Shown: positions 1-64,000 of the stretch, in pieces
Position numbering within the stretch: the first letter of the stretch is position 1
Layout of the letters: each line of letters begins with the position of its first letter
Source: Acidimicrobiales bacterium
Lineage (GTDB): Bacteria; Actinomycetota; Acidimicrobiia; Acidimicrobiales; BPGG01
Assembly: GCA_026002915.1 (NCBI GenBank)
Contig: BPGG01000001.1
Span: forward strand, 1,574,463 to 1,638,462
Reading direction: 5' to 3'
Length of the DNA: 64,000 nt
Translations under genes and position numbers: made by a program
The notes under the pieces: model-generated
What the model saw: the letters and a program-made list of their open reading frames with translations, nothing else
Databases searched by the model: none
What the model was told of the DNA's origin: nothing

Positions 1-112
1 AAACGCTGTATCTCGATCGGTGAAATCGGGTTGTCGGCGTGTGCCCGGATGGGGCGTGTGTCGGGGCAAAGCGCGTCTGTCGGGACGGAGGGGCACGGAA
101 GGCGCGGGCCGG

Positions 113-505
113 TCACTCGGTCCATCCGATCCTGCACCAGGTGTGTCGCCCGCACACCGGGCAGCGCATCCAATGAGGGTGACGACGGAAGGGGATCCAC
201 AGCGACAGCGAGACGAGACGCAGACCGACGTCGAGAAGTGACGTCCTGACACGTGCCGAGCACTCGGAGCACTCCACCAAGACCGTCCCCGGTCGGGGCG
301 GACCGCTGGAGAACAGGGCTTCCCTTCCGTCGGGCATGGGTCCGCTCGTCAGTGCATCCGGTGGCGACTGGACCGGTGCCGAGAAAAGGGCCGCTTTTCC
401 CGCGGGATCCAGCCTCCTGGCCATCTCGCCGGTCGATGATCCCGGCGAAGGATCTCTGGCAGTTCTCCCACTCGTGTGGTCGCCGGCCATCCTCACGTGC
501 TCCAC
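113..505 (-). CDS. Small hypothetical protein with C-terminal zinc-ribbon-like CxxC...CxxC
   Basis: 130-aa ORF. CSEC and CPVC pairs flank a hydrophobic stretch. An internal ATG at 490 would remove the 13-nt overlap with the upstream parA-like gene. No family recognised. Confidence 0.4.
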   Translation of the reverse strand: MEHVRMAGDHTSGRTARDPSPGSSTGEMARRLDPAGKAALFSAPVQSPPDALTSGPMPDGREALFSSGPPRPGTVLVECSECSARVRTSLLDVGLRLVSLSLWIPFRRHPHWMRCPVCGRHTWCRIGWTE

Positions 506-1359
506 AGATGCGCACTGAGCTCGCGGTAGGCGGCGGCACCGGCGGAGCGGGGAGCGTGCTCGAGGATCGTCTGCCCTCGCGCAGGTGCCTCTGCGAAACG
601 GACGGACTTCGGTATGGGCGGTTCGAACACGTGCAACCCGAACTCCTGCCTCACCTGTTGGACGACCTGTCGGGCGAGGTTCGTGCGACCGTCGAACATG
701 GTTGCGATCACCCCTCTCACCACGAGACCGGGGTTGGTGTAGGCACGGACGTCGTCGATCGTCTCGAGGAGCTGTCTGACTCCTCGCCTCCCCAGCGTCT
801 CACATTGGAGCGGGATCAGCACCTCGTCGGCCGCCGTGAGCCCGTTGATCGTCAGGATCCCCAGAGACGGCGGGCAGTCGATCAGCACGACGTCGTATGA
901 GCCGCGGACCCCCTCCAGCGCTCTCTTCAGCGCGTATTCGCGACCTGTGCGTGCGAGGAGGTGCACTTCGGAACCGGCCAGATCGATCGTCGCCGGCACG
1001 AGGTGCAGGAAGTCGCGGACCTTCAAGATCACGTCGTCGATGCTTTCTCTCCCGAGGATGACGTCGTGTAGTGACCTCTCGAGGGAGTCGGGATCGTTGC
1101 CGCTGGAAAAGGTGAGGCAGGCCTGAGGATCGAGGTCGACCAGCAGCACTCGGATTCCTCGTTCGGCCAAGGCTGCGCCCAAGGTGTGGACGGTGGTCGT
1201 CTTGGCCACTCCTCCCTTTTGGTTCGCCACCGCCGTCACCCCGGCCACGATCGGAGCATAGATGCGACGGGCTGTCGTTGCGTCCAGAGCCGGACCTTGG
1301 CGCTGAGGGCGAGAGCACGGTTCTCCTAGTGGGTCGATTCGAACGGCGAACGCAGCCAC
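493..1359 (-). CDS. ParA/Soj-family P-loop ATPase (orphan, no parB nearby)
   Basis: Deviant Walker A (VANQKGGVAKTTT), then LLVDLDPQ and DVVLIDCPPSLG motifs. The N-terminal ~40 aa of the ORF may not be translated. Confidence 0.85.
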   Translation of the reverse strand: MAAFAVRIDPLGEPCSRPQRQGPALDATTARRIYAPIVAGVTAVANQKGGVAKTTTVHTLGAALAERGIRVLLVDLDPQACLTFSSGNDPDSLERSLHDVILGRESIDDVILKVRDFLHLVPATIDLAGSEVHLLARTGREYALKRALEGVRGSYDVVLIDCPPSLGILTINGLTAADEVLIPLQCETLGRRGVRQLLETIDDVRAYTNPGLVVRGVIATMFDGRTNLARQVVQQVRQEFGLHVFEPPIPKSVRFAEAPARGQTILEHAPRSAGAAAYRELSAHLWST

Positions 1360-1422
1360 GGCGCAGATCGGGCCGGATGATTCGGGGTGTAATCGCCCGC
1401 GGTCGCGGCTACCGTTCGACCG

Positions 1423-2882
<1,460 letters not shown>

Positions 2883-2886
<4 letters not shown>

Positions 2887-3650
2887 GCCCTCCAGTAGCC
2901 GTCACCTTCGATTTCTGGAACACGCTGGTCAGGGCTACGCCCGGTCGCTTCAGGCGGGTGCGTGCACGTCGGTGGCGTGAGCTGCTGGTCGCCGAGGGTG
3001 TGCAGGTGGAGGAGGAGTTCCTCTTGGACCTCTTTGGCCGGGTCGTGGGGGTTTTCGAAGAGCATTGGGCGGCGAACCGCCAGTTCACTGCCGAAGACGG
3101 TGCTGCCACCGCTCTCGGCTGGCTGGCCGAGGCCACGGAGGTGCCGCCTCGTCTGAGAGACGCTCTGGTGGAGTCGTTCGTGCGGGCTGGCGAGGATTTC
3201 GAAGTAGAAGTGGCGCCCGACGCGGGAGCCGTCCTCGCGGCTCTTGCCGATGCAGGAGTGCCGGTGGGGATCGTCTGTGACGTCGGGATGACACCGAGCT
3301 TCATCCTTCGCGAGTATCTGACCCGCCACGGTCTCGACCGGCACGTCACCCACATGTCCTTCTCCGACGAGGTCGGTTCGTACAAGCCGTCGCCGACGAT
3401 CTTTCGGCACGCCCTGGAGGGTCTCGGGGTGGCTGATCCGGCTGCGACGGTCCACGTGGGCGACCTTCGCAGGACGGATGTGGCCGGTGCCCGCGGTATG
3501 GGGATGTTGTCGGTTCGCTACCGGGCCATGGTGGACGACGTCCCCGGTGAGGAGTCGCCGGATCCGTACCCCGAGGCCCATCACGTCGTGGACGATCATC
3601 GGTCGGTGGCGCGACTCTTCGGCCTGGAGGTCGTGGAGGTCGCCGGGTGA
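2883..3650 (+). CDS. HAD-superfamily hydrolase
   Basis: GTGA overlap with the upstream stop. HAD motif I-like VTFDFWNTLV, then SDEVGSYKPSPTIF and VHVGD. Confidence 0.75.
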
Positions 3651-4417
3651 GTCTCGACGTCGAACGGGTGGGTGAGGTCCTCGTCGTCACGATCGACAGG
3701 CCGGAACGTCGCAACGCCGTCGATGCGGCCACCGCCGAGTCCCTGTACGGAGTCTTCGTCGAATTCGAGAGCGACGCCGAGACGAAGGCAGCGGTCCTCA
3801 CCGGTGCCGGGGGCACCTTCTGTGCAGGTGCGGATCTGAAGGCCATCGCCGAGGGTCGGCCCAACCGGGTGGATCCGGACGTCGCACAGCCGGGCCCGAT
3901 GGGCTGCACTCGGCTCACGCTTTCCAAGCCTGTGATCGCCGCAGTGGAAGGTCACGCAGTGGCCGGCGGCCTGGAGCTGGCCCTCTGGTGCGACCTCCGC
4001 GTGGCGGCGAGGGACGCTGTGTTCGGAGTGTTCTGTCGCAGGTGGGGGGTGCCGTTGGTCGACGGCGGTACCGTGAGACTCCCTCGCCTGATCGGTCTGT
4101 CGAGGGCAATGGACATGATCCTCACGGGGAGGCCGGTGGACGCGGTCGAGGCTTTCGAATGGGGTCTGGTGAACAGGCTCGCAGAGAGCGGGCGAGCTCT
4201 GGAGGTGGCGTTGGATCTCGCCACATCGCTCTGCAGGTTGCCGCAGAACTGCCTCAGGAGCGACAGGAGATCGGCGTTGGAAGCTTGGGGTCTCTCCGAG
4301 AAGGAAGCCTTGGCGAACGAGACCAGACTCGGTCTCGAGACGATTCGGACGGGGGAGACCCTAGAGGGAGCACGGCGGTTCTCTGAAGGTCAGGGAAGGC
4401 ACGGGGCTCCCGTGTGA
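3647..4417 (+). CDS. Enoyl-CoA hydratase/isomerase (crotonase family)
   Basis: GTGA overlap with the upstream stop. Crotonase motifs RNAVD, FCAGADLK and AAVEGHAVAGGLELALWCDLRVA. Confidence 0.85.
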   Translation: MSLDVERVGEVLVVTIDRPERRNAVDAATAESLYGVFVEFESDAETKAAVLTGAGGTFCAGADLKAIAEGRPNRVDPDVAQPGPMGCTRLTLSKPVIAAVEGHAVAGGLELALWCDLRVAARDAVFGVFCRRWGVPLVDGGTVRLPRLIGLSRAMDMILTGRPVDAVEAFEWGLVNRLAESGRALEVALDLATSLCRLPQNCLRSDRRSALEAWGLSEKEALANETRLGLETIRTGETLEGARRFSEGQGRHGAPV

Positions 4418-4484
4418 GGCTAGTTCCCTCCCGAGGAGCGTTCCTCGGCGAGTCCGCCTCGGGCACTCCGATTCTCGTCTGGCG

Positions 4485-4557
4485 TGGTCGGGACCGGCGT
4501 CGATCCGGTGACCTTCCGCTTTTCAGGCGGACGCTCTACCAACTGAGCTACCCGACC
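4485..4557 (-). tRNA. tRNA-Phe (GAA)
   Basis: Reverse complement reads GGTCGGGTAGCTCAGTTGGTAGAGC...CCTGAAAAGG...GGATCGACGCCGGTCCCGACCA. This gives a cloverleaf with anticodon loop CTGAAAA. CCA is not encoded. Confidence 0.9.
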
Positions 4558-4651
4558 GTTTGGGCGTCGAACGCCGTGCGACGCTCGATGCTAACGGCCA
4601 CTACCCGCATCCGACGCAGACACCCGCGTCGGCGCTCCGGGTAGCGTCCAG

Positions 4652-4726
4652 CGGTCCCGACGGGATTTGAACCCGCGACCTCTGGCTTGACAGGCCAGCG
4701 TGCACTCCAAGCTGCACCACGGGACC
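4652..4726 (-). tRNA. tRNA-Asp (GTC)
   Basis: Reverse complement reads GGTCCCGTGGTGCAGC...GGCCTGTCAAGCC...GGGTTCAAATCCCGTCGGGACCG. Anticodon loop CTGTCAA. Confidence 0.9.
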
Positions 4727-4877
4727 AGCCGGCCGGATGCCTCCGACGAGGAAGTCACGCTACACGCGCAACCCTCCGGCGGCAACGGGAGCACGTGGTC
4801 TTAGTCTCTGTGACCGTGATTCGAGCAGGTGACGCCTTCCACGGCGGGCATCCGAGTCCGGTGAAGAAAGACACGGC

Positions 4878-5402
4878 GTGAACGGATCCGAGCTGTTCCC
4901 CGCGGACGAACTCGTCGAGGTGGTCGACGGTGAGGGGCGGGTGTTGGACATAGTGCCCCGTCGCCTGATGCGAGAGAGGAACCTGCGCCATCGGACCGTG
5001 TTCGTCGTTCTGATCGATTCCCGCGGACGCCTCGTCGTTCATCGCCGAGCGGACTGGAAGGACGTGTGGCCGGGCCACTGGGACGTCGCGTTCGGGGGTG
5101 TGTGTCTCGTCGACGAGCCTTGGATCGAGGCCGCGCGGCGCGAACTCAGGGAGGAAGTGGGGGTGACTGCTCCCCTGAGAGAACTCGGCAGCGGCCGGTA
5201 CGAAGACGACACAGTACGTGAGATCGCATCCGTCTTCCTCGCGATCTCCGACGGTCCCTACGAGTTTCCCGACGGCGAGGTGACCGAACACGCACTGGTC
5301 CCGATCGACGACCTGAGAGTGTGGGTAGGCGGGCGCCGCTGCTGTCCGGACTCCATGGCGATCGTGGTCCCCCTCCTCGAGCGCATGGACTCGAAACCGT
5401 GA
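4878..5402 (+). CDS. NUDIX hydrolase
   Basis: Nudix box GGVCLVDEPWIEAARRELREEVGV (Gx5Ex7REUxEExGU). GTG start. Confidence 0.8.
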   Translation: MNGSELFPADELVEVVDGEGRVLDIVPRRLMRERNLRHRTVFVVLIDSRGRLVVHRRADWKDVWPGHWDVAFGGVCLVDEPWIEAARRELREEVGVTAPLRELGSGRYEDDTVREIASVFLAISDGPYEFPDGEVTEHALVPIDDLRVWVGGRRCCPDSMAIVVPLLERMDSKP

Positions 5403-5423
5403 TACCACGGAGTCATCTCGAAG

Positions 5424-5496
5424 CACCCCCGACCGGATTCGAACCGGCGTTACCAGCTTGAAAGGCTGGCGTCCTAGGCCGCTGGACGACGGGGGC
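5424..5496 (-). tRNA. tRNA-Glu (TTC)
   Basis: Reverse complement reads GCCCCCGTCGTCCAGCGGCCTAGGACGCCAGCCTTTCAAGCTGG...GGTTCGAATCCGGTCGGGGGTG. Anticodon loop CTTTCAA. Confidence 0.9.
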
Positions 5497-5537
5497 AGGT
5501 GGCTTCACGCTAGCGGGACGGCGAGCAGGCGCGGTCG

Positions 5538-5999
5538 CTAAGGCCTTCCGAAGCTCGACGCCAAGCCGTCGACGATCTCCTCCAGGAGTATCCCCAGAGC
5601 GTGGTACAGCCGCACGAGGTCCTCGTCGGGCGATCCGGGTACGAGCTCCGGACCTTCGTCTTCCCGTACGCCCAACCTCGTCCCGATCACGAGCCGGAGG
5701 TCGTTCACCGAACGCATGAGGCACTCCAGGGCCTCGGTGTCGGCCTCTGCCGACTCGAGCGTTCGGTCGACGAGGTCCAGCGCTTCGAGGCGGCGGGCGA
5801 GTAGCTCGTCGTGTACCAGCCGATGCCACTCCCGGCTCCTGTCCTCGTCGTCGCCGTATCCGGGCGGATAGAGGCGGGCCAGTGCCGGGTCCTCGTCCGC
5901 CAGCAACAGCTCACGCAGTTCGGCCACCAGCCTCCGGAGGACGGCGCGTTCGTCCGGACTCAACGCCAGCCGAAACCGGCGTTCGTCAACCCGGGTCAC
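5538..5999 (-). CDS. Conserved actinobacterial ClpS-neighbour protein (DUF2017-like)
   Basis: Sits directly downstream of clpS. Sequence RFRLALSPDERAVLRRLVAELRELL...LYPPGYGDDEDRSREW matches my memory of this family. The start is uncertain: the ORF extends to 6095 and there is an alternative GTG at 6056, but both overlap clpS. Confidence 0.6.
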   Translation of the reverse strand: MTRVDERRFRLALSPDERAVLRRLVAELRELLLADEDPALARLYPPGYGDDEDRSREWHRLVHDELLARRLEALDLVDRTLESAEADTEALECLMRSVNDLRLVIGTRLGVREDEGPELVPGSPDEDLVRLYHALGILLEEIVDGLASSFGRP

Positions 6000-6028
6000 C
6001 CAGCGGTCACGTCTGCGTCTGGGCAGCG

Positions 6029-6334
6029 TCAGACGTCCTTCTGCATCGTCGCCCACAAACCGTGCTCGTGCAGGCGGAACACGTCGAGTTCGCACTTCTC
6101 ACGATCGCCCGAGGACACCACGGCACGTCCCTTGGTGTGCACTTCCCACATGAGCCTCTCGGCCACCTCTCTCGGGTAGCCGAACAGCTTCTGGAACACG
6201 TACGTGACGTATGACATCAGGTTGATCGGGTCATTCCAGACGATGACCACCCACGGGTAGTCGGGTTCGACTCTCGTGTCGCCGGTAGGGCGTTCGACTT
6301 CGACTGGAAGGGTCGTCGCACCGACGCCACTCAC
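6029..6334 (-). CDS. clpS: ATP-dependent Clp protease adaptor ClpS
   Basis: Core [28 protein letters not shown]...[10 protein letters not shown]. The GTG start at 6334 forms a GTGA overlap with the ctaA stop. The rest of the 416-aa track ORF is an upstream read-through artefact. Confidence 0.9.
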
Positions 6335-7395
6335 GACGTCGATTTTGCCCCCACCGAAGAAGAGATCACACCGCCCATGTCCCTTCGAGTACTGCTCACG
6401 CGGACGGCGGCCGGATGGAGCGAGCGGGAGTGGGTCGACGCCGCGAGGTGAAGTCGGACGGTGGCGAGCCAGACGAGCGTGGCACCGAGCAAGTGAACAC
6501 CTACCAGTAGCGCCGGGACGCCGGTGAAGTACTGCGTCCAGCCGACGGCCGCCTGCGCCACGGCGATCCAGAGGAGAGTCCGTGAGCGTCTCGAGATCAC
6601 GTGGGCCGGAGTCCGACGGTTGGACATCACCGCCACCACGAGCGCCAAGGCCAGGAACACGACGACCGTCAACCCATGGATACGAGCCACCACTTCCAAG
6701 GGGAGATCCAGGCGCTCCACTCGCCCGGGGTCCCCGCTGTGGGGGCCGGCAGAAGTCACGAGGGTGCCCGTGACCAAGACCACCGGCGCCCATGCGAGGG
6801 TTGCCGTGACGAGGTCCTGCAGGACGGCGGGGACGGGACCCGGCGGAGTCGAGGAGGAGGAACAGGAGGCAGAGGGAGAAGAGTGGGGTTGCGTGTGAGC
6901 AGAGCCCGCGGGTGACGGGGGCACTAGCTGCGCTCGCTCGCCGCCGCCGTCGGGAATGCCGGACTTCTCGTGGAGGACTGCGGCATTCCAGACGAGGAGC
7001 ATCGACAAAAGGAAGTGCCCGGTCACGGCCAAGGGAGTGAGATGGGTGACAACCACCACGGCGCCGAGGAGTATCTGGGCGAGCAGACCTGCGACCAGCC
7101 CGAGCGACCACCTGACGAGATCTCGTCGCCTCGGCTTCCTGAACAGCGATCCGAGTACGGCGGCCATGACGGATAACGACACGACTCCGGTGAAGAGCCT
7201 GTTTCCGTACTCGACCCAGGCGTGAAATCGCATGGGTGCCACCAACGAACCGCCTTCGCAGGTGGGCCACTCGGGGCAACCGAGCCCCGATCCGGTGAGC
7301 CGCACCGCCCCACCGGTGACGACTATGGCTATGAGGAGAACCAGTGCCGTGCCCGTGACTCGTCGGTAGGTGACCGGGCTCAATGCGAATGTCAC
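6331..7395 (-). CDS. ctaA: Heme A synthase (COX15/CtaA family)
   Basis: N-terminal [19 protein letters not shown] motif and multiple TM segments with conserved His. Divergent from ctaB, as in Bacillus. Confidence 0.85.
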
Positions 7396-7433
7396 TTGCG
7401 TGAGGGTACGGTCGATCGGCTTAGACTGTCACC

Positions 7434-8399
7434 ATGGCCACGGGCTCGGAGGCGGCAGCATCGCCGAGGTGGGGTTCCGAAGCGGTGCGCGACGGTCATC
7501 CGCACGGGAGCGTGCCGAGACGGACCTCGAGTCTCCGAGCGCGGTGCGCCGCGTTCTTGGAGTTGACCAAGCCCCGCATCATCGAGCTCCTGCTCGTGAC
7601 CACGGTGCCCTCTATGGTGCTGGCTCACGGAGGCATTCCCCCGATCGGGCTCGTGGTCGCGACGGTCCTGGGCGGCACCTTGGCTGCGGGAGGGGCGAAT
7701 GCCCTCAACATGGTGATCGACCGGGATGTCGACCGCGTGATGGCCCGTACGTCGGGACGCCCGCTGGTCACCGGCCGCGTGTCGCCGGCGGAAGCGACCT
7801 TGTTCGCCTTGGGTTGCGAGGTGGTCGCCTTCCTCATCCTCTGGAGATGGGTGAACTTGCTCGCCGCGCTGCTCGCATTCGGAGCTTTCGCCTTCTACGT
7901 CGTGGTGTACACCTTGTGGCTCAAGCGACGGTCCAGGCAGAACATCGTCATCGGAGGTGCGGCCGGAGCGGCCCCGACGCTCATCGGTTGGGCGGCCGTG
8001 ACGGGCGAGCTGGCACTGCCCGCGTGGATCCTCTTCTTAGTCGTCTTCTTGTGGACCCCTCCGCATTTTTGGGCGCTTGCGCTGCGCTACAGGGACGACT
8101 ACTCGGTTGCCCGTATCCCGATGCTGCCTGCCGTCGCGGGGACCGCCTCGGTGACGCGGAGCATCCTCGCGTACGCTGCCGCCGTAGTCGCGTGCAGCCT
8201 TCTACTTCCATTCGCCTCAGAGACAGGCCTGATCTACTCCGTGGTCGCCCTGGGGTCCGGCGTGTCGTTCGTGTGGTCGGCGTTCGAGCTACACAGGAGG
8301 CCGACAGCCTCGAACGCGATGAGGGTGTTCGCTTTTTCCATCACCTACCTGGCGCTGCTGTTCGGTGCGATCGGCGCGGACGTCCTGCTACGCGCCTGA
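7434..8399 (+). CDS. ctaB: Protoheme IX farnesyltransferase (heme O synthase)
   Basis: UbiA-type motifs LTKPRII, NMVIDRDVDRVMARTSGRPL and TPPHFWALAL. Confidence 0.9.
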   Translation: MATGSEAAASPRWGSEAVRDGHPHGSVPRRTSSLRARCAAFLELTKPRIIELLLVTTVPSMVLAHGGIPPIGLVVATVLGGTLAAGGANALNMVIDRDVDRVMARTSGRPLVTGRVSPAEATLFALGCEVVAFLILWRWVNLLAALLAFGAFAFYVVVYTLWLKRRSRQNIVIGGAAGAAPTLIGWAAVTGELALPAWILFLVVFLWTPPHFWALALRYRDDYSVARIPMLPAVAGTASVTRSILAYAAAVVACSLLLPFASETGLIYSVVALGSGVSFVWSAFELHRRPTASNAMRVFAFSITYLALLFGAIGADVLLRA

Positions 8400-8510
8400 T
8401 CGGCGCGGCCGGGTGTCGAATTCGCCTTCGACAGGGTGTCTCGGGACCGCACGAGCCGGCCACGGCCGTGAATGTGCATTTCGTTTCGGGTACGGGCCCA
8501 TGTGTAGAGT

Positions 8511-8566
8511 CGTGCCCGACAAGCGTTTGCCAAGCATCTTGGGCCGGCGCGCGGCCGTGCCCGACA
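8511..8566 (+). repeat. 11-nt direct repeat CGTGCCCGACA x2 (45-bp period) in the intergenic region upstream of the CoxI-like gene
   Basis: Identical 11-mers at 8511..8521 and 8556..8566 inside the 186-nt ctaB/CoxI-like spacer. Confidence 0.5.
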
Positions 8567-8585
8567 GTGAGGGTCGGACCACGAA

Positions 8586-10283
8586 ATGGCCGTTACACAC
8601 ATCGAAACAGTTCCGGAGGTCGTGACGCCCGATGGCGAAGACGGCCATCGGCACTACCGGCTCCCGCCGGCGGCGTCCACAGCCGATGGGGGGCCGGTCG
8701 GCCTGATTGCATCCAACGATCACAAGGCGACGGGGCGTTTGTTCCTCGTCGGTTCGCTGATCGCGCTGGTCGGGACGTTCGTGCTGCAGGCCGCTCTCGA
8801 CGTCGAGCGCGTGGATCAGTCGCGGTTCGGGTTGTTCGGTGTGGACACCTACTTCCAGTTCCTGTCGCTGCACCAGGTCTCCGCGGTTCTCTTGGGCGTC
8901 CTGCCTCTCACCGTCGGAGTCGCGATGATCGTGGTCCCTCTCCAGGTCGGCGCGCGAACCGTCGCATTCCCCCGAGCGGCTTCGCTCTCGTTCTGGGGCT
9001 GGTTGGCAGGGTCGGTGATAGTGCTGGCTTCTTATGCTGCCAACGGTGGGCCTGGCGGTGGTGACGCAGAGGGGGTCGAGCTCTTCTTGGCGGGTCTCGT
9101 GTTGGCCGTCGCATCCCTCATCCTCGCTCTCGTCTGTCTCGCCACTACGGTCGTGGCTCTCCGAGCAGAGGGCATGACGCTCGAGCGGGTTCCTTTCTTT
9201 GCCTGGGCGGTGCTCTGCTCGGCGGTCGGATGGTTGCTCACCCTCCCCGCCCTGGCCGCGATCGCGACGCTCGCCCTCGTGGACCTCCAGCAAGGCCGCC
9301 AGCTTTTCGACTCGCAAGCGCTCTGGAGTGCTCTCCACTGGTTCTTCCGTCAGCCGCAGGTGCTGCTCCTCACCGTGCCGGTGTGGGGGGTCCTGCTCGA
9401 CGTGGCAGGGGGCACTTCTGGTGCCAGAGCCCGATTGCGTTGGATATCGCAGGGCGCGATCGCTTTGTCGGCGGCACTGTCTCTGGGCGCCTTCACGCTT
9501 CACCTATACGGCGGAATCGGTGAAGTCTCGAGCGGGAGCCTCTATGACAGCTGGGCCTTCGTGGTTTGGGGAGTTCTGGCGCCACTCCCGATGATCGTGC
9601 TCTGCGGGGCTGGGCTCGACGTTCTGATGAGGGGATCTCGCAGGTTCACTCCGCCCCTGGCAGTAGCCTCGGTGTCCGCTCTGGCAGCACTGTCGGCTGC
9701 CGTGCTCTCGGCAGCAGTGGCCCTGGAGCCGTTGGAGCTGGCGGGAACGAGGGTGGCCGAGGGTGTCGCTTCTCTCGCCGTCGCGGCTACGACGGCCGCG
9801 GCACTCGCCGGCATCGCTTGGTGGGCACCGAAGATCACCGGCCGCCTTCTACCTGCCGGTGGTGTCGTCCTGCTGGCCGCACTGGTGGTCGTGGGCGTGA
9901 TAGCGCTCGGCATCGACCGTGTGGTGTCTGGGGTGTTGGACGAGCCGGACACGGTCGCGGCCGTCGGAGCCACGGAGGGTTCTTTTGACGGGAACATGTT
10001 CGGAATCGCCGAGTCCATGTCGGATGCCGTGGAAGGCCTGGCAGCGGTGGGGGCCATCGGGTCGATGGCACTCGCGCTGGCAGTCGTCCTGGGTGGAGGT
10101 GCGACACTTGCCGTCTCGCTGACGTCGGGCCCTGCTGCTGATGCGAACCCCTGGTCCGCATACACACTGGAATGGCTGGCGCCGTCCCCGCCACCGGAGG
10201 GCAACTTCGATCAGCTCCCCGAGATCGTCTCGCCGGAGCCTGCCTTGGATGAGCGGGAACGTCACGGTGGAGGTGAAGCGTGA
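8586..10283 (+). CDS. Heme-copper oxidase subunit I paralogue lacking most heme/CuB ligands
   Basis: 565 aa. Clear homology to the in-window CtaD: SNDHKATGRLF, FLSLHQV, PLQVGARTVAFPR, GMTLERVPFFAW and C-terminal NPWSAYTLEWLAPSPPPEGNF. However GHPEVY is replaced by RQPQVL, WAHHMF by FTLHLY, and there is no His where HFHYV should lie. Confidence 0.75.
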   Translation: MAVTHIETVPEVVTPDGEDGHRHYRLPPAASTADGGPVGLIASNDHKATGRLFLVGSLIALVGTFVLQAALDVERVDQSRFGLFGVDTYFQFLSLHQVSAVLLGVLPLTVGVAMIVVPLQVGARTVAFPRAASLSFWGWLAGSVIVLASYAANGGPGGGDAEGVELFLAGLVLAVASLILALVCLATTVVALRAEGMTLERVPFFAWAVLCSAVGWLLTLPALAAIATLALVDLQQGRQLFDSQALWSALHWFFRQPQVLLLTVPVWGVLLDVAGGTSGARARLRWISQGAIALSAALSLGAFTLHLYGGIGEVSSGSLYDSWAFVVWGVLAPLPMIVLCGAGLDVLMRGSRRFTPPLAVASVSALAALSAAVLSAAVALEPLELAGTRVAEGVASLAVAATTAAALAGIAWWAPKITGRLLPAGGVVLLAALVVVGVIALGIDRVVSGVLDEPDTVAAVGATEGSFDGNMFGIAESMSDAVEGLAAVGAIGSMALALAVVLGGGATLAVSLTSGPAADANPWSAYTLEWLAPSPPPEGNFDQLPEIVSPEPALDERERHGGGEA

Positions 10284-10885
10284 CATCGACCGACCTGACG
10301 GCGGTTTCGACGAGCGTGGTTCGAGAGCCTCTCGAGCGCCCGCGAGTCGTCTCCGTCGGGATGTCCCTCGTGTGCGTGGCCGTCGGCGTGTGGTTCGCCA
10401 CGTTGCTGGGCGTCTATCTGCTCGCGAGATCCGCTGTTCTGTCTGCGGGAGACGAATGGCTCGGCGGGGTCGACGTGCCGTTACAGACCTCGAACGTCAT
10501 GCTGGCGACGCTGTGCTCGTCTGCGGTCATCGCCCACTGGGCGCACTGGGCCGTCGTGAGGAACGACCGCCGCCACGCCTATCTGGCACTGTTCCTCTTG
10601 CTCGTCTTCGGCGCCGCGTACATCAACGCCACTTCTTGGCAATACCAGCAGATGGGTCTGGTCGCTGCCGAGTCGTTGGCAGGCCTCCTGGTGTATGTGA
10701 TCACGGGCTCGCACTTGGTTCTCACCGTCGTGGGGATGTTGGCGGTGTTCGTCACCGCCTTCAGGGCTCTGGCAGGTCAGTACAAGGCCGACCAGCACGA
10801 CGGGGTCCTCGCGACGGTCGTCCTCTGGGACGTCGTCGTAGCGACTTTCGTTCTCGTGTGGTTCGCCGTCTACATCACGAAGTAG
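10280..10885 (+). CDS. Cytochrome oxidase subunit III-like membrane protein (paralogue)
   Basis: GTGA overlap with the upstream stop. 201 aa, about 5 TM segments. ITGSHLVLTVVGML and VLWDVVVATFVLVWFAVYI align with CtaE LTGFHGAHVTGGIVML and LYWHFVDVVWIVIFAVVYL. Confidence 0.65.
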   Translation: MTSTDLTAVSTSVVREPLERPRVVSVGMSLVCVAVGVWFATLLGVYLLARSAVLSAGDEWLGGVDVPLQTSNVMLATLCSSAVIAHWAHWAVVRNDRRHAYLALFLLLVFGAAYINATSWQYQQMGLVAAESLAGLLVYVITGSHLVLTVVGMLAVFVTAFRALAGQYKADQHDGVLATVVLWDVVVATFVLVWFAVYITK

Positions 10886-10893
10886 GAGTGTCG

Positions 10894-11778
10894 ATGCTCA
10901 GGTCGCGCATGCTGACGACGGGAACGAGGATGTTCCTCGCGTTGGCTCTCGTCGGCTTGGCGGGGGCCTTTCTCACCGGATTCTCCACCTGCTTCCCCGC
11001 CGACGTGCAGGGGAAGCTCCCGCCGGTGCGCTGCCAGGGGAGCCAGGGTCTCGTGGACTCGATCCTCGGCCCGGTGACGTTCGGGTGGCAGGGCGGCGTC
11101 GGAGATCACGTGCAGTACTCCTTCTTCGTCGCGATGGCCGGCGCCTCACTGGTTATGGCCGTTCTCCTCGCTGCTTGGAGGGACGCCGATCCGGAAGCGG
11201 TCGCCCAGATCGTCCGTACCCAAGTGGCGCCGGTGCTGAATCCGCCCGCACGTCTGAGCTGGTGGCCCGTGCTGGGAGCCGTCTGCCTCGCGATCGTCGC
11301 GATAGGCGTGGTGGTGAGTACGTGGATGCTTCTGGCCGGCCTTGTCGGCGGGCTGCTGGTGGTGATCCAGTGGACGCTGCGCGCCTGGGCTGAGCGGGCG
11401 ACCGCCGATCCGCTGGCAAACGAAGAGATACGCTTCGAGGTCGCCTCTTGGCTGGAGGTGCCGACCATCGCCGTCCTCGCCATCGGGGCGTTCGCGATCT
11501 CGATCTCTCGGGTGTTGCTCGCCGTCGGAGAGAAGGAGGCGGTGGCGATCGCCCTCGGGGTCGCCCTGGTCGCTTTGGTGGGATTCGGACTGGCCGCGTA
11601 CGTACCGGGTGTCAGCAAGGCGGTCATGAAGGCGCTGGCAGTCCTCGGGTTCGTGGCCGTCCTTGGAGCCGGTGTCGTGGGTGCAGCGGTGGGCGAGCGC
11701 GAATTCGAGCGGCACGATGCAGGCGCTGCCCATGTCTCCACCGAGTCTGGAGCGCATTCGACCGGAGAGGGAGGTTGA
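10894..11778 (+). CDS. Polytopic membrane protein, unknown family
   Basis: ATG at 10894 lies 5 nt after an AGGAG. 294 aa, several Ala/Val/Leu-rich TM segments, high GC3. The 5' 750 nt of the track ORF (10141..) overlap the upstream genes and are discarded. Confidence 0.6.
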   Translation: MLRSRMLTTGTRMFLALALVGLAGAFLTGFSTCFPADVQGKLPPVRCQGSQGLVDSILGPVTFGWQGGVGDHVQYSFFVAMAGASLVMAVLLAAWRDADPEAVAQIVRTQVAPVLNPPARLSWWPVLGAVCLAIVAIGVVVSTWMLLAGLVGGLLVVIQWTLRAWAERATADPLANEEIRFEVASWLEVPTIAVLAIGAFAISISRVLLAVGEKEAVAIALGVALVALVGFGLAAYVPGVSKAVMKALAVLGFVAVLGAGVVGAAVGEREFERHDAGAAHVSTESGAHSTGEGG

Positions 11779-11783
11779 GAGCA

Positions 11784-13025
11784 GTGGTCGCTGGACGCGT
11801 GCGAGGGGACGCGGGGAAGGTCCGTGCTCAGACGGTCCTCGTAGCCCTCGGTGTGGTGGCCGTGCTCGCATTCGTCTTCGCTGTGGTGGGAACCGAGTGG
11901 TGGGCTCAGGATGCGCCCTTGGACACTTTCGATCCTGCCGGCCCCGCGGCGCGGACCATCATGGATCTGGTGACGCCGGTCTTCGTCGTCGCCGGACTCA
12001 TCTTCCTTTTGGTCGAGGGGCTGATCGTCTTCATCGCTTGGCGTTTTCGTGACAGATCGGGGGAGGAGAGCGAGCCGTCGTCCGGGTCATCCTCTCTGCC
12101 TCGGCAGACCCACGGCCACAATCTGTTGGAGCTCGGATGGACCACGATTCCGTTCCTGATCCTGCTGGGTGTGGCAGTGGGTTCTGTGGCGACCATCTTT
12201 CGGTTGGAAGATCGCGAACCCGACGCGCTGCGCGTGAAGGTGGTGGGACAGCAGTGGTGGTGGAGCTACGAGTACGACCTCGACGGAGACGGGTTCTCTC
12301 CCGATGATGAAAATCCCGAGGTCGTGACGGCGAACGAGCTCGTGATACCCGCCCGTCGGCAGGTGGATCTCACCATAACGTCGGCGGACGTGATCCATTC
12401 GTTCTGGATCCCGCGGCTCAACGGAAAGAAGGACGCGGTTCCCGGGAGACTGACGTCGCTGTCGCTCGAGGCCGACGAACCCGGTCGGTACCGGGGTCAG
12501 TGCACCGAGTTCTGTGGACTGTCGCACTCGAGGATGCAGATGTACGTCGTCGCGCTGGAAGAAGACGACTTCCGCACCTGGTTGGAGAAGCAGAGAGATC
12601 CAAATGCTCCCGATGAGAGGAGCATGACACCGGCGCAGAGGCGTGGGCTAGAAGTCTTCCAGAGCAATTGCACTTCCTGTCATCGCATCGCGGGCGTCAA
12701 CGGAGAGGACTACAAGGGGGCCGCGCAGGTGTCTGGCACCGCTCCGGATCTGACACACCTGATGAGCCGGGATTCGTTCGCGGGATCGATCTTCTACCTG
12801 TGGGAGGGCATCGATTCTTGGAGCGGGGTCGAGAACTATCTGACGAAGGAAGGGCTGCGGCTCAACAGGGGCGCCCTGGAATCGTGGCTGCGGAATCCAC
12901 CGGGGATGAAGCCGATGGCACCGGATCCAGATCGAGGGAGCCGATTCGGCCGTGGAATGCCGAACCTGGGCCTCAGCGAACAGCAGATAGACGATCTGGT
13001 CGCCTACCTGACTACCCTCGACTGA
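11784..13025 (+). CDS. ctaC: Cytochrome c oxidase subunit II with fused C-terminal cytochrome c (caa3-type)
   Basis: CuA motif CTEFCGLSHSRM and heme-c motif CTSCHRI. GTG at 11784 lies 9 nt after GGAGAGGGAGG. Confidence 0.9.
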   Translation: MVAGRVRGDAGKVRAQTVLVALGVVAVLAFVFAVVGTEWWAQDAPLDTFDPAGPAARTIMDLVTPVFVVAGLIFLLVEGLIVFIAWRFRDRSGEESEPSSGSSSLPRQTHGHNLLELGWTTIPFLILLGVAVGSVATIFRLEDREPDALRVKVVGQQWWWSYEYDLDGDGFSPDDENPEVVTANELVIPARRQVDLTITSADVIHSFWIPRLNGKKDAVPGRLTSLSLEADEPGRYRGQCTEFCGLSHSRMQMYVVALEEDDFRTWLEKQRDPNAPDERSMTPAQRRGLEVFQSNCTSCHRIAGVNGEDYKGAAQVSGTAPDLTHLMSRDSFAGSIFYLWEGIDSWSGVENYLTKEGLRLNRGALESWLRNPPGMKPMAPDPDRGSRFGRGMPNLGLSEQQIDDLVAYLTTLD

Positions 13026-13096
13026 GGATGAACGTGACGACGACAGACCGATGACCGACATCAGACCGATCTCGAGGCTCGACGGAGGTCTCTGAA

Positions 13097-15127
13097 GTGG
13101 CCGTTACGGAGAGAACGACACTCGAGCTGCCTGCGGCGATCGCAGAACCAGAGCCGCTCGGCGTATTTGCCAGGCCGAGAGCCAAGCGGGGGTGGCGCGC
13201 CTGGGTGACCACCGTCGACCACAAGAAGATCGGCATCATGTACGGAGCTGCCTCGCTGTTCTTCTTCCTGATCGGAGGGATCGAGGCGCTCATCATCCGA
13301 TCGCAGTTGGCCGTCCCGAACAACGACCTGATCTCTGCGGACGCATACAACCAGCTTTTCACGATGCACGCGGTGACGATGGTTTTCCTCTTCGTCATGC
13401 CGCTTGCAGCTGCCTTTGCGAACTATCTCATCCCGCTGCAGATCGGTGCGCGCGACGTGGCGTTTCCTCGGCTCAACGCACTCAGTTTCTGGATCTTCCT
13501 CGCGGGCGGGATATTCCTCAACACCAGCTGGTTTCTAGGCGGAGGTGCAGATTGTGGATGGTTCTGCTACGTACCTAACTCTACGGTCACGTTCTCCCCT
13601 AGCCATGGGGTGGATTTCTTTGCCATAGGACTACTCATCACGGGCACCGCGTCGCTCGTGAGCGCCATCAATCTCGCGGTGACCGTGTTGAACATGCGTG
13701 CTCCCGGCATGACGCTGATGCGGATGCCCGTCTTCACGTGGATGGCCTTCATCACGCAGATGTTGTTGGTGTTCGCCATGCCGGTGATCACGGTGGCTCT
13801 GATTCTCCTCTTCTTCGATCGACGCTTCGGTACCAACTTCTTCGACGTATCGGAAGGAGCTGATCCCCTTCTCTGGCAACACCTCTTCTGGATCTTCGGT
13901 CATCCCGAGGTCTACATCATCATTCTTCCGGCGTTCGGAGTGATCTCGGAGATCATTCCGACCTTCTCACGCAAGCCGCTCTTCGGATACAACTTCATGG
14001 TGTTCGCCGGTGCGGCCATCGGCTTCATGGGCTGGGGCGTGTGGGCGCACCACATGTTCGCCTCGGGAATGGGCCCTCTTTCCGTGGCTGCCTTCTCGGT
14101 GTCGACGATGTTCATCGCAGTCCCGACGGGAATCAAGATCTTCAACTGGTTGGCCACGTTGTGGGGAGGTCGGATCCGCTTCACGGTGCCGATGATGTAC
14201 GCCGTCGCGGCAGTTGCGATGTTCACGATCGGTGGCCTTTCGGGTGTAAGCCATTCCATAGCCCCGGCAGACACGCAGCAGACCGATACGTACTACATCG
14301 TCGCGCACTTCCATTACGTCATCTTCGGTGGGGCGGTGCTGTCGTTGTTCGGAGCTCTTTACTTCTGGTGGCCGAAAGCATTCGGTTACAGGCTGTCCGA
14401 AAAACTCGGCAAGTGGAACTTCTGGCTCACGTTGATCGGCTTCAACCTGACCTTTGGACCGATGCACGTCTTGGGGCTTCAGGGCATGAGCCGCAGGACC
14501 TGGACCTACGACAGGGGCATAGGGTTCGACGGGTGGAACCTCGTGGCTACGGTCGGCGCGTTCGTGCTCGCCTTGGGCGTGCTCTTGTTCCTCGTGAACG
14601 TCGCGGTTTCCACTGCCCGGCGAAAGAGTCAGCCGCCGGTCGGTCACGATCCCTGGGATGCCAGGTCGCTGGAATGGATGGTCGCTTCTCCTCCACCCGA
14701 ATACAACTTCGACCCCATTCCCCATGTGCGGGCGCGTGACGACTTCTGGTACCGAAAGTACGGGGAGGACGAGTTCGGTCGTGCGGTCCGGATCGCCGCA
14801 ACCGACGACGTAGTGCAACCAGGAGGAGATCGTCACGTCCACCTCCCTGCTCCCTCGTACTGGCCTCTCGTCATCGCCCTCGGGATGCCGATCATCGGCT
14901 ACGGGCTCATCTTCAACCTCTGGTTGGTGGTACCCGGGCTTCTACTGGTCGTGGCGGGAATGTACGGGTGGTCGATAGAGCCGCCCGACGAGCCCGAGCA
15001 CACCGGGCCCGCACACCAAGAAGCCGCCGACCAGCCCGACGGCCCCGGTGATTCAGGGGGTGCGGGAGACGAGTCTGGGGCGGCCGAGGTTTCGTCAGCG
15101 TCGGGAGAGGAGGCTCCAGTTGGCTGA
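13097..15127 (+). CDS. ctaD: Cytochrome c oxidase subunit I (14-TM type with C-terminal extension)
   Basis: All canonical motifs are present: VDHKKIGIMY, FTMHAV, FGHPEVYIIILP, WAHHMF, AHFHYV. There are two extra C-terminal TM segments plus an acidic tail. Confidence 0.95.
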   Translation: MAVTERTTLELPAAIAEPEPLGVFARPRAKRGWRAWVTTVDHKKIGIMYGAASLFFFLIGGIEALIIRSQLAVPNNDLISADAYNQLFTMHAVTMVFLFVMPLAAAFANYLIPLQIGARDVAFPRLNALSFWIFLAGGIFLNTSWFLGGGADCGWFCYVPNSTVTFSPSHGVDFFAIGLLITGTASLVSAINLAVTVLNMRAPGMTLMRMPVFTWMAFITQMLLVFAMPVITVALILLFFDRRFGTNFFDVSEGADPLLWQHLFWIFGHPEVYIIILPAFGVISEIIPTFSRKPLFGYNFMVFAGAAIGFMGWGVWAHHMFASGMGPLSVAAFSVSTMFIAVPTGIKIFNWLATLWGGRIRFTVPMMYAVAAVAMFTIGGLSGVSHSIAPADTQQTDTYYIVAHFHYVIFGGAVLSLFGALYFWWPKAFGYRLSEKLGKWNFWLTLIGFNLTFGPMHVLGLQGMSRRTWTYDRGIGFDGWNLVATVGAFVLALGVLLFLVNVAVSTARRKSQPPVGHDPWDARSLEWMVASPPPEYNFDPIPHVRARDDFWYRKYGEDEFGRAVRIAATDDVVQPGGDRHVHLPAPSYWPLVIALGMPIIGYGLIFNLWLVVPGLLLVVAGMYGWSIEPPDEPEHTGPAHQEAADQPDGPGDSGGAGDESGAAEVSSASGEEAPVG

Positions 15128-15752
15128 GACGGCAACGGCCACCGTTTCGTCGCAAGCCGCACTCGGTCACGAGGCGGGACACGACCCCCATGCGACCAGG
15201 ACGGGCATATCCAACACGAAGTTGGCAATGTGGCTGTTCTTGGCTTCGGACTGTCTCCTCTTCGGCGCGTTGATATCGACCTTCCTGATCTACGAGGGAA
15301 GGCTTCCGGCCGGCGAAATCGGCAAGGAGATCTTCGACATTCCGTTCACCTCGGTGAGCTCGTTCGTGCTGCTGATGAGCTCTCTGACCATGGTGCTCGC
15401 TGTGGCAGCCGCCCACAGGGGCGATGCTCGCAACACCCGGCTCTGGCTGGCCGCTACCGCCACTCTCGGATCGGTCTTCATCGGCGGGCAGATATACGAG
15501 TTCACCGTCTTCTACCGAGAGGGGCTCGGTTTCACGACGAGCATCTTCTCGTCCGCCTTCTACACCCTCACCGGCTTCCACGGAGCGCACGTCACCGGCG
15601 GCATCGTGATGCTCGTGTCTCTCATCGTGCTCTCGCTGCGCGGGAAGCTGCCCATGGAGAAGGCGGAGACGGTGGAGATAGTCGGCCTCTACTGGCACTT
15701 CGTCGACGTCGTGTGGATCGTGATCTTCGCGGTCGTTTACCTCGTGCCCTGA
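15120..15752 (+). CDS. ctaE: Cytochrome c oxidase subunit III
   Basis: NTKLAMWLFLASDCLLFGALI, TGFHGAHVTGG and LYWHFVDVVW. The TTG at 15120 lies 6 nt after GGAGAGGAGG and overlaps the ctaD stop. There is no in-frame ATG before the conserved region. Confidence 0.85.
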   Translation: MAETATATVSSQAALGHEAGHDPHATRTGISNTKLAMWLFLASDCLLFGALISTFLIYEGRLPAGEIGKEIFDIPFTSVSSFVLLMSSLTMVLAVAAAHRGDARNTRLWLAATATLGSVFIGGQIYEFTVFYREGLGFTTSIFSSAFYTLTGFHGAHVTGGIVMLVSLIVLSLRGKLPMEKAETVEIVGLYWHFVDVVWIVIFAVVYLVP

Positions 15753-15769
15753 GGGAGGTGGTCTCTGCG

Positions 15770-16237
15770 ATGCAGGCTACTGAGCGACTCGAATCGGGAG
15801 CCCACGAAGGGACGGGATCGGCGAGGGGTGACCTCAACTACTGGGTGGTTGCCGCGTTCCTCGCGGTAGTCACCCTCGTGGAGGTCTCCACCTACACCCA
15901 CCCCGCCTTCTGGGAGGACGTTCCGGGTCTGGGGAACATCATGGTCCCGACGCTCCTCTTTCTGATGGCCGTCAAGTTCTGGACGGTGACCTTCTTCTTC
16001 ATGCATCTGCGCTCCGACAAGCCTTTCGTGACGCTCGTCTTCTACTCCGGGCTGGTCTTGGCCGTCGCCGTGTACATCGTGACGATGCTCGCGTCGGAGT
16101 TCTTCGTCGGGGTTGAGGGATCCTCGGCCACCCGAATGTTGGCTCGGACCGGGTTCTTCGGTGCACTCACCGTCGTCGTGCTGCTGGTCGCCCACTTCGG
16201 CTTCGTCAGGCGCGACCGGCGAGCTGTCGCCCACTGA
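15770..16237 (+). CDS. ctaF: Cytochrome c oxidase subunit IV (prokaryotic COX4/CtaF-type)
   Basis: ATG at 15770 follows GAGGGAGG. Small 4-TM protein with KFWTVTFFFMHL. Its position after ctaE matches Bacillus. Confidence 0.75.
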   Translation: MQATERLESGAHEGTGSARGDLNYWVVAAFLAVVTLVEVSTYTHPAFWEDVPGLGNIMVPTLLFLMAVKFWTVTFFFMHLRSDKPFVTLVFYSGLVLAVAVYIVTMLASEFFVGVEGSSATRMLARTGFFGALTVVVLLVAHFGFVRRDRRAVAH

Positions 16238-16241
16238 GGCG

Positions 16242-17216
16242 ATGACGAAAGTGGCTCCGATCGCATCGCTCGGATGGGAGCCACATCCCGCAGTGTGGTT
16301 GCTCGTCGGCGGCCTCACAGCTGCGGGCCTCTACGTGAGCCGTTCGTTGGTGCCACACGCTCCGGTGGAGGCCGATCCGTTACCTCGTCGCCGCAGGATC
16401 GCCTTCTGGGCGAGCGTCGGAGTGCTCTGGATCGCCTCCGACTGGCCGGTTCATGACATCGCCGAAGAGCATCTCTACTTCGTCCACATGATCCAGCACA
16501 TGCTTCTCACCTACGTGTTCCCGCCGCTGCTGTTGATCTCGATACCCGAGTGGTTGGCGAAGGCGATGATCGGAGATGGTGCAGTGAAGCGTCTGCTGCA
16601 TCGCCTGGCCAGACCGATAGCTGCGGGGCTCCTGTTCAACGCAGTCGTCGTCGTGACCCACTGGGTTCCGGTAGTCGACCTTTCGGTGCGCTTCGGGTGG
16701 TTCCACTACTCGATTCATCTGGTGATGGTGCTCGCCGCCCTCACGATGTGGCTGCCGGTCTGTGGCCCTGTTCGTGAATGGCGGCTCTCCGCTCCTGCTC
16801 AGATGGTGTACCTGTTCGCCATGTCGATCGTTCCGACCGTGCCGGGTGCATGGCTCACGTTCGCGGAGGGCTCCGTGTATCCCGTGTACGACCGGCCCAC
16901 GCAGCTGTGGGGTATAGACGTGACGACGGATCAGCAGCTCGCCGGAGCAGTGATGAAGATCCTCGGCGGCCTGTATCTGTGGGGGGTGATCGCAGTCATA
17001 TTCGCTCGCTGGTCCGTCACTGAGAGCCGACGTGAGCGGGAGTTTGTGACACGTGTCCCCGCTGCGGAGTTGACCGGCGACCCAACCGTGGACGAGAGCG
17101 ACCCCTTGCATCTGGAGGCGCTGACCTTCGTTTCTTCACTCCCAGCGGAAGGTCCCGGCGGCGATGGTCGTGGCGAGGACGGCCCACGTTCCGAGCACCA
17201 TCCAAGCGGCCGCTGA
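16242..17216 (+). CDS. ctaG: Cytochrome c oxidase assembly factor CtaG (Caa3_CtaG family)
   Basis: 324 aa, polytopic. HMIQHMLLTYVFPPLLL and PVYDRP...WGI...DQQLAG motifs. Last gene of the cta operon. Confidence 0.8.
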   Translation: MTKVAPIASLGWEPHPAVWLLVGGLTAAGLYVSRSLVPHAPVEADPLPRRRRIAFWASVGVLWIASDWPVHDIAEEHLYFVHMIQHMLLTYVFPPLLLISIPEWLAKAMIGDGAVKRLLHRLARPIAAGLLFNAVVVVTHWVPVVDLSVRFGWFHYSIHLVMVLAALTMWLPVCGPVREWRLSAPAQMVYLFAMSIVPTVPGAWLTFAEGSVYPVYDRPTQLWGIDVTTDQQLAGAVMKILGGLYLWGVIAVIFARWSVTESRREREFVTRVPAAELTGDPTVDESDPLHLEALTFVSSLPAEGPGGDGRGEDGPRSEHHPSGR

Positions 17217-17858
17217 GCCTCCACCGACCTGCGTGCCGACGGCCTCCTCCAAGAGCCGTCCCAGAGCATCGGGGGGCAGCAAAGCGGCCAGCCTCGCGAG
17301 CGGTTCGGGCAAGTCGGAGGCGGGTACCACAGTGCCGCCGAACAGGACCAAGAGGACGTACACCGCGTTGGTGACCGCGAGGTTGACCAACGCAGGCAGC
17401 ACGCCGGCGAATACGAGTCCGAGGGCCGCGAACACATACGTACCCAGAGCGAGAGCAGGAAGGAACCACGGACTGAACGTGGCATTCCAGCCCAGAGCCA
17501 TGGCGGTGAGCAGGAGCACCGCCACCTGAACTGCCTCGACGAAGAGTACGGCGGTCGCCTTTGCCCCCACGAGTCGAACGCGTCCGAGCGGAGACGCACC
17601 CAGCCTCTTCAGCACGAGCTGCGATCGTTCGAAGCCTGTTGCGATCGAGAGGCTGGTGAACGCATTGGACATCACTGCCAACGTGAGAATGCGCGGTGTC
17701 AACTCGTCGACGGATCCTGGTCCACCCACTCCTCCCACTCGGACCCGGGAGAGAAAGAGGAACATCGCCACCGGTATCACCAGCGAGACGAGCATCTGCT
17801 CGCCCTGGCGCAGGCTCAGGCGAATCTCGAACGCGGCGTGAGCAAGCATCGGCCTCAC
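17136..17858 (-). CDS. ABC-2 type transporter permease
   Basis: 240 aa, 6 TM segments. Downstream of and on the same strand as the ABC ATPase gene. Confidence 0.75.
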   Translation of the reverse strand: MRPMLAHAAFEIRLSLRQGEQMLVSLVIPVAMFLFLSRVRVGGVGGPGSVDELTPRILTLAVMSNAFTSLSIATGFERSQLVLKRLGASPLGRVRLVGAKATAVLFVEAVQVAVLLLTAMALGWNATFSPWFLPALALGTYVFAALGLVFAGVLPALVNLAVTNAVYVLLVLFGGTVVPASDLPEPLARLAALLPPDALGRLLEEAVGTQVGGGSAAAWMVLGTWAVLATTIAAGTFRWE

Positions 17859-17924
17859 CCGGCGTCACACCTCCCGACCGACCCGCTCTCACAGCCGGCC
17901 CAGGTGCTCGCCGGCAGCACGGGC

Positions 17925-18857
17925 TCACCCATGGCTCACCGTCGACTCGTCATGGCTCAACAGATCCAACAGCACCTCGCGCAGCCCCGAATGTCCCGAA
18001 TGCAACTCTTCGAGGGGAGCACCGTTTCGGATGCACCAGTCGGCAACGACTCTCACGGCCTCTGCCCCGCCCACACCCACCGATCTGTATCTCCCCGGGG
18101 CGCATTCTTCCACCGGCGCGCCGAGAAGTCGGCCCAGCTCTTCCGTGTCCAGACCGGGGTCGGTGCTGAATGTGATGCTCTGGGTGCCGGAGCGTCTCAA
18201 GTCGTCCTGCGAGCCCTCCCTGAGGACGCGACCATGGGACATGACCACCAACCTGTCCGCCAGCTCTTCGACGTCTTCGAGGTCGTGGGTCGTCAACAAC
18301 ACAGCGCACCCGTCGTCGCGCTGCTTGCGCACGATGGTCCGCACCGCATCTCGGCCCGCGAGGTCGACACCGGCGGTCGGCTCGTCGAGAACGAGAGCGG
18401 CGGGCCTTCCGACGAGGGCGACGGCGAGGGACAGTCGTTGTCGCTCGCCCCGTGACAAGCTCCTGACGGCCGCCGAGGACTTGTGGGTCAGGCCCACGAC
18501 GTCGAGGAGCTCCTCAGGGTCGACCGGGTCGGTGTGATAGGACGCGAAGAGGCGCAACACCTCCGAGCAACGTGCACCGGGCCAGAAACCCCCGTCTTGG
18601 AGCATGACACCCATCACCGAGTGCACCGCCTCCCGTTCGGCCCAAGGGTCGAGACCCCCGACCGATACGCGCCCCCGACGCGGGCGCTTGAAGCCCTCGA
18701 CCGTTTCGACGGTCGTCGTCTTCCCGGCTCCGTTGGGTCCGATCAGTGCGACGACCTCGCCGGGAGCCACGTGGAAGCTCACCCCGTCGACTGCCACGAA
18801 ATCCCCGTACGTGACGACGATCGATTCGACTTCCACAGCGACTCGACGGTCCCGCAC
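17925..18857 (-). CDS. ABC transporter ATP-binding protein
   Basis: Walker A GPNGAGKTTT, signature LSRGERQRLSLAVAL, Walker B LVLDEPTAGVD. Confidence 0.9.
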   Translation of the reverse strand: MRDRRVAVEVESIVVTYGDFVAVDGVSFHVAPGEVVALIGPNGAGKTTTVETVEGFKRPRRGRVSVGGLDPWAEREAVHSVMGVMLQDGGFWPGARCSEVLRLFASYHTDPVDPEELLDVVGLTHKSSAAVRSLSRGERQRLSLAVALVGRPAALVLDEPTAGVDLAGRDAVRTIVRKQRDDGCAVLLTTHDLEDVEELADRLVVMSHGRVLREGSQDDLRRSGTQSITFSTDPGLDTEELGRLLGAPVEECAPGRYRSVGVGGAEAVRVVADWCIRNGAPLEELHSGHSGLREVLLDLLSHDESTVSHG

Positions 18858-18903
18858 GCAGGCAAGGTACTGTCTCGGCGAGCGGCGCGGCTAGCTTGCA
18901 AGC

Positions 18904-20190
18904 GTGCTCGATCCGAAGCAGGTCCGTGACCGATTCGACGAGGTCGCCGCGGCGCTGGCGAGGCGAGGAGAAGCCACCGATTCTCTCCAGAGAGTTTGCG
19001 AACTCGAGGAGCGCAGGCGACGGGTGGTCGCGGAGCGAGACGAGCTGCGCTCGAGGGTGAAGGCCCTTTCGCGGCTCGTGGCCGAGGCGATGTCCAAGGC
19101 CGACCACGCTCGGGTGGAGGAGCTCCGCGAGGAGAGCAAGCAACTCGGCGATCGCGAGCGCGAGCTGTCTCGTGAGGTCGACGGTCTCGAGGGGACCTTG
19201 CGGGAACACCTGTTGCGCATCCCGAACCTGCCGTCTCCAGAGGCTCCCGACGGCGAGGGACCGGAAGACAACGTGGTGGTGCGCACCGTCGGTTGGGATC
19301 CGCACGGTCTCGAGGACCATCAGCGAGTCCCTCACTGGGAGATAGGAGAGCGGCTCGGGATCCTCGACATGGCACGGGCTTCGAAGCTCGCCGGGTCGAT
19401 GTGGTCGATGTTCCGTCGGGAAGGAGCCCAGCTGGCGAGAGCGCTCTGCCAGTTGTGCCTGGACCGCAACCGCGACCTGTACGAGGAAATCCGGCCGCCC
19501 ACCATGGTGCGGACCGAGGTCATGGTGGGGACCGGACATCTCCCGAAGTTCGCCGACGAGGCGTATCACATCGAGCGGGACGACTTGTGGGCGATTCCTA
19601 CGGCGGAGGTGCCGCTCACGTCGTTGTATTCCGGTGAGATCCTCGACGAGAGCGAGCTGCCGCTGCGGCTTATGGCACTAACTGCATGCTTTCGTCGTGA
19701 GGCAGGGGCCGCAGGTCGGGACACCCGCGGCCTGTTGCGTGTGCACGAGTTCGACAAAGTCGAGCTTCTCGCTTACGCGACGCCTTCACAGGCGCCAGAG
19801 ATCCACAGGGAGATTCTCTCCCGTGCAGAGGCCCTCATAGCCGATCTGGGCTTGGCCTACAGGGTCGTCGACCTCTGTGCGGGGGACCTGGGTGCTTCGG
19901 CCGCGAGGACATTCGACGTGGAGGTGTACGCGCCGGGCGTGGACCGCTGGCTGGAGTGCTCTTCGGTTTCGTGGTTCACCGACTACCAGGCCCGGCGGGC
20001 CAACCTCCGCTATCGCACGCAAGGAGGAGGTACGGCCTTCGTCCACACCCTGAACGGCTCGGGCCTGGCGGTGCCGCGCGTGTGGGCCGCTCTGGTCGAG
20101 ACCTACCACCAGCCCGACGGGACGGTCCGGATACCCGACTTGCTCGTGCCCTACATGGGCGGTTTGGAGCGCATAGAAGGGAAGGCCTGA
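18904..20190 (+). CDS. serS: Seryl-tRNA synthetase
   Basis: 428 aa. N-terminal coiled-coil arm and class II core (TAEVPL, FRREAG, HTLNGSGLAVPR). Confidence 0.95.
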   Translation: MLDPKQVRDRFDEVAAALARRGEATDSLQRVCELEERRRRVVAERDELRSRVKALSRLVAEAMSKADHARVEELREESKQLGDRERELSREVDGLEGTLREHLLRIPNLPSPEAPDGEGPEDNVVVRTVGWDPHGLEDHQRVPHWEIGERLGILDMARASKLAGSMWSMFRREGAQLARALCQLCLDRNRDLYEEIRPPTMVRTEVMVGTGHLPKFADEAYHIERDDLWAIPTAEVPLTSLYSGEILDESELPLRLMALTACFRREAGAAGRDTRGLLRVHEFDKVELLAYATPSQAPEIHREILSRAEALIADLGLAYRVVDLCAGDLGASAARTFDVEVYAPGVDRWLECSSVSWFTDYQARRANLRYRTQGGGTAFVHTLNGSGLAVPRVWAALVETYHQPDGTVRIPDLLVPYMGGLERIEGKA

Positions 20191-20240
20191 ACCGGGGGCC
20201 CTCGGCGCATCTGGGCTGCCGTGCACCGTGAGACACGAGA

Positions 20241-20582
20241 TCAGGTGACGAGCGTCCTCGAGGCCCAGGCAGCCGCGAAGCAGACGATAGGCGTGGCGAG
20301 GGCGTACGTGACGGAAGAGAGTCGCCGCCCGGATCTCCAGAGCCGGATCACTTCGAGCACGAACGTCGAAAAGGTCGTGAGAGCGCCCAGCCCACCGGTG
20401 ACCAGGACGGTGGCGACAGGCCCCGAAAGGGCACTCGCGGCTCCGGCTACGCCGCATCCGATGACGTTCACCGACAAGGTCCCCCATGGCACGGAGCGGG
20501 GATCGTTGAGCGCCGTCGCCGTCACGGCGCGTGTGAGGGCACCTATCCCGGCCGCCAGCAGGAAGAGCGGGGCCGCGATCAT
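20241..20582 (-). CDS. crcB: Fluoride channel CrcB/FEX subunit
   Basis: 113 aa, 4 TM segments, GGLGALTTFSTF motif. ATGA overlap with the upstream crcB. Confidence 0.85.
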   Translation of the reverse strand: MIAAPLFLLAAGIGALTRAVTATALNDPRSVPWGTLSVNVIGCGVAGAASALSGPVATVLVTGGLGALTTFSTFVLEVIRLWRSGRRLSSVTYALATPIVCFAAAWASRTLVT

Positions 20583-20980
20583 CTCGTAGGAGCGTCCGTC
20601 CGCAGCATGACAAAGGCCACCGAGCCAGCAGACGCCAAGCACGCGGCGAAAGTGGCGATCGAATAGACGAGGGCCGTGGTCACGTGTCTGGTCTCGAGGA
20701 GCCTGACGATCTCGATGGCGAAGGTCGAGAATGTCGTCAGACCCCCGCACAGGCCGACCTCCAAGAGGTCTGACAGGGGTGGGTTCACGCCATGTTTGCG
20801 CCTTAAGTGCACGACGACACCGGCGAGGAGGCCACTTCCGGTCACGTTCGCCACGGGCGTCCCCCAGTGGAGAGGACCACTCTGGGGGAGAAGGACCGTG
20901 AGAAGCCACCTCAGTGAAGCACCCAGCATCCCCCCCACTGCGATGGCGGCTACTTCTGTAGGCCCCCGACGGGCGGTCAC
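20579..20980 (-). CDS. crcB: Fluoride channel CrcB/FEX subunit
   Basis: 133 aa. GMLGASLRW and CGGLTTFSTF motifs. GTG start. Confidence 0.85.
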   Translation of the reverse strand: MTARRGPTEVAAIAVGGMLGASLRWLLTVLLPQSGPLHWGTPVANVTGSGLLAGVVVHLRRKHGVNPPLSDLLEVGLCGGLTTFSTFAIEIVRLLETRHVTTALVYSIATFAACLASAGSVAFVMLRTDAPTR

Positions 20981-21037
20981 CTCGAGCCCTTCCTCAGCTC
21001 GGATGTCAGAGCGTCCACACGACGTTTCTACACGTCG

Positions 21038-22030
21038 TCACTCGCCGAGTTGGGTCACCTTCGCAGCACGGGACGGGGGATTCACAGCACCGGACGCGGG
21101 ACCAGATGCTTCCGACCCGGTCGGCTCACCGTGGCTTCCGTGTCCGGGTTTGGGAGTCGGCGAGTCGGACTCGGTGTCATGGCGACTCATAGGGCGAGGA
21201 GCCGTTCGACGTGAGACGAAGAGAATGGTTGCCAGGACGACGAGGAACGTTCCCGCAAGGGTTGGTGCCCCGGTACGGCGGACCCAGTTGGTCAGCGTGG
21301 AGTTCAGTTGGAATATCCATCCAGCCGGACCCCCGACGTCCCGGCCGGAGCCGAAGACGAGGAGCTCGTAGATTCCGAAATAGACCAGGTAAGCACCCGC
21401 TGCGATCACCAAGGTGTTGGAGAACTTGCGCACATACCGGCTGGCGCGCTTCATCTTCGTGATCGCACCGTCCCTGGCTCCCGCCACCGCGACCGTCAGG
21501 AACGCGAGCGTGAGACCCATTCCCAGGCCGTATACGACGAACGTCGCGATTCCCGAGAGCACGTTGGCGTCCGTGAAAGTGGCCGACGTTACGGCGAGGA
21601 ACGGTCCGATCGTGCATGAGAGAGAGGCGGTGGCGTACGAGGCGCCGAAAGCCATCATCGAGAGCACGGAACGCCTGTCGCCCCCGACCGACAGTTTGGG
21701 CAACCACCGGGTGATGTCGAAACCCCGCAACTGCGCCAAGCCGAGCGCGACGAGGCCGGTTCCGATCAGGATCGTGAACCAGGGCAGACGATCCTGGACC
21801 GTGAGCGAGAACGTCTCGATCAGGGTCCCCACCGTGGCGAACACCAGGAGGAAGCCAGCGGTGACTGATGCCGCCACGGCGACGGCACCGCTCAGAGAAG
21901 TCGAGGCTCGCGATTCACCTTCGAGGCCGAGGAAGAACGAGAGGTACGCCGGGAGCATGGCGAACCCGCACGGGTTCACCACGGCGACCATTCCCATCGC
22001 GAGGGCCAAGGCGAGTGGCGCGTCGATCAC
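21038..22030 (-). CDS. ccdA: Cytochrome c biogenesis thiol-reductant transporter CcdA/DsbD family
   Basis: VNPCGFAMLPAYLSFF and ASLSCTIGPF Cys motifs. GTG at 22030 lies 9 nt after GGAGGG. Pro/Ser/Gly-rich C-terminal tail. Confidence 0.8.
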   Translation of the reverse strand: MIDAPLALALAMGMVAVVNPCGFAMLPAYLSFFLGLEGESRASTSLSGAVAVAASVTAGFLLVFATVGTLIETFSLTVQDRLPWFTILIGTGLVALGLAQLRGFDITRWLPKLSVGGDRRSVLSMMAFGASYATASLSCTIGPFLAVTSATFTDANVLSGIATFVVYGLGMGLTLAFLTVAVAGARDGAITKMKRASRYVRKFSNTLVIAAGAYLVYFGIYELLVFGSGRDVGGPAGWIFQLNSTLTNWVRRTGAPTLAGTFLVVLATILFVSRRTAPRPMSRHDTESDSPTPKPGHGSHGEPTGSEASGPASGAVNPPSRAAKVTQLGE

Positions 22031-22082
22031 GCCCACGCCCTCCTGGTTGGACAGCAGCGACGAGAACAGGTGGACGGACTGC

Positions 22083-22682
22083 TCACCCGAACAACTCCTC
22101 GATCCGGGACCGCAGGTCTGCCGCAGTGAGCGCGCCGCTGTGGACGTCGAGAAGTTCACCATCGGCTGACACGAACGCTGTGCTCGGCATCGCCAAGCCG
22201 CCCACCTCTCTGAGGAGGAGACCACTGGGGTCGCGGAGGGTGGTGAATGTGACCCCGGTCTGCCGAACGACGCGCCGGCCGTCCTCCCGCGCGTCCTCGT
22301 GGTTCACGCCGATGAACGTGACTCGCCCCTCGGTCTCCCCGTGCACCTTCTCGAAGTCGGGGAGCTCGGTGAGGCAGGGAACGCACCACGAGGCGAAGAA
22401 GTTCACCACCAACGGTTTCCCCCGAAAGTCTGCGAGCGTTCCCTCGCGTCCGTCCCAATACTCGAGTCGAACGGCCTGCCAAGACTCGCCCCTCGTAGAG
22501 CCGGATCCATCGGCCGACTCGACGCGGTCGGGGCGGGAGTCGACGGATGCCGTCTCCCGTCGGGACAACCACAGAGCCGCGCCCGCCACGATCAGGAGTA
22601 GGCCCGCGGCGATGCGACGCATCGACGCCGCGGCAGAGAATCTCCGTCGACGAGGTGGAACGCTCGTGTCGTCGGCCTTCAT
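22083..22682 (-). CDS. TlpA/ResA-like thiol-disulfide oxidoreductase (membrane-anchored thioredoxin fold)
   Basis: N-terminal TM segment and FFASWCVPC active site. Upstream of ccdA. Confidence 0.85.
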   Translation of the reverse strand: MKADDTSVPPRRRRFSAAASMRRIAAGLLLIVAGAALWLSRRETASVDSRPDRVESADGSGSTRGESWQAVRLEYWDGREGTLADFRGKPLVVNFFASWCVPCLTELPDFEKVHGETEGRVTFIGVNHEDAREDGRRVVRQTGVTFTTLRDPSGLLLREVGGLAMPSTAFVSADGELLDVHSGALTAADLRSRIEELFG

Positions 22683-22780
22683 AGGTTTCGCCGTTCCCGC
22701 ACCCTAGCCAACGTCCGAGGAAACTGATCCGCGGTCCGACCTATTCCCGCATAGCCGCATGGCTTTCCGCATGGCCACGT

Positions 22781-23602
22781 GTGCGACCGTCGGAACACTT
22801 CGTCGGGCGGCGGCGCGCGTTAGCGTCCCCTGGCGTGCATGCAGGCGACGCTGTGCCGTTGGAACCCCCGGCGCCTGGGACGCGAGTCCACACGGCTGTC
22901 CGAGCTCTTCGGTCGTGGGAGCGTGCCGCCGACGGACGTGTGCGCTTCGACACCGTCGCCAGGTGGGCCCAAGACGTCGCAGAGGACGCGTCTTCGTCGC
23001 GAGACGACAACGAGGGGTCTGCCCCGGTGTGGGTCGTGAAGACGGCGTGGATCCGCATAGATACACGGCCGGTCTGCGAGCGAGAGCTCCAAGTTGCGAC
23101 ATGGTGCGACGGATACGGACGGGCGTGGGCGCGCAGGAGGGTCGACATCGCAGGCGAGAGGTGTGTCGCGCGCTGTTCCACGACGTGGATCTCGGTCGAC
23201 CGCGCGAGCGGTTCGCCGAGACCTCTCGATCAGCGAGCCATGGAGATCCTGGAAAAGGTTTGCAGGCGGCGTACGGGAGTGCCGCGTCTGCGCATCGTCG
23301 AGCCTCCGCCCGAGGCATCCACCCACACGTGGCATATCCGGGCGAGCGACTTCGATCTCCTGGGTCACGTGAACAACGCCGCCTACCTCGAGGCCGTGGA
23401 AGAGATCCTCGCCGAGGCCGAACACCTCGACGGCTCTCCCTCGACCATCGACGTATACGCGCAGTACGAGCGTCCGGTGAACAGCCGTATGGATCTCGGT
23501 CTGCACTGGTGGTCCGACGGATCGGATCTCCGCGTGTGGCTGTGCGACGACCGAGGTGTCGTCTTCTATGCGGTGTGTTCCGCCTCTCAGCCTGCAGAGT
23601 GA
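22781..23602 (+). CDS. Acyl-ACP thioesterase-like double hot-dog protein
   Basis: W..K....I....P...E.L.V.TW in the first half and RASDFDLLGHVNNAAYLE in the second half. The start is uncertain (GTG alternatives at 22835 and 22853). Confidence 0.6.
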   Translation: MRPSEHFVGRRRALASPGVHAGDAVPLEPPAPGTRVHTAVRALRSWERAADGRVRFDTVARWAQDVAEDASSSRDDNEGSAPVWVVKTAWIRIDTRPVCERELQVATWCDGYGRAWARRRVDIAGERCVARCSTTWISVDRASGSPRPLDQRAMEILEKVCRRRTGVPRLRIVEPPPEASTHTWHIRASDFDLLGHVNNAAYLEAVEEILAEAEHLDGSPSTIDVYAQYERPVNSRMDLGLHWWSDGSDLRVWLCDDRGVVFYAVCSASQPAE

Positions 23603-24822
23603 CCGTGGGCATCCAAGGCGGCTTCCGCCGCGGCGATGATGCGGGCGCTGCATCCGGCCATGGAGAGCGCGGGAGCGGCCTCTTCGGCGATGACGGCGGC
23701 GAGGCGGCGGAAGGCGTCGGCGGCCTCTCCAGAGGCGAGGACCACAGGCTCGCCTCGATCCGACCCGTCCGCGACCGCGGGTTCGAGAGGTATGGATCCC
23801 AGCAGTGGTACGCCGGCCTCTGTCGCCAGCAGCTGCCCCCCACCGCTGCCGAAGAGTCGATAGGTCTCCCCGTGGGCACACGTGAACGAACTCATGTTCT
23901 CGACGGCGCCGACCACTCTTAGATAGCTCTTCCTGGCCATGTTCACGGCCCGAATCGCCACCTTCTGGGCGGATATCGCCGGCGTGGTGACCACGATCAT
24001 CTCCGTCCGAGGGAGCATCCTCGCCAAGCCCATCTGCACGTCGCCCGTTCCGGGCGGCATGTCGATGAGCAGGTAATCCAGCTCTCCCCAGGCCACGTCC
24101 TCGAGGAAGTGCCTCACCGCCCTGGAGAGGATCAAGCCTCTCCACATCAGCGCGGAGGACTCGTCGTCCACGAGGAGACCCATCGAGACGATCTCGAGGA
24201 CTCCGTTCCCCACCTTCTTGCGGGCCGGGAGGATCCTGCGCTTCTCCCCGCTGTTCGTCCCCCGCAACCGGCCTTCGACCCCCAGCATCCGAGGCACCGA
24301 GAACCCCCAGATGTCGGCGTCCAGCACTCCGACTCTGAGTCCCCTCAGTGCCAGGGCGGCAGCCAGGTTCACCGTCACCGAGGTCTTGCCCACGCCTCCC
24401 TTGCCGGACGCCACTGCGAGCACGCGCGCCTCTGGCGGAACTTCTGTGTCGGGAGCCTCGGCGGCCGCGTTCTTACGAGCGGTCGCCATGGCACGAGCCT
24501 TCTCCTCGGGGGTCATCTCCGCCCAGGTGATGGAGACGGATCGCACGCCGGGCAGCCCCCCGATCCTGGCCTCGACGTCCCGCTTGATTTGCGCCCGTAA
24601 GGGGCAACCGGCCGTGGTGAGCGCCATCACCAGTTCCACGTCGCCATCAGGCGAAAGCCTCACGTCGCGCACCATGCCCAGCGAGACGATGTCCGAGCGG
24701 AGCTCGGGATCCACCACGCCCGCCAAGAGGCGCAGGATCTCTTCTCTCGAAGCCAAAGCAGACCGATCGTGTTGCGGCCGATCACGCGCCGAGTCGCCTT
24801 CGGCTCTGCTCGACGCGTCCAT
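23587..24822 (-). CDS. mrp: Fe-S cluster carrier ATPase Mrp/ApbC with N-terminal DUF59 domain
   Basis: DUF59-like VVDPELRSDIVSLGMV...TTAGCPL, then SGKGGVGKTSV and the CxxC-type FTCAHGE. I place the ATG at 24822; the longer track ORF to 25200 is discarded. Confidence 0.9.
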   Translation of the reverse strand: MDASSRAEGDSARDRPQHDRSALASREEILRLLAGVVDPELRSDIVSLGMVRDVRLSPDGDVELVMALTTAGCPLRAQIKRDVEARIGGLPGVRSVSITWAEMTPEEKARAMATARKNAAAEAPDTEVPPEARVLAVASGKGGVGKTSVTVNLAAALALRGLRVGVLDADIWGFSVPRMLGVEGRLRGTNSGEKRRILPARKKVGNGVLEIVSMGLLVDDESSALMWRGLILSRAVRHFLEDVAWGELDYLLIDMPPGTGDVQMGLARMLPRTEMIVVTTPAISAQKVAIRAVNMARKSYLRVVGAVENMSSFTCAHGETYRLFGSGGGQLLATEAGVPLLGSIPLEPAVADGSDRGEPVVLASGEAADAFRRLAAVIAEEAAPALSMAGCSARIIAAAEAALDAHGHSAG

Positions 24823-24849
24823 GTCGGGGAATTTTACCGGCCGAGCCCG

Positions 24850-24855
24850 TATATT
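24850..24855 (+). promoter_or_regulatory. Candidate -10 hexamer TATATT placed for a leaderless transcript of the ArsR-type regulator
   Basis: TATATT ends 8 nt before the GTG at 24864. It sits in the only AT-rich patch of the 41-bp mrp/regulator divergent spacer. No convincing -35. Confidence 0.25.
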
Positions 24856-24863
24856 CTCGCGTC

Positions 24864-25607
24864 GTGGTCGGAACGGAGACCGACTCGTCGAACGCGACCG
24901 GTACTGGATACTCTCGCGGACCTCGCCCCGGCTCGCTACCACGGCTCGATCTGCTGAAGGCACTCGGCGACAACACGCGCTATGCCATCTACCTCGAGAT
25001 CGCTCGTTCCGCAGTTCCTCTGTCGGCATCGCAGATCGCAGAGAGTCTGGGCCTACACGTGAACACCGTCCGGCCCCACCTCGAACGCATGCGGGACGTC
25101 GGGCTGTTGGTGCAGACGGTGGGGCCGGCACGGGGGGTGGGTCGCCCTCAGCACCTGTGGTCGCTCGCGCCGGATGCGCCGTCGCTGGGGCTCGAGCCAC
25201 CTGTCTTCCCCTTGTTGGCCCGTCTGCTGCTCGATGTGGCGAGCGCTGCAGGTGCCGAAGCGGAGCTGGCCGAGCAGGTCGGCGAGGAGCAAGGCGAGCT
25301 AGAGGCGGATCGCCGCAAGAGCAGCGACGACGTGGTCTTCGAAGTGGTCCGGTTCCTCGAAGATCTCGGGTTCGACCCGGAGCTCGTCTCCGACACGGCA
25401 GATGGAATCGAACGGATCACCGTCGCATTCACGCATTGCCCGTTCGAAGAACTCGCGCGCCGTCGCCCTGACCTCGTCTGTGCTCTCCACGAAGGGCTCG
25501 TCAGCGGCTTCGTGTCCAAGTGCGGACGGGGTGAGATCTGCGGGTTCAGGAGCATTGCCGACAAAGACCCGTGTCAGGTCGACCTCGTAGTGGGGGTCGG
25601 CTCATGA
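24864..25607 (+). CDS. ArsR-family winged-helix regulator with Cys-rich C-terminal domain (SufR-like candidate)
   Basis: wHTH LKALGDNTRYAIYLEI...SASQIAESLGLHVNTVRPHLERM. C-terminal C-x13-C-x13-C-x5-C. Confidence 0.75.
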   Translation: MVGTETDSSNATGTGYSRGPRPGSLPRLDLLKALGDNTRYAIYLEIARSAVPLSASQIAESLGLHVNTVRPHLERMRDVGLLVQTVGPARGVGRPQHLWSLAPDAPSLGLEPPVFPLLARLLLDVASAAGAEAELAEQVGEEQGELEADRRKSSDDVVFEVVRFLEDLGFDPELVSDTADGIERITVAFTHCPFEELARRRPDLVCALHEGLVSGFVSKCGRGEICGFRSIADKDPCQVDLVVGVGS

Positions 25608-25713
25608 GAGCCGCCGCGCCGACGGTCTCCGGTCCCTCCGCGCGCCGGACGTGCACGAAGGGTGCCTACACTAGGGTCTCGATCGCTTCCCACGACCGAT
25701 CCGGGGAGGACGC

Positions 25714-26034
25714 GTGATCACTCTCACCGAAAGCGCAGCGACGAAGGTCAAGCAGCTCCTCGAAGCAGAGGGCGAGGAGGGACTGGCTCTGAGAGTGGCC
25801 GTGCGGCCGGGGGGTTGCTCGGGCTTCTCCTACGAGATGTTCTTCGACGGTGAGATCAGGGAAGACGACATAACAGAGGAGTTCGATGGGGTGCGGGTGG
25901 TGGTCGACCCGGAGAGCGCGAAGCTTCTCAGAGGTGCGACTCTCGACTACAAGGACTCGCTTTCCGAAGCGGGGTTCTCGATCACCAACCCCAACGCCAC
26001 GAGCACCTGCGGGTGCGGAAAGTCCTTCTGCTGA
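25714..26034 (+). CDS. A-type Fe-S cluster carrier (HesB/IscA/ErpA family)
   Basis: 106 aa. RPGGCSGFSY and C-terminal CGCGKSF. GTG follows GGGGAGGA. Confidence 0.9.
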   Translation: MITLTESAATKVKQLLEAEGEEGLALRVAVRPGGCSGFSYEMFFDGEIREDDITEEFDGVRVVVDPESAKLLRGATLDYKDSLSEAGFSITNPNATSTCGCGKSFC

Positions 26035-26101
26035 AAGACGGGGTCGATCGCCTCGGGTCGAACTCCGACCCGCGCTTCTCGGACCCGAGCGAGATCGCAC
26101 T

Positions 26102-27061
26102 TCATGCCGTGAGCTGCCTCAGAGACTCGGCGAGTTCGCTCTCGTCCCACACGAAGTCGAGCCGCTTCACCAACACCCCGCGTCCGTCCAACAGGAACAG
26201 AGACGGCTCGAACGTCAGCCCGTAGGCGTCGACCGCAGGTACCAGGTCGGCCTCGGCCAGATCGTCCACCTCCCCGGCGTTCGAGTAGACCTCGCTGTGA
26301 ACGTAGGTGACCGTCGGGAACCGCGGTGCGACCTCCACCAAGAGATCGAGTGTCGGGCCACATATCCCCGTCTGGCAGAACGCCGGCGTGGAGAGCGTGA
26401 AGGCGACCGGATGTCCCTTGCCGAGCACGGCTGCCAACGAGTGTCGGTGGAAGGGACAAGGGGGCTTCCGGGTGCAGATCGGGTTCACGCCCATCGGATC
26501 GTCCGTGGTGGCCGTCTCCACCGGTCTCAGTCGGTCACCGGGTTGCGGGATCCTCACATCTGCACGTTCTGAGACTGCGAAGGCGGACACCAGTCGCTCG
26601 CCGTCCACCTCTGTGTATATGTCGAAGGTGCCTGCCGCCTGAGGGATGAACTCGACCGCGTAATAGGGGCGGGGAACACCGTCGGCTCGGAGCGCCGCGA
26701 GCTTCCTCACGGGTTTCGCAGCATCCTCTCTCGAGTCGATGACGAACTCGAGCTCTCTCGGGGCGTCACGCGTGATGACCCCCTCGGCGTCGGCCAGGGC
26801 GTACACCAGCCGCTGGACTCGTCCGGCGACCAGATATCCACCCTCTGCAGGGAACACGGGCCTGAGGAAGTGGGAGGTGTCGCTCCGGGTGTCGTCCGGC
26901 GTTCCCGAACGACGAGCGTCGGACTCCTCCTGCGGCTCCTCGTCGGTGGCCGTGCCGCATGCAGCGAAAAGCACACCTCCGCCCACGGCCAGCAGAAACG
27001 ACCGTCGGGTGAAGAATGGCCGGCCGCTGTCGGCTCGGCGCCTCGCGTGCCGTGGTCCCAC
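26102..27061 (-). CDS. Secreted (Tat-signal/lipobox-like) protein with C-terminal thioredoxin-like region
   Basis: RRSFLLAVGGGVLFAACG at the N-terminus. C-terminal FCQTGICGP and LFLLDGRGVLV resemble a redoxin fold. Family not recognised. Confidence 0.55.
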   Translation of the reverse strand: MGPRHARRRADSGRPFFTRRSFLLAVGGGVLFAACGTATDEEPQEESDARRSGTPDDTRSDTSHFLRPVFPAEGGYLVAGRVQRLVYALADAEGVITRDAPRELEFVIDSREDAAKPVRKLAALRADGVPRPYYAVEFIPQAAGTFDIYTEVDGERLVSAFAVSERADVRIPQPGDRLRPVETATTDDPMGVNPICTRKPPCPFHRHSLAAVLGKGHPVAFTLSTPAFCQTGICGPTLDLLVEVAPRFPTVTYVHSEVYSNAGEVDDLAEADLVPAVDAYGLTFEPSLFLLDGRGVLVKRLDFVWDESELAESLRQLTA

Positions 27062-27085
27062 GCCTGGGAACCTAGTCTTGGCTCA

Positions 27086-28672
27086 GTGGCGGTGGAATTC
27101 GAGCTCGACGGTGTAGCGGTTCGGGTGGTCGACGAATCCGCCTCGTTGCTGGAGGCGCTGCGTGGAGAGCTCCGCGTGCGCTCGGTGAAAGACGGCTGCA
27201 GCCCTCAAGGCCAGTGCGGGTGCTGCACGGTCTTGGTGGACGGCGCTCCACGGGTGGCGTGTGTCACACCCGTGCGGAGGGTTCGGGGCAGGCGGGTCAC
27301 CACCCTCGAGGGGCTGGACGAGTCGACGCGGGGCTTGTGGGCGAAGGCGTTTTGCGCCTGTGGAGCGAGCCAGTGCGGCTTCTGCACCCCAGGGATCGTC
27401 CTGCGCTTGGAGGCTCTGCGCCGTGCTGGCAGTGTGCGCGATCTGGGGGCCGTCGAGCGTGCCCTGTCTGCTCATCTGTGCCGGTGCACCGGTTGGCGGA
27501 CGATTCTGGAGGCGTGGGAGCTGGCTTGCGGGAGCACTGCGGATGTCGCGTCCGGCCCACGCGACCTCGAGCTTCCGCCCAGAGACGCCAAAGGGGCCGA
27601 GGCGCGTGCCCTCATCGAAGGGGGGGTGTCTCAAAGAGTCGGACCGGAGGTCGTCTTGGGCCAGGGCGGCTTTGCCTCCGACACGGCTCCCCCTGACTGC
27701 CTCATCGCGGTTCCCGACCAACACGGGGAGTGGCACGTGGCCGAGACTCTCGCCGAGGCCAGACGCGCTGTCGGCAAGGTGCAGGGCAGGAGGTCGACCG
27801 CACCGGTCGAGCCGCCCTTGTCTCTCCCCGAGGGTCGCTGGGACCTGGCGCTCCGGACGTCGTGGGTCGAACCCGCGTATCTCGAACCCGACGCGAGTTG
27901 GTGTGAGCCCGGTGGAGAACCGTGGTCGCCGGTCGCGAACGGCGGGGCTTTCGGAGGGAAGTCGACCAGTCCACTCCCGGCGGTGGCGAGGAGGCTCGCC
28001 GACGAGTACGGGAAGCCCGTTCTCGCCCTTTGGTGGAGGGAGGACGTAACCAGGCACGGGCCGAAGCGACCGCCGGTGGCGATAGGTGTCGACTCCCGCG
28101 GTCACGGGGTCTGTCGCGTCGTGCGGACGCCCGGGATCGCGGAGAGGATCCGAGCCGTCGACGAGGATCTCGTCGTCGAAGAGGTAGAGGTTCCCGGGCC
28201 GCCGACGTCTGCTGACATCAGAGCTGCCGGGTGGGCGGAGGCGGCGGTCGTCACGTCCGTGGTGAGGGGCACCCCCGGACGAGTCAGGGATCCGTGGGGC
28301 GGGGAGGCGGAGGCGACGGTGGAGGAGGGGAAGGTGTTCGTACGTGTGCGCTGCGGGGATCCTCTCGATCTCGTCACACTCCGCTCGTACTGCATCGGGG
28401 CCGCCCACATGGCGATCGGGTGGGTCACCTCCGAGGGACTCGCGGTCGGGCCCGACGGAGAGGTGCAAGACCTCACCATTCGTTCTTTCGGGGTTCTGAA
28501 GGCGTCGGAAACACCGCCCATCGAGGTGGAAGTCGACGAGTCGGGAGGAGAACCCGTGAGGGCCTCGGACGCGGTGTTCGCAGCAGTGGCCTCCGCCGTG
28601 TGGTATTCACAGGGGTGCCCTGTCGACTGGCCCACCCGGACACGGGTGCGGGAAGCTGCGGGGCGGTGCTGA
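27086..28672 (+). CDS. Fusion of a CoxS/XdhC-type [2Fe-2S] domain with a shortened molybdo-hydroxylase-like domain
   Basis: GCSPQGQCGCCTV...ACV and QCGFCTPG...HLCRCTGW cluster motifs. The C-terminal ~370 aa carry YLEPD, GGAFGGK and other XDH/CODH large-subunit-like blocks. GTG at 27086. Confidence 0.7.
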   Translation: MAVEFELDGVAVRVVDESASLLEALRGELRVRSVKDGCSPQGQCGCCTVLVDGAPRVACVTPVRRVRGRRVTTLEGLDESTRGLWAKAFCACGASQCGFCTPGIVLRLEALRRAGSVRDLGAVERALSAHLCRCTGWRTILEAWELACGSTADVASGPRDLELPPRDAKGAEARALIEGGVSQRVGPEVVLGQGGFASDTAPPDCLIAVPDQHGEWHVAETLAEARRAVGKVQGRRSTAPVEPPLSLPEGRWDLALRTSWVEPAYLEPDASWCEPGGEPWSPVANGGAFGGKSTSPLPAVARRLADEYGKPVLALWWREDVTRHGPKRPPVAIGVDSRGHGVCRVVRTPGIAERIRAVDEDLVVEEVEVPGPPTSADIRAAGWAEAAVVTSVVRGTPGRVRDPWGGEAEATVEEGKVFVRVRCGDPLDLVTLRSYCIGAAHMAIGWVTSEGLAVGPDGEVQDLTIRSFGVLKASETPPIEVEVDESGGEPVRASDAVFAAVASAVWYSQGCPVDWPTRTRVREAAGRC

Positions 28673-28777
28673 CTTCTTCGGAGAGCACAGCTGTCGGAGC
28701 GGACGACCCGGTTTGTCCGTCGGCCACGGGCAGAGGGGCCGGCGTGCCCCGGCGGGCGGAGTGGAGGAGGTAGATCC

Positions 28778-29152
28778 ATGGCGAAACCTGTGGGGCCCTA
28801 CACACCGATCGTCAGGGCCGGGGATTGGCTCGTGGTCTCGGGGCAGGTCGGCCTGGGTCCCGAAGGACTGGTGCACGGCGGTATCGAGGCCGAGACGAAA
28901 CAGGCGATCGCCAACATCGCAGCCCTCCTGCGCTCGGAGGGCGCCGACCTCGGTGACGTGGTCAAGACCACCGTCTTCCTGAGGCACATGCGTGACTACG
29001 CGGCCATGAACGAGGCGTACATGGAGGCGTTCGGGGATCACCGTCCGGCCAGGTCCGCCGTGGCGGTGGCGGAGTTGCCGATCAACGCCCTCGTCGAGAT
29101 AGAGGCCTGGGCTTACGTAGGGGCCCGCGAAGGTTCGGAAATGGGCTCGTGA
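28778..29152 (+). CDS. RidA/YjgF-family reactive-intermediate deaminase
   Basis: 124 aa. PVGPYTPIV..GDWLVVSGQ, DVVKTTVFL and PARSAVAVAELP. Confidence 0.85.
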   Translation: MAKPVGPYTPIVRAGDWLVVSGQVGLGPEGLVHGGIEAETKQAIANIAALLRSEGADLGDVVKTTVFLRHMRDYAAMNEAYMEAFGDHRPARSAVAVAELPINALVEIEAWAYVGAREGSEMGS

Positions 29153-30423
29153 GCATGGCCGGTTTCGACCCCCTCCAGTTCTCCGAGGACCTCATCGAAG
29201 GAAGGCGGTCCATCGTCGAGAGGCATCCCCTCTCGACGCTCTCCAACCAGCTGAGCGAGGTTGCCGACGGTGTCGGATGGGTCGAGTCGCTCGCGAACGT
29301 CGCTGTGTTCTCGACCGACGAGGGTCTGGTGCTGGTGGACGTCGGCGGGCTGTTCGTCGGCGAAGCCGTGCGCTCTGCGGTCCGCTCTTGGAGCAAGGCT
29401 CCGGTGGACACAGCCATCTACACGCACGGCCACGTGGACCACGTGGCCGCCGCGCCGGTGTGGGACGAGGAGGCGGCAGGCGAGGGAAGGAATCGCATCA
29501 GGGTGATCGCACACACCGCCGTAGAGGAGCGATTCGAACGGTATCGCCTGACGCGGGGCTGGAACACGCAGATCAACCGTCGGCAGTTCCGAGTCGGTGA
29601 GGGACTCGAATGGCCGGAGAACTACCGACATCCGGACGTCTGCTACACGGAGAGGCTGGAGATCGGCGTGGGAGGTGTTCACTTCGAGTTGCACCATTCC
29701 CGCGGCGAGACCGACGACCACACCTGGGTGTTCGTTCCCGACCGGAGGATCCTCTGCACCGGTGATCTCTTCATCTGGGCCTCACCCAACGCAGGGAACC
29801 CGCAGAAGGTGCAGCGCTACGCCAGGGACTGGGCGATCGCCTTGAGGGAGATGGCGTCCCTCGAGCCGCAGTTGCTCCTGCCGGGACACGGCCTCCCGAT
29901 CGCCGGTGTCGAGCGGGTCGGCCGGGTTCTCCGCACCACGGCCGAGCTCCTCGAACACTTGCACGATCGCACGGTGGAGATGATGAACGCCGGAGCGACC
30001 TTGGACGAGGTGATCCACTCGGTGGGAGTCCCCGATCATCTTCGGGACCTGCCCTGGTTGCAGCCCGTCTACGACGAACCCGAGTTCGTGGTGCGGAACG
30101 TCTGGCGCCTCTACGGCGGTTGGTACGACGGGAATCCGGCGCACCTCAAGCCCGCTCCACAAGCCGATCTCGGGTCGGAGATCGCTCGGCTCGTGGGTGG
30201 TGTGGACGTGCTGGTCTCACGTGCATTGGAGCTGAGCAGGAACGGAGACGACCGGCTGGCGTGTCACCTCGTCGAGCTGGCATGGCACGCCGACCGATCG
30301 TCGGAGTCGGTTCGCAGGGCTCGCGCAGAGGTGTACGGTCGCCGGGCCGAGAGGGAGACCTCCACCATGGCCAGGGGGATCTTCGCTTGGGCGAAGGCGG
30401 AGGCGGAGCGCGAAGATGTCTGA
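29149..30423 (+). CDS. MBL-fold metallo-hydrolase with alkyl-sulfatase-type dimerisation domain
   Basis: YTHGHVDHV metal motif. C-terminal LYGGWYDGNPAHLKP...DRLACHLVE resembles the SdsA1-type dimerisation domain. No SCP2 tail. Confidence 0.7.
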   Translation: MSMAGFDPLQFSEDLIEGRRSIVERHPLSTLSNQLSEVADGVGWVESLANVAVFSTDEGLVLVDVGGLFVGEAVRSAVRSWSKAPVDTAIYTHGHVDHVAAAPVWDEEAAGEGRNRIRVIAHTAVEERFERYRLTRGWNTQINRRQFRVGEGLEWPENYRHPDVCYTERLEIGVGGVHFELHHSRGETDDHTWVFVPDRRILCTGDLFIWASPNAGNPQKVQRYARDWAIALREMASLEPQLLLPGHGLPIAGVERVGRVLRTTAELLEHLHDRTVEMMNAGATLDEVIHSVGVPDHLRDLPWLQPVYDEPEFVVRNVWRLYGGWYDGNPAHLKPAPQADLGSEIARLVGGVDVLVSRALELSRNGDDRLACHLVELAWHADRSSESVRRARAEVYGRRAERETSTMARGIFAWAKAEAEREDV

Positions 30424-30580
30424 CGTGGGACCGTTCTCCATAGTCGTCGTGTTGTTGGTCGTGATACCTGCTGCCGTCCTGATCAGTGGGGGCATCGCGT
30501 GTGCGATCCTCTCCACGGTGATCCAGAGAGACGTCGAGAAACGGCATCCGGGAAGCGAACTTCTGGAGCTGAACCGCTGA
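30416..30580 (+). CDS. Candidate 54-aa small membrane protein (below the ORF-track cutoff)
   Basis: The ATG overlaps the upstream stop by 8 nt, and GGAGGCGGAG lies upstream. Translation is MSDVGPFSIVVVLLVVIPAAVLISGGIACAILSTVIQRDVEKRHPGSELLELNR, with high GC3. Confidence 0.35.
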   Translation: MSDVGPFSIVVVLLVVIPAAVLISGGIACAILSTVIQRDVEKRHPGSELLELNR

Positions 30581-30630
30581 TCGAGGAGGCCCGCCGCGGA
30601 GGACCGTCCGGGTCGAGAGTATCCGTGTAG

Positions 30631-31350
30631 TCAAATCCTCCAGCGGGACTGTCCGAAGCGGTAACCCACAGACCTGACCGTCTGGATGAGCCCGGCGTGT
30701 TCCTCACCCAGCTTTGCCCTGAGGCGCCGTACATGGACGTCGACGGTCCTCGCTCCTCCGTAGTACTCGTAACCCCACACACGGGACAGAAGGGTCTCCC
30801 TGGTGAACACCTTCCCGGGATGCGACGCGAAGAACTTCAGGAGCTCGTATTCCATGTAGGTGAGATCCAAGGGCCGACCGTCGATGGCTGCTTGGTAGGT
30901 CTCCAAGTTCAGCACCAGCGGACCGTACTCGATGATCTCGGGGCGCGTGGCCTGCCCGGTGCGCCACATGAGATGCCTGAGACGCGCTTCGAGTTCCCGC
31001 GGATGGAACGGCGAGATGCAAAAGTCGTCGTACAGATCGTCCCTCAACTCCAGGTCGGGCAGCTGAGTACCGTTGACCAAGAGCAGCAGAGGCTGCAGGG
31101 GGACGTCCTGTTTGCGGATCGCCCTGCAGAAGGCGAACGCCCTGTCGGGATCCGAATCGGCCGACACGATCGCTCCGGACCAGCCCTCTTCCGGCTCCGC
31201 TCGCGACGCGGCGAGGTCGTCGTTCACGGCCTTCCACGGCCATCCTCCCAGGTCGAGGAACTGTGCCAGCTCGACCGGCGGCGGATCGGGCCAGATCAGG
31301 AGCGGCTGCATGAACTCGGGCTCCACCGAACGGGGCTCCACCACGACCAC
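30631..31350 (-). CDS. OmpR/PhoB-type winged-helix regulator with atypical receiver domain (GlnR-like candidate)
   Basis: C-terminal LTYMEYELLKFFASHPGKVFTRETLLSRVWGY...RTVDVHVRRLRAKL...VRSVGYRF. The receiver lacks the N-terminal acidic pair and has SPF in place of KPF. It starts 1 nt after the stop of the upstream glutamine synthetase gene. Confidence 0.75.
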   Translation of the reverse strand: MVVVEPRSVEPEFMQPLLIWPDPPPVELAQFLDLGGWPWKAVNDDLAASRAEPEEGWSGAIVSADSDPDRAFAFCRAIRKQDVPLQPLLLLVNGTQLPDLELRDDLYDDFCISPFHPRELEARLRHLMWRTGQATRPEIIEYGPLVLNLETYQAAIDGRPLDLTYMEYELLKFFASHPGKVFTRETLLSRVWGYEYYGGARTVDVHVRRLRAKLGEEHAGLIQTVRSVGYRFGQSRWRI

Positions 31351-31351
31351 C

Positions 31352-32686
31352 TCACCAGGCAGGAAGGTACCTTTCCAACTCGAACGGCGTCACCTGGGCC
31401 TTGTACTCGGCCCACTCCCTCCGCTTGTTGCGGAGGAACCATTCGAATATGTGCTCGCCAAGCGTCTCGGCCACGAGCTCAGACTGCTCCATGAGGTCGA
31501 GCGCCTCTGCCAGAGACTGCGGCAGCGGTCGGATTCCTTCGGCGACCAGCTCCGTCTCGGTGAGGTCGAAGACGTTCGTGGTGGTCTCGGGAGGGAGCTC
31601 ATAGCCCTCTTCGATCCCCCTCAGACCGGCTGCGAGGATCACCGAGAAGGCGAGATACGGATTGCAGGCGGGATCGGGTGCTCTGTATTCGATGCGCGTC
31701 GACGATGCCTTCCCCTTCTTCACCAAGGGCACCCGAACCAGCGCAGACTGGTTGTTTCTCGCCCAGACGATGTAGACGGGAGCTTCATAGCCCGCGATCA
31801 GACGCTTGTAGGAGTTCACCAACTGGTTGGTGATCGCGGTGATCTCCGGCGCGTGGTGGAGCAGTCCGGCTATGAAACCGTAGGCGACCTTGGAGAGCCC
31901 ATACGCGTCGCCCGGGTCGTGGAAGGCGTTGGTGTCTCCCTCGAACAGGGAGAGGTGTAGGTGCATACCCGAGCCCTGCACGCCTCTCAGCGGCTTCGGG
32001 AGGAAGGTGGCATACACCCCGCTCTCGAGCGCCACCTCCCTCACCAACAGGCGGAACGTCATCACGTTGTCGGCCATGGTCAGGGCATCCGTGTAGCGGA
32101 GGTCGATCTCGTGCTGTGAGGGCGCATCTTCGTGGAAGGAGTACTCGACCGGGATCCCCATGGCCTCCAGCAGGGCGATGGTTCGCTTCCGAAGCGTGGT
32201 GGCGACGTCCCGTGTAGTGAGGTCGAAATATGAACCGGCGTCCAACGGCTGCAAGGGCTTGCTCGGGTCTCCGTCGGCGAAGTAGAAGAACTCCATCTCG
32301 GGGGCGACCATGAAGTCGAAGCCTCTCTCTCTCGCCTTCTCGAGGTTCCTTCTCAGGACGTGGCGGGGGTCTCCCTCGAAAGGCGTACCGTCGTGGTTGC
32401 GGATGTCGCAGAACATGCGGGCGGACTCGTCGTCGTCCGTGCCGAAGTGCAGCAGCTCGAAAGTGTTGGGGTCGGGGACGGCCAAGACGTCCGACTCCTG
32501 GATTCGTGAGAACCCGTCTATCGCCGATCCGTCGAAGTGGATCCCCTCCTCGAAAGCAGCCTCCAGCTCTGCCGGCGAGATCGCCACCGACTTGAGCTGA
32601 CCGAGGACGTCCGTGAACCAGAGCCTGATGAGCCTTACGCCACGCTCCTCCACTGTGCGCAACACGTAGTCCTGCTGGCGCTCCAC
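31352..32686 (-). CDS. Glutamine synthetase, type I (GlnA2-like paralogue)
   Basis: 444 aa. [25 protein letters not shown] and [11 protein letters not shown]. No NLYDLP adenylylation motif. Confidence 0.9.
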
Positions 32687-32724
32687 GGCTCCATGATTGC
32701 AGTTCGGAGAGCGGGAGTCTCCCT

Positions 32725-32763
32725 GTTCACATAGCGTTCACACTCGCGCAACGGCGGAGAAAC
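32725..32763. promoter_or_regulatory. Four 11-bp-phased half-sites GTTCAC-n5-GTTCAC-n6-GCAAC-n6-GAAAC (GlnR-box-like)
   Basis: AC dinucleotides at 32729/30, 32740/41, 32751/52 and 32762/63. The sites lie in the divergent spacer between the two glutamine synthetase genes, 39 nt upstream of the GTG at 32686. Confidence 0.4.
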
Positions 32764-32898
32764 GGCTTGCTGAGAGTCTGCGCCCGGTTGCCGATGGTGT
32801 CCGGCAGTCCCGTCGGCCGTGCCTTGTGGTTGGGCGTGGCCGACAGGACTATGGTCCGTCAGGCGGTTGAGGATCAGACGACCTGTCAGGAGGTGCAC

Positions 32899-34323
32899 GT
32901 GCAGGAACGCACACCAGCCGAAGTGATCGCTCTGGCGAGGGACGAAGGGGTCGAGATAGTCGACCTTCGATTCTGTGACCTTCCGGGGCTGATGCAGCAC
33001 TTCTCCATCCCGGTGTCCGAACTCACCGAAGAGGCCTTCGAGGAGGGCTACGGCTTCGATGGGTCGTCTATCCGGGGTTTCCAGGAGATCCAAGAGTCGG
33101 ACATGATCTTGAAGCCCGATCCGGACACGGCGGTGATCGACCCGTTCCGGGAACACAAGACGCTGAACATCAACTGCTTCGTGCACGATCCCCTCACCGG
33201 TGAGAACTACACACGGGACCCCAGGTTCGTCGCCCTGAAGGCGGAGAGGTATCTCGAGACTACGGGCATAGCCGACACCGCGTACTTCGGGCCGGAGGCG
33301 GAGTTCTTCATCTTCGACGACGTCCGTTTCGAGCAGTCCTACAACCGAGGCTTCTACCAAGTCGACTCCGAAGAGGCCTCCTGGAACACGGCGCGGGAAG
33401 AGAACCCCAACCTCGGATACAAGCCGCGCTACAAGGAGGGGTACTTCCCTGTTCCGCCCATGGACCACTTCCAGGATCTGCGCAGCGAGATGATCCTCAC
33501 GATGCAGAAGCTCGGCATCGAGATCGAGGTGCACCACCACGAAGTCGGGACCGCCGGGCAGGCCGAGATCGACATGAGGTTCGACACGCTGTTGCGTATG
33601 GCAGACAAGCTGATGCTCTACAAGTACGTCGTCAAGAACGTGGCTTGGAGGCACGGGAAGTCTGCCACCTTCATGCCCAAGCCCATCTTCCAGGACAACG
33701 GCTCCGGGATGCACACGCACCAGTCACTCTGGAAGGGCGGCGAGCCGCTCTTCTTCGACGAGAAGGGGTACGCCGGGCTCTCCGACACGGCGCGCTGGTA
33801 CATCGGCGGTCTTCTGAAGCACGCACCCGCGGTGCTCGCATTCGCGGCTCCGACGACGAACAGCTACAAGCGCCTGGTTCCCGGATACGAGGCGCCGGTG
33901 AACTTGGTGTACTCCCAGAGGAACCGGTCGGCAGCCGTGCGGATTCCGCTCTACTCGCAGAGCCCGAAGGCAAAGCGGATCGAGTTCCGGTGCCCGGACC
34001 CCTCTTGCAACCCATACCTGGCCTTCGCCGCGATGCTGATGGCGGGCCTCGACGGGGTCCAGAACCGGATCGAACCGCCGGATCCGGTCGACAAGGACCT
34101 CTACGACCTGCCGCCGGAAGAGCTCGCCAAGGTGCCCATGGTCCCTGCGTCGCTGGACGAGGCGCTGAAGGCACTCGAGCAGGACAACGACTTCTTGAAG
34201 GCGGGAGGCGTGTTCACCGACGATCTGATCGAGACCTGGATCTCCTACAAGCGGGAGAACGAGGTGGATGCCATACGGCTGCGCCCCCATCCCTGGGAGT
34301 TCCACCTGTACTACGACATTTGA
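32899..34323 (+). CDS. glnA: Glutamine synthetase, type I-beta (adenylylation-regulated)
   Basis: GTG at 32899 lies 5 nt after AGGAGG and gives 474 aa. [11 protein letters not shown] and the adenylylation-loop motif [10 protein letters not shown] are present. Confidence 0.9.
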
Positions 34324-34354
34324 TCGGCGTTCCTGACGCCGGACCTTTCGGCGA

Positions 34355-34400
34355 GAACGGAGCCTGTGGCACGCGGAAGCGGAGCCGTCAGGCTCCGTTC
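34355..34400. terminator. Bidirectional stem-loop between convergent glnA and glnE
   Basis: Perfect 12-bp inverted repeat GAACGGAGCCTG...CAGGCTCCGTTC with a nested GGAGCC/GGCTCC hairpin. A smaller GGCGT-TCCTG-ACGCC hairpin lies at 34326..34340. Confidence 0.5.
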
Positions 34401-34409
34401 CTCGTTTCG

Positions 34410-37190
34410 TCACGAGTTTCCGAAGAAGAGTCGCTCGTAGACCCTTCTGGCCCGCCGGGTGGTTCGCTTGTATCGCTCCCGCAGCTCGGAGGCGGTCATC
34501 TGGAACGAGCGGGCCACGCGATCGAGGTCCGCGCCCGAGGGGAGTGAATTGGCCGGCGGCCCGACGACGAGAGCGATCCGGTTTCGACAGGACTCGCAGA
34601 ACTCGTAGGACTCTCTGAGGATCGTCGCGTCCTCGGAATCCACTATCCCTCGACTCTCGAGCTCGCGCAGCGCTTCGAGAGTGGAAGTCTCCACCACTCC
34701 GTGGCGGAGTTGCAGTAGCTGGACCACCCACTCCACGTCTGCGAGGCCCCCTCTGCCGAGTTTGAGATGGAACTCGGGATCTTCGGAAGGCGGGATCCGC
34801 TCCGATTCCACACGAGCCTTGATGCGGCGTATCTCACGGATCTCGGAGGACTCGAGAGGCCTTCCAAAAGAGAAATCTCTCGCAGCAGCCACGAGCGACT
34901 CCCCCAGCTCGGCGTCACCGGCCACGAACCGGGCGCGAGTCCACGCCTGCCGTTCCCACGTCTCGGCCCAGCGCGAGAAGTAGCTCGCGTAGCCGTCGAG
35001 GCTCCGGGACATGGGGCCCTTCCTGCCCTCCGGCCTGAGATCGGGATCGACCTCGAAAATGCGCTCGGCTGCGGTACCACCCGACAGGAAGCGCATCACG
35101 GAGCGAGCCAAGCGGTCGGCCTTCTCGAAGGCTTCTGCCGAGGTCCCACCGTGGACGAAGACCAGGTCCAAGTCCGACGCATAAGACAGCTCTCGCCCCC
35201 CCAGTCTTCCCAGTGCGACCACTGCGAACGGAACGTCTGGTGCTGCCACCTCGAGTGCGGCTTCGACAGTCGCCTCCGCGAGCGTCGCCAACTCTTCGCC
35301 CACACCGGCGACGTCCAGCAGTCCGAGGAGATCGCGGCAGACGATCCCCAGCAAGTTCCGTTCTTTCCATCGTCGGAGACCTGCTTGGCGGTCTGAGGTG
35401 GCGCGCCAGCCGAGGGCGGTACGGGCCGACTCCACGAGTGCCGGGCGGGGCTTGGTGAGCAGACGTTCCTCGTGAGCGAGGCGCGACACCACGTCGGGGT
35501 TCCGCAGGAGGCCGTCTCCGACCATGCGGCTGCTCCCGAGGAGGGTGCAGAGGCGTCGCGCGATCTCGGGGGAGTCCCGGAACGCGTCCAACAGACGCTG
35601 ATTCGTCCGCGGCCCGGCAAGCAGGTTGCGTAGCTGGAGCAGACCCAGGTCGGGGTCGGGTGACTGGGACAGCCAGTCCAACAGGAGAGGCAGGAGGTGG
35701 CGCATGAGCCTCGACGCGCGGTTCAGACCGTGCGTCAGCTCGCGCACCGCTATGCGCGTCCGCTCCGCGTCTGTGAAACCGAAGGCGGAGAGGCGCTCGG
35801 ACGCAGTCTCGGGGCTCATGCCGCCGTCGGCCCCGGCGAAAGCCTCGAGCAGCGGTCTGAAGAAGACGCGTTCGTGTACGACCCGGACGGAGACTTGGGT
35901 GTGCTTCAGGTCGGCGTCCAGTAGCTGAGCTGCTCTACCTTCGGGCGTGTCCTTGTAGCCGAGCGTTCGCGCAATCCGCTCGAGCACGCCCGGATCCGAA
36001 GGAATCGTATGTGTCTGCTGTTCGTCCAACAGTTGGATGGCGTGTTCGGTTCTCCGCAAGAACCGATAGGAAGTCTCCAACACCCTCGCGTCTTCTTCGT
36101 CGATGTATCCGGCTTTCCCGAGTTCGTCGAGAACCGTCAACGTGTTCGCAGCGCGCAGCGACGGGTCGGCGTGTCCGTGCACCAACTGGAGGAGTTGGAC
36201 GGTGAATTCGATGTCCCTGATGCCTCCTCTTCCCCTCTTGATGTCGCTGTCGAGGAGCCCCTTCTCGTCGACGAACCGTTCGCTTCTCCGCTTCATCGAC
36301 CTGAGGTAACGGATCGCTTCGGCATCCGGGGGGTGGGTCCACAGCCACCGTTGAGCGGTCTCCACGAACCTCCGTCCGAGAGAGGGTTCCCCTGCGGCAT
36401 ATCGTGCTTTCAGAAGGGCTTGGAATTCCCACGGCTCTGCCCATCGCGCCCAATAGGTCTCGTACGAGTCGAGGGAGCGTACGAGGGCACCGGCGCGACC
36501 TTCCGGTCTCAGATCGACGTCGACTCTGAAGCAGCGACCTGCGACGGCTAGGACTCGTCGTGCCGCCTGTTGGAGCGTGTCGTGGTCTCCGTCTCCGACG
36601 AAGATCACGTCGACGTCGCTCGCGTAGTTGAGCTCGTCTCCGCCGAACTTCCCCATGGCTATCACGGCGAGTCCGTCGGCGCGTGCCAGCTCGGTTGCCG
36701 CCTGCAGCACATCCCTGGCCATCTGCGAGAGAGCGGCAGTCGTTTCGACGAGGTCGTCTATGCCCAGCAGATCACGGGCCGCGATCCGCAGAAGCTCGCG
36801 TCTCTTCCAGGGTGCGAGGAGTTCTTCGTCGCGGGGCGGAGGCTCTCTCAGGTCGAGGTTTTCGAGGACCGTCAGCGCCGACGGGTCCGAGGCCAGCAGT
36901 CGCCCCAAGGACCGGCTCGCTCCGGCGACCGCCACCACGGCATCGATCAGGTGGGGATGTTCGTCGGCACGAGCTGTGAAGTTCGGATCCGTCTCGAGGA
37001 GCGTCACGAGCAACGTCTCCACGTCCTCGGGAGACGCCGATGTCGCCGCCGCTTCCCTCAGACGGGGTGGGAGCGAGGTCGAGTGCACCGCCATCCCTCT
37101 CAGCTCGCCGAGCCCGTGATCACGCCCGTCAGCGTAGGTGGCCCCGCCGCCGCTCGGACGAGAAGAACGGGGACCGGGATGTCGGCGCAA
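34410..37190 (-). CDS. glnE: Bifunctional glutamine synthetase adenylyltransferase/adenylyl-removing enzyme
   Basis: 926 aa with two nucleotidyltransferase halves (GKFGGDELNYASDVDVIFV and GRLGGRELSYASDLDLVFV). The start is uncertain (alternative ATG at 37094). Confidence 0.9.
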   Translation of the reverse strand: MRRHPGPRSSRPSGGGATYADGRDHGLGELRGMAVHSTSLPPRLREAAATSASPEDVETLLVTLLETDPNFTARADEHPHLIDAVVAVAGASRSLGRLLASDPSALTVLENLDLREPPPRDEELLAPWKRRELLRIAARDLLGIDDLVETTAALSQMARDVLQAATELARADGLAVIAMGKFGGDELNYASDVDVIFVGDGDHDTLQQAARRVLAVAGRCFRVDVDLRPEGRAGALVRSLDSYETYWARWAEPWEFQALLKARYAAGEPSLGRRFVETAQRWLWTHPPDAEAIRYLRSMKRRSERFVDEKGLLDSDIKRGRGGIRDIEFTVQLLQLVHGHADPSLRAANTLTVLDELGKAGYIDEEDARVLETSYRFLRRTEHAIQLLDEQQTHTIPSDPGVLERIARTLGYKDTPEGRAAQLLDADLKHTQVSVRVVHERVFFRPLLEAFAGADGGMSPETASERLSAFGFTDAERTRIAVRELTHGLNRASRLMRHLLPLLLDWLSQSPDPDLGLLQLRNLLAGPRTNQRLLDAFRDSPEIARRLCTLLGSSRMVGDGLLRNPDVVSRLAHEERLLTKPRPALVESARTALGWRATSDRQAGLRRWKERNLLGIVCRDLLGLLDVAGVGEELATLAEATVEAALEVAAPDVPFAVVALGRLGGRELSYASDLDLVFVHGGTSAEAFEKADRLARSVMRFLSGGTAAERIFEVDPDLRPEGRKGPMSRSLDGYASYFSRWAETWERQAWTRARFVAGDAELGESLVAAARDFSFGRPLESSEIREIRRIKARVESERIPPSEDPEFHLKLGRGGLADVEWVVQLLQLRHGVVETSTLEALRELESRGIVDSEDATILRESYEFCESCRNRIALVVGPPANSLPSGADLDRVARSFQMTASELRERYKRTTRRARRVYERLFFGNS

Positions 37191-37244
37191 AACATAGGTT
37201 CGAGAGAGCCAGGTGCCGAGGCGGGTGACTTGCCCGACGGGAGG

Positions 37245-38957
37245 ATGTCACAACGTAGGCTCGGCGCTGTGAGCGAGCGCTCGAGGGTCCTGCGCGTGGC
37301 GGTGGCTCAGACAAACCTCGTCGTGGGCGACCTGTCGGGGAACGTCGCGAAGATGAAGTCGTCTCTGGAGGCGGCCCGTCGCCTCGGGGCGGACGTGGTG
37401 GCGTTCCCCGAACTCGCCGTCACCGGTTACCCCCCGGAGGATCTCGTGCTCCGACCCCGCTTCGTGTCGGACAACCTCCGTGCCTTGCGAGACCTGGCGT
37501 CGGCGGTGCACGGATGCGTGGCACTGGTGGGCTACGTGGACAGGTCCGAGCGCGGCCTGCACAACGCCGTCGCCGTCTGCGCCGACGGAGAGGTGAAGAC
37601 GACGGTGTACAAGCGGCACCTCCCCAACTACGCCGTCTTCGACGAAGCGAGATACTTCGTTCCCGGTGACGGCCCTCCTCGCGTGTTCGCGGTGGCAGGA
37701 GTGCCGTGTGCTGTGACCGTCTGTGAAGACGCGTGGGTGCGGGAAGGCCCGGTGGCTGCTGCGGCCAGGGCGGGAGCCGCGTGTGTCTTCAACCTGAATG
37801 CCTCGCCCTACCACCGCGGAAAGGTCGACGAACGCGAGCAGATGTTGGCCGAACGGGTGGAAGAGTCGGGAGCCGCGATCGTCTACGCGAACCTCGTCGG
37901 CGGCCAAGACGAACTGGTTTTCGACGGGGCTTCCATGGTGTACGACCGGACTGGTGCGGTGGTCGGGCGGGCTCCACAGTTTCGTGAGGATCTCCTCGTT
38001 GTGGACCTGGATGTCGGCCCCTCGACCGGCGCCGTCCCTGTCGAGTTTTCCTTTGACGTCCCGGCTCGGGAGAAGCCCTCTGTAGGAGCACGTTTTGCCG
38101 ATCGGCTGCATCCACTGGAGGAGGTTTACGAGGCCCTGGTACTCGGGACCCGTGACTACGTGGAGAAGAACGGGTTCGGTGCGGTGGTCGTCGGTGTCTC
38201 CGGAGGAATCGATTCGTCGCTGGTGGCGACGTTGGCGGTGGACGCAATGGGACCGGACCGTGTCCACACCGTGGCGATGCCGTCGCGCTATTCGAGCGCG
38301 CACTCGCTGGAAGATGCAGCTGCGCTGGCGCGCTCGCTGGCTGTAGACCATCGGGTGATTCCCATCGAGCCGGCTCACAGGGCTTTCGAAGAGATGTTGC
38401 CGAAAGCCTTCGCAGATGCACGAGACTCCACTGCGGCCGAGAACGTGCAATCTCGGATCAGGGGCGTGATCCTGATGACCTTGTCGAACGCGTACGGCTG
38501 GCTGGTGCTCACCACCGGGAACAAGAGCGAGATGGCGGTGGGCTACGCCACCCTCTACGGCGACATGGCGGGTGGCTTCGCCGTGATAAAGGACGTCCCC
38601 AAGACCCTGGTGTACGAACTGGCTCGGTGGAGAAACGAGAAGGCAGGGCGGTATCTGATCCCTCGGCGGGTCTTCGAGAAACCACCGTCGGCCGAGTTGC
38701 GACCCGGGCAGCTGGACACCGATTCGCTTCCTCCGTACGAGAAGCTGGATCCCGTCCTCGAGTGCTACGTCGAGAGGGACATGTCGGTCGCGGATCTCGT
38801 AGAAGCGGGATTCGATCCGGACCTGGTCAGGCGGGTCGCTCGGATGGTGGACCGCAACGAATACAAGCGCCGACAGGCCCCGCCGGGTCCGCGCGTGACG
38901 ACCAAGGCCTTCGGGAAGGATCGCAGGCTCCCCATAACCAATCACTATGTCGGCTGA
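37245..38957 (+). CDS. nadE: Glutamine-dependent NAD+ synthetase (CN-hydrolase + NAD synthase domains)
   Basis: LRVAVAQTN...FPELAVTGY...CEDAW nitrilase half. GVSGGIDSSLVA PP-loop half. Alternative GTG start at 37269. Confidence 0.9.
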   Translation: MSQRRLGAVSERSRVLRVAVAQTNLVVGDLSGNVAKMKSSLEAARRLGADVVAFPELAVTGYPPEDLVLRPRFVSDNLRALRDLASAVHGCVALVGYVDRSERGLHNAVAVCADGEVKTTVYKRHLPNYAVFDEARYFVPGDGPPRVFAVAGVPCAVTVCEDAWVREGPVAAAARAGAACVFNLNASPYHRGKVDEREQMLAERVEESGAAIVYANLVGGQDELVFDGASMVYDRTGAVVGRAPQFREDLLVVDLDVGPSTGAVPVEFSFDVPAREKPSVGARFADRLHPLEEVYEALVLGTRDYVEKNGFGAVVVGVSGGIDSSLVATLAVDAMGPDRVHTVAMPSRYSSAHSLEDAAALARSLAVDHRVIPIEPAHRAFEEMLPKAFADARDSTAAENVQSRIRGVILMTLSNAYGWLVLTTGNKSEMAVGYATLYGDMAGGFAVIKDVPKTLVYELARWRNEKAGRYLIPRRVFEKPPSAELRPGQLDTDSLPPYEKLDPVLECYVERDMSVADLVEAGFDPDLVRRVARMVDRNEYKRRQAPPGPRVTTKAFGKDRRLPITNHYVG

Positions 38958-39005
38958 CGTGTTCTGGGGAACCGAACCGCCGGTGGCGCGTGTTATCGTC
39001 GACTC

Positions 39006-39707
39006 GTGGCCGATTCACGGCGCCCCCGCAAGCCTTTCGCGCCTTGGGACCGGCGTGAGCTTCCCGGTCTGTTCGATGTGGAAGAGTCCGCCCGGAGGAT
39101 CGGCCACTACAAATGGATAGAGATGCGCCTGTTCGAGGCTCTCGGTGGTTGGGTGGCGACCGTTCCAGAACTGGACGTGAAGATCAAGTTGGGTACCCAC
39201 ACCTACCATCACGCCTGGCACGCAGAGTTGTTCGACAAGCGGCTCCCTGAACTGCGGGAGATGAACCCCGAGCGTGTGACGATTCCACCCAATCACTACC
39301 TCGAGGAGTTCGTCGCCGCTCTCACCGAGCCGCAGAGCGCAGATGAGACGATCGAGAAGCTCGTGGGTGTATATCGGGTGCTGATTCCGCACAAGATCGC
39401 GGCCTACACGTTCCACCTCGAGGCGACCTCTCAGATCACCGACGCCCCCACCATCAGGTCGCTGAAGTTCATCCTCCAAGACGAGTTCGAGGACTGGCGG
39501 GAAGGAGAAATGCTGCTTCAGTCGCTCATCCGATCGCCCGAAGATGTGGAGAGAGCGGCCCGACACCAAGCGCGCTTGGAAACTCTTCTCGTGGCAGCGG
39601 GAGGTATAGCAGGCCCGGGAACCATCGGCGATCCGTGGGCTGCAAGGGCACACGACGACGGTCCCGACGAGAGCGAAAAGGAGGACCCCGCGGGGGTGGT
39701 CAGATGA
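39006..39707 (+). CDS. Helical hypothetical protein with E/H-rich motifs (possible ferritin-like fold)
   Basis: 233 aa. WIEMRLFEALGGW, THTYHHAWHAELF, YTFHLEAT and ILQDEFEDWREGE. Family not recognised. Confidence 0.55.
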   Translation: MADSRRPRKPFAPWDRRELPGLFDVEESARRIGHYKWIEMRLFEALGGWVATVPELDVKIKLGTHTYHHAWHAELFDKRLPELREMNPERVTIPPNHYLEEFVAALTEPQSADETIEKLVGVYRVLIPHKIAAYTFHLEATSQITDAPTIRSLKFILQDEFEDWREGEMLLQSLIRSPEDVERAARHQARLETLLVAAGGIAGPGTIGDPWAARAHDDGPDESEKEDPAGVVR

Positions 39708-40525
39708 AAGAAGTGTTGCCGGCCGAACGCCTAGCACGCGACGAGCGGTTCGTGAGGGTAGATCTCGCAGAGCGGCTAGCGGACCGACGAAATGCCCAGG
39801 CGCCGAGTCGGCGGGGTAGGCAGCGGATAGCCATGGATCCTTCCCGGCCCGAGGCCCCTGACGCGGCTCGCTCGCTGATGCACGGGATATTCATGGGCGA
39901 GCTTCAGGCGATGGAAGGGGCCGGGAGGACGTGTTGGGATTTCGAGGTCGGAGAGGAAGTCCCCTTTGCTTTGAAACTGGACATGGCGCGCCAGTGTTGG
40001 GACGAGGCGAGGCACGTGGAGATCTCCTGCAAGCTCGCCGATTGGATGGGGACTGAGATCGGGGAGTTCGCCGAGGCTACCTTCCTCTACGAAGCTGCGT
40101 GCAACCCGGATCCCGTGCTTCGGCTGACGGGGGTGAACCGGGCGTTGGAAGGTCTGGCCATAGACGTGTTCAACACCATGAGGGATTTCGGTGCGGCTTG
40201 CGATGACCCGATCCTGACTTTTTGCGAGGACTGGATGCTCGCCGACGAGGTGACCCACGTGAAGATGGGCTCCGACTGGCTGAGGCGCCTCACAGAAGAC
40301 GACCCGGAGAGGCGTCAACGGGCACTGGAATTCCAGCGGGTGGTCGACAAGCTGTTCTCGCTCGGGGGCGCACGAGGAGAAGAAGAGGACAGTCCCATAA
40401 AGCTCGCTCGGCGTTTCCGAGAGATGGCGGGTTTCGACACGTCCGAGATAGACGAGATCGCAGAGCTCTCTCGCCAAGCGCGACACGAGACGCGGGCAGG
40501 CGCGCCCGGTGCCTACGGAGGCTGA
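39704..40525 (+). CDS. Ferritin-like di-iron carboxylate protein (DUF455-like)
   Basis: ATGA overlap with the upstream gene. E/ExxH/E/ExxH pattern: GELQAMEGAG, WDEARHVE, NRALEGLAIDV, LADEVTHVKMG. Confidence 0.7.
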   Translation: MKEVLPAERLARDERFVRVDLAERLADRRNAQAPSRRGRQRIAMDPSRPEAPDAARSLMHGIFMGELQAMEGAGRTCWDFEVGEEVPFALKLDMARQCWDEARHVEISCKLADWMGTEIGEFAEATFLYEAACNPDPVLRLTGVNRALEGLAIDVFNTMRDFGAACDDPILTFCEDWMLADEVTHVKMGSDWLRRLTEDDPERRQRALEFQRVVDKLFSLGGARGEEEDSPIKLARRFREMAGFDTSEIDEIAELSRQARHETRAGAPGAYGG

Positions 40526-40545
40526 ACTTTTTCGGTGCCGGTGCC

Positions 40546-41097
40546 ATGGCTGACGTCATCGTCGAGCCGGATCACTTCGAGCTCGTCCTGTTCGATCCTC
40601 TCGAGGTCCGAGAAGTGGTTCGAGACGTGGTCGAGCGACTGTCGTTCCCCCACGGCGGCAGTCTCGTGGTCTCGGTGGACGAGACGAGTCCTCTGGGCAG
40701 GGTTCGTGTGGTCGACGGCAGGCCCTTGCGGCTCGAAGTCGAGAGCGGCGCGTTCGAGGACCCCAAGCGACCCCGGCATTTCTCTCGAGAAATCGCTTCG
40801 GGCGTCGTGGGTCGCACGTTGCTGATGGAGCGCGACAGGCGCGATCCCGCCTTCGCAGGTCCCGATCCCACGGGCGATCCCACGCTGTCGGAGAGGACGG
40901 CGTGGATGGTTTGGGCTGTGGCCCGACTGGCGAGGATGGGTTTTCCCGTGAACCCCGGCCGCTGGCGCTACCACTTCAGGATCCGTTGTGGGTTCACCGA
41001 CGCTTCCGACGAATGCTTCGACAGGATCTGGAACGCAGAATCGCTCACGTGGCCGGAACTGTCGGATATGGTCGCACGCTGCTCTTCGAATCGATAG
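40546..41097 (+). CDS. Hypothetical protein (183 aa), third gene of the ferritin-like operon
   Basis: ATG lies 20 nt after the upstream stop. High GC3. No recognisable motif. Confidence 0.5.
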   Translation: MADVIVEPDHFELVLFDPLEVREVVRDVVERLSFPHGGSLVVSVDETSPLGRVRVVDGRPLRLEVESGAFEDPKRPRHFSREIASGVVGRTLLMERDRRDPAFAGPDPTGDPTLSERTAWMVWAVARLARMGFPVNPGRWRYHFRIRCGFTDASDECFDRIWNAESLTWPELSDMVARCSSNR

Positions 41098-41151
41098 CAG
41101 TCGCCGCGTCCAGGAGGCCCACAAATCTGTGGGGCGAGGCAGATTAGCCGA

Positions 41152-41529
41152 TCAGAAGAGGTCGTGGGCCGAGACGGACTCCAACAAGTCGATCTGTGGT
41201 GGGCGAGTGAGCAGACCGCGGCACGATTCGGCCATCTCCACCATCTCCTTGGAGTCGAAGTGACGTCGCTGAGCCTCGTGCGATGCCCATTTCTCCACGA
41301 CGACGAATCTTCGGCGGTCCGTCACCGACAGCGCGAAGTCGATGTTCCGACAACCTTCGTGTCGGCGACTCATGACGACGTACTTTGCGAGGACCTTGGC
41401 CAGTTCGGCAGGTCGAGCCGCCTCGAAGATCATGGTGACCAGCACTATCTCCGGTGAGGCTTCCGCGCGCTCGTGGTCCGTTTCCGGCTTACTGCACGGC
41501 TGCGGTCCGGCTTCACCGGAGGAGTCCAC
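41152..41529 (-). CDS. ABM-domain (antibiotic biosynthesis monooxygenase-like) protein
   Basis: RRFVVVEKWASHEAQRRHFDS is typical of YgiN/ABM ferredoxin-like folds. The N-terminal ~25 aa are uncertain. Confidence 0.65.
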   Translation of the reverse strand: MDSSGEAGPQPCSKPETDHERAEASPEIVLVTMIFEAARPAELAKVLAKYVVMSRRHEGCRNIDFALSVTDRRRFVVVEKWASHEAQRRHFDSKEMVEMAESCRGLLTRPPQIDLLESVSAHDLF

Positions 41530-41680
41530 GGACAGCCACCCTACACCTATCCCGTCGTGTAGCCGTCCCGCGTCCGTCCTCGAGGGCCTCCACTCGGCAT
41601 CTAGGGCGCACTCGGCCTCCGGAAGGCGAACGACCTGGCCGGACCCCGGTGTGTCGGGCGGCTTGTCGACATGCGGCGTG

Positions 41681-41708
41681 TTGACTAAATGCGGCCGTTC
41701 TGTATCGT
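41681..41708 (+). promoter_or_regulatory. Candidate sigma-70-type promoter TTGACT-N16-TATCGT upstream of the sigma factor gene
   Basis: -35 at 41681..41686 and -10 at 41703..41708. This implies a ~125-nt 5' UTR before the GTG at 41841. Confidence 0.3.
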
Positions 41709-41840
41709 AAACATCGCCGTGGCGATGCCGACTGGAGACTCGACCAGCACCCCAGGATCGTTCTCCGGCGGCCTGTGTATCTGAGGATCGGAATCACGCA
41801 TGACACGGATCGCGGTTCGGTCGAGAGGAGAGGGCTGACT

Positions 41841-42779
41841 GTGGCGAAAGAACGTGTAGAAAGAGACGAAGAAGACCTGGTGCGTCTCTACCTCACGGAC
41901 ATCGGTCAGTACCAGCTGCTCACGAAAGAAGACGAGGTCAGGCTCGCGCAAGAGATCGAGGCCGGCAAAGCCGCACGCAAGGAGCTCGAGTCTTCCAACG
42001 GCAAGCTGTCGGCGGCCAGACGGAGGGAGCTCAGGAGACTCATCCAGAAGGGTGAGAAGGCAGAGAGGGCGTTCGTCCAGTCGAATCTCCGTCTCGTCGT
42101 GTCGATCGCCAAGAAGTACCAAGCTTCGGGTCTCCCGCTTCTCGATCTGATCCAGGAAGGGAACCTCGGCTTGATGCACGCGGTCGAGAAGTTCGACTGG
42201 CGCAAGGGGTTCAAGTTCTCGACGTACGCCACGTGGTGGATCAGGCAGGCGATCACTCGCGGGATCGCGAACACCGGTAGGACCATCCGTTTGCCGGTCC
42301 ACGCAGGTGACACGCTGGCTCGGTTGCAGAAGGCGAGATCTCGCTTGGAGTTGCGAGAGGGGCGGCCTCCCACCCTAAGCGAGCTCGCCGAAGAGGTCGA
42401 GATGCCTGAGGACAAGGTCGTGGAGGCGCTCCGCTTCGCCTCCGAACCCATCTCTCTCTCCGAGCCCCTGCGCGAAGACGGGGACGCCGAGCTGGGTGAC
42501 GTCGTGGAGGACCGCTCCGCCGAGTCGCCCTTCGAGGTTGCGGCGACTGCTCTGCTCCCAGAAGAGATCGAGCGACTCCTGAAGCCCTTGGACGAACGTG
42601 AGCGCGAGATCCTGAAACTCCGGTTCGGTCTCGATCGCGGCGAGCCCCGTACGCTGGAGGAGGTCGGCGAGCACTTCAAATTGACGAGGGAGAGGATTCG
42701 GCAGATAGAGGCACGAGCGATGTCGAAGCTGCGCCATCCCTCGAGCGACACGGGTGCACGGGACCTTCTGGCCGTCTAG
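41841..42779 (+). CDS. RpoD-family sigma-70 factor (group 1/2, no long region 1.1)
   Basis: GTG follows GAGGAGAGGG. Motifs DLIQEGNLGLMHAVEKFD, YATWWIRQAITR, RERIRQIEARAMSKLRHP. Confidence 0.9.
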   Translation: MAKERVERDEEDLVRLYLTDIGQYQLLTKEDEVRLAQEIEAGKAARKELESSNGKLSAARRRELRRLIQKGEKAERAFVQSNLRLVVSIAKKYQASGLPLLDLIQEGNLGLMHAVEKFDWRKGFKFSTYATWWIRQAITRGIANTGRTIRLPVHAGDTLARLQKARSRLELREGRPPTLSELAEEVEMPEDKVVEALRFASEPISLSEPLREDGDAELGDVVEDRSAESPFEVAATALLPEEIERLLKPLDEREREILKLRFGLDRGEPRTLEEVGEHFKLTRERIRQIEARAMSKLRHPSSDTGARDLLAV

Positions 42780-43732
42780 TGTCGCATCCGTGAAGAGACT
42801 GTTCGTTCTCGCGTTGATTGCTGCCGCCGTCGTGATCGCGGTGAAGAGGATTCGGGCGGCCGACGAAGCCGTACAGCACTGATCGTCCTGATCCGAAGCG
42901 CTGCAGCGCCCGTTCCTCCGGCACGCGACCCTGCTCGCCCGGCGATGGTGGAGCGGAGGCCGGGACGCCGTGTCTGCCACAAGTGGTACAGCGAGGCTCC
43001 TGCGACGACGACGACGAACGCTCCGGCCAATCGTCTCGACGGCAGTGGCACCTTCTCACGGAGTGGCACCGGGTTGCGGAACGTCCTTATGGGCCACCGA
43101 TTCCTCCTCGCCCATTTCGCCAGTGGACGATCGGGGTTCACTGCCACGGGATGGCCGACGGCTCGCAGCATGGGGAGGTCGGTGAAGGAATCCGAGTAGG
43201 CCCACGAACGGGCGAGGTCGATGCCCAGCCGCCTAGCAGCGGCTCTCACGGCCTCTGCCTTGGCGGCACCAGCCGCGTAAAACTCCACCTCTCCCGAATA
43301 GCGCCCTTCTTCGTCGACCCGGGCCTTCGTCGCGATCACCTCGTCGACCCCGAGGTATCGGGCCAGGGGTGCCACTATCTCTTCAGGTGAGGCCGAGACC
43401 AGGAAGACGCGCCGCCCCGCCTTCTTGTGCTCTTCGATCAACTCGAGCGCTTCCGAGTAGACGATGGGGTCGATCACCTCGTGAAGCGTGTCTTGCACGA
43501 TCCGCATGACCTTTTCGCGGGGCCAGCCCTTCGTCACGCGCAGGGCAGACTCCCGGATCCTCCGGAGTCGCTCTTCGTCGGCTCCGAAGAGGCTGAAGAC
43601 CATCCTGCCCCACAGGGCGCGTAGGAGCAGCCAGCGGTCGATCATCCCCTCGCGGTAGAAGGGACGCCCGAAGGCCGCGATCGAGGGTTTGGCGATGACC
43701 GTCTTGTCCAGGTCGAAGAAGGCCGCCTCCAC
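42776..43732 (-). CDS. HAD-IB family hydrolase (SerB-like) with C-terminal TM anchor
   Basis: FFDLDKTV motif I, LVSASPEE, and YSDSFTDLPML motif IV. The GTG at 43732 is the only start codon near motif I. The upstream 660 nt of the track ORF are discarded. Confidence 0.75.
   Translation of the reverse strand: MEAAFFDLDKTVIAKPSIAAFGRPFYREGMIDRWLLLRALWGRMVFSLFGADEERLRRIRESALRVTKGWPREKVMRIVQDTLHEVIDPIVYSEALELIEEHKKAGRRVFLVSASPEEIVAPLARYLGVDEVIATKARVDEEGRYSGEVEFYAAGAAKAEAVRAAARRLGIDLARSWAYSDSFTDLPMLRAVGHPVAVNPDRPLAKWARRNRWPIRTFRNPVPLREKVPLPSRRLAGAFVVVVAGASLYHLWQTRRPGLRSTIAGRAGSRAGGTGAAALRIRTISAVRLRRPPESSSPRSRRRQQSTRERTVSSRMRH
42790..42882 (+). CDS. Candidate 30-aa single-TM peptide
   Basis: GTG lies 11 nt after the sigma gene stop. 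Translation VKRLFVLALIAAAVVIAVKRIRAADEAVQH. It is antisense to the low-complexity C-terminal tail of the HAD-IB gene. Confidence 0.25.
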   Translation: MKRLFVLALIAAAVVIAVKRIRAADEAVQH

Positions 43733-43823
43733 CGTTACGAGACTAGGGGCACGCTCCGGGAGCTTGAGTTCTTCGGTCGGCCGAAGGCTCAGATGCGAAA
43801 TCGGAGTCGTCGACCGAAGGACG

Positions 43824-43852
43824 TTGTCGCCGCGGCCCGAGCCCTGTATCGT
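43824..43852 (+). promoter_or_regulatory. Candidate promoter TTGTCG-N17-TATCGT upstream of the tad operon
   Basis: Located in the 288-nt divergent spacer. The -10 hexamer is identical to the one upstream of the sigma gene. Confidence 0.3.
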
Positions 43853-44020
43853 CGCAAAGGTCTTCGGAAGGCTTTCGGCCTCCTCTTGGTTTGCCCGGCG
43901 GTTGTCTCGTGAGGGTGACGTGAAGCCCTCCCTGCCCACTCGGAGGTCGCTCCGTCTGTGAGCGTCACCGGCTGAGTCACCTCCCCCGTGAACTCCAGAC
44001 ACCCGCGCGTGGGAGGTGGG

Positions 44021-44791
44021 ATGCTGATCTGCTGTTGGTCGCCGAAGGGAGGCACCGGTACCACTGTCGTCGCCGCAGGTGTCGCCTGCCTCAGGTCGGA
44101 GAGCAAGCCCACGCTCCTGGTCGATCTCGGAGGAGACATGTCCCTGCTCTTTCAATCGGAGACTTCTCCTCCGGCAGTGGGACTCGACGATTGGTTGGCA
44201 TGCGCCGAGCCGCCGCCCCCCGATGCCCTGGCCCGGCTGGAGCACCCCGTGTCGGGCGGGGTGATTTCGTTGCTGACGACCGTTGCGAGCAGGCAAAGGG
44301 TACGTGACACCGACGCGCCCCGGTCGCCCGACCGTCGACGAGATCGGAGCGTGGTACCCGGGGCGGATTCCCCTGCGGCTCGTGTTTCGGGCCGGCATTT
44401 GGAGTCGCGGACGGCCGAGTTGGTGGACATCCTCGCGTCGGAATCGCGCGACGTGGTCGTCGACGCCGGTCCCGCCGCCAGAGCGGGGGACTCGGCATTG
44501 TCGCAGTTGTGGAGTGCCTTGCAGCCGCGGGCGGACCTGGTGCTCCTGGTCGTGCGCCCGTGCGTCATCGCCCTTCGACGTGCGCTCGACAGCGCCGTCG
44601 AATCCACGGGAGTAGTTGTGGTACGGGACGAGGGGAGGTCGCTCGACTCTCGCGACGTGGCGGAGGTGCTCGGCCTCCCGGTGCTCGCCGAGATACCCGT
44701 CGATCCGTCCATCGCCGTGGCAGTGGACGCCGGTCTGTTCTCCTCACGCCCGCCTCGCAAGCTGCTCCGGGCCCTGAGGAGCCTCTCGTGA
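44021..44791 (+). CDS. Ssd/CpaE(TadZ)-like ParA-type ATPase of the Tad locus
   Basis: MLICCWSPKGGTGTTVVAAG deviant Walker A. First gene of the tad operon. Confidence 0.75.
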   Translation: MLICCWSPKGGTGTTVVAAGVACLRSESKPTLLVDLGGDMSLLFQSETSPPAVGLDDWLACAEPPPPDALARLEHPVSGGVISLLTTVASRQRVRDTDAPRSPDRRRDRSVVPGADSPAARVSGRHLESRTAELVDILASESRDVVVDAGPAARAGDSALSQLWSALQPRADLVLLVVRPCVIALRRALDSAVESTGVVVVRDEGRSLDSRDVAEVLGLPVLAEIPVDPSIAVAVDAGLFSSRPPRKLLRALRSLS

Positions 44792-45993
44792 CGGCCTTCT
44801 CTCCCGGGTCGGAGCTGGTCGAGCTCGTGTGTTCGCGCCTTCGTGACGAGCTCGACAACCGTGGTCGAGTGTCGGACGACGAGAAGCGAGCCCTGGCTCG
44901 TGAGGTCATCCGCCGCCAAGCGCCTTTGCTCGGCGGGCGCGCCGTCGAACGCACCGTGCGGGAGGTCACGGCACGTCTGGGGGGTCTGGGCCCCATCGAG
45001 CAGCTGCTGGACGACCCGGACGTGACCGACGTGCTCGTAAACGGAGCCGGTCCGGTCTGGGTCGAGCGCAACGGGGAGCTCCTGAGGACGGACATCCATC
45101 TCGAGGGTCCAGCCGTGCGAATGCTCGTCGAGCGGCTCGTCGCGGCAGCCGGCAGGCGCGTCGACAGGAGTTCTCCTGTAGCCGACGTGCTCCTCGCCGA
45201 CGGCTCTCGAGCGAACATCGTGGTGGATCCCGTGGCCGTCGATGGTCCCTACATCTCCATCAGGCGCTTCAGCGTGCGACCCGTCCCTGTCGAAGTGTTC
45301 GCTCATCCAGAAGTCGCTGACCTGCTGCGCGAAGCAGTGAGAAGACGAGCCAACGTGGTGATCTCGGGAGCGACGGGTGCCGGCAAGACGACACTGCTGA
45401 ACGCCCTCGCTGCGTGCTTCGACCCGTCGGAGAGGGTGGTGACGATCGAGGACGTCGCCGAGCTGCGACTGCAACACGCACACGTCGTGCGACTCGAAGC
45501 GAGGCCCGCGAACGTGGACGGGGCCGGCGAGGTGACCGTGGGCCAGCTCTTCAAGAACGCCCTCAGGATGCGACCAGACCGGATAGTGGTGGGCGAGGTT
45601 CGCGGTGCGGAGGTGCTCCAGATGCTTCACGCCATGAACACCGGCCACGAGGGATCGTTGACCACATGCCATGCGAACGGACCCGAAGATGCGCTCAGGC
45701 GGCTCGAGCTGCTGGCCCTATCGGCCGGCGATCCGCTTCCACCGGCGACCGTGCGGAGTCTGCTCGCCACCTGCATCGACCTGATGGTTCACGTCCGCAA
45801 GACCGAGCGCGGCGAGCGGCGAGTCAGCTCCGTCTGCCTGGTGGAAGCCTCCCGGGGCAGCCGACCCCGGCTCCTGCCACTGTTCGGTGAGCGAGGCCGC
45901 CATCGTCGGGTCTCGCCGTTGGCCGGTCGGTCGGGCGTGCGCTCTGAAAGGCGCTCCGGCAAAGAGGAAGCGAACCGGGGGGAGCCGTGTTGA
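44788..45993 (+). CDS. tadA: Tad/CpaF-type secretion ATPase
   Basis: GTGA overlap with the upstream stop. ISGATGAGKTTLLNAL, RPDRIVVGEVRG and GHEGSLTTCHAN. Confidence 0.9.
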   Translation: MTAFSPGSELVELVCSRLRDELDNRGRVSDDEKRALAREVIRRQAPLLGGRAVERTVREVTARLGGLGPIEQLLDDPDVTDVLVNGAGPVWVERNGELLRTDIHLEGPAVRMLVERLVAAAGRRVDRSSPVADVLLADGSRANIVVDPVAVDGPYISIRRFSVRPVPVEVFAHPEVADLLREAVRRRANVVISGATGAGKTTLLNALAACFDPSERVVTIEDVAELRLQHAHVVRLEARPANVDGAGEVTVGQLFKNALRMRPDRIVVGEVRGAEVLQMLHAMNTGHEGSLTTCHANGPEDALRRLELLALSAGDPLPPATVRSLLATCIDLMVHVRKTERGERRVSSVCLVEASRGSRPRLLPLFGERGRHRRVSPLAGRSGVRSERRSGKEEANRGEPC

Positions 45994-46619
45994 GGGAGTC
46001 CCGATCTGTGTGGCGGCCGTCGAAGGTCTCGGAACTCGTCGTCTCGCGTGCCCGCTGTGCTCTTTTGGGGACCTGCGGGGGAGCTCCGGATGAAAGGGTC
46101 GCGGAGGTACTGGAGGCGATCGCCTCCGGCCTACGGGCGGGACGGCCCTTGGACGAGATCCTCGATGACGCGGGTCGAGCCGTCGGAGGAGTCCTGGGGG
46201 ACGACGCCATGACCGCCGCAGCGAGACTCCGAGGCGGCGTTCCTATACGGGAAGTTCTGCGTCGCTGGTCGGAGGTCAGGGCAGGAAGCGGGCTCGAGCT
46301 GGGTCTGGCCGTGTTGGAGGTAGGTATCGAGGTGGGAGGGCATCGTGCCGCCGCGTTGGACGCGGTGGCCAAGACCCTCAGAGATCGCAGGGCTGCCGAG
46401 TTGGAGGTGCGCGTGCACTCGACCCAGGCACGCTTGTCGGCGCTCGTGACCTGCACGGTACCGCTGCTGTTCGGATTCGTGAGCTTCCTGGCGGTTCCCG
46501 GCGCTCTACATGGTGCTCTCGGAACCCTGGCGGGTCGCTGCGCGTTGGGGATCGCCCTCGTGCTGGAGTGGGTCGGCGTCGTCTGGACGAGACGCATCAT
46601 CCGAGAGGCCGTGGGTTGA
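45987..46619 (+). CDS. tadB: TadB-like type II secretion F-domain membrane protein
   Basis: Overlaps the tadA stop. LRAGRPLDEIL...helical T2SSF repeat plus a C-terminal TM pair. Confidence 0.7.
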   Translation: MLRESRSVWRPSKVSELVVSRARCALLGTCGGAPDERVAEVLEAIASGLRAGRPLDEILDDAGRAVGGVLGDDAMTAAARLRGGVPIREVLRRWSEVRAGSGLELGLAVLEVGIEVGGHRAAALDAVAKTLRDRRAAELEVRVHSTQARLSALVTCTVPLLFGFVSFLAVPGALHGALGTLAGRCALGIALVLEWVGVVWTRRIIREAVG

Positions 46620-47308
46620 GTCCCAGGGTGATCTTGGGGTGCTGCATGGCGGTGTCGCTCATCGCGGCAGCTCCGAGCGGGACGACGCTTGTCGTCGGTA
46701 CGTGGGCCCTCAGAGCAGGCCGAGACAGACGCTCGCACGTGGCCGTTGCAGCGCTGTTGATGGCTGCAAAGCCGGCGTTGTTGGCGGTTGCCGTATCTCT
46801 GTTCGTACCGATGGCGGCCCATCGGAAATTCTCCGAGCGCTCCGCCAAACGTCGGCGGGAACGGAGACTGATCGAGGCGCTGCCCGAAGTGGCAGAACTG
46901 CTCTCCCTCTGCACGGGATCGGGACTGTCGGTCATAGATGCCGTGAGAGTGGCGTCGAGGGCGTCGCCCCTGCCGGTCCGCGGCGAACTGGCACAGGCGT
47001 TGCGGGACTTCGAAGCCGGGAGGCCACTAGCAGAGTCTCTCGAGGCGATCCCGTCTCGGCTGACGGAAGAGATCCGACCGCTCGTGTCGGTGCTGAGGTC
47101 CGCTCTCCTCGACGGAGTGCCGCCCTCGGCACCGCTGGCCGTCCTGGCAGCCGAATGGCGAGCACGAAGACGGGCGATGGCTCAAGAACGTGCACGGGCC
47201 GTGAGCGTGAGGCTCCTAGGCCCTCTGGTGATCTGCTTCCTGCCCGCAGCCGTCTTGTCCGGACTGGTCCCCGTCGTCGCCGGTCTGCTCCGAGACCTGC
47301 ACATGTGA
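46616..47308 (+). CDS. tadC: TadC-like type II secretion F-domain membrane protein
   Basis: TTGA overlap (alternative GTG at 46628). LPEVAELLSLCTGSGLSVIDAV...FEAGRPLAESL. Confidence 0.7.
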   Translation: MSPRVILGCCMAVSLIAAAPSGTTLVVGTWALRAGRDRRSHVAVAALLMAAKPALLAVAVSLFVPMAAHRKFSERSAKRRRERRLIEALPEVAELLSLCTGSGLSVIDAVRVASRASPLPVRGELAQALRDFEAGRPLAESLEAIPSRLTEEIRPLVSVLRSALLDGVPPSAPLAVLAAEWRARRRAMAQERARAVSVRLLGPLVICFLPAAVLSGLVPVVAGLLRDLHM

Positions 47309-47365
47309 GCACGGGCTCGGCAGCGGCACTTCCCCCAACGAGGACAAGCGCCGAGGAGGTGTGTC

Positions 47366-47641
47366 ATGCCGTCTCGAACCGCTGGTTCAGCCAGATCCGC
47401 TCATTCGGCCTGGTCGTCGACCGACCGGTGCCGCCCGAGGCGTGCCTGCCCATCACGGGAACGGGCGCCCTCGGAAGAAGTACTCGGCTGGGACGAAGGT
47501 CAGACCACGGCGGAGTACGCACTCGTGCTGCTCGGGGCGGCTGCGATGGCGATGCTCCTTTTCGCCTGGGCGAGCCGTACAAAGGCGATCGGCCGTCTCC
47601 TCGACGCCGTGCTCGACAGCATCATCGGCCGGATCACGTGA
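47366..47641 (+). CDS. Flp-type prepilin (DUF4244-like) with long leader
   Basis: ATG lies 6 nt after GAGGAGG. G/QTTAEYALVLLGAAAMAMLL processing motif plus a hydrophobic helix. There is no alternative start codon between the ATG and the motif. Confidence 0.7.
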   Translation: MPSRTAGSARSAHSAWSSTDRCRPRRACPSRERAPSEEVLGWDEGQTTAEYALVLLGAAAMAMLLFAWASRTKAIGRLLDAVLDSIIGRIT

Positions 47642-48186
47642 ACGCTGTTGCTCCCACGGGCGCCCCCGGTGCGACGGCGGTCGGTCTCGAGGCCGGTGAC
47701 CGGCCGCCGCCCCGACGTCCGGGCGGCATCGTGGGAGGTCGCGGTGTGCGGGGTAGCCCGCGAGAACGGCTCGCCCAGCGTTGCTCTGGTCAGGCGACGG
47801 CCGAATTCGCTCTCCTGCTCCCCATGGTCGTCGTGGCGATGCTCGCGATCGTCCAAGTAGCCCGCGTCGCGTTGGATGCCGTGGCACTGGCGCATGCCGT
47901 CCGTGAAGCCGCCCGTGCGTTCTCGATCGACCCGCGGACTGCAGCCGCTCGGGCTGCGGCAGAGAAGGCCACGAAGCTCCTGAAACCGGAACGAATCCGG
48001 GTCCGAGTGTCGGGAGAAGCCCGGCCGGGTGGACTCGCCACGGTGCGGCTGGATTACCGGTCTCCGACAGACGTTCCTTTGGTCGGTGGCCTGGTGGGAG
48101 ACACGCGTCTGCAAGCCGAGGTGACCGTGGTCGTCGAAGCGTGGCACCACTCTTTCGGATCGTCGCGTGACGAGGCGCGTCCTTGA
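47638..48186 (+). CDS. TadE-like pseudopilin/assembly protein
   Basis: GTGA overlap with the upstream stop. GQATAEFALLLPMVVVAMLAIVQV TadE N-terminal motif. The true start may be further downstream. Confidence 0.7.
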   Translation: MNAVAPTGAPGATAVGLEAGDRPPPRRPGGIVGGRGVRGSPRERLAQRCSGQATAEFALLLPMVVVAMLAIVQVARVALDAVALAHAVREAARAFSIDPRTAAARAAAEKATKLLKPERIRVRVSGEARPGGLATVRLDYRSPTDVPLVGGLVGDTRLQAEVTVVVEAWHHSFGSSRDEARP

Positions 48187-48315
48187 GGTCTGATCGCGGC
48201 GACGGCGAGCATGAAACGACCCGGCGAGCGACTCAGTAAAGACGTCTCGGAACGGTTCGGCTGCTCTTCGTTAACGTAAAGTCGTGGAAGAAGGCCGAGG
48301 CGATCGTTCGGGCCC

Positions 48316-48774
48316 ATGGGTGGATACGTAGAGCTCGAGATTCCCGCGAAGCCCGAGTACCTGGGCTTGGCCCGCGTGATCGTCGCCGCAGCCGCAGGAC
48401 TGGATCCGTCATTGGGCGACGAGCGGATCGACGACCTTCGGATAGCGGTGTCCGAAGCCACCACAAACGCCATCGAGGCCCACGCCCGGCTCGCCAGCGA
48501 CGAGAGAGTCGTCGTCCGCTGTCGCTTGGACGAGGACCGGATCGAAGTCGAAGTGGTGGATCACGGCCCAGGCTTCACTCCTGAACTCGTACCACCTCCC
48601 CCTCAGCCAGACGACCCTGAGCGCCTGGGCTGGGAACGTGGTCTGGGTCTCCCCCTCATGAAGACCCTTGCCGACGAGATCGACATCAGCTCGTCCGACA
48701 GCGGGACGACGGTGAAGTTGGTCGTCTATCACACTCGAGCCGTGTCAGAAGGGCGCGCCGGCCGCGGCTCGTGA
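48316..48774 (+). CDS. Anti-sigma factor serine kinase (RsbW/SpoIIAB-like HATPase_c)
   Basis: 152 aa. SEATTNAIEH-type N-box, DHGPGF and GLGLPLMKTLADE. Confidence 0.8.
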   Translation: MGGYVELEIPAKPEYLGLARVIVAAAAGLDPSLGDERIDDLRIAVSEATTNAIEAHARLASDERVVVRCRLDEDRIEVEVVDHGPGFTPELVPPPPQPDDPERLGWERGLGLPLMKTLADEIDISSSDSGTTVKLVVYHTRAVSEGRAGRGS

Positions 48775-50333
48775 ATGTCGACCGCCATCGAGTATCGACC
48801 GTCGTCGAGTGTCGAAGCGGCCTTCTGGGCACACCGGTCGACTTTTGCCGAAGGCGAAGTCCGGATCATCATGGCGACGTGTCGTCGAGAGACCCCGAGT
48901 CGCACGCAACCGACCTCTCGCGTCCGGTTCCGGATGCCGAGGATTACCCCGAACTGAGCCCACGCTGGACCGAGTCCGACAAGTTCGTCCCGCGTACGTT
49001 CATCCGCCCGATTCTCGCCTTCATCCAGTACGAGGCCGCCGGAGCATTCGTGATGCTCATCGCTGCAGCATGCGCCCTCGTCATGGCCAACTCTCCTCTG
49101 CAAGACGCGTACGAGGCGCTTCGCGAGACACGCCTCGACGTGACCCTCGGTGATCTGGTGCATCTCGACCTCACCCTCGTCGAGTGGGTGAACGACGCTC
49201 TGATGACGGTGTTCTTCTTCGTCGTGGCGATGGAGATCAAGCGTGAAGTAACTCAAGGTGAACTAGCCGATCCAAGGCGGGCCGCACTTCCCGTGATCGC
49301 CGCCGCAGGCGGGATGTTGCTTCCCGCCTGCATCTATCTCCTCTTCAACTCGGGCACCTCCACCGCCGGCGGTTGGGGCGTTCCCGTGGCGACCGACATT
49401 GCCTTCGCAGTGGGGGTCGTCACCCTGTTGGGTAACCGAGTCCCCTCGGCAGCCAAGATCTTCCTGCTCACGCTGGCGGTCGCAGACGACGTGGGCGGGA
49501 TCCTGGTCATCGCCGTCTTCTACAGCTCGGACCTGAAAATCGGCTGGCTCGCCCTGGTCACGATCCCGGTGCTGCTCGTGCTCCTCCTACGGCGCACGGG
49601 TGTGCGAAGCGTGTCGCCCTATGTGCTGCTCGGCGCCGTCACCTGGTTCGCGATGCACGAGTCGGGCCTGCACGCCACTTTGACGGGTGTGCTGTTCGGT
49701 CTCCTCACACCCGCATGGTCCTACGCCAACCCGAAGTTCTTCGGGCTACACGCGACGGAACTGGTCGACAGGATCCAGAGACGATTCGACGAAGGCCTGA
49801 CAGAGGTCGAGCACGAGGAGAACGAGGCCGACCTGGCCGAGCTGACGAGGCTCGCGAGGGACTGCACGTCCCCTCTGAACACCCTCATCTTCAAATTGGA
49901 ACCGTGGGTCGCGTTCGCCATAGTGCCCGCGTTCGCCTTCCTCAACTCCGGAGTCGTGTTCACGAGGGAGAGTCTCCGGTCGGCCTTGACTAGCGAGGTG
50001 GTGTGGGGGATCGGTCTCGGGCTTCTGTTAGGAAAGGCGGTGGGGATCTTCGGCGCCACGTGGCTGGCCGTCAAGTCTGGGGTGGGGCGGTTGCCCCGCG
50101 GTGTGACCTGGGGGATGTTCACGGGAGTCGCTGCCGCCGGGGGAATCGGCTTCACCGTGGCGCTGTTCGTGGCTAACCTCGCCTTCTCCGACCCGAACGT
50201 GGTCGACCAAGCCAAGGTCGGGATCTTCGCCGGGAGCCTGCTGTCTGGTGTCGTCGCCTATTCGCTTCTACGAGTCGCCACGCGAAACGTCTCGACGGCC
50301 GCCGGGGCCGTTGCGACCGCAGAGGTCACCTGA
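48771..50333 (+). CDS. nhaA: Na+/H+ antiporter NhaA
   Basis: FIQYEAAGAFVMLIAAACALVMANSP, FFFVVAMEIKRE, VATDIAFAVG and LTLAVADDVGGI. The start is ambiguous: GTG at 48771 overlaps the upstream stop, and there is an alternative GTG at 48879. Confidence 0.85.
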   Translation: MNVDRHRVSTVVECRSGLLGTPVDFCRRRSPDHHGDVSSRDPESHATDLSRPVPDAEDYPELSPRWTESDKFVPRTFIRPILAFIQYEAAGAFVMLIAAACALVMANSPLQDAYEALRETRLDVTLGDLVHLDLTLVEWVNDALMTVFFFVVAMEIKREVTQGELADPRRAALPVIAAAGGMLLPACIYLLFNSGTSTAGGWGVPVATDIAFAVGVVTLLGNRVPSAAKIFLLTLAVADDVGGILVIAVFYSSDLKIGWLALVTIPVLLVLLLRRTGVRSVSPYVLLGAVTWFAMHESGLHATLTGVLFGLLTPAWSYANPKFFGLHATELVDRIQRRFDEGLTEVEHEENEADLAELTRLARDCTSPLNTLIFKLEPWVAFAIVPAFAFLNSGVVFTRESLRSALTSEVVWGIGLGLLLGKAVGIFGATWLAVKSGVGRLPRGVTWGMFTGVAAAGGIGFTVALFVANLAFSDPNVVDQAKVGIFAGSLLSGVVAYSLLRVATRNVSTAAGAVATAEVT

Positions 50334-50440
50334 CACGAGGGGCAGGAGAGCAGCGGCCTCCCGCCCGGGCCGGTTACCGGCGACCGATTCCGGGCCTGCC
50401 GATTCGCGACCCGAGCCTTCTGACAGCCTGATGCCGTGGG

Positions 50441-51238
50441 TCAATCCCAGAGTTGCTCCGGCGAGAGCAGGCCGTGCTTCAGCGCGAGGACGACCGCCTC
50501 GAGCTTGGTGTGCGCTCCGAGCTTGGTGAGGATGTTCCTGATGTGGTTACGTGCGGTGTGCTCCGAGATGCAGAGCTCTCGGCTGATCTCCGGGACGCTC
50601 TTCGACTTCGCCACGAGTCGTAGCACCTCGAGTTCGCGACTCGAAAGGTCGTCTCCAGGCTGCCGGTCACCGGATCGGATCAACCCGACCACAGACGCAA
50701 GGAGCTTCGGTGTGAACAGGGCCTCCCCCGCCGCGGCCCTTCGGACCATGTCGACCATCTCGTCGAGATGCGAGCTCTTGGTCACGAACCCGTCTGCACC
50801 CGCCTTGATACACCGAGCGACAACCCGCTCGTTCTCGGCAGCCGTGAACACGACCACGTGGCATTCGGGGCGCCTCTGCTTGACGGCTCGCACCAACTCG
50901 TACCCGTTCGCGTCGGGGAGCTTGTAGTCGACCAGCGCGAGGTCGGGCGTGCAGGTGTCGAGGAGTGCCATGGCCTCGGCGAGACTCCCCGCCACTCCGC
51001 AGACCTCCATGTCGCCGTGTTCTCGCAGTGCCCCGGCGATGGCTTCACCGACCAGGGTCTGGTCCTCCACCACGAGAATTCTCAGCTTGCCGGTCTCCGA
51101 GTCTGTGGCGGCGCCGCATGCCGCGTCCGGCTCGATGCTCTCCGACTCCTGCACCGACGTGTCGAATTCGACGATCATCTCAGCTCCGAGACAGTGGGGG
51201 ACTCCCTCCTCGTGGACGATCTTCGGCGCCTGTGACAC
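50441..51238 (-). CDS. NarL/LuxR-family response regulator (orphan, with acidic N-terminal extension)
   Basis: LRILVVEDQ...DLALVDYKLPDANG receiver. LSSRELEVLRLVAKSKSVPEISRELCISEHTARNHIRNILTKLG HTH. No kinase gene adjacent. Confidence 0.85.
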   Translation of the reverse strand: MSQAPKIVHEEGVPHCLGAEMIVEFDTSVQESESIEPDAACGAATDSETGKLRILVVEDQTLVGEAIAGALREHGDMEVCGVAGSLAEAMALLDTCTPDLALVDYKLPDANGYELVRAVKQRRPECHVVVFTAAENERVVARCIKAGADGFVTKSSHLDEMVDMVRRAAAGEALFTPKLLASVVGLIRSGDRQPGDDLSSRELEVLRLVAKSKSVPEISRELCISEHTARNHIRNILTKLGAHTKLEAVVLALKHGLLSPEQLWD

Positions 51239-51374
51239 AGGCCTTTAGTCTCCTGCCTCGATTTGTGTGGCATTACGTCGGACGTCGCGCGTAAAAATGG
51301 CGCGGCGTGACCGTAAAGGCCGTTTCACCGCGAAGTGTGGCCGGCTTCTCAGAAACCCGAGGCCGCCGTGGACG

Positions 51375-52595
51375 CTAGCCGGCCGCTTCCGCCCAGCGTC
51401 GGAGCTCCCACTTGGCGATGGTCCTCTTGTGCACCTCGTCGGGACCGTCTGCGATCCTGAGCGTCCGCAGGCTCGCCCACATCGCCGCCAACGGGAAGTC
51501 GTCGGAGACGCCGGCGCCTCCGTGTGCCTGAATGGCCCGGTCGACCACCCGCAGGGCCATGGACGGAACCGCGACCTTGATCGCCGCGATCTCCGTGCGA
51601 GCCTCCTTGTTCCCGACGGTGTCCATCATCCAGGCCGCCTTCAACACGAGCAGCCGGGCCTGTTCGATCTCTATGCGCGAGTCCGCGATCCACTCCCGGA
51701 TCACGCCGTGAGACGCGAGTGGGCGGCCGAACGCGACCCGCTCGGACACCCGACGGCACATGAGCTCCAAGGCCCGCTCCGCTGCACCTATGGCCCGCAT
51801 GCAGTGGTGGATCCGGCCCGGCCCGAGGCGTGCCTGCGCCATCGCGAAGCCCGCGCCTTCCTCACCGAGGAGGTTAGAGGCGGGTACCCGGACGTCTTCG
51901 AAGACGATCTCGCAGTGACCTTCGCGGTGCTGATATCCGAACACGGGTAGGTCTCTGATGACGCGGACACCAGGTGCATCCATCGGCACCAGCACCATGC
52001 TCTGCTGGTGATACGGGTCGGCGTCTGGATCCGTCTTCCCCATCACGATCGCCAGCTTGCAGCGATCGCTGGCAGCGCCCGAAATCCACCACTTCCGACC
52101 GGTGATGACGTATTCGTCCCCGTCCCGCCTTATTCGGCACGAGATGTTGCGAGCATCGGAGCTGGCGACGTCCGGCTCCGTCATCGCGAAACAGGATCGG
52201 ATCTCCCCGTCGAGCAGGGGGCGGAGCCATAGCTCCTGCTGCTCGGGCGTCCCGAAGAGTGCCAAGAGCTCCATGTTCCCGGTGTCGGGGGCCGAGCAGT
52301 TGCATGCCTCCGAAGCCAAGGGACTCCTTCCCATGATCTCCGCGAGCGGTGCGTAGTCGAGGTTCGACAACGGTTCCGGCGTCCACTTCGTCTCGTGTGG
52401 CAGGAACAGGTTCCACAGACCGCGAGACCTCGCCTCCCGTTTCAGTTCCTCCATGACAGGTGGATGAAAGTGGGGGTCGGCGGCCTGTCTCATCTGCTCC
52501 GCGTACACCGGTTCGGCGGGTATCACGCATTCGTCCATGAATCGCAGGAGCCGTTCTCGCAACTCGGCGGCACGTGGGCTGAGGGAAAAGTCCAT
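51375..52595 (-). CDS. Acyl-CoA dehydrogenase
   Basis: 406 aa. [21 protein letters not shown] and [10 protein letters not shown] motifs. GGAGG precedes the ATG. Confidence 0.9.
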
Positions 52596-52747
52596 GAGGA
52601 CCTCCTATCCATTTCGTACGCGGGCGCCAGACGGGTGACCTGCTTCCCGTGGGGTCTCTGGTCGATCGGCGGGTGCCCGACTCACCGGGAGAACCTGGTC
52701 GGCTCACGGCTGCAGCCCCTCGAGATCCCGATGGGATGTCCCCTGGT

Positions 52748-53161
52748 TCAGTCCAGGCTCACGATCGCATCTTCGCCGATCGGCTCTCCGGTCTGCACCT
52801 CTACGAACACCATCGGCCCCGACCCGATGTTCTCCACCCGATGTGCACCTCCGGGAGGTATCGCTATCGTGCCCCCCGCCTTGAGGGTGAAGGGAATGCG
52901 GTCCAGCGTCACCAGGGCCGTTCCCCGCACCACCACCCAGTGCTCGGTGCGAGTCGCGTGCACTCGATATTCGAGTCGATGGCCGGGTTCGACGGTGACC
53001 CGCTTCACCCTGTACCCACACCCCTCGTCCAAGGTGACGACCTCGCCCCACGGGAACCGGCGCACGTCCGGCGGAGGCACCTCGCCTCCTTCGACTCCCA
53101 CGCTTCCCACGGGCACAGTATCGCCCACGAGGAGCCGTGTCGGCTCGATCGGAGGGATCAC
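52748..53161 (-). CDS. Cupin-domain protein (mannose-6-phosphate isomerase type II C-terminal-like)
   Basis: GYRVKRVTVEPGHRLEYRVHATRTEHWVVVRGTA...IPPGGAHRVEN. Confidence 0.75.
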   Translation of the reverse strand: MIPPIEPTRLLVGDTVPVGSVGVEGGEVPPPDVRRFPWGEVVTLDEGCGYRVKRVTVEPGHRLEYRVHATRTEHWVVVRGTALVTLDRIPFTLKAGGTIAIPPGGAHRVENIGSGPMVFVEVQTGEPIGEDAIVSLD

Positions 53162-53226
53162 CCGGCTAGAGCGGAGAGATCGCCGACACTTGACAGGACA
53201 GTCTCGCTGCCGTTTGCTAGCAGTTC

Positions 53227-55968
53227 GTGCCTCGTCCGCTGGTCATAGTCGAGTCGCCAACCAAGGCACGCACCATCGAACGCTTCCTGGGTGGCGAGTT
53301 CGTGGTCGCGTCCTCCGTCGGGCACATCCGTGACCTTCCCGCCGGCGCGGAAGAGATTCCGCCGGAATACCGCGGCGAACCTTGGGCCAGGCTCGGCGTG
53401 AACGTCGATCAGGACTTCGAGCCCCTGTACGTGATCTCGCCTTCACGAAAGAAGCAGGTAGCCGAACTCAAACGACTGTTGAAGGACGCCAGCGAGGTGT
53501 ATCTCGCGACGGACGAGGACAGGGAGGGGGAGGCGATCGCCTGGCACCTGAAGGAGGTGCTCACGCCGTCCGTACCCGTGAGGCGGATGGTCTTCCACGA
53601 GATCACTCCCAAGGCGATCGAGGAGGCGCTCTCGCACACGAGGGACATCGATGATCGTCTCGTCGACGCGCAGGAGACTCGCCGCATACTCGACCGTCTC
53701 TACGGATACGAAGTGTCGCCCGTCCTGTGGAAGAAGGTTCAGCCGAAGCTCTCGGCCGGCCGGGTGCAGTCCGTCGCCGTCCGTCTTGTGGTGCAGCGCG
53801 AGAGGGAGCGGATGGCTTTCCGGTCGGCCACCTTCTATGACCTGCTGGGAAGGTTCGTGTCGGCGAGAGACGGAGAACTCGAGGTCACGGCCGACCTGCA
53901 GGAAGTCGACGGTCTGAGGGTCGCACGGGGATCAGACTTCGACGCGCAGGGGCGCTTGAAGAACACCGACACCGAGCACCTGGACGAGGAGAAGGCAGCG
54001 CGACTCGCCGCCGAGCTACAAAGTGGTGATGCCTCGGTGATCTCCGTCGAGAAGAAGCCCTACCGACGCAAGCCCCAGCCTCCCTTCATCACGTCAACTC
54101 TCCAGCAGGAAGCCGCGCGCCGTCTCGGGTTCTCGGCCGCCGAGACGATGAGGCTCGCGCAGTCCCTCTATGAGCGGGGTTACATCACCTACATGCGCAC
54201 CGACTCGGTGACCCTCTCGTCAGAGGCGATCGAAGCGTGCAGGGCGGAGATCCTGTCGAGGTTCGGGGCGGAGGTGCTTCCGCGTAGGCCGCGAGAGTGG
54301 AAGAACCGCGTTCGAAATGCGCAGGAAGCCCACGAGGCCATCCGTCCGGCGGGCGAGCGGTTCCGCAGTCCAGAGGAAGTGGCGGGAGAGGTGGGCACGG
54401 CGGAGGCGCGTCTCTACGAGCTCATCTGGAGGCGGACGATCGCCTCACAGATGGAAGACGCCAAAGGCGAGACGGTGACCGTGCGCATAAAGGTTTCATC
54501 TGCCGAGAGGACCGCCGTCTTCGTCACCTCGGGTACGGTGATCACGTTCCCCGCATACAGGCTCGCCTACGAGGAGCATCTCGTAGACGACGATGCAGGC
54601 CGACAAGAAGGCGAGGCAGATGCGGGTGACGGGACGGGTGTCGACGCCGGTGGACGGAGCAGGCAGTTGCCTCCTCTGGAGGAGGGAGATCGCCTAGAGG
54701 TGCGATCGCTGGACGTGCGGCGGCACGAGACCAAGCCGCCGCCCCGGTACACGGAGGCTTCGCTGATCCGCACGTTGGAGGAGAACGGCATCGGGCGACC
54801 TTCGACCTACGCGACGATCATGAGCACCATCCAGGAGCGCGGCTATGTGCGCAAGGTCGGGAGCGCCCTGGTGCCCACGTGGACGGCGTTCGCCGTCGTG
54901 CAGCTCCTAGAAAGACACTTCTCGGACCTCGTCGACGAGGACTTCACTGCCCGTATGGAGGAGGCCCTCGACGCGATAGCGCGCGGAGAGGCGGAGCGTG
55001 TGCCGTACCTGCGCGCCTTCTACTTCGGCGGAGAAGATCGGGACCAACCGGGCCTGCGTTCGCTGGTCGACGACGAGCGCCTGGGCGACATCGACCCTCG
55101 CGCGGTGAACGCCGTCGAGATCGGGAAGACCGGCGACGGGGAGACCATCTACGTCCGCGTGGGGAGATTCGGCCCATACCTCGAATGCGGTGATCGCACC
55201 GCACCGTTGCCCGACTCGCTGACGCCCGACCAGCTCACCGTGGAGGTTGCAGAGAGCCTCCTCGAGACCCCGCCGGCCGGACGGATGATCGGCGAGGATC
55301 CCGATACCAGACTCCCCGTGCTCCTGCGGACGGGTCGCTTCGGCCCCTATCTCCAGTTGGGAGAGGACGCGGAGGGTGACAAGCCCAAGCGCGTGTCTCT
55401 CCCCAAGTCGATCCCCCCGGAGGCCGTCGACCTGGATCTGGCGCTCAGGCTCCTCTCGCTCCCTCGTGAGCTCGGTCGGCATCCCGACACCGACGAGCCG
55501 GTGGAGGTCCACCTCGGGCGGTACGGGCCGTACATACGATGTGGTTCCGAGACGCGCAGCATCTCCGAGGAGGACCTCTTCGAGATCGACCTGGATACGG
55601 CGTTGCGCCTGCTCGCCGAGCCGCGCGCGGGTCGAGGACGAAGGACCTTGCTCCGGTCACTCGGAGAGGACCTGAAGACGGGGAGGACGGTGGAGCTCAG
55701 GTCTGGTCGGTATGGGCCGTACGTCACCGACGGGGAGGTGAACGCCTCTGTGGGCGCTGGTGTCGATCTCGACGCTCTCGACCTAGAGGCGGCCCTGGAG
55801 CTTCTCGCAGCCAAGCGCGCCCGAGCGTCTTCGGTCGGCACCGGTTCGACCAAGGCGAAGGGTCGCAAGAGCAAGGCGGCTGCCGGAAAGTCCAGATCTC
55901 GCAAAGGGACGAAGAAGGCGGTTTCGTCGGGGAGGAGAGGCGCGAAGGCCGACTCCTCTGAGACCTGA
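53227..55968 (+). CDS. topA: DNA topoisomerase I (actinobacterial type, Zn-finger-less repeated C-terminal domain plus Lys-rich tail)
   Basis: LVIVESPTKARTIE Toprim, YITYMRTDS active-site Tyr, four GR(F/Y)GPY(L/I/V) repeats and a KAKGRKSKAAAGKSRSRKGTKK tail. Confidence 0.95.
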   Translation: MPRPLVIVESPTKARTIERFLGGEFVVASSVGHIRDLPAGAEEIPPEYRGEPWARLGVNVDQDFEPLYVISPSRKKQVAELKRLLKDASEVYLATDEDREGEAIAWHLKEVLTPSVPVRRMVFHEITPKAIEEALSHTRDIDDRLVDAQETRRILDRLYGYEVSPVLWKKVQPKLSAGRVQSVAVRLVVQRERERMAFRSATFYDLLGRFVSARDGELEVTADLQEVDGLRVARGSDFDAQGRLKNTDTEHLDEEKAARLAAELQSGDASVISVEKKPYRRKPQPPFITSTLQQEAARRLGFSAAETMRLAQSLYERGYITYMRTDSVTLSSEAIEACRAEILSRFGAEVLPRRPREWKNRVRNAQEAHEAIRPAGERFRSPEEVAGEVGTAEARLYELIWRRTIASQMEDAKGETVTVRIKVSSAERTAVFVTSGTVITFPAYRLAYEEHLVDDDAGRQEGEADAGDGTGVDAGGRSRQLPPLEEGDRLEVRSLDVRRHETKPPPRYTEASLIRTLEENGIGRPSTYATIMSTIQERGYVRKVGSALVPTWTAFAVVQLLERHFSDLVDEDFTARMEEALDAIARGEAERVPYLRAFYFGGEDRDQPGLRSLVDDERLGDIDPRAVNAVEIGKTGDGETIYVRVGRFGPYLECGDRTAPLPDSLTPDQLTVEVAESLLETPPAGRMIGEDPDTRLPVLLRTGRFGPYLQLGEDAEGDKPKRVSLPKSIPPEAVDLDLALRLLSLPRELGRHPDTDEPVEVHLGRYGPYIRCGSETRSISEEDLFEIDLDTALRLLAEPRAGRGRRTLLRSLGEDLKTGRTVELRSGRYGPYVTDGEVNASVGAGVDLDALDLEAALELLAAKRARASSVGTGSTKAKGRKSKAAAGKSRSRKGTKKAVSSGRRGAKADSSET

Positions 55969-55976
55969 GACATGCG

Positions 55977-57446
55977 GTGATGGTCCCGCCCGGGAAGAGT
56001 CGCGGCGATTCGGCTCACGATTCCGGGTCACGCTCTGATCCGACGACCGCCGTAAGTCCCGGGGGAACCACGACGGTCCGATCGTCGGAAGGACTCGGAC
56101 GGCGCGTCTTCGGCTCCGACGAGTTCGCCCGCCTGTGGGGAGCGCAGGTCGTCTCGGCGACCGGTGACTGGCTCGGATTCCTCGCCCTGGCCGTCATCGC
56201 GGCCGAGGTCGCATCGGCCAATCCCGAGGCTGCGATCGGTCTGGTGATGTCGGCTCGAATAGTCCCCGGCTTCTTCTTGGCGCCGGTCGCCGGGGTTCTG
56301 GTGGATCGCTGGGACCGCAAGAAGGTGATGGTGGCGTGTGATCTCGGAAGGGCGTCGGTGCTCGCGATCATCCCCTTCGTCGACTCCGTTCTCGGCATCG
56401 TCGTCGCCTCGCTGATACTCGAAGTACTCACCCTTTTGTGGGCTCCTGCGAAGGAGGCGTCCGTCCCGAAGCTGGTGCCCGCCAAGCACCTCACGAAGGC
56501 GAACTCGCTATCCATAGGTGCCGCATACGGGACGTTCCCCTTCGCTTCGTTGCTCTTCTCCGGTCTGGCGGCACTCGGCGCGAGGCTCGGGGAGGTCGAA
56601 GCCTTCGCCCTCTTGCAGTTCGACCGCAAGGGAACGGCGGCCATCTACGCGGACGTGGTCACGTTCTTGGTCTCGGCCGCCGTGATCGCGACGTTGCCGG
56701 TGGGGAGGGATGGAGACTCCCGTCGACCCGCTCGGGGCGACTGGACGCGGACTTTCAACGAGCTCAAAGAAGGATGGCAGTACATCTTCCTCACGCCCAC
56801 GGTGAGGGCGGTGAACCTGGGGCTAGCCGTAGCGCTCGTGGGTGGCGGCATGTTGGTTCCTCTGGGGCCGGTGTTTGCTCGGGAGGTGCTCGAGTCCGAC
56901 GATGCGGGGTTCGGCCTGTTGATCACCGCGCTCGGCTTCGGTGTGGCCGGAGGGGTGATTGCGCTCTCGACGGCGCAGCGCCGCCTCCCGAAGGAGAGGT
57001 TGTTCACGTCGATGGTGTTCATCGCCGGCGGTTCGCTCGTGATCGGAGCTTCTGTCTCCACGCTGGCGATTGCCGCGCTCGCGGTGTTCGTCCTCGGCGC
57101 GTGCGCCGGGTCGGTGTACGTCCTCGGGTTCACGATCCTGCACGAGAACGTGGAAGACCATCTGCGAGGGCGGATCTTCTCTGCCCTCTACACGCTGGTC
57201 AGGTTGTGTGTGCTGCTCGCCTTCGCTCTCGGACCGTTCTTGTCTGCCGCGCTCGGAAACCTCTCGTCGTCTCTGTTCGACGGGGAGATCGGTATCGGGG
57301 GTTTGACGGTCGCCGTACCGGGAGTCCGGCTCACCCTCTGGGCGGCAGGCGCGATCATCCTCGGCGCAGGTGGCATCGCATTGCACGCCGTCAAGAGGAA
57401 CGCCGCCTCCGGGCCTGATGCCGACGTGAAAGGATCGTTTCGATGA
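55977..57446 (+). CDS. MFS transporter
   Basis: About 12 TM segments. FARLWGAQVVSATGDWL and GVLVDRWDRKKVM motifs. The N-terminal ~35 aa are uncertain. Confidence 0.8.
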   Translation: MMVPPGKSRGDSAHDSGSRSDPTTAVSPGGTTTVRSSEGLGRRVFGSDEFARLWGAQVVSATGDWLGFLALAVIAAEVASANPEAAIGLVMSARIVPGFFLAPVAGVLVDRWDRKKVMVACDLGRASVLAIIPFVDSVLGIVVASLILEVLTLLWAPAKEASVPKLVPAKHLTKANSLSIGAAYGTFPFASLLFSGLAALGARLGEVEAFALLQFDRKGTAAIYADVVTFLVSAAVIATLPVGRDGDSRRPARGDWTRTFNELKEGWQYIFLTPTVRAVNLGLAVALVGGGMLVPLGPVFAREVLESDDAGFGLLITALGFGVAGGVIALSTAQRRLPKERLFTSMVFIAGGSLVIGASVSTLAIAALAVFVLGACAGSVYVLGFTILHENVEDHLRGRIFSALYTLVRLCVLLAFALGPFLSAALGNLSSSLFDGEIGIGGLTVAVPGVRLTLWAAGAIILGAGGIALHAVKRNAASGPDADVKGSFR

Positions 57447-57513
57447 CCCGGCTCGGGTCGAGTGCGGGCGGACGGCTCGCACGGATCCCGTTCTGGTGGG
57501 GGCCGAAGAGCAG

Positions 57514-58113
57514 ATGAGGGGCAAGCTGATAGCGGTAGAAGGCGTGGAGGCGTCCGGGAAGTCCACGCAGGCAGAAAGGCTGGCCCGGCACCTGGGTGCG
57601 TTGCTCACACGAGAGCCGGGGGGCACTGCCCTGGGCGAGAGGCTGAGGGAACTCCTGCTCGATCCGAGAGTCGGGATGACCGAGCGCGCCGAGGCACTGC
57701 TGATCGCCGCGGACAGGGCTCAACACGTGGCGGAGGTCGTCATGCCTGCCCTTTCGGCCGGTCGGGACGTGGTGAGCGATCGTTGGATTCCGTCCAGTCT
57801 CGCCTACCAGGGGTTCGGGAGAGGGCTTCCGGTGGAGCAGGTGCGCGAGATCTCCCTATGGGCTACGGACGGCCTCGACGCCGATCTCGTGGTGCTGCTG
57901 GATGCGCCGGTGGAGTTCGCCGCAGCACGCCGGCGTCCCGGCTCAGATCGTTTCGAGCGAGAGGGTAGGGAGTTCCACGAGGCCGTCCGGCAGGGTTACC
58001 TCGCCTTGGCCGAGAGCGATCCCGAGTCGTGGGTGGTCGTGGACGCCTCGGGGACGGTCGAGGAAGTCTGGGTGCGCGTCAGGACCGCCGTGGAAGAGAG
58101 GCTCGCGAGGTGA
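57514..58113 (+). CDS. tmk: dTMP (thymidylate) kinase
   Basis: MRGKLIAVEGVEASGKSTQ P-loop, LTREPGGT and DRW..SSLAYQG. Confidence 0.9.
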   Translation: MRGKLIAVEGVEASGKSTQAERLARHLGALLTREPGGTALGERLRELLLDPRVGMTERAEALLIAADRAQHVAEVVMPALSAGRDVVSDRWIPSSLAYQGFGRGLPVEQVREISLWATDGLDADLVVLLDAPVEFAAARRRPGSDRFEREGREFHEAVRQGYLALAESDPESWVVVDASGTVEEVWVRVRTAVEERLAR

Positions 58114-59159
58114 CGGAAGGATCTCCGCCCAGCCCCGCCGCGACCCCCCGCGACTCAGCCTGGACGGGTCTGCCCGCCGACGCGGCCGGTCGCCTCCGGC
58201 TCCTGGTCGAGAGGCCACCTCATGCGGTGATGGTGGTCGGTCCCCCGGGTGCGGGAACACGGGATCTGGCGACGGCGTACGCGGCCGAGGTCCTGGCTGC
58301 CGTGTCCCCGCAACCCGATGCCGCTTTCGCGCGAGCTCTCGGTGGGAATCACTCAGACTTTTCCGTGGTCGAACGTGTGGGTCCACACATCACCGTCGAG
58401 CAGGCGCGGGAGGTAGTCAGGACGGCGAACCTCGCTCCCCGAGAGGGGCCGCGGAAGGTCGTGCTACTCGTCGATCTCCACCTCGCCGCCCAAGCCGCTG
58501 CCGTCCTTCTCAAGGTCATGGAGGAACCTCCCGCAGGCAGCCACTTCGTCGTCACTTGCGAAGAGGTGACACCCGAGTTGGAGACGGTGGCGTCGCGATG
58601 TGTCGTGATCGAGGTGACACCACCGACTGTCGACGAGATCGCTTCTCGGCTGGTGGTGGAAGGGCACGACCCGGAGACTTCTCTGGCGGTCGCTCAGATC
58701 TGCGAGCGGGACTTGGATCGCGCTCGTCTACTCGCGTCCGATCCGCGATTTGCGGAGAGGGTGGAGATGTGGTGGTCGTTACCCGGCCGACTGGACGGCC
58801 GTGGGGCGACGGTACATCGACTCGTCACCGACATACGCGAGATGCTCGACTCTGTTTCCGCGCAGCAGGAGGGATCCGGCGCGTCACAGGACCGTCGCCG
58901 GATCCGCCGTCGGATGCGGGACGCCGAGCTGAGAGCCGGTCTCGCGACCCTGTACAGGCGGTACAGAGAGTCGCTGGACCACTCCCGCGAAACCAAGCCG
59001 ATCATGGATTCGTTGCAAGAGATCACGGCTGCAGCCGAAGCCTTGGAGCGGAACGCCTCCGAAGACCTCCTGCTGGCTCACCTCCTCCTGAGTCTCCACC
59101 CCCTTCCGGAGGCGACCGGCCCGGTGGTCTCGGAGGCTTGCTCGGATCAATCCCTCTGA
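58110..59159 (+). CDS. holB: DNA polymerase III delta-prime subunit
   Basis: GTGA overlap with the tmk stop. HAVMVVGPPGAG, LLKVMEEPP and SRC motifs. Confidence 0.8.
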   Translation: MTEGSPPSPAATPRDSAWTGLPADAAGRLRLLVERPPHAVMVVGPPGAGTRDLATAYAAEVLAAVSPQPDAAFARALGGNHSDFSVVERVGPHITVEQAREVVRTANLAPREGPRKVVLLVDLHLAAQAAAVLLKVMEEPPAGSHFVVTCEEVTPELETVASRCVVIEVTPPTVDEIASRLVVEGHDPETSLAVAQICERDLDRARLLASDPRFAERVEMWWSLPGRLDGRGATVHRLVTDIREMLDSVSAQQEGSGASQDRRRIRRRMRDAELRAGLATLYRRYRESLDHSRETKPIMDSLQEITAAAEALERNASEDLLLAHLLLSLHPLPEATGPVVSEACSDQSL

Positions 59160-62100
59160 TCACCCCTGATCGACTAGTTGGTCGAGCCGGAATGGGGACT
59201 CCACGAACTTCTCGAACTCGTCCGGGGGTACGGCCGGGGAGAAGATGAACCCTTGGGCCCAGTCGCAGCCCAACTTGCGGAGACCCTCGAGTTGCCGCCG
59301 TAGCTCGACGCCCTCGGCGCACGTCTTCAGGCCGAGCGCGTCGGCCATGTGGAGCACCGCCTGCAGCACCGGCGAGCCGCCACCGTCCTCGTAGATGGCG
59401 CTGACGAAAGACCTGTCGATCTTGACGATGTCGACGGGGAAGCGGTGCAGGTAGCCGAGAGAGGAGTAGCCGGTGCCGAAGTCGTCGACCGAGACGAGCA
59501 CCCCCATCTCCTTTAGCCGGCCGATCGCCTCCAGGGCGGCCTCGCTGTCGTCGACGAGCGCCGTCTCTGTGATCTCGACCGCCAGCTGGTGGGCGGGCCA
59601 CGAGTTCTGCAGCAGGACCCGCCCGACGTTCGCGATCAAGTCCCGGGTGAGGATCTGCTTGGGCGAGAAGTTGACCGCCAACACGAAATCGTCGAGGTGG
59701 TGGCGGCGTGCCAACGCCGCGCAGCTCTCGACGGCTTGCTCGAACACGAATCTTCCCAGGCGTGCGATCAGACCTATGTCCTCGGCGAAACGGATGAACT
59801 GGTCGGGGAGGACGAGACCCCGACGGGGGTGCACCCACCTGGCCAGCGCCTCGGCCCCGACCACCCGTCCGGTCTTCAGGTCGACCTTGGGCTGGAACCA
59901 CACGGTCATCTGACGTTTCTCGAGAGCCTCGTGGAGCTCTCGCTCGAGGTCCAGGCGCGCTCGTGCGCGCTGCCTGAGACGGCGGTCGAAGGCGGCGACG
60001 TGGCCGCGGCCTTGCGACTTGGCTTCGGCTAGTGCGACGTCGGCCTGTTCGAGTAGCAGTAGCGCTTCTCCCTCGGATTCTGCGGCGTGTGCCACGCCTA
60101 TCGAAGCGGTGAGGTACACCTCGCCGACCGGCAGGCCGAACGGATCTGCGAGTGCCAACTCGATCCTGTTCACCAACGCCGCGACGTCGCCGAGGGACGG
60201 GACTCCGGTAGCCACAACCGCGAACTCGTCTGCGCTGAGACGTCCCACCATCTCGCCAGGGCGGCACGACGCCTCGAGGCGCCTTGCCAACGTGCGCAAC
60301 AACTCGTCACCCACGGCGTGCCCCACACTGTCGTTGATGGTCTTGAAGTGGTCGAGGTCCATGACGACGACGGCCACGTCTCGGCGAGACCCCGCCGCCC
60401 TCAGAGCTTCTTCTATTTGTTGGACGATCATGCGGCGGTTGGGCAGACCCGTGAGGTCGTCGTGGAGTGCGCGGTGTCGTAGCTCCTCCATCGCCCGGCT
60501 TCGTTCCAAGGCGATCGCCAACAGGTGCGCCGCGCGGAGGCCGACTCTGAGCTCGTGCTGGTCCGGTTCGCCCGGATGGGGGTACCAGGTGGTCACCACA
60601 CCGACCAGATCGTCGGTGCGAGGTTCGATGATCGGCGCAGTCCAGCCGGAGATGATCCCGAACCTCCGTGCTCGACGGAGCAACTGGCGGCTGTCGGGAT
60701 CTTTGGCCACGTCCGGGGTGACCACCGTGTCGCGAGTTCGGAGAACCTTTGCTATGGGACCGAAAGGTGGGGCGCCGTCCACGGCGCGTCTCAGCTCGTC
60801 CGGGATGCCTCGCCCCGCCCGGATCCTGCACACACCGTCTTCGATGGTGATCACGGCACAATGCGCCTCGTAGCCGGAGTTCTTCTGCACGAGACCCGCG
60901 ACTGCATCGAATATCTCGTCCATCGGTCGATCGTCGGCTATCGCGGCGAGCACCTTGGCCTCGTCGGCGAGGAGCTCGGTGAGGCGGCGCAATTCGGAGA
61001 GGTTACGAGTTGTTATCACCACTCCGCGTACGCCGGGCTCGTGCAGGAGGTTCACCGCCACGGCCTCGATGGGGACGACAGTCCCGTCTGCCCTCACCGC
61101 CCGCAATTGCGCCGTCACTTCCTTGCCGGGCTCTTCCAAGACGGACCTGAAGAGCTCCAGCGCCCTGTCGCGATCATCGGGGTGTACCACCTCGAAGGCG
61201 TTGTGCGACGCCCACCACTCCGGTGGGTAACCGAGGACGTCGGTGTACTGGCCGGTCGAGAAGAGGACTGCGCCGGTGGCGTCGACCACGGTCACCGTGT
61301 CTGCGATGTGCTCCACGATGGTGCGCAGGCGCTTCTCGCTGGCGGCGAGCCTTCGGCTGGCCTCGCGTTGGGCGGTCACGTCTTGGGCGAAGAAGACGAA
61401 GGAGCGGAGCGAACCGTCCGTTTCGTGCGTCGCTGCCGCGGAGACGAGCACGTCGAGAGCCGATCCGTCCCGTCGGTGGAGCCTGACCTCCCGTGCGGGA
61501 GCGGAGTTCGAATCCCGGACCTCCTTGATTACCAGGTCGATTTCGGCGGCATCCGTCTCGTTGCCACAGAAGGGAAGACGTGATCCCACCGTCTCGGCTG
61601 CCGTCCAACCGAAGAGCCTGGTGGCCTCGTCGTTCCATGTGAGTACCTCCGCGGTCGGGCTGAAAGAGAAGATCGCGACCGGTGCGTTGTCGAAGGTGAC
61701 CTCCAGAGCCTCGGATGCCTCTTCTGCTCTCCGCTCCGCCTCCCTGGTCGCGGTGACGTCGTGGTACTCGACCAGGATGAATGCGGGCTTGGAGTCGCTG
61801 TCGTGGACCACGCTCGCGGTGACGAGAGCCGTTCGGCTGGTCCCGTCGGGCCTCCGAATCACGAACTCACCTCGGTACGACTCCGCCTCTCCGCTGGCCC
61901 CGAGGGAGAGTTGGCGTTCGATGGAAGCCCTCTCTGCGGCGTCGCTCAGATCGAGGGCGTTCATGCCTTCCAGCTCTTCGCGGCTGCGACCGTGCAGCTC
62001 GCAGCATGCGCGGTTCACCCTGATGAAGTTGCCTTCGAAGTCGACGGCCGCTATTCCAAAGGGAGCCTCCTCGAAGATGCGCGGGAACCAGTCATCTGCC

Positions 62101-62321
62101 GATGCGTCTCCCCCGGCGGGGGGCCGCCAATTCTCCAGCGCGTCTCGGAGGGCCGAGTCCATCCGTCCCCCTCGTCCCCCGGGCGTCCGCCCGCCTGGCC
62201 CGAGCGTAGACCCGCGTCGAGATCTTGTCATGCGGTGTCGGCCGAGCAGGATGCCCGAAATGGGGGACGAGGGGGTGAAATGCCGGACGATCGAGCGTTG
62301 ATCGGCGAACTCCCGCGCCAC
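59160..62321 (-). CDS. Multi-PAS/GAF-GGDEF-EAL c-di-GMP signalling protein
   Basis: 1053 aa. The GGDEF domain carries RLSADEF at the signature position. The EAL domain is intact (EALARW, EITE, DDFGTGYSSL, KIDRSF, EGVE). The start is uncertain. Confidence 0.9.
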   Translation of the reverse strand: MAREFADQRSIVRHFTPSSPISGILLGRHRMTRSRRGSTLGPGGRTPGGRGGRMDSALRDALENWRPPAGGDASADDWFPRIFEEAPFGIAAVDFEGNFIRVNRACCELHGRSREELEGMNALDLSDAAERASIERQLSLGASGEAESYRGEFVIRRPDGTSRTALVTASVVHDSDSKPAFILVEYHDVTATREAERRAEEASEALEVTFDNAPVAIFSFSPTAEVLTWNDEATRLFGWTAAETVGSRLPFCGNETDAAEIDLVIKEVRDSNSAPAREVRLHRRDGSALDVLVSAAATHETDGSLRSFVFFAQDVTAQREASRRLAASEKRLRTIVEHIADTVTVVDATGAVLFSTGQYTDVLGYPPEWWASHNAFEVVHPDDRDRALELFRSVLEEPGKEVTAQLRAVRADGTVVPIEAVAVNLLHEPGVRGVVITTRNLSELRRLTELLADEAKVLAAIADDRPMDEIFDAVAGLVQKNSGYEAHCAVITIEDGVCRIRAGRGIPDELRRAVDGAPPFGPIAKVLRTRDTVVTPDVAKDPDSRQLLRRARRFGIISGWTAPIIEPRTDDLVGVVTTWYPHPGEPDQHELRVGLRAAHLLAIALERSRAMEELRHRALHDDLTGLPNRRMIVQQIEEALRAAGSRRDVAVVVMDLDHFKTINDSVGHAVGDELLRTLARRLEASCRPGEMVGRLSADEFAVVATGVPSLGDVAALVNRIELALADPFGLPVGEVYLTASIGVAHAAESEGEALLLLEQADVALAEAKSQGRGHVAAFDRRLRQRARARLDLERELHEALEKRQMTVWFQPKVDLKTGRVVGAEALARWVHPRRGLVLPDQFIRFAEDIGLIARLGRFVFEQAVESCAALARRHHLDDFVLAVNFSPKQILTRDLIANVGRVLLQNSWPAHQLAVEITETALVDDSEAALEAIGRLKEMGVLVSVDDFGTGYSSLGYLHRFPVDIVKIDRSFVSAIYEDGGGSPVLQAVLHMADALGLKTCAEGVELRRQLEGLRKLGCDWAQGFIFSPAVPPDEFEKFVESPFRLDQLVDQG

Positions 62322-62389
62322 CGAGCGACCCGGCGGAAGCCCGGCATGATGTCGGTCTTCGCCGACGCTGGTAGGTTGGCGGGCGGTCG

Positions 62390-62462
62390 GCCCGGGTAGC
62401 TCAGCCGGTAGAGCAGCTCACTCGTAATGAGCAGGCCAGGGGTTCGAGTCCCCTCCCGGGCT
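62390..62462 (+). tRNA. tRNA-Thr (CGT)
   Basis: GCCCGGGTAGCTCAGCCGGTAGAGCAGCTCACTCGTAATGAGCAGGCCAGGGGTTCGAGTCCCCTCCCGGGCT. Anticodon loop CTCGTAA. Confidence 0.9.
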
Positions 62463-62607
62463 CCCCTTTCTCGACCTGGAAGTGTCTCTTGATGCTCAGG
62501 CGACTCCCCTGGACCTTGGGCTCATCCGGGTCGGTCGAGGCGGCCTCGAGCGTCGAGGCTTCCAACCACGTGTGTTGCGGGTGCACCGTGAAAGGACACA
62601 GAGCGTC

Positions 62608-63786
62608 GTGACGGCGACATCTGATCTGCGACGAGCGATCTCCGCTGCGCTTCCTTTGTTGGGTGGCCTCGCATTGCTGATGGTGAGCACGGGGATCCAA
62701 GCCCCGCTTGTGGGTCTGCGCGCAGAGGCCGAGGGGTTCGACACCCTCGCGACCGGCGTGGTGATGTCTGCCTACTATCTCGGCTTCCTGGTCGGCTCGC
62801 GGTACACGCCGGCGTTGGTGCGCAGAGTCGGCCACGTGCGCGTCTTCGCCGCGCTCGCGTCACTCGCCTCCTCGTCGATCGTGGTCCTTCCGCTGGCGGT
62901 GCACCCGGCTGCGTGGGTGCTTCTGCGAACTCTCCTGGGCGCCTCGATGGCAGGGCTGTACCTGACGGTGGAATCGTGGCTGAACTCTCTCGTCGGCAAC
63001 CAGAGCCGGGGCAGCCTCCTCGGAACGTACATCCTCACGTCGATGTGCGCGATGAGTGTCGGCCAGATGCTCTCCGGTACGGCGCCTCCCACCGACGTGA
63101 CGCTCTTCGTGGTGGCTTCGGTGCTGTCTTCGACCTCCCTGGTGCCGCTGGCGCTCTCTTCCGGTCGGCCTCCTCGGGTCGAACGTGCTCCCTCGGTCGA
63201 CCCTGGGACCATCCTGCGCAAGTCCCCAGCGGGCTTCGCCACAGCGCTCCTCGCAGGCGCGACGGAAGGTTCTCTGTTCACGATGACGGCCCTGTGGGGA
63301 ACGCGCTCGGGATTCTCCGACGCCCAGGTAGGGCTCATGCTCTCTGCCGCCACCTTCGGGGCGGTGACCACACTCCTACCGCTGGGGCACACCTCGGATC
63401 GGCTGGGACGGCGTCTCGTCATAGGTGTCACTTCGATCGCTGCGGCGGTGGCGGCCGCGTTTGTCTCGTCGACCGGGCCGTTTGGGTGGGGCACGGTGGC
63501 GGTCTTCTTCGCGTTCGGGGCACTGGCCATCCCCCACTACTGCCTCGGCGCGGCTCTCGTGAACGATCGACTACGACCGGCAGAGATGGTCACTGCCGGG
63601 GGGATGCTCGTGTCCTCTTTCGGACTGGGGGCCATAGCGGGCCCCATGGTCGTGGCCGTGCTGGTCGAACTGATGGGTACGGACGGCTTTCCCGTGTCGT
63701 TGGCTCTCTTTCAGCTCGCCTCCGCTGCGGGTGTGATCCTCGGAGAGCGACGGCCCGTCAGAGCTGTGCCGGAGGGTGTCGGGTAG
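62608..63786 (+). CDS. MFS transporter
   Basis: GTG at 62608. 392 aa, about 12 TM segments. GFLVGSRYTPALVRRVGHVRV loop motif. Confidence 0.75.
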   Translation: MTATSDLRRAISAALPLLGGLALLMVSTGIQAPLVGLRAEAEGFDTLATGVVMSAYYLGFLVGSRYTPALVRRVGHVRVFAALASLASSSIVVLPLAVHPAAWVLLRTLLGASMAGLYLTVESWLNSLVGNQSRGSLLGTYILTSMCAMSVGQMLSGTAPPTDVTLFVVASVLSSTSLVPLALSSGRPPRVERAPSVDPGTILRKSPAGFATALLAGATEGSLFTMTALWGTRSGFSDAQVGLMLSAATFGAVTTLLPLGHTSDRLGRRLVIGVTSIAAAVAAAFVSSTGPFGWGTVAVFFAFGALAIPHYCLGAALVNDRLRPAEMVTAGGMLVSSFGLGAIAGPMVVAVLVELMGTDGFPVSLALFQLASAAGVILGERRPVRAVPEGVG

Positions 63787-63795
63787 GCTGGCCCG

Positions 63796-64000
63796 GTGGC
63801 GGATCGGGCGAAGTTCGTCGAGCAGGCAATGGCGCACCTCGATTCGCTGTACTCCGCCGCCCTTCGCATGACTCGCAATCGTGAGGACGCGGAGGACCTC
63901 GTCCAAGAGACGTATATGAAGGCCTTCAAGGCTTACGACTCTTTTCGTGAAGGGACCAACCTGAAGGCGTGGCTCTTCCGCATCCTGACGAACAGTTACA
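63796..64000 (+). CDS. ECF sigma factor, SigH/SigR-like (5' partial, runs off the window)
   Basis: Not in the ORF track because there is no stop. Translation [68 protein letters not shown] contains region 2. Confidence 0.8.

Follow-up and report, generated by a model that had tools for sequence, protein, structure and literature searches.

The caa3 oxidase operon of this Acidimicrobiales bacterium carries three tightly packed plus-strand genes between ctaB and ctaC (positions 8586-11778 of the window, i.e. the whole 64,000-nucleotide stretch that was analysed), and the question they raise is what a second set of oxidase-like membrane proteins does beside a real oxidase. We refer to the genes as psI, psIII and gene 3 and to their products as I', III' and IV'. 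By coordinates, their layout is exactly the one given in the original prediction (Table 1): three genes on one strand, a 186-nt spacer ahead of psI, a psIII start that overlaps the psI stop by GTGA, a gap of 8 nt between psIII and gene 3 and one of 5 nt between gene 3 and ctaC, which starts with GTG at 11784. Shine-Dalgarno-like GGAGG/AGGAG motifs are located upstream of psIII, gene 3 and ctaC. The spacer had no Rfam match at E ≤ 1 and no sigma-70 consensus match was found in it; a promoter and terminator scan of positions 7300-17600 returned no promoter-like site, and its terminator-like sites were at chance level, so that the scan is silent on transcription units.

Table 1 Genes of the cta locus and the spacer ahead of psI, in window coordinates.
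Feature	Coordinates	Strand	Evidence and remarks
ctaA, haem A synthase	6331..7395	-	PF02628 E 1.8e-22; divergent from ctaB; position kept in relatives
ctaB, haem O synthase	7434..8399	+	PF01040 UbiA E 5.5e-63
186-nt spacer between ctaB and psI	8400..8585	.	candidate promoter region of the trio
psI (I'), 565 aa, ligand-deficient A-family oxidase subunit I homologue	8586..10283	+	PF00115 E 3.9e-39
psIII (III'), 201 aa, five-helix subunit III homologue	10280..10885	+	PF00510 E 7.4e-12
gene 3 (IV'), 294 aa, seven-helix; putatively four CtaF (PF12270)-like helices and three additional ones	10894..11778	+	PF12270 E 0.009, short of the cut-off
ctaC, real subunit II of caa3 type, fused to a cytochrome c domain	11784..13025	+	PF00116, PF02790, PF00034
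ctaD, real subunit I with C-terminal two-helix PF12270-like extension	13097..15127	+	PF00115 E 1e-157
ctaE, real subunit III	15120..15752	+	PF00510 E 3.5e-17; start probably TTG 15120, GGAGAGGAGG upstream
ctaF, Bacillus-type subunit IV (COX4_pro)	15770..16237	+	PF03626 E 1.7e-07
ctaG, caa3 assembly factor	16242..17216	+	PF09678 E 4.5e-42

psI encodes a homologue of A-family oxidase subunit I with the full set of 12 helices. The protein matches PF00115 with 135 bits (cut-off 34.8) and is 27% identical to the CtaD of the window over 539 columns (E 2e-45), which bears out its proposed kinship to that protein. Its AlphaFold2 model (pLDDT 88, pTM 0.91) aligns in Foldseek to solved A-family subunit I structures with TM-scores of 0.72-0.84 and E-values down to 2.5e-17, a fold shared with the cores of the Thermus caa3 (2YEV) and the Mycobacterium and Corynebacterium aa3 (6HWH, 7Q21) oxidases. 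Unlike these, I' falls far below the equivalog cut-offs, with 192.7 bits against the 670.75 of TIGR02891 (CtaD_CoxA equivalog) and 147.8 against the 880 of NF050116 (actinobacterial aa3 subunit I); the CtaD of the window scores 706.8 bits with TIGR02891, above the cut-off.

Six histidine ligands are the usual defining feature of haem-copper oxidase subunit I. I' holds two of them, H96 at the first haem a ligand position and H306 at the third CuB position, and its other histidines (5, 21, 23, 46, 251 and 560, eight in total) lie elsewhere. That the catalytic residues are largely gone had been read from motif changes, all of which are correct in the alignment: from CtaD to I', FGHPEVY becomes FRQPQVL, WAHHMF becomes FTLHLY and AHFHYV becomes a His-free stretch. 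The position of the cross-linked tyrosine is a leucine, and the equivalents of N121, D132, N139, E286, T359 and K362 are Met, Thr, Ala, Gln, Met and Leu, respectively (D132 from a BLAST alignment). CtaD is canonical at all ligand and channel positions scored, a set from which the D132 position is excluded.

The same loss runs through the psI family, which we surveyed in 88 homologues that are 32-46% identical to the window protein. The commonest residues at the six His positions are Gln, Val, Pro or Thr: glutamine replaces the first CuB histidine in 58 homologues and the second in 62, while the haem a3 position is Gln or Val in 62 and His in only seven. The active-site tyrosine is present in 58 of the 88, but its cross-link His partner in only one. 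Gln, Thr or Ala occupies the key Glu position, small or hydrophobic residues take the places of N121, N139, T359 and K362, and the arginine pair that holds the haem propionates (R481/R482) is mostly replaced, R481 being kept as Arg in 16 of the 88. Histidines at shifted positions do not restore a ligand set. None of the columns conserved to at least 90% is a histidine, in no transmembrane column does the frequency of His exceed 46%, and the membrane region of the family contains no conserved His, Cys, Met or Tyr able to hold haem or copper. H96 and H306 are themselves not conserved and consequently carry no weight as retained ligands.

These replacements bear on whether I' could be an active but unorthodox oxidase or NO reductase with non-canonical cofactor ligands. 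The divergent subunit I families eNOR, bNOR, sNOR, gNOR and nNOR were recognised from genomes and metagenomes by their altered active-site residues (PMC11214002), and I' resembles them in this respect; in its family glutamine is common at three of the His positions, and the tyrosine persists in many homologues. Those families are enzymes, however, that keep their haem and most of their metal ligands, whereas the psI family reliably keeps none and has lost the axial histidines at both haem sites with no conserved substitute. Residues at the Gln positions vary in turn, with Leu and Val at two of them in the window protein, and the module has no partner subunit with CuA, haem c or a quinol-binding site. 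We regard such an enzyme as very improbable. An NO reductase reading of I' was rejected, as was a cbb3-type (CcoN) identity, the name that NCBI gives to several homologues: no match to TIGR00780 was obtained at E ≤ 0.01, and the best matches are A-family models.

Motifs of subunit I that take no part in catalysis are kept, namely DHKxIGRL, PLQVGAxTVAFPR, RAPGMxLxRVPxFSW, WAPKxxGR and DDPWxGHTLEWATxSPPPxGNF, and motifs of the cytoplasmic face and the C-terminal tail are common to the trio and the A-family. The least conserved stretches of I' fall in its C-terminal half, whose counterpart in real subunit I touches subunit II.

The alignment of psIII to CtaE proposed originally also stood. III' scores 46.1 bits with PF00510 (cut-off 23.8), and its profile matches that of the in-operon CtaE family with 98.4% probability (hhalign, E 4e-15); it has the five-helix subunit III fold of the A-family core. 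The YEF, HGxHV and YWHFVD motifs of real subunit III are replaced in its consensus by in..yly, G.hlam and fWya.Va, and no Glu or His is found at these sites among the residues conserved to at least 90%.

Gene 3 had been assigned to no recognisable family, and here the original prediction needs correction: IV' is probably a remote relative of the actinobacterial subunit IV (CtaF, PF12270) with three extra helices, and its CtaF-like helices would be another likeness to the A-family core. The window protein scores 16.5 bits with PF12270, below the cut-off of 26.9, and matches a single hairpin; among relatives linked to it at E < 1e-36 the score rises to 31.1 bits (positions 5-124 of 132), and the model is matched at E ≤ 0.01 by 17 of 44 long relatives (best 7.2e-08). 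In fold, the closest match is the PDB chain 7q21_F, named 'Cytochrome c oxidase polypeptide 4' (Foldseek probability 0.84; E 0.021 by sequence). The central hairpin, residues 96-163, aligns to residues 565-628 of CtaD (hhalign 89-95%), that is, to the C-terminal extension in which CtaD itself matches PF12270 (residues 576-628), and the two segments are homologous. No relationship to the Bacillus-type CtaF (COX4_pro), CtaE or psIII was detected with hhalign. A search of PDB sequences with the gene 3 profile returned designed coiled coils only, which we discarded as spurious low-complexity matches. The family comprises 1027 clusters with strongly conserved motifs (GPxxGWKGGxGxHxxY, FRDADPEA, WAERATGDxxxN and SRVLLAV).

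About a third of the best-scoring gene 3 relatives end in a C-terminal cupredoxin-like domain, as do 27 of the 44 long variants, and long variants with readable context are located in the same operon. An amicyanin-like type-1 copper motif, C-x2-H-x3-4-M, is present in six of 55 long relatives and missing from the rest. Since the copper ligands are gone from most of the cupredoxin domains, electron carriage cannot be the general function. The gene 3 product of the window has no cupredoxin domain at all.

Relatives of gene 3 were found in at least 236 species genomes, nearly all of them labelled Acidimicrobiia or simply Actinomycetota, with a few differing labels of metagenome-assembled genomes. 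The order ctaB-psI-psIII-gene3-ctaC-ctaD-ctaE-ctaF occurs in 76 of the 77 Acidimicrobiia loci with a readable upstream region, and the trio adjoins cta genes in every locus examined. In the single exception, the low-coverage assembly L014, the order is ctaB-psIII-gene3-ctaC with psI missing in between, an arrangement in which I' may be dispensable or encoded elsewhere. The position between ctaB and ctaC was thus correctly described, but not the idea of an insertion: the arrangement is ancestral to the whole order, and a local insertion or oddity is the wrong picture. The duplication that gave rise to psI is ancient as well. A psI profile scores the CtaDs of the same operons (median 301 bits) no better than those of Chloroflexota and Actinomycetia (308-330), and so does not reveal its source.

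Conservation of this kind leaves practically no room for the view that the trio consists of unexpressed, decaying duplicates of ctaD and ctaE, as the loss of catalytic residues might suggest. Median dN/dS is 0.13 for psI, 0.07 for psIII and 0.12 for gene 3 (20 genome pairs, dS 0.05-2), and 0.05-0.07 for the real ctaB, C, D and E in the same pairs; the trio is under purifying selection. Its frames are intact over their full length in most of the 80 loci examined for gene order and frames, the split ones occurring in assemblies whose real cta genes are also split. The Shine-Dalgarno motifs and overlapping start and stop codons are conserved, and the model of I' is confident; selection and conservation together refute decay.

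The estimated median gaps in 76 genomes, about -1 nt between psI and psIII and 6 nt between psIII and gene 3, suggest translational coupling of the trio. A spacer between ctaB and psI is present in 70 relatives (median 150 nt). In many relatives the estimated gap between gene 3 and ctaC is about 180-190 nt, and the trio may therefore be a transcription unit of its own; in the window, it may be co-transcribed with ctaC. Partial correlations from a mirror-tree analysis were 0.65-0.83 for all pairs, and trio-oxidase pairs did not rise above a background set by a single control gene.

Taken together, the best explanation of the trio is a redox-dead subcomplex, I'-III'-IV', whose role is that of a structural partner to the active caa3 oxidase, a reading to which we give roughly balanced confidence. 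The three proteins would be a replica of the membrane core of the oxidase that binds none of haem a, haem a3 and CuB and keeps none of the D- and K-pathway residues, and that still shares its folds and the structural motifs of its cytoplasmic face with the catalytic counterparts. They would assemble with each other in the manner of the real subunits, and the main reason to think so is the homology of the gene 3 hairpin to a segment that the real CtaD carries covalently fused at its C-terminus. The subcomplex would then stay permanently beside CtaCDEF, possibly as the pseudo-protomer of an asymmetric 'dimer' or as a docking platform in a respiratory supercomplex, and in some lineages IV' may tether a blue-copper domain in the periplasm, close to where electrons enter. 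Gene linkage and the cupredoxin variants suggest a physical association with CtaCDEF. The proposal of a pseudo-oxidase module of subunit I and III paralogues beside a real caa3 oxidase was supported by every test run, and is adjusted here to include IV'.

An association of another kind would be transient, with the trio as an assembly scaffold or chaperone that mimics the I-III-IV core, holds CtaC, haem A or other pieces and is absent from the mature enzyme. The trio does lie between the genes of haem O and haem A synthesis (ctaA, ctaB) and ctaC, the operon ends with the assembly factor gene ctaG, and purifying selection is a little weaker on psI and gene 3 than on the catalytic subunits. We nevertheless consider a scaffold unlikely: the membrane region has no conserved residue to hold haem or copper even transiently, the haem-propionate arginines are mostly replaced, the least conserved stretches of I' lie in the half whose counterpart contacts subunit II, and the cupredoxin-bearing variants of gene 3 are more in keeping with a permanent part of the respiratory apparatus than with a chaperone. 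The trio might instead have a new function in the membrane that is not redox-related and needs no physical contact with the oxidase, for example as a channel for ions or small molecules, as a lipid-binding module or as a sensor, and be merely co-regulated with respiration. This would agree with the strong purifying selection, the well-conserved gene 3 motifs and the tightness of the trio relative to its looser spacing from ctaB and ctaC. Within the membrane part of I', however, no charged or polar residue is conserved, its proton pathways are replaced by hydrophobic residues, and the constant neighbourhood of cta genes argues for a link to the oxidase; we find this alternative improbable.

A structural partnership has partial parallels. 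Core1 and Core2 of the mitochondrial bc1 complex are inactive processing-peptidase homologues that serve as structural pseudoenzyme subunits; the trio likewise consists of enzyme homologues without catalytic residues, kept by selection in or next to a respiratory complex, but is a whole three-subunit set paralogous to the catalytic core of the complex itself, and its membership in the complex is a proposal. NifEN, the scaffold paralogue of nitrogenase NifDK, is also a copy of a catalytic core that is encoded with the genes of the enzyme and used non-catalytically; it still binds clusters, whereas no conserved ligand residues remain in I', III' and IV'. The archaeal DoxC is a cofactor-poor variant of subunit II. 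The subunit II variants of bo3 (CyoA) and gNOR similarly keep their fold and lose the metal site (PMC11214002). The enzymes with these subunit II variants keep a fully active subunit I; in the trio, subunit I itself is emptied. With respect to the A-family core, the trio differs in that its haem, CuB, cross-link tyrosine and proton-pathway positions are unconserved or replaced and in that most of its members have no subunit II partner.

We therefore propose, more tentatively, that the caa3 oxidase of Acidimicrobiia is an obligate asymmetric assembly in which catalytic subunits I-II-III-IV are joined by a permanently cofactor-free I'-III'-IV' derived from ancient paralogues, the dead half serving as supercomplex interface and, in some lineages, as anchor of a blue-copper carrier. 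If this is true, the haem-copper oxidase core would have its first pseudoenzyme version in the trio. A widespread, selected and cofactor-free family implies that the subunit I scaffold has a use beyond catalysis, and the trio is a natural experiment on the structural contribution of the subunit I, III and IV folds. Consistent with the earlier impression that no such module had been described, no characterised family containing the trio and no subunit I family free of haem ligands was found in the models and open-access literature searched, a coverage within which absence is not proof; sequences without the six histidines were explicitly excluded from one published oxidase classifier (PMC3084760). 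Cultured relatives exist, Rhabdothermincola salaria being among the gene 3 matches. In public records, psI homologues carry the names 'cytochrome c oxidase subunit 1' or 'cbb3-type cytochrome c oxidase subunit I', and in metabolic reconstructions of Acidimicrobiia the number of terminal oxidases may consequently come out too high, or a high-affinity cbb3 enzyme be inferred by mistake.

The subunit I-like gene psI, the subunit III-like gene psIII and gene 3 lie between ctaB and ctaC, as tightly packed as the original prediction had them: its GTGA overlap, 8-nt gap and 5-nt gap are all exact on the coordinates. GGAGG-type ribosome-binding motifs are found upstream of psIII, gene 3 and ctaC. Since ctaC joins COX2 to a cytochrome c, the oxidase is assigned to the caa3 type. 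CtaD carries a C-terminal two-helix extension (residues 576–628) that matches the actinobacterial subunit IV (PF12270), and the same operon also codes for a Bacillus-type subunit IV (COX4_pro), so that the active enzyme mixes features of both oxidase styles.

Features of the cta locus in window coordinates, with median dN/dS (Nei-Gojobori, 20 close genome pairs)
Feature	Position	Strand	Product or remark	Median dN/dS
ClpS and DUF2017 gene pair	5538–6098 and upstream	-	adjoins ctaA	
ctaA	6331–7395	-		
ctaB	7434–8399	+	186-nt spacer 3′ of gene	0.06
psI	8586–10283	+	565 aa	0.13
psIII	10280–10885	+	201 aa	0.07
gene 3	10894–11778	+	294 aa	0.12
ctaC	11784–13025	+	COX2 + cytochrome c	0.07
ctaD	13097–15127	+	676 aa	0.05
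CtaD extension	14820–15127	+	PF12270-like	
ctaE	about 15120–15752	+		0.05
ctaF	15770–16237	+		
ctaG	16242–17216	+		

psI matches COX1 (PF00115, E 3.9e-39) and aligns with the in-window CtaD over 539 columns (BLASTP, 27% identity, E 2e-45); every psI/CtaD motif pair that the original prediction had quoted is reproduced in this alignment. Against the CtaD equivalog model (TIGR02891, cut-off 670.75) psI scores 192.7 bits and the in-window CtaD 706.8. An AlphaFold2 model of psI, built with 63 homologs, forms a complete 12-helix bundle (pLDDT 88, pTM 0.91) and comes structurally closest to A-family subunit I chains (TM-score 0.72–0.84) of the E. coli bo3, Thermus caa3, mycobacterial and corynebacterial aa3, Paracoccus and bovine oxidases. 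By homology, psI is a member of the A-family branch of the haem-copper oxidase superfamily. The public record of the identical protein, encoded on a 2.08-Mb contig, reads ‘MAG: cytochrome c oxidase subunit 1 [Acidimicrobiales bacterium]’, and the homologs P0009, P0012, P0034, P0042, P0055 and P0062 are named ‘cbb3-type cytochrome c oxidase subunit I’. An identification of psI as CcoN was rejected despite this NCBI label, the best model matches being to the A family. cbb3 oxidases have been reported for Acidimicrobiia in genome-based papers (e.g. PMC8357290), and some of these calls might come from mislabeled psI.

Two of the six canonical histidines are left in the window psI, H96 (the first haem a ligand) and H306 (the third CuB ligand). 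The cross-linked tyrosine is replaced by leucine, the key glutamate by glutamine, the D-pathway Asn/Asp/Asn by Met/Thr/Ala, the K-pathway Thr/Lys by Met/Leu and the haem-propionate arginine pair by Asp/Thr. Judged by its residues, psI does not qualify as an oxidase or NO reductase on any functional count.

A protein search with psI yielded about 90 full-length homologs, 32–46% identical to the window protein and, where labeled, assigned to Acidimicrobiales, Acidimicrobiia, Iamia or generic ‘Actinobacteria’; genuine oxidases rank only below them. Over the top 88 homologs, glutamine takes the place of CuB His1 in 58 and of CuB His2 in 62, and CuB His3 varies between Pro, Thr, Leu, Gln and other residues. 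At the haem a3 position 62 homologs have Gln or Val and seven have His, while the second and the first haem a histidines are kept in 15 and 37, respectively. Throughout the family, the proton-pathway positions carry hydrophobic or small residues. Histidine occupies none of the invariant or ≥90% conserved columns of the family alignment, and only one of the columns with His in at least 30% of the sequences is at a ligand position, where it reaches 46%. The ligand deficiency first noticed in the window protein thus holds against the alternative of histidines at shifted positions, as the family contains no shifted ligand set. On this alignment, ligand loss is a family trait and no accident of a single genome. 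Alternative NOR families have an altered metal site and keep their haem ligands (PMC11214002), whereas the psI family does not; that psI is an active enzyme of an unorthodox kind appears very improbable.

What the family keeps is the non-catalytic signature of subunit I (DHKxIGRL, VVPLQVGAxTVAFPRAA, RAPGMxLxRVPxFSW and WAPKxxGR) and a tail motif, DDPWxGHTLEWATxSPPPxGNF. Conservation peaks in the C-terminal tail and opposite CtaD residues 91–150 and 181–240; the N-terminus and large parts of the C-terminal half are poorly conserved, among them the segment that corresponds to the haem-ligand motif. A transient assembly scaffold is a conceivable role for the trio, to which we give perhaps one chance in five; that no ligand residue is conserved speaks against it. 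Less likely still is a non-redox membrane function independent of the oxidase, as psI lacks conserved polar membrane residues.

psIII matches PF00510 (COX3, E 7.4e-12) and, in a profile-to-profile comparison, the family of the in-operon CtaE (98.4% probability); it is without the CtaE family motifs YEF, HGxHV and YWHFVD. Gene 3 is conserved better than psI. It has 234 relatives at E ≤ 1e-3, the best 120 of which are about 35–47% identical and, where named, nearly all ‘hypothetical’, and its family comprises 1027 clusters in a scan of 1.84 billion representatives. Near-invariant motifs are GPxxGWKGGxGxHxxY, FRDADPEA, WxxRxWAERATGDxxxN and SRVLLAV, and seven membrane helices are seen in its model (pLDDT 78). 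H72 and Y75 lie in the GWKGGxGxHxxY stretch where helix 2 begins, presumably on the outward-facing side; at S205-R206 (SRVLLAV) the arginine falls within a predicted membrane helix.

Four lines of evidence link gene 3 to the actinobacterial subunit IV (CtaF, PF12270) as a remote relative. The direct Pfam match is weak (E 0.009). The top fold match is 7q21_F, named ‘Cytochrome c oxidase polypeptide 4’ by the depositors of this Corynebacterium supercomplex. Members of the gene 3 family reach the PF12270 cut-off with almost the full length of the model aligned, and among 44 long variants there are 17 with a PF12270 match at E ≤ 0.01. Finally, hhalign places gene 3 residues 96–163 on CtaD residues 565–628, the PF12270-like C-terminal hairpin of CtaD itself (89–95% probability, E 2e-6 to 4e-8). 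psI ends exactly where the CtaD extension starts; together with the hairpin homology, this suggests that the extension piece reaches psI from a separate gene. As the hairpin is fused to subunit I in CtaD and encoded apart from psI, in gene 3, the psI and gene 3 proteins probably contact each other. Because the three proteins are also homologous to interacting subunits, they would assemble as a I′-III′-IV′ subcomplex. Such a subcomplex may serve the active oxidase as a lasting structural partner, either a pseudo-protomer or a supercomplex interface, a role for which we see an even chance.

About a third of the best 150 gene 3 representatives are 320–410 aa long. A C-terminal Cupredoxin_1 domain is present in 27 of the 44 long variants scanned, five of which also match the plastocyanin/azurin family. 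Long variants occupy the operon position of gene 3 in the relatives’ loci L084 (2695–3924; its protein P0324 carries a cupredoxin-like C-terminal domain), L085 and L086 (8698–9855). The type-1 copper motif is kept in six variants (P0265, P0291, P0311, P0335, P0357 and P0358), for example as FFCDVHPEQMRG, which aligns to amicyanin YFCTPHPFMRG; operon position was read for L084, L085 and L086, and these six are other proteins. In the other cupredoxin-like domains the ligand Cys, His and Met are gone, and the window gene 3 has no such domain. The gene 3 C-terminus is predicted to lie outside the cell; the N-terminus is basic, and two of the conserved motifs are in loops on the presumed cytoplasmic side. 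As a tethered blue-copper domain makes sense only near an electron-transfer partner, these variants are the best available hint that the trio is located within the respiratory chain machinery. Given the wide degeneracy of the domain, electron carriage is not the conserved role.

In a genome survey with peptide patterns taken from an alignment of gene 3, at least 236 species-level genomes proved to carry relatives. The labels of the 80 listed are almost all Acidimicrobiia or simply Actinomycetota, including Iamiaceae, Microthrixaceae, Ca. Microthrix, Rhabdothermincola, Aquihabitans and marine Acidimicrobiaceae; a few MAGs are labeled otherwise (Bifidobacterium, Acidobacteria). The gene order ctaB-psI-psIII-gene3-ctaC-ctaD-ctaE-ctaF(-ctaG) hardly varies among the 80 loci retrieved. 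By start-codon estimates, the median gap is about −1 nt at psI-psIII and 6 nt at psIII-gene3 (76 genomes); between ctaB and psI the median spacer is 150 nt (70 genomes). The near-zero and 6-nt gaps suggest that the trio is a translationally coupled unit. A transcript shared by the trio and ctaC is plausible in the window, given the 5-nt gap there, and is not general among relatives, where the gene3-ctaC gap varies (interquartile range −4 to 185 nt).

In L014, a low-coverage Microthrixaceae MAG, ctaB is followed by psIII-gene3-ctaC, with only about 130 nt at the expected place of psI (6309–6440); this is either a natural psI-less operon or a low-coverage assembly artefact. The ClpS and DUF2017 gene pair recurs beside ctaA in L001, L002 and L086, an ABC transporter lies 3′ of the cta operon, and serS follows it in L086 and the window, so the wider neighborhood is conserved too. 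The ten larger genes examined elsewhere in the window (28996–62417) are housekeeping or ordinary chromosomal genes (alkyl-sulfatase-like metallo-beta-lactamase, glnA, glnE, sigma-70 factor, HAD hydrolase, NhaA, acyl-CoA dehydrogenase, topA, MFS transporter and a PAS-GAF-GGDEF-EAL protein), and none of the ten is a qcr, quinol:cytochrome c reductase or alternative complex III gene.

The trio is under purifying selection (dN/dS 0.07–0.13), at most about twice as relaxed as the catalytic subunits. The proposal that these are decaying duplicates is contradicted by this selection, and its probability is close to nil. Mirror-tree partial correlations were 0.65–0.83 for all pairs, and with one control gene the trio-oxidase pairs did not stand out from the background. 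Scored with the psI profile, in-operon CtaDs (median 301 bits) do not exceed CtaDs of Chloroflexota or Actinomycetia (308–330 bits); the duplication appears ancient. The comparisons show a conserved, selected and apparently cofactor-less set of homologs of subunits I, III and IV, linked to caa3 genes throughout the sampled lineages of Acidimicrobiia.

Known forms of subunit II that lack CuA stand beside an active subunit I, whereas in the trio the subunit I homolog is itself ligand-deficient. The core proteins of bc1 are structural pseudoenzymes and offer a conceptual precedent for the trio as one; we know of no such case for the catalytic core of an oxidase. No description of a haem-ligand-free subunit I family was found in the open-access literature searched. 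In building an oxidase classifier, Sousa et al. (2011) discarded sequences without the six histidines (PMC3084760), which may help explain why the family is unlisted. The descriptive findings are firm and would surprise a bioenergeticist, and the function of the trio is directly testable, as cultured Acidimicrobiia exist, such as Rhabdothermincola salaria, Iamia majanohamensis, Ilumatobacter coccineus and Aquihabitans.

A second, different ligand-poor oxidase module is found in L003 (2.8-Mb contig, ERZ25039541, 7372–9749), in the order II′-I′-ctaA-ctaB. Its 211-aa COX2-like protein has lost the Cys and His ligands of CuA, with GGSYAYSGPAYPTM replacing GQCTEFCGLSHSRM. The 582-aa COX1-like protein P0091 has Tyr/Thr/Gln/Asn/Asp at five of the six histidine positions, a pattern common to P0090, P0094, P0096, P0099 and P0100.
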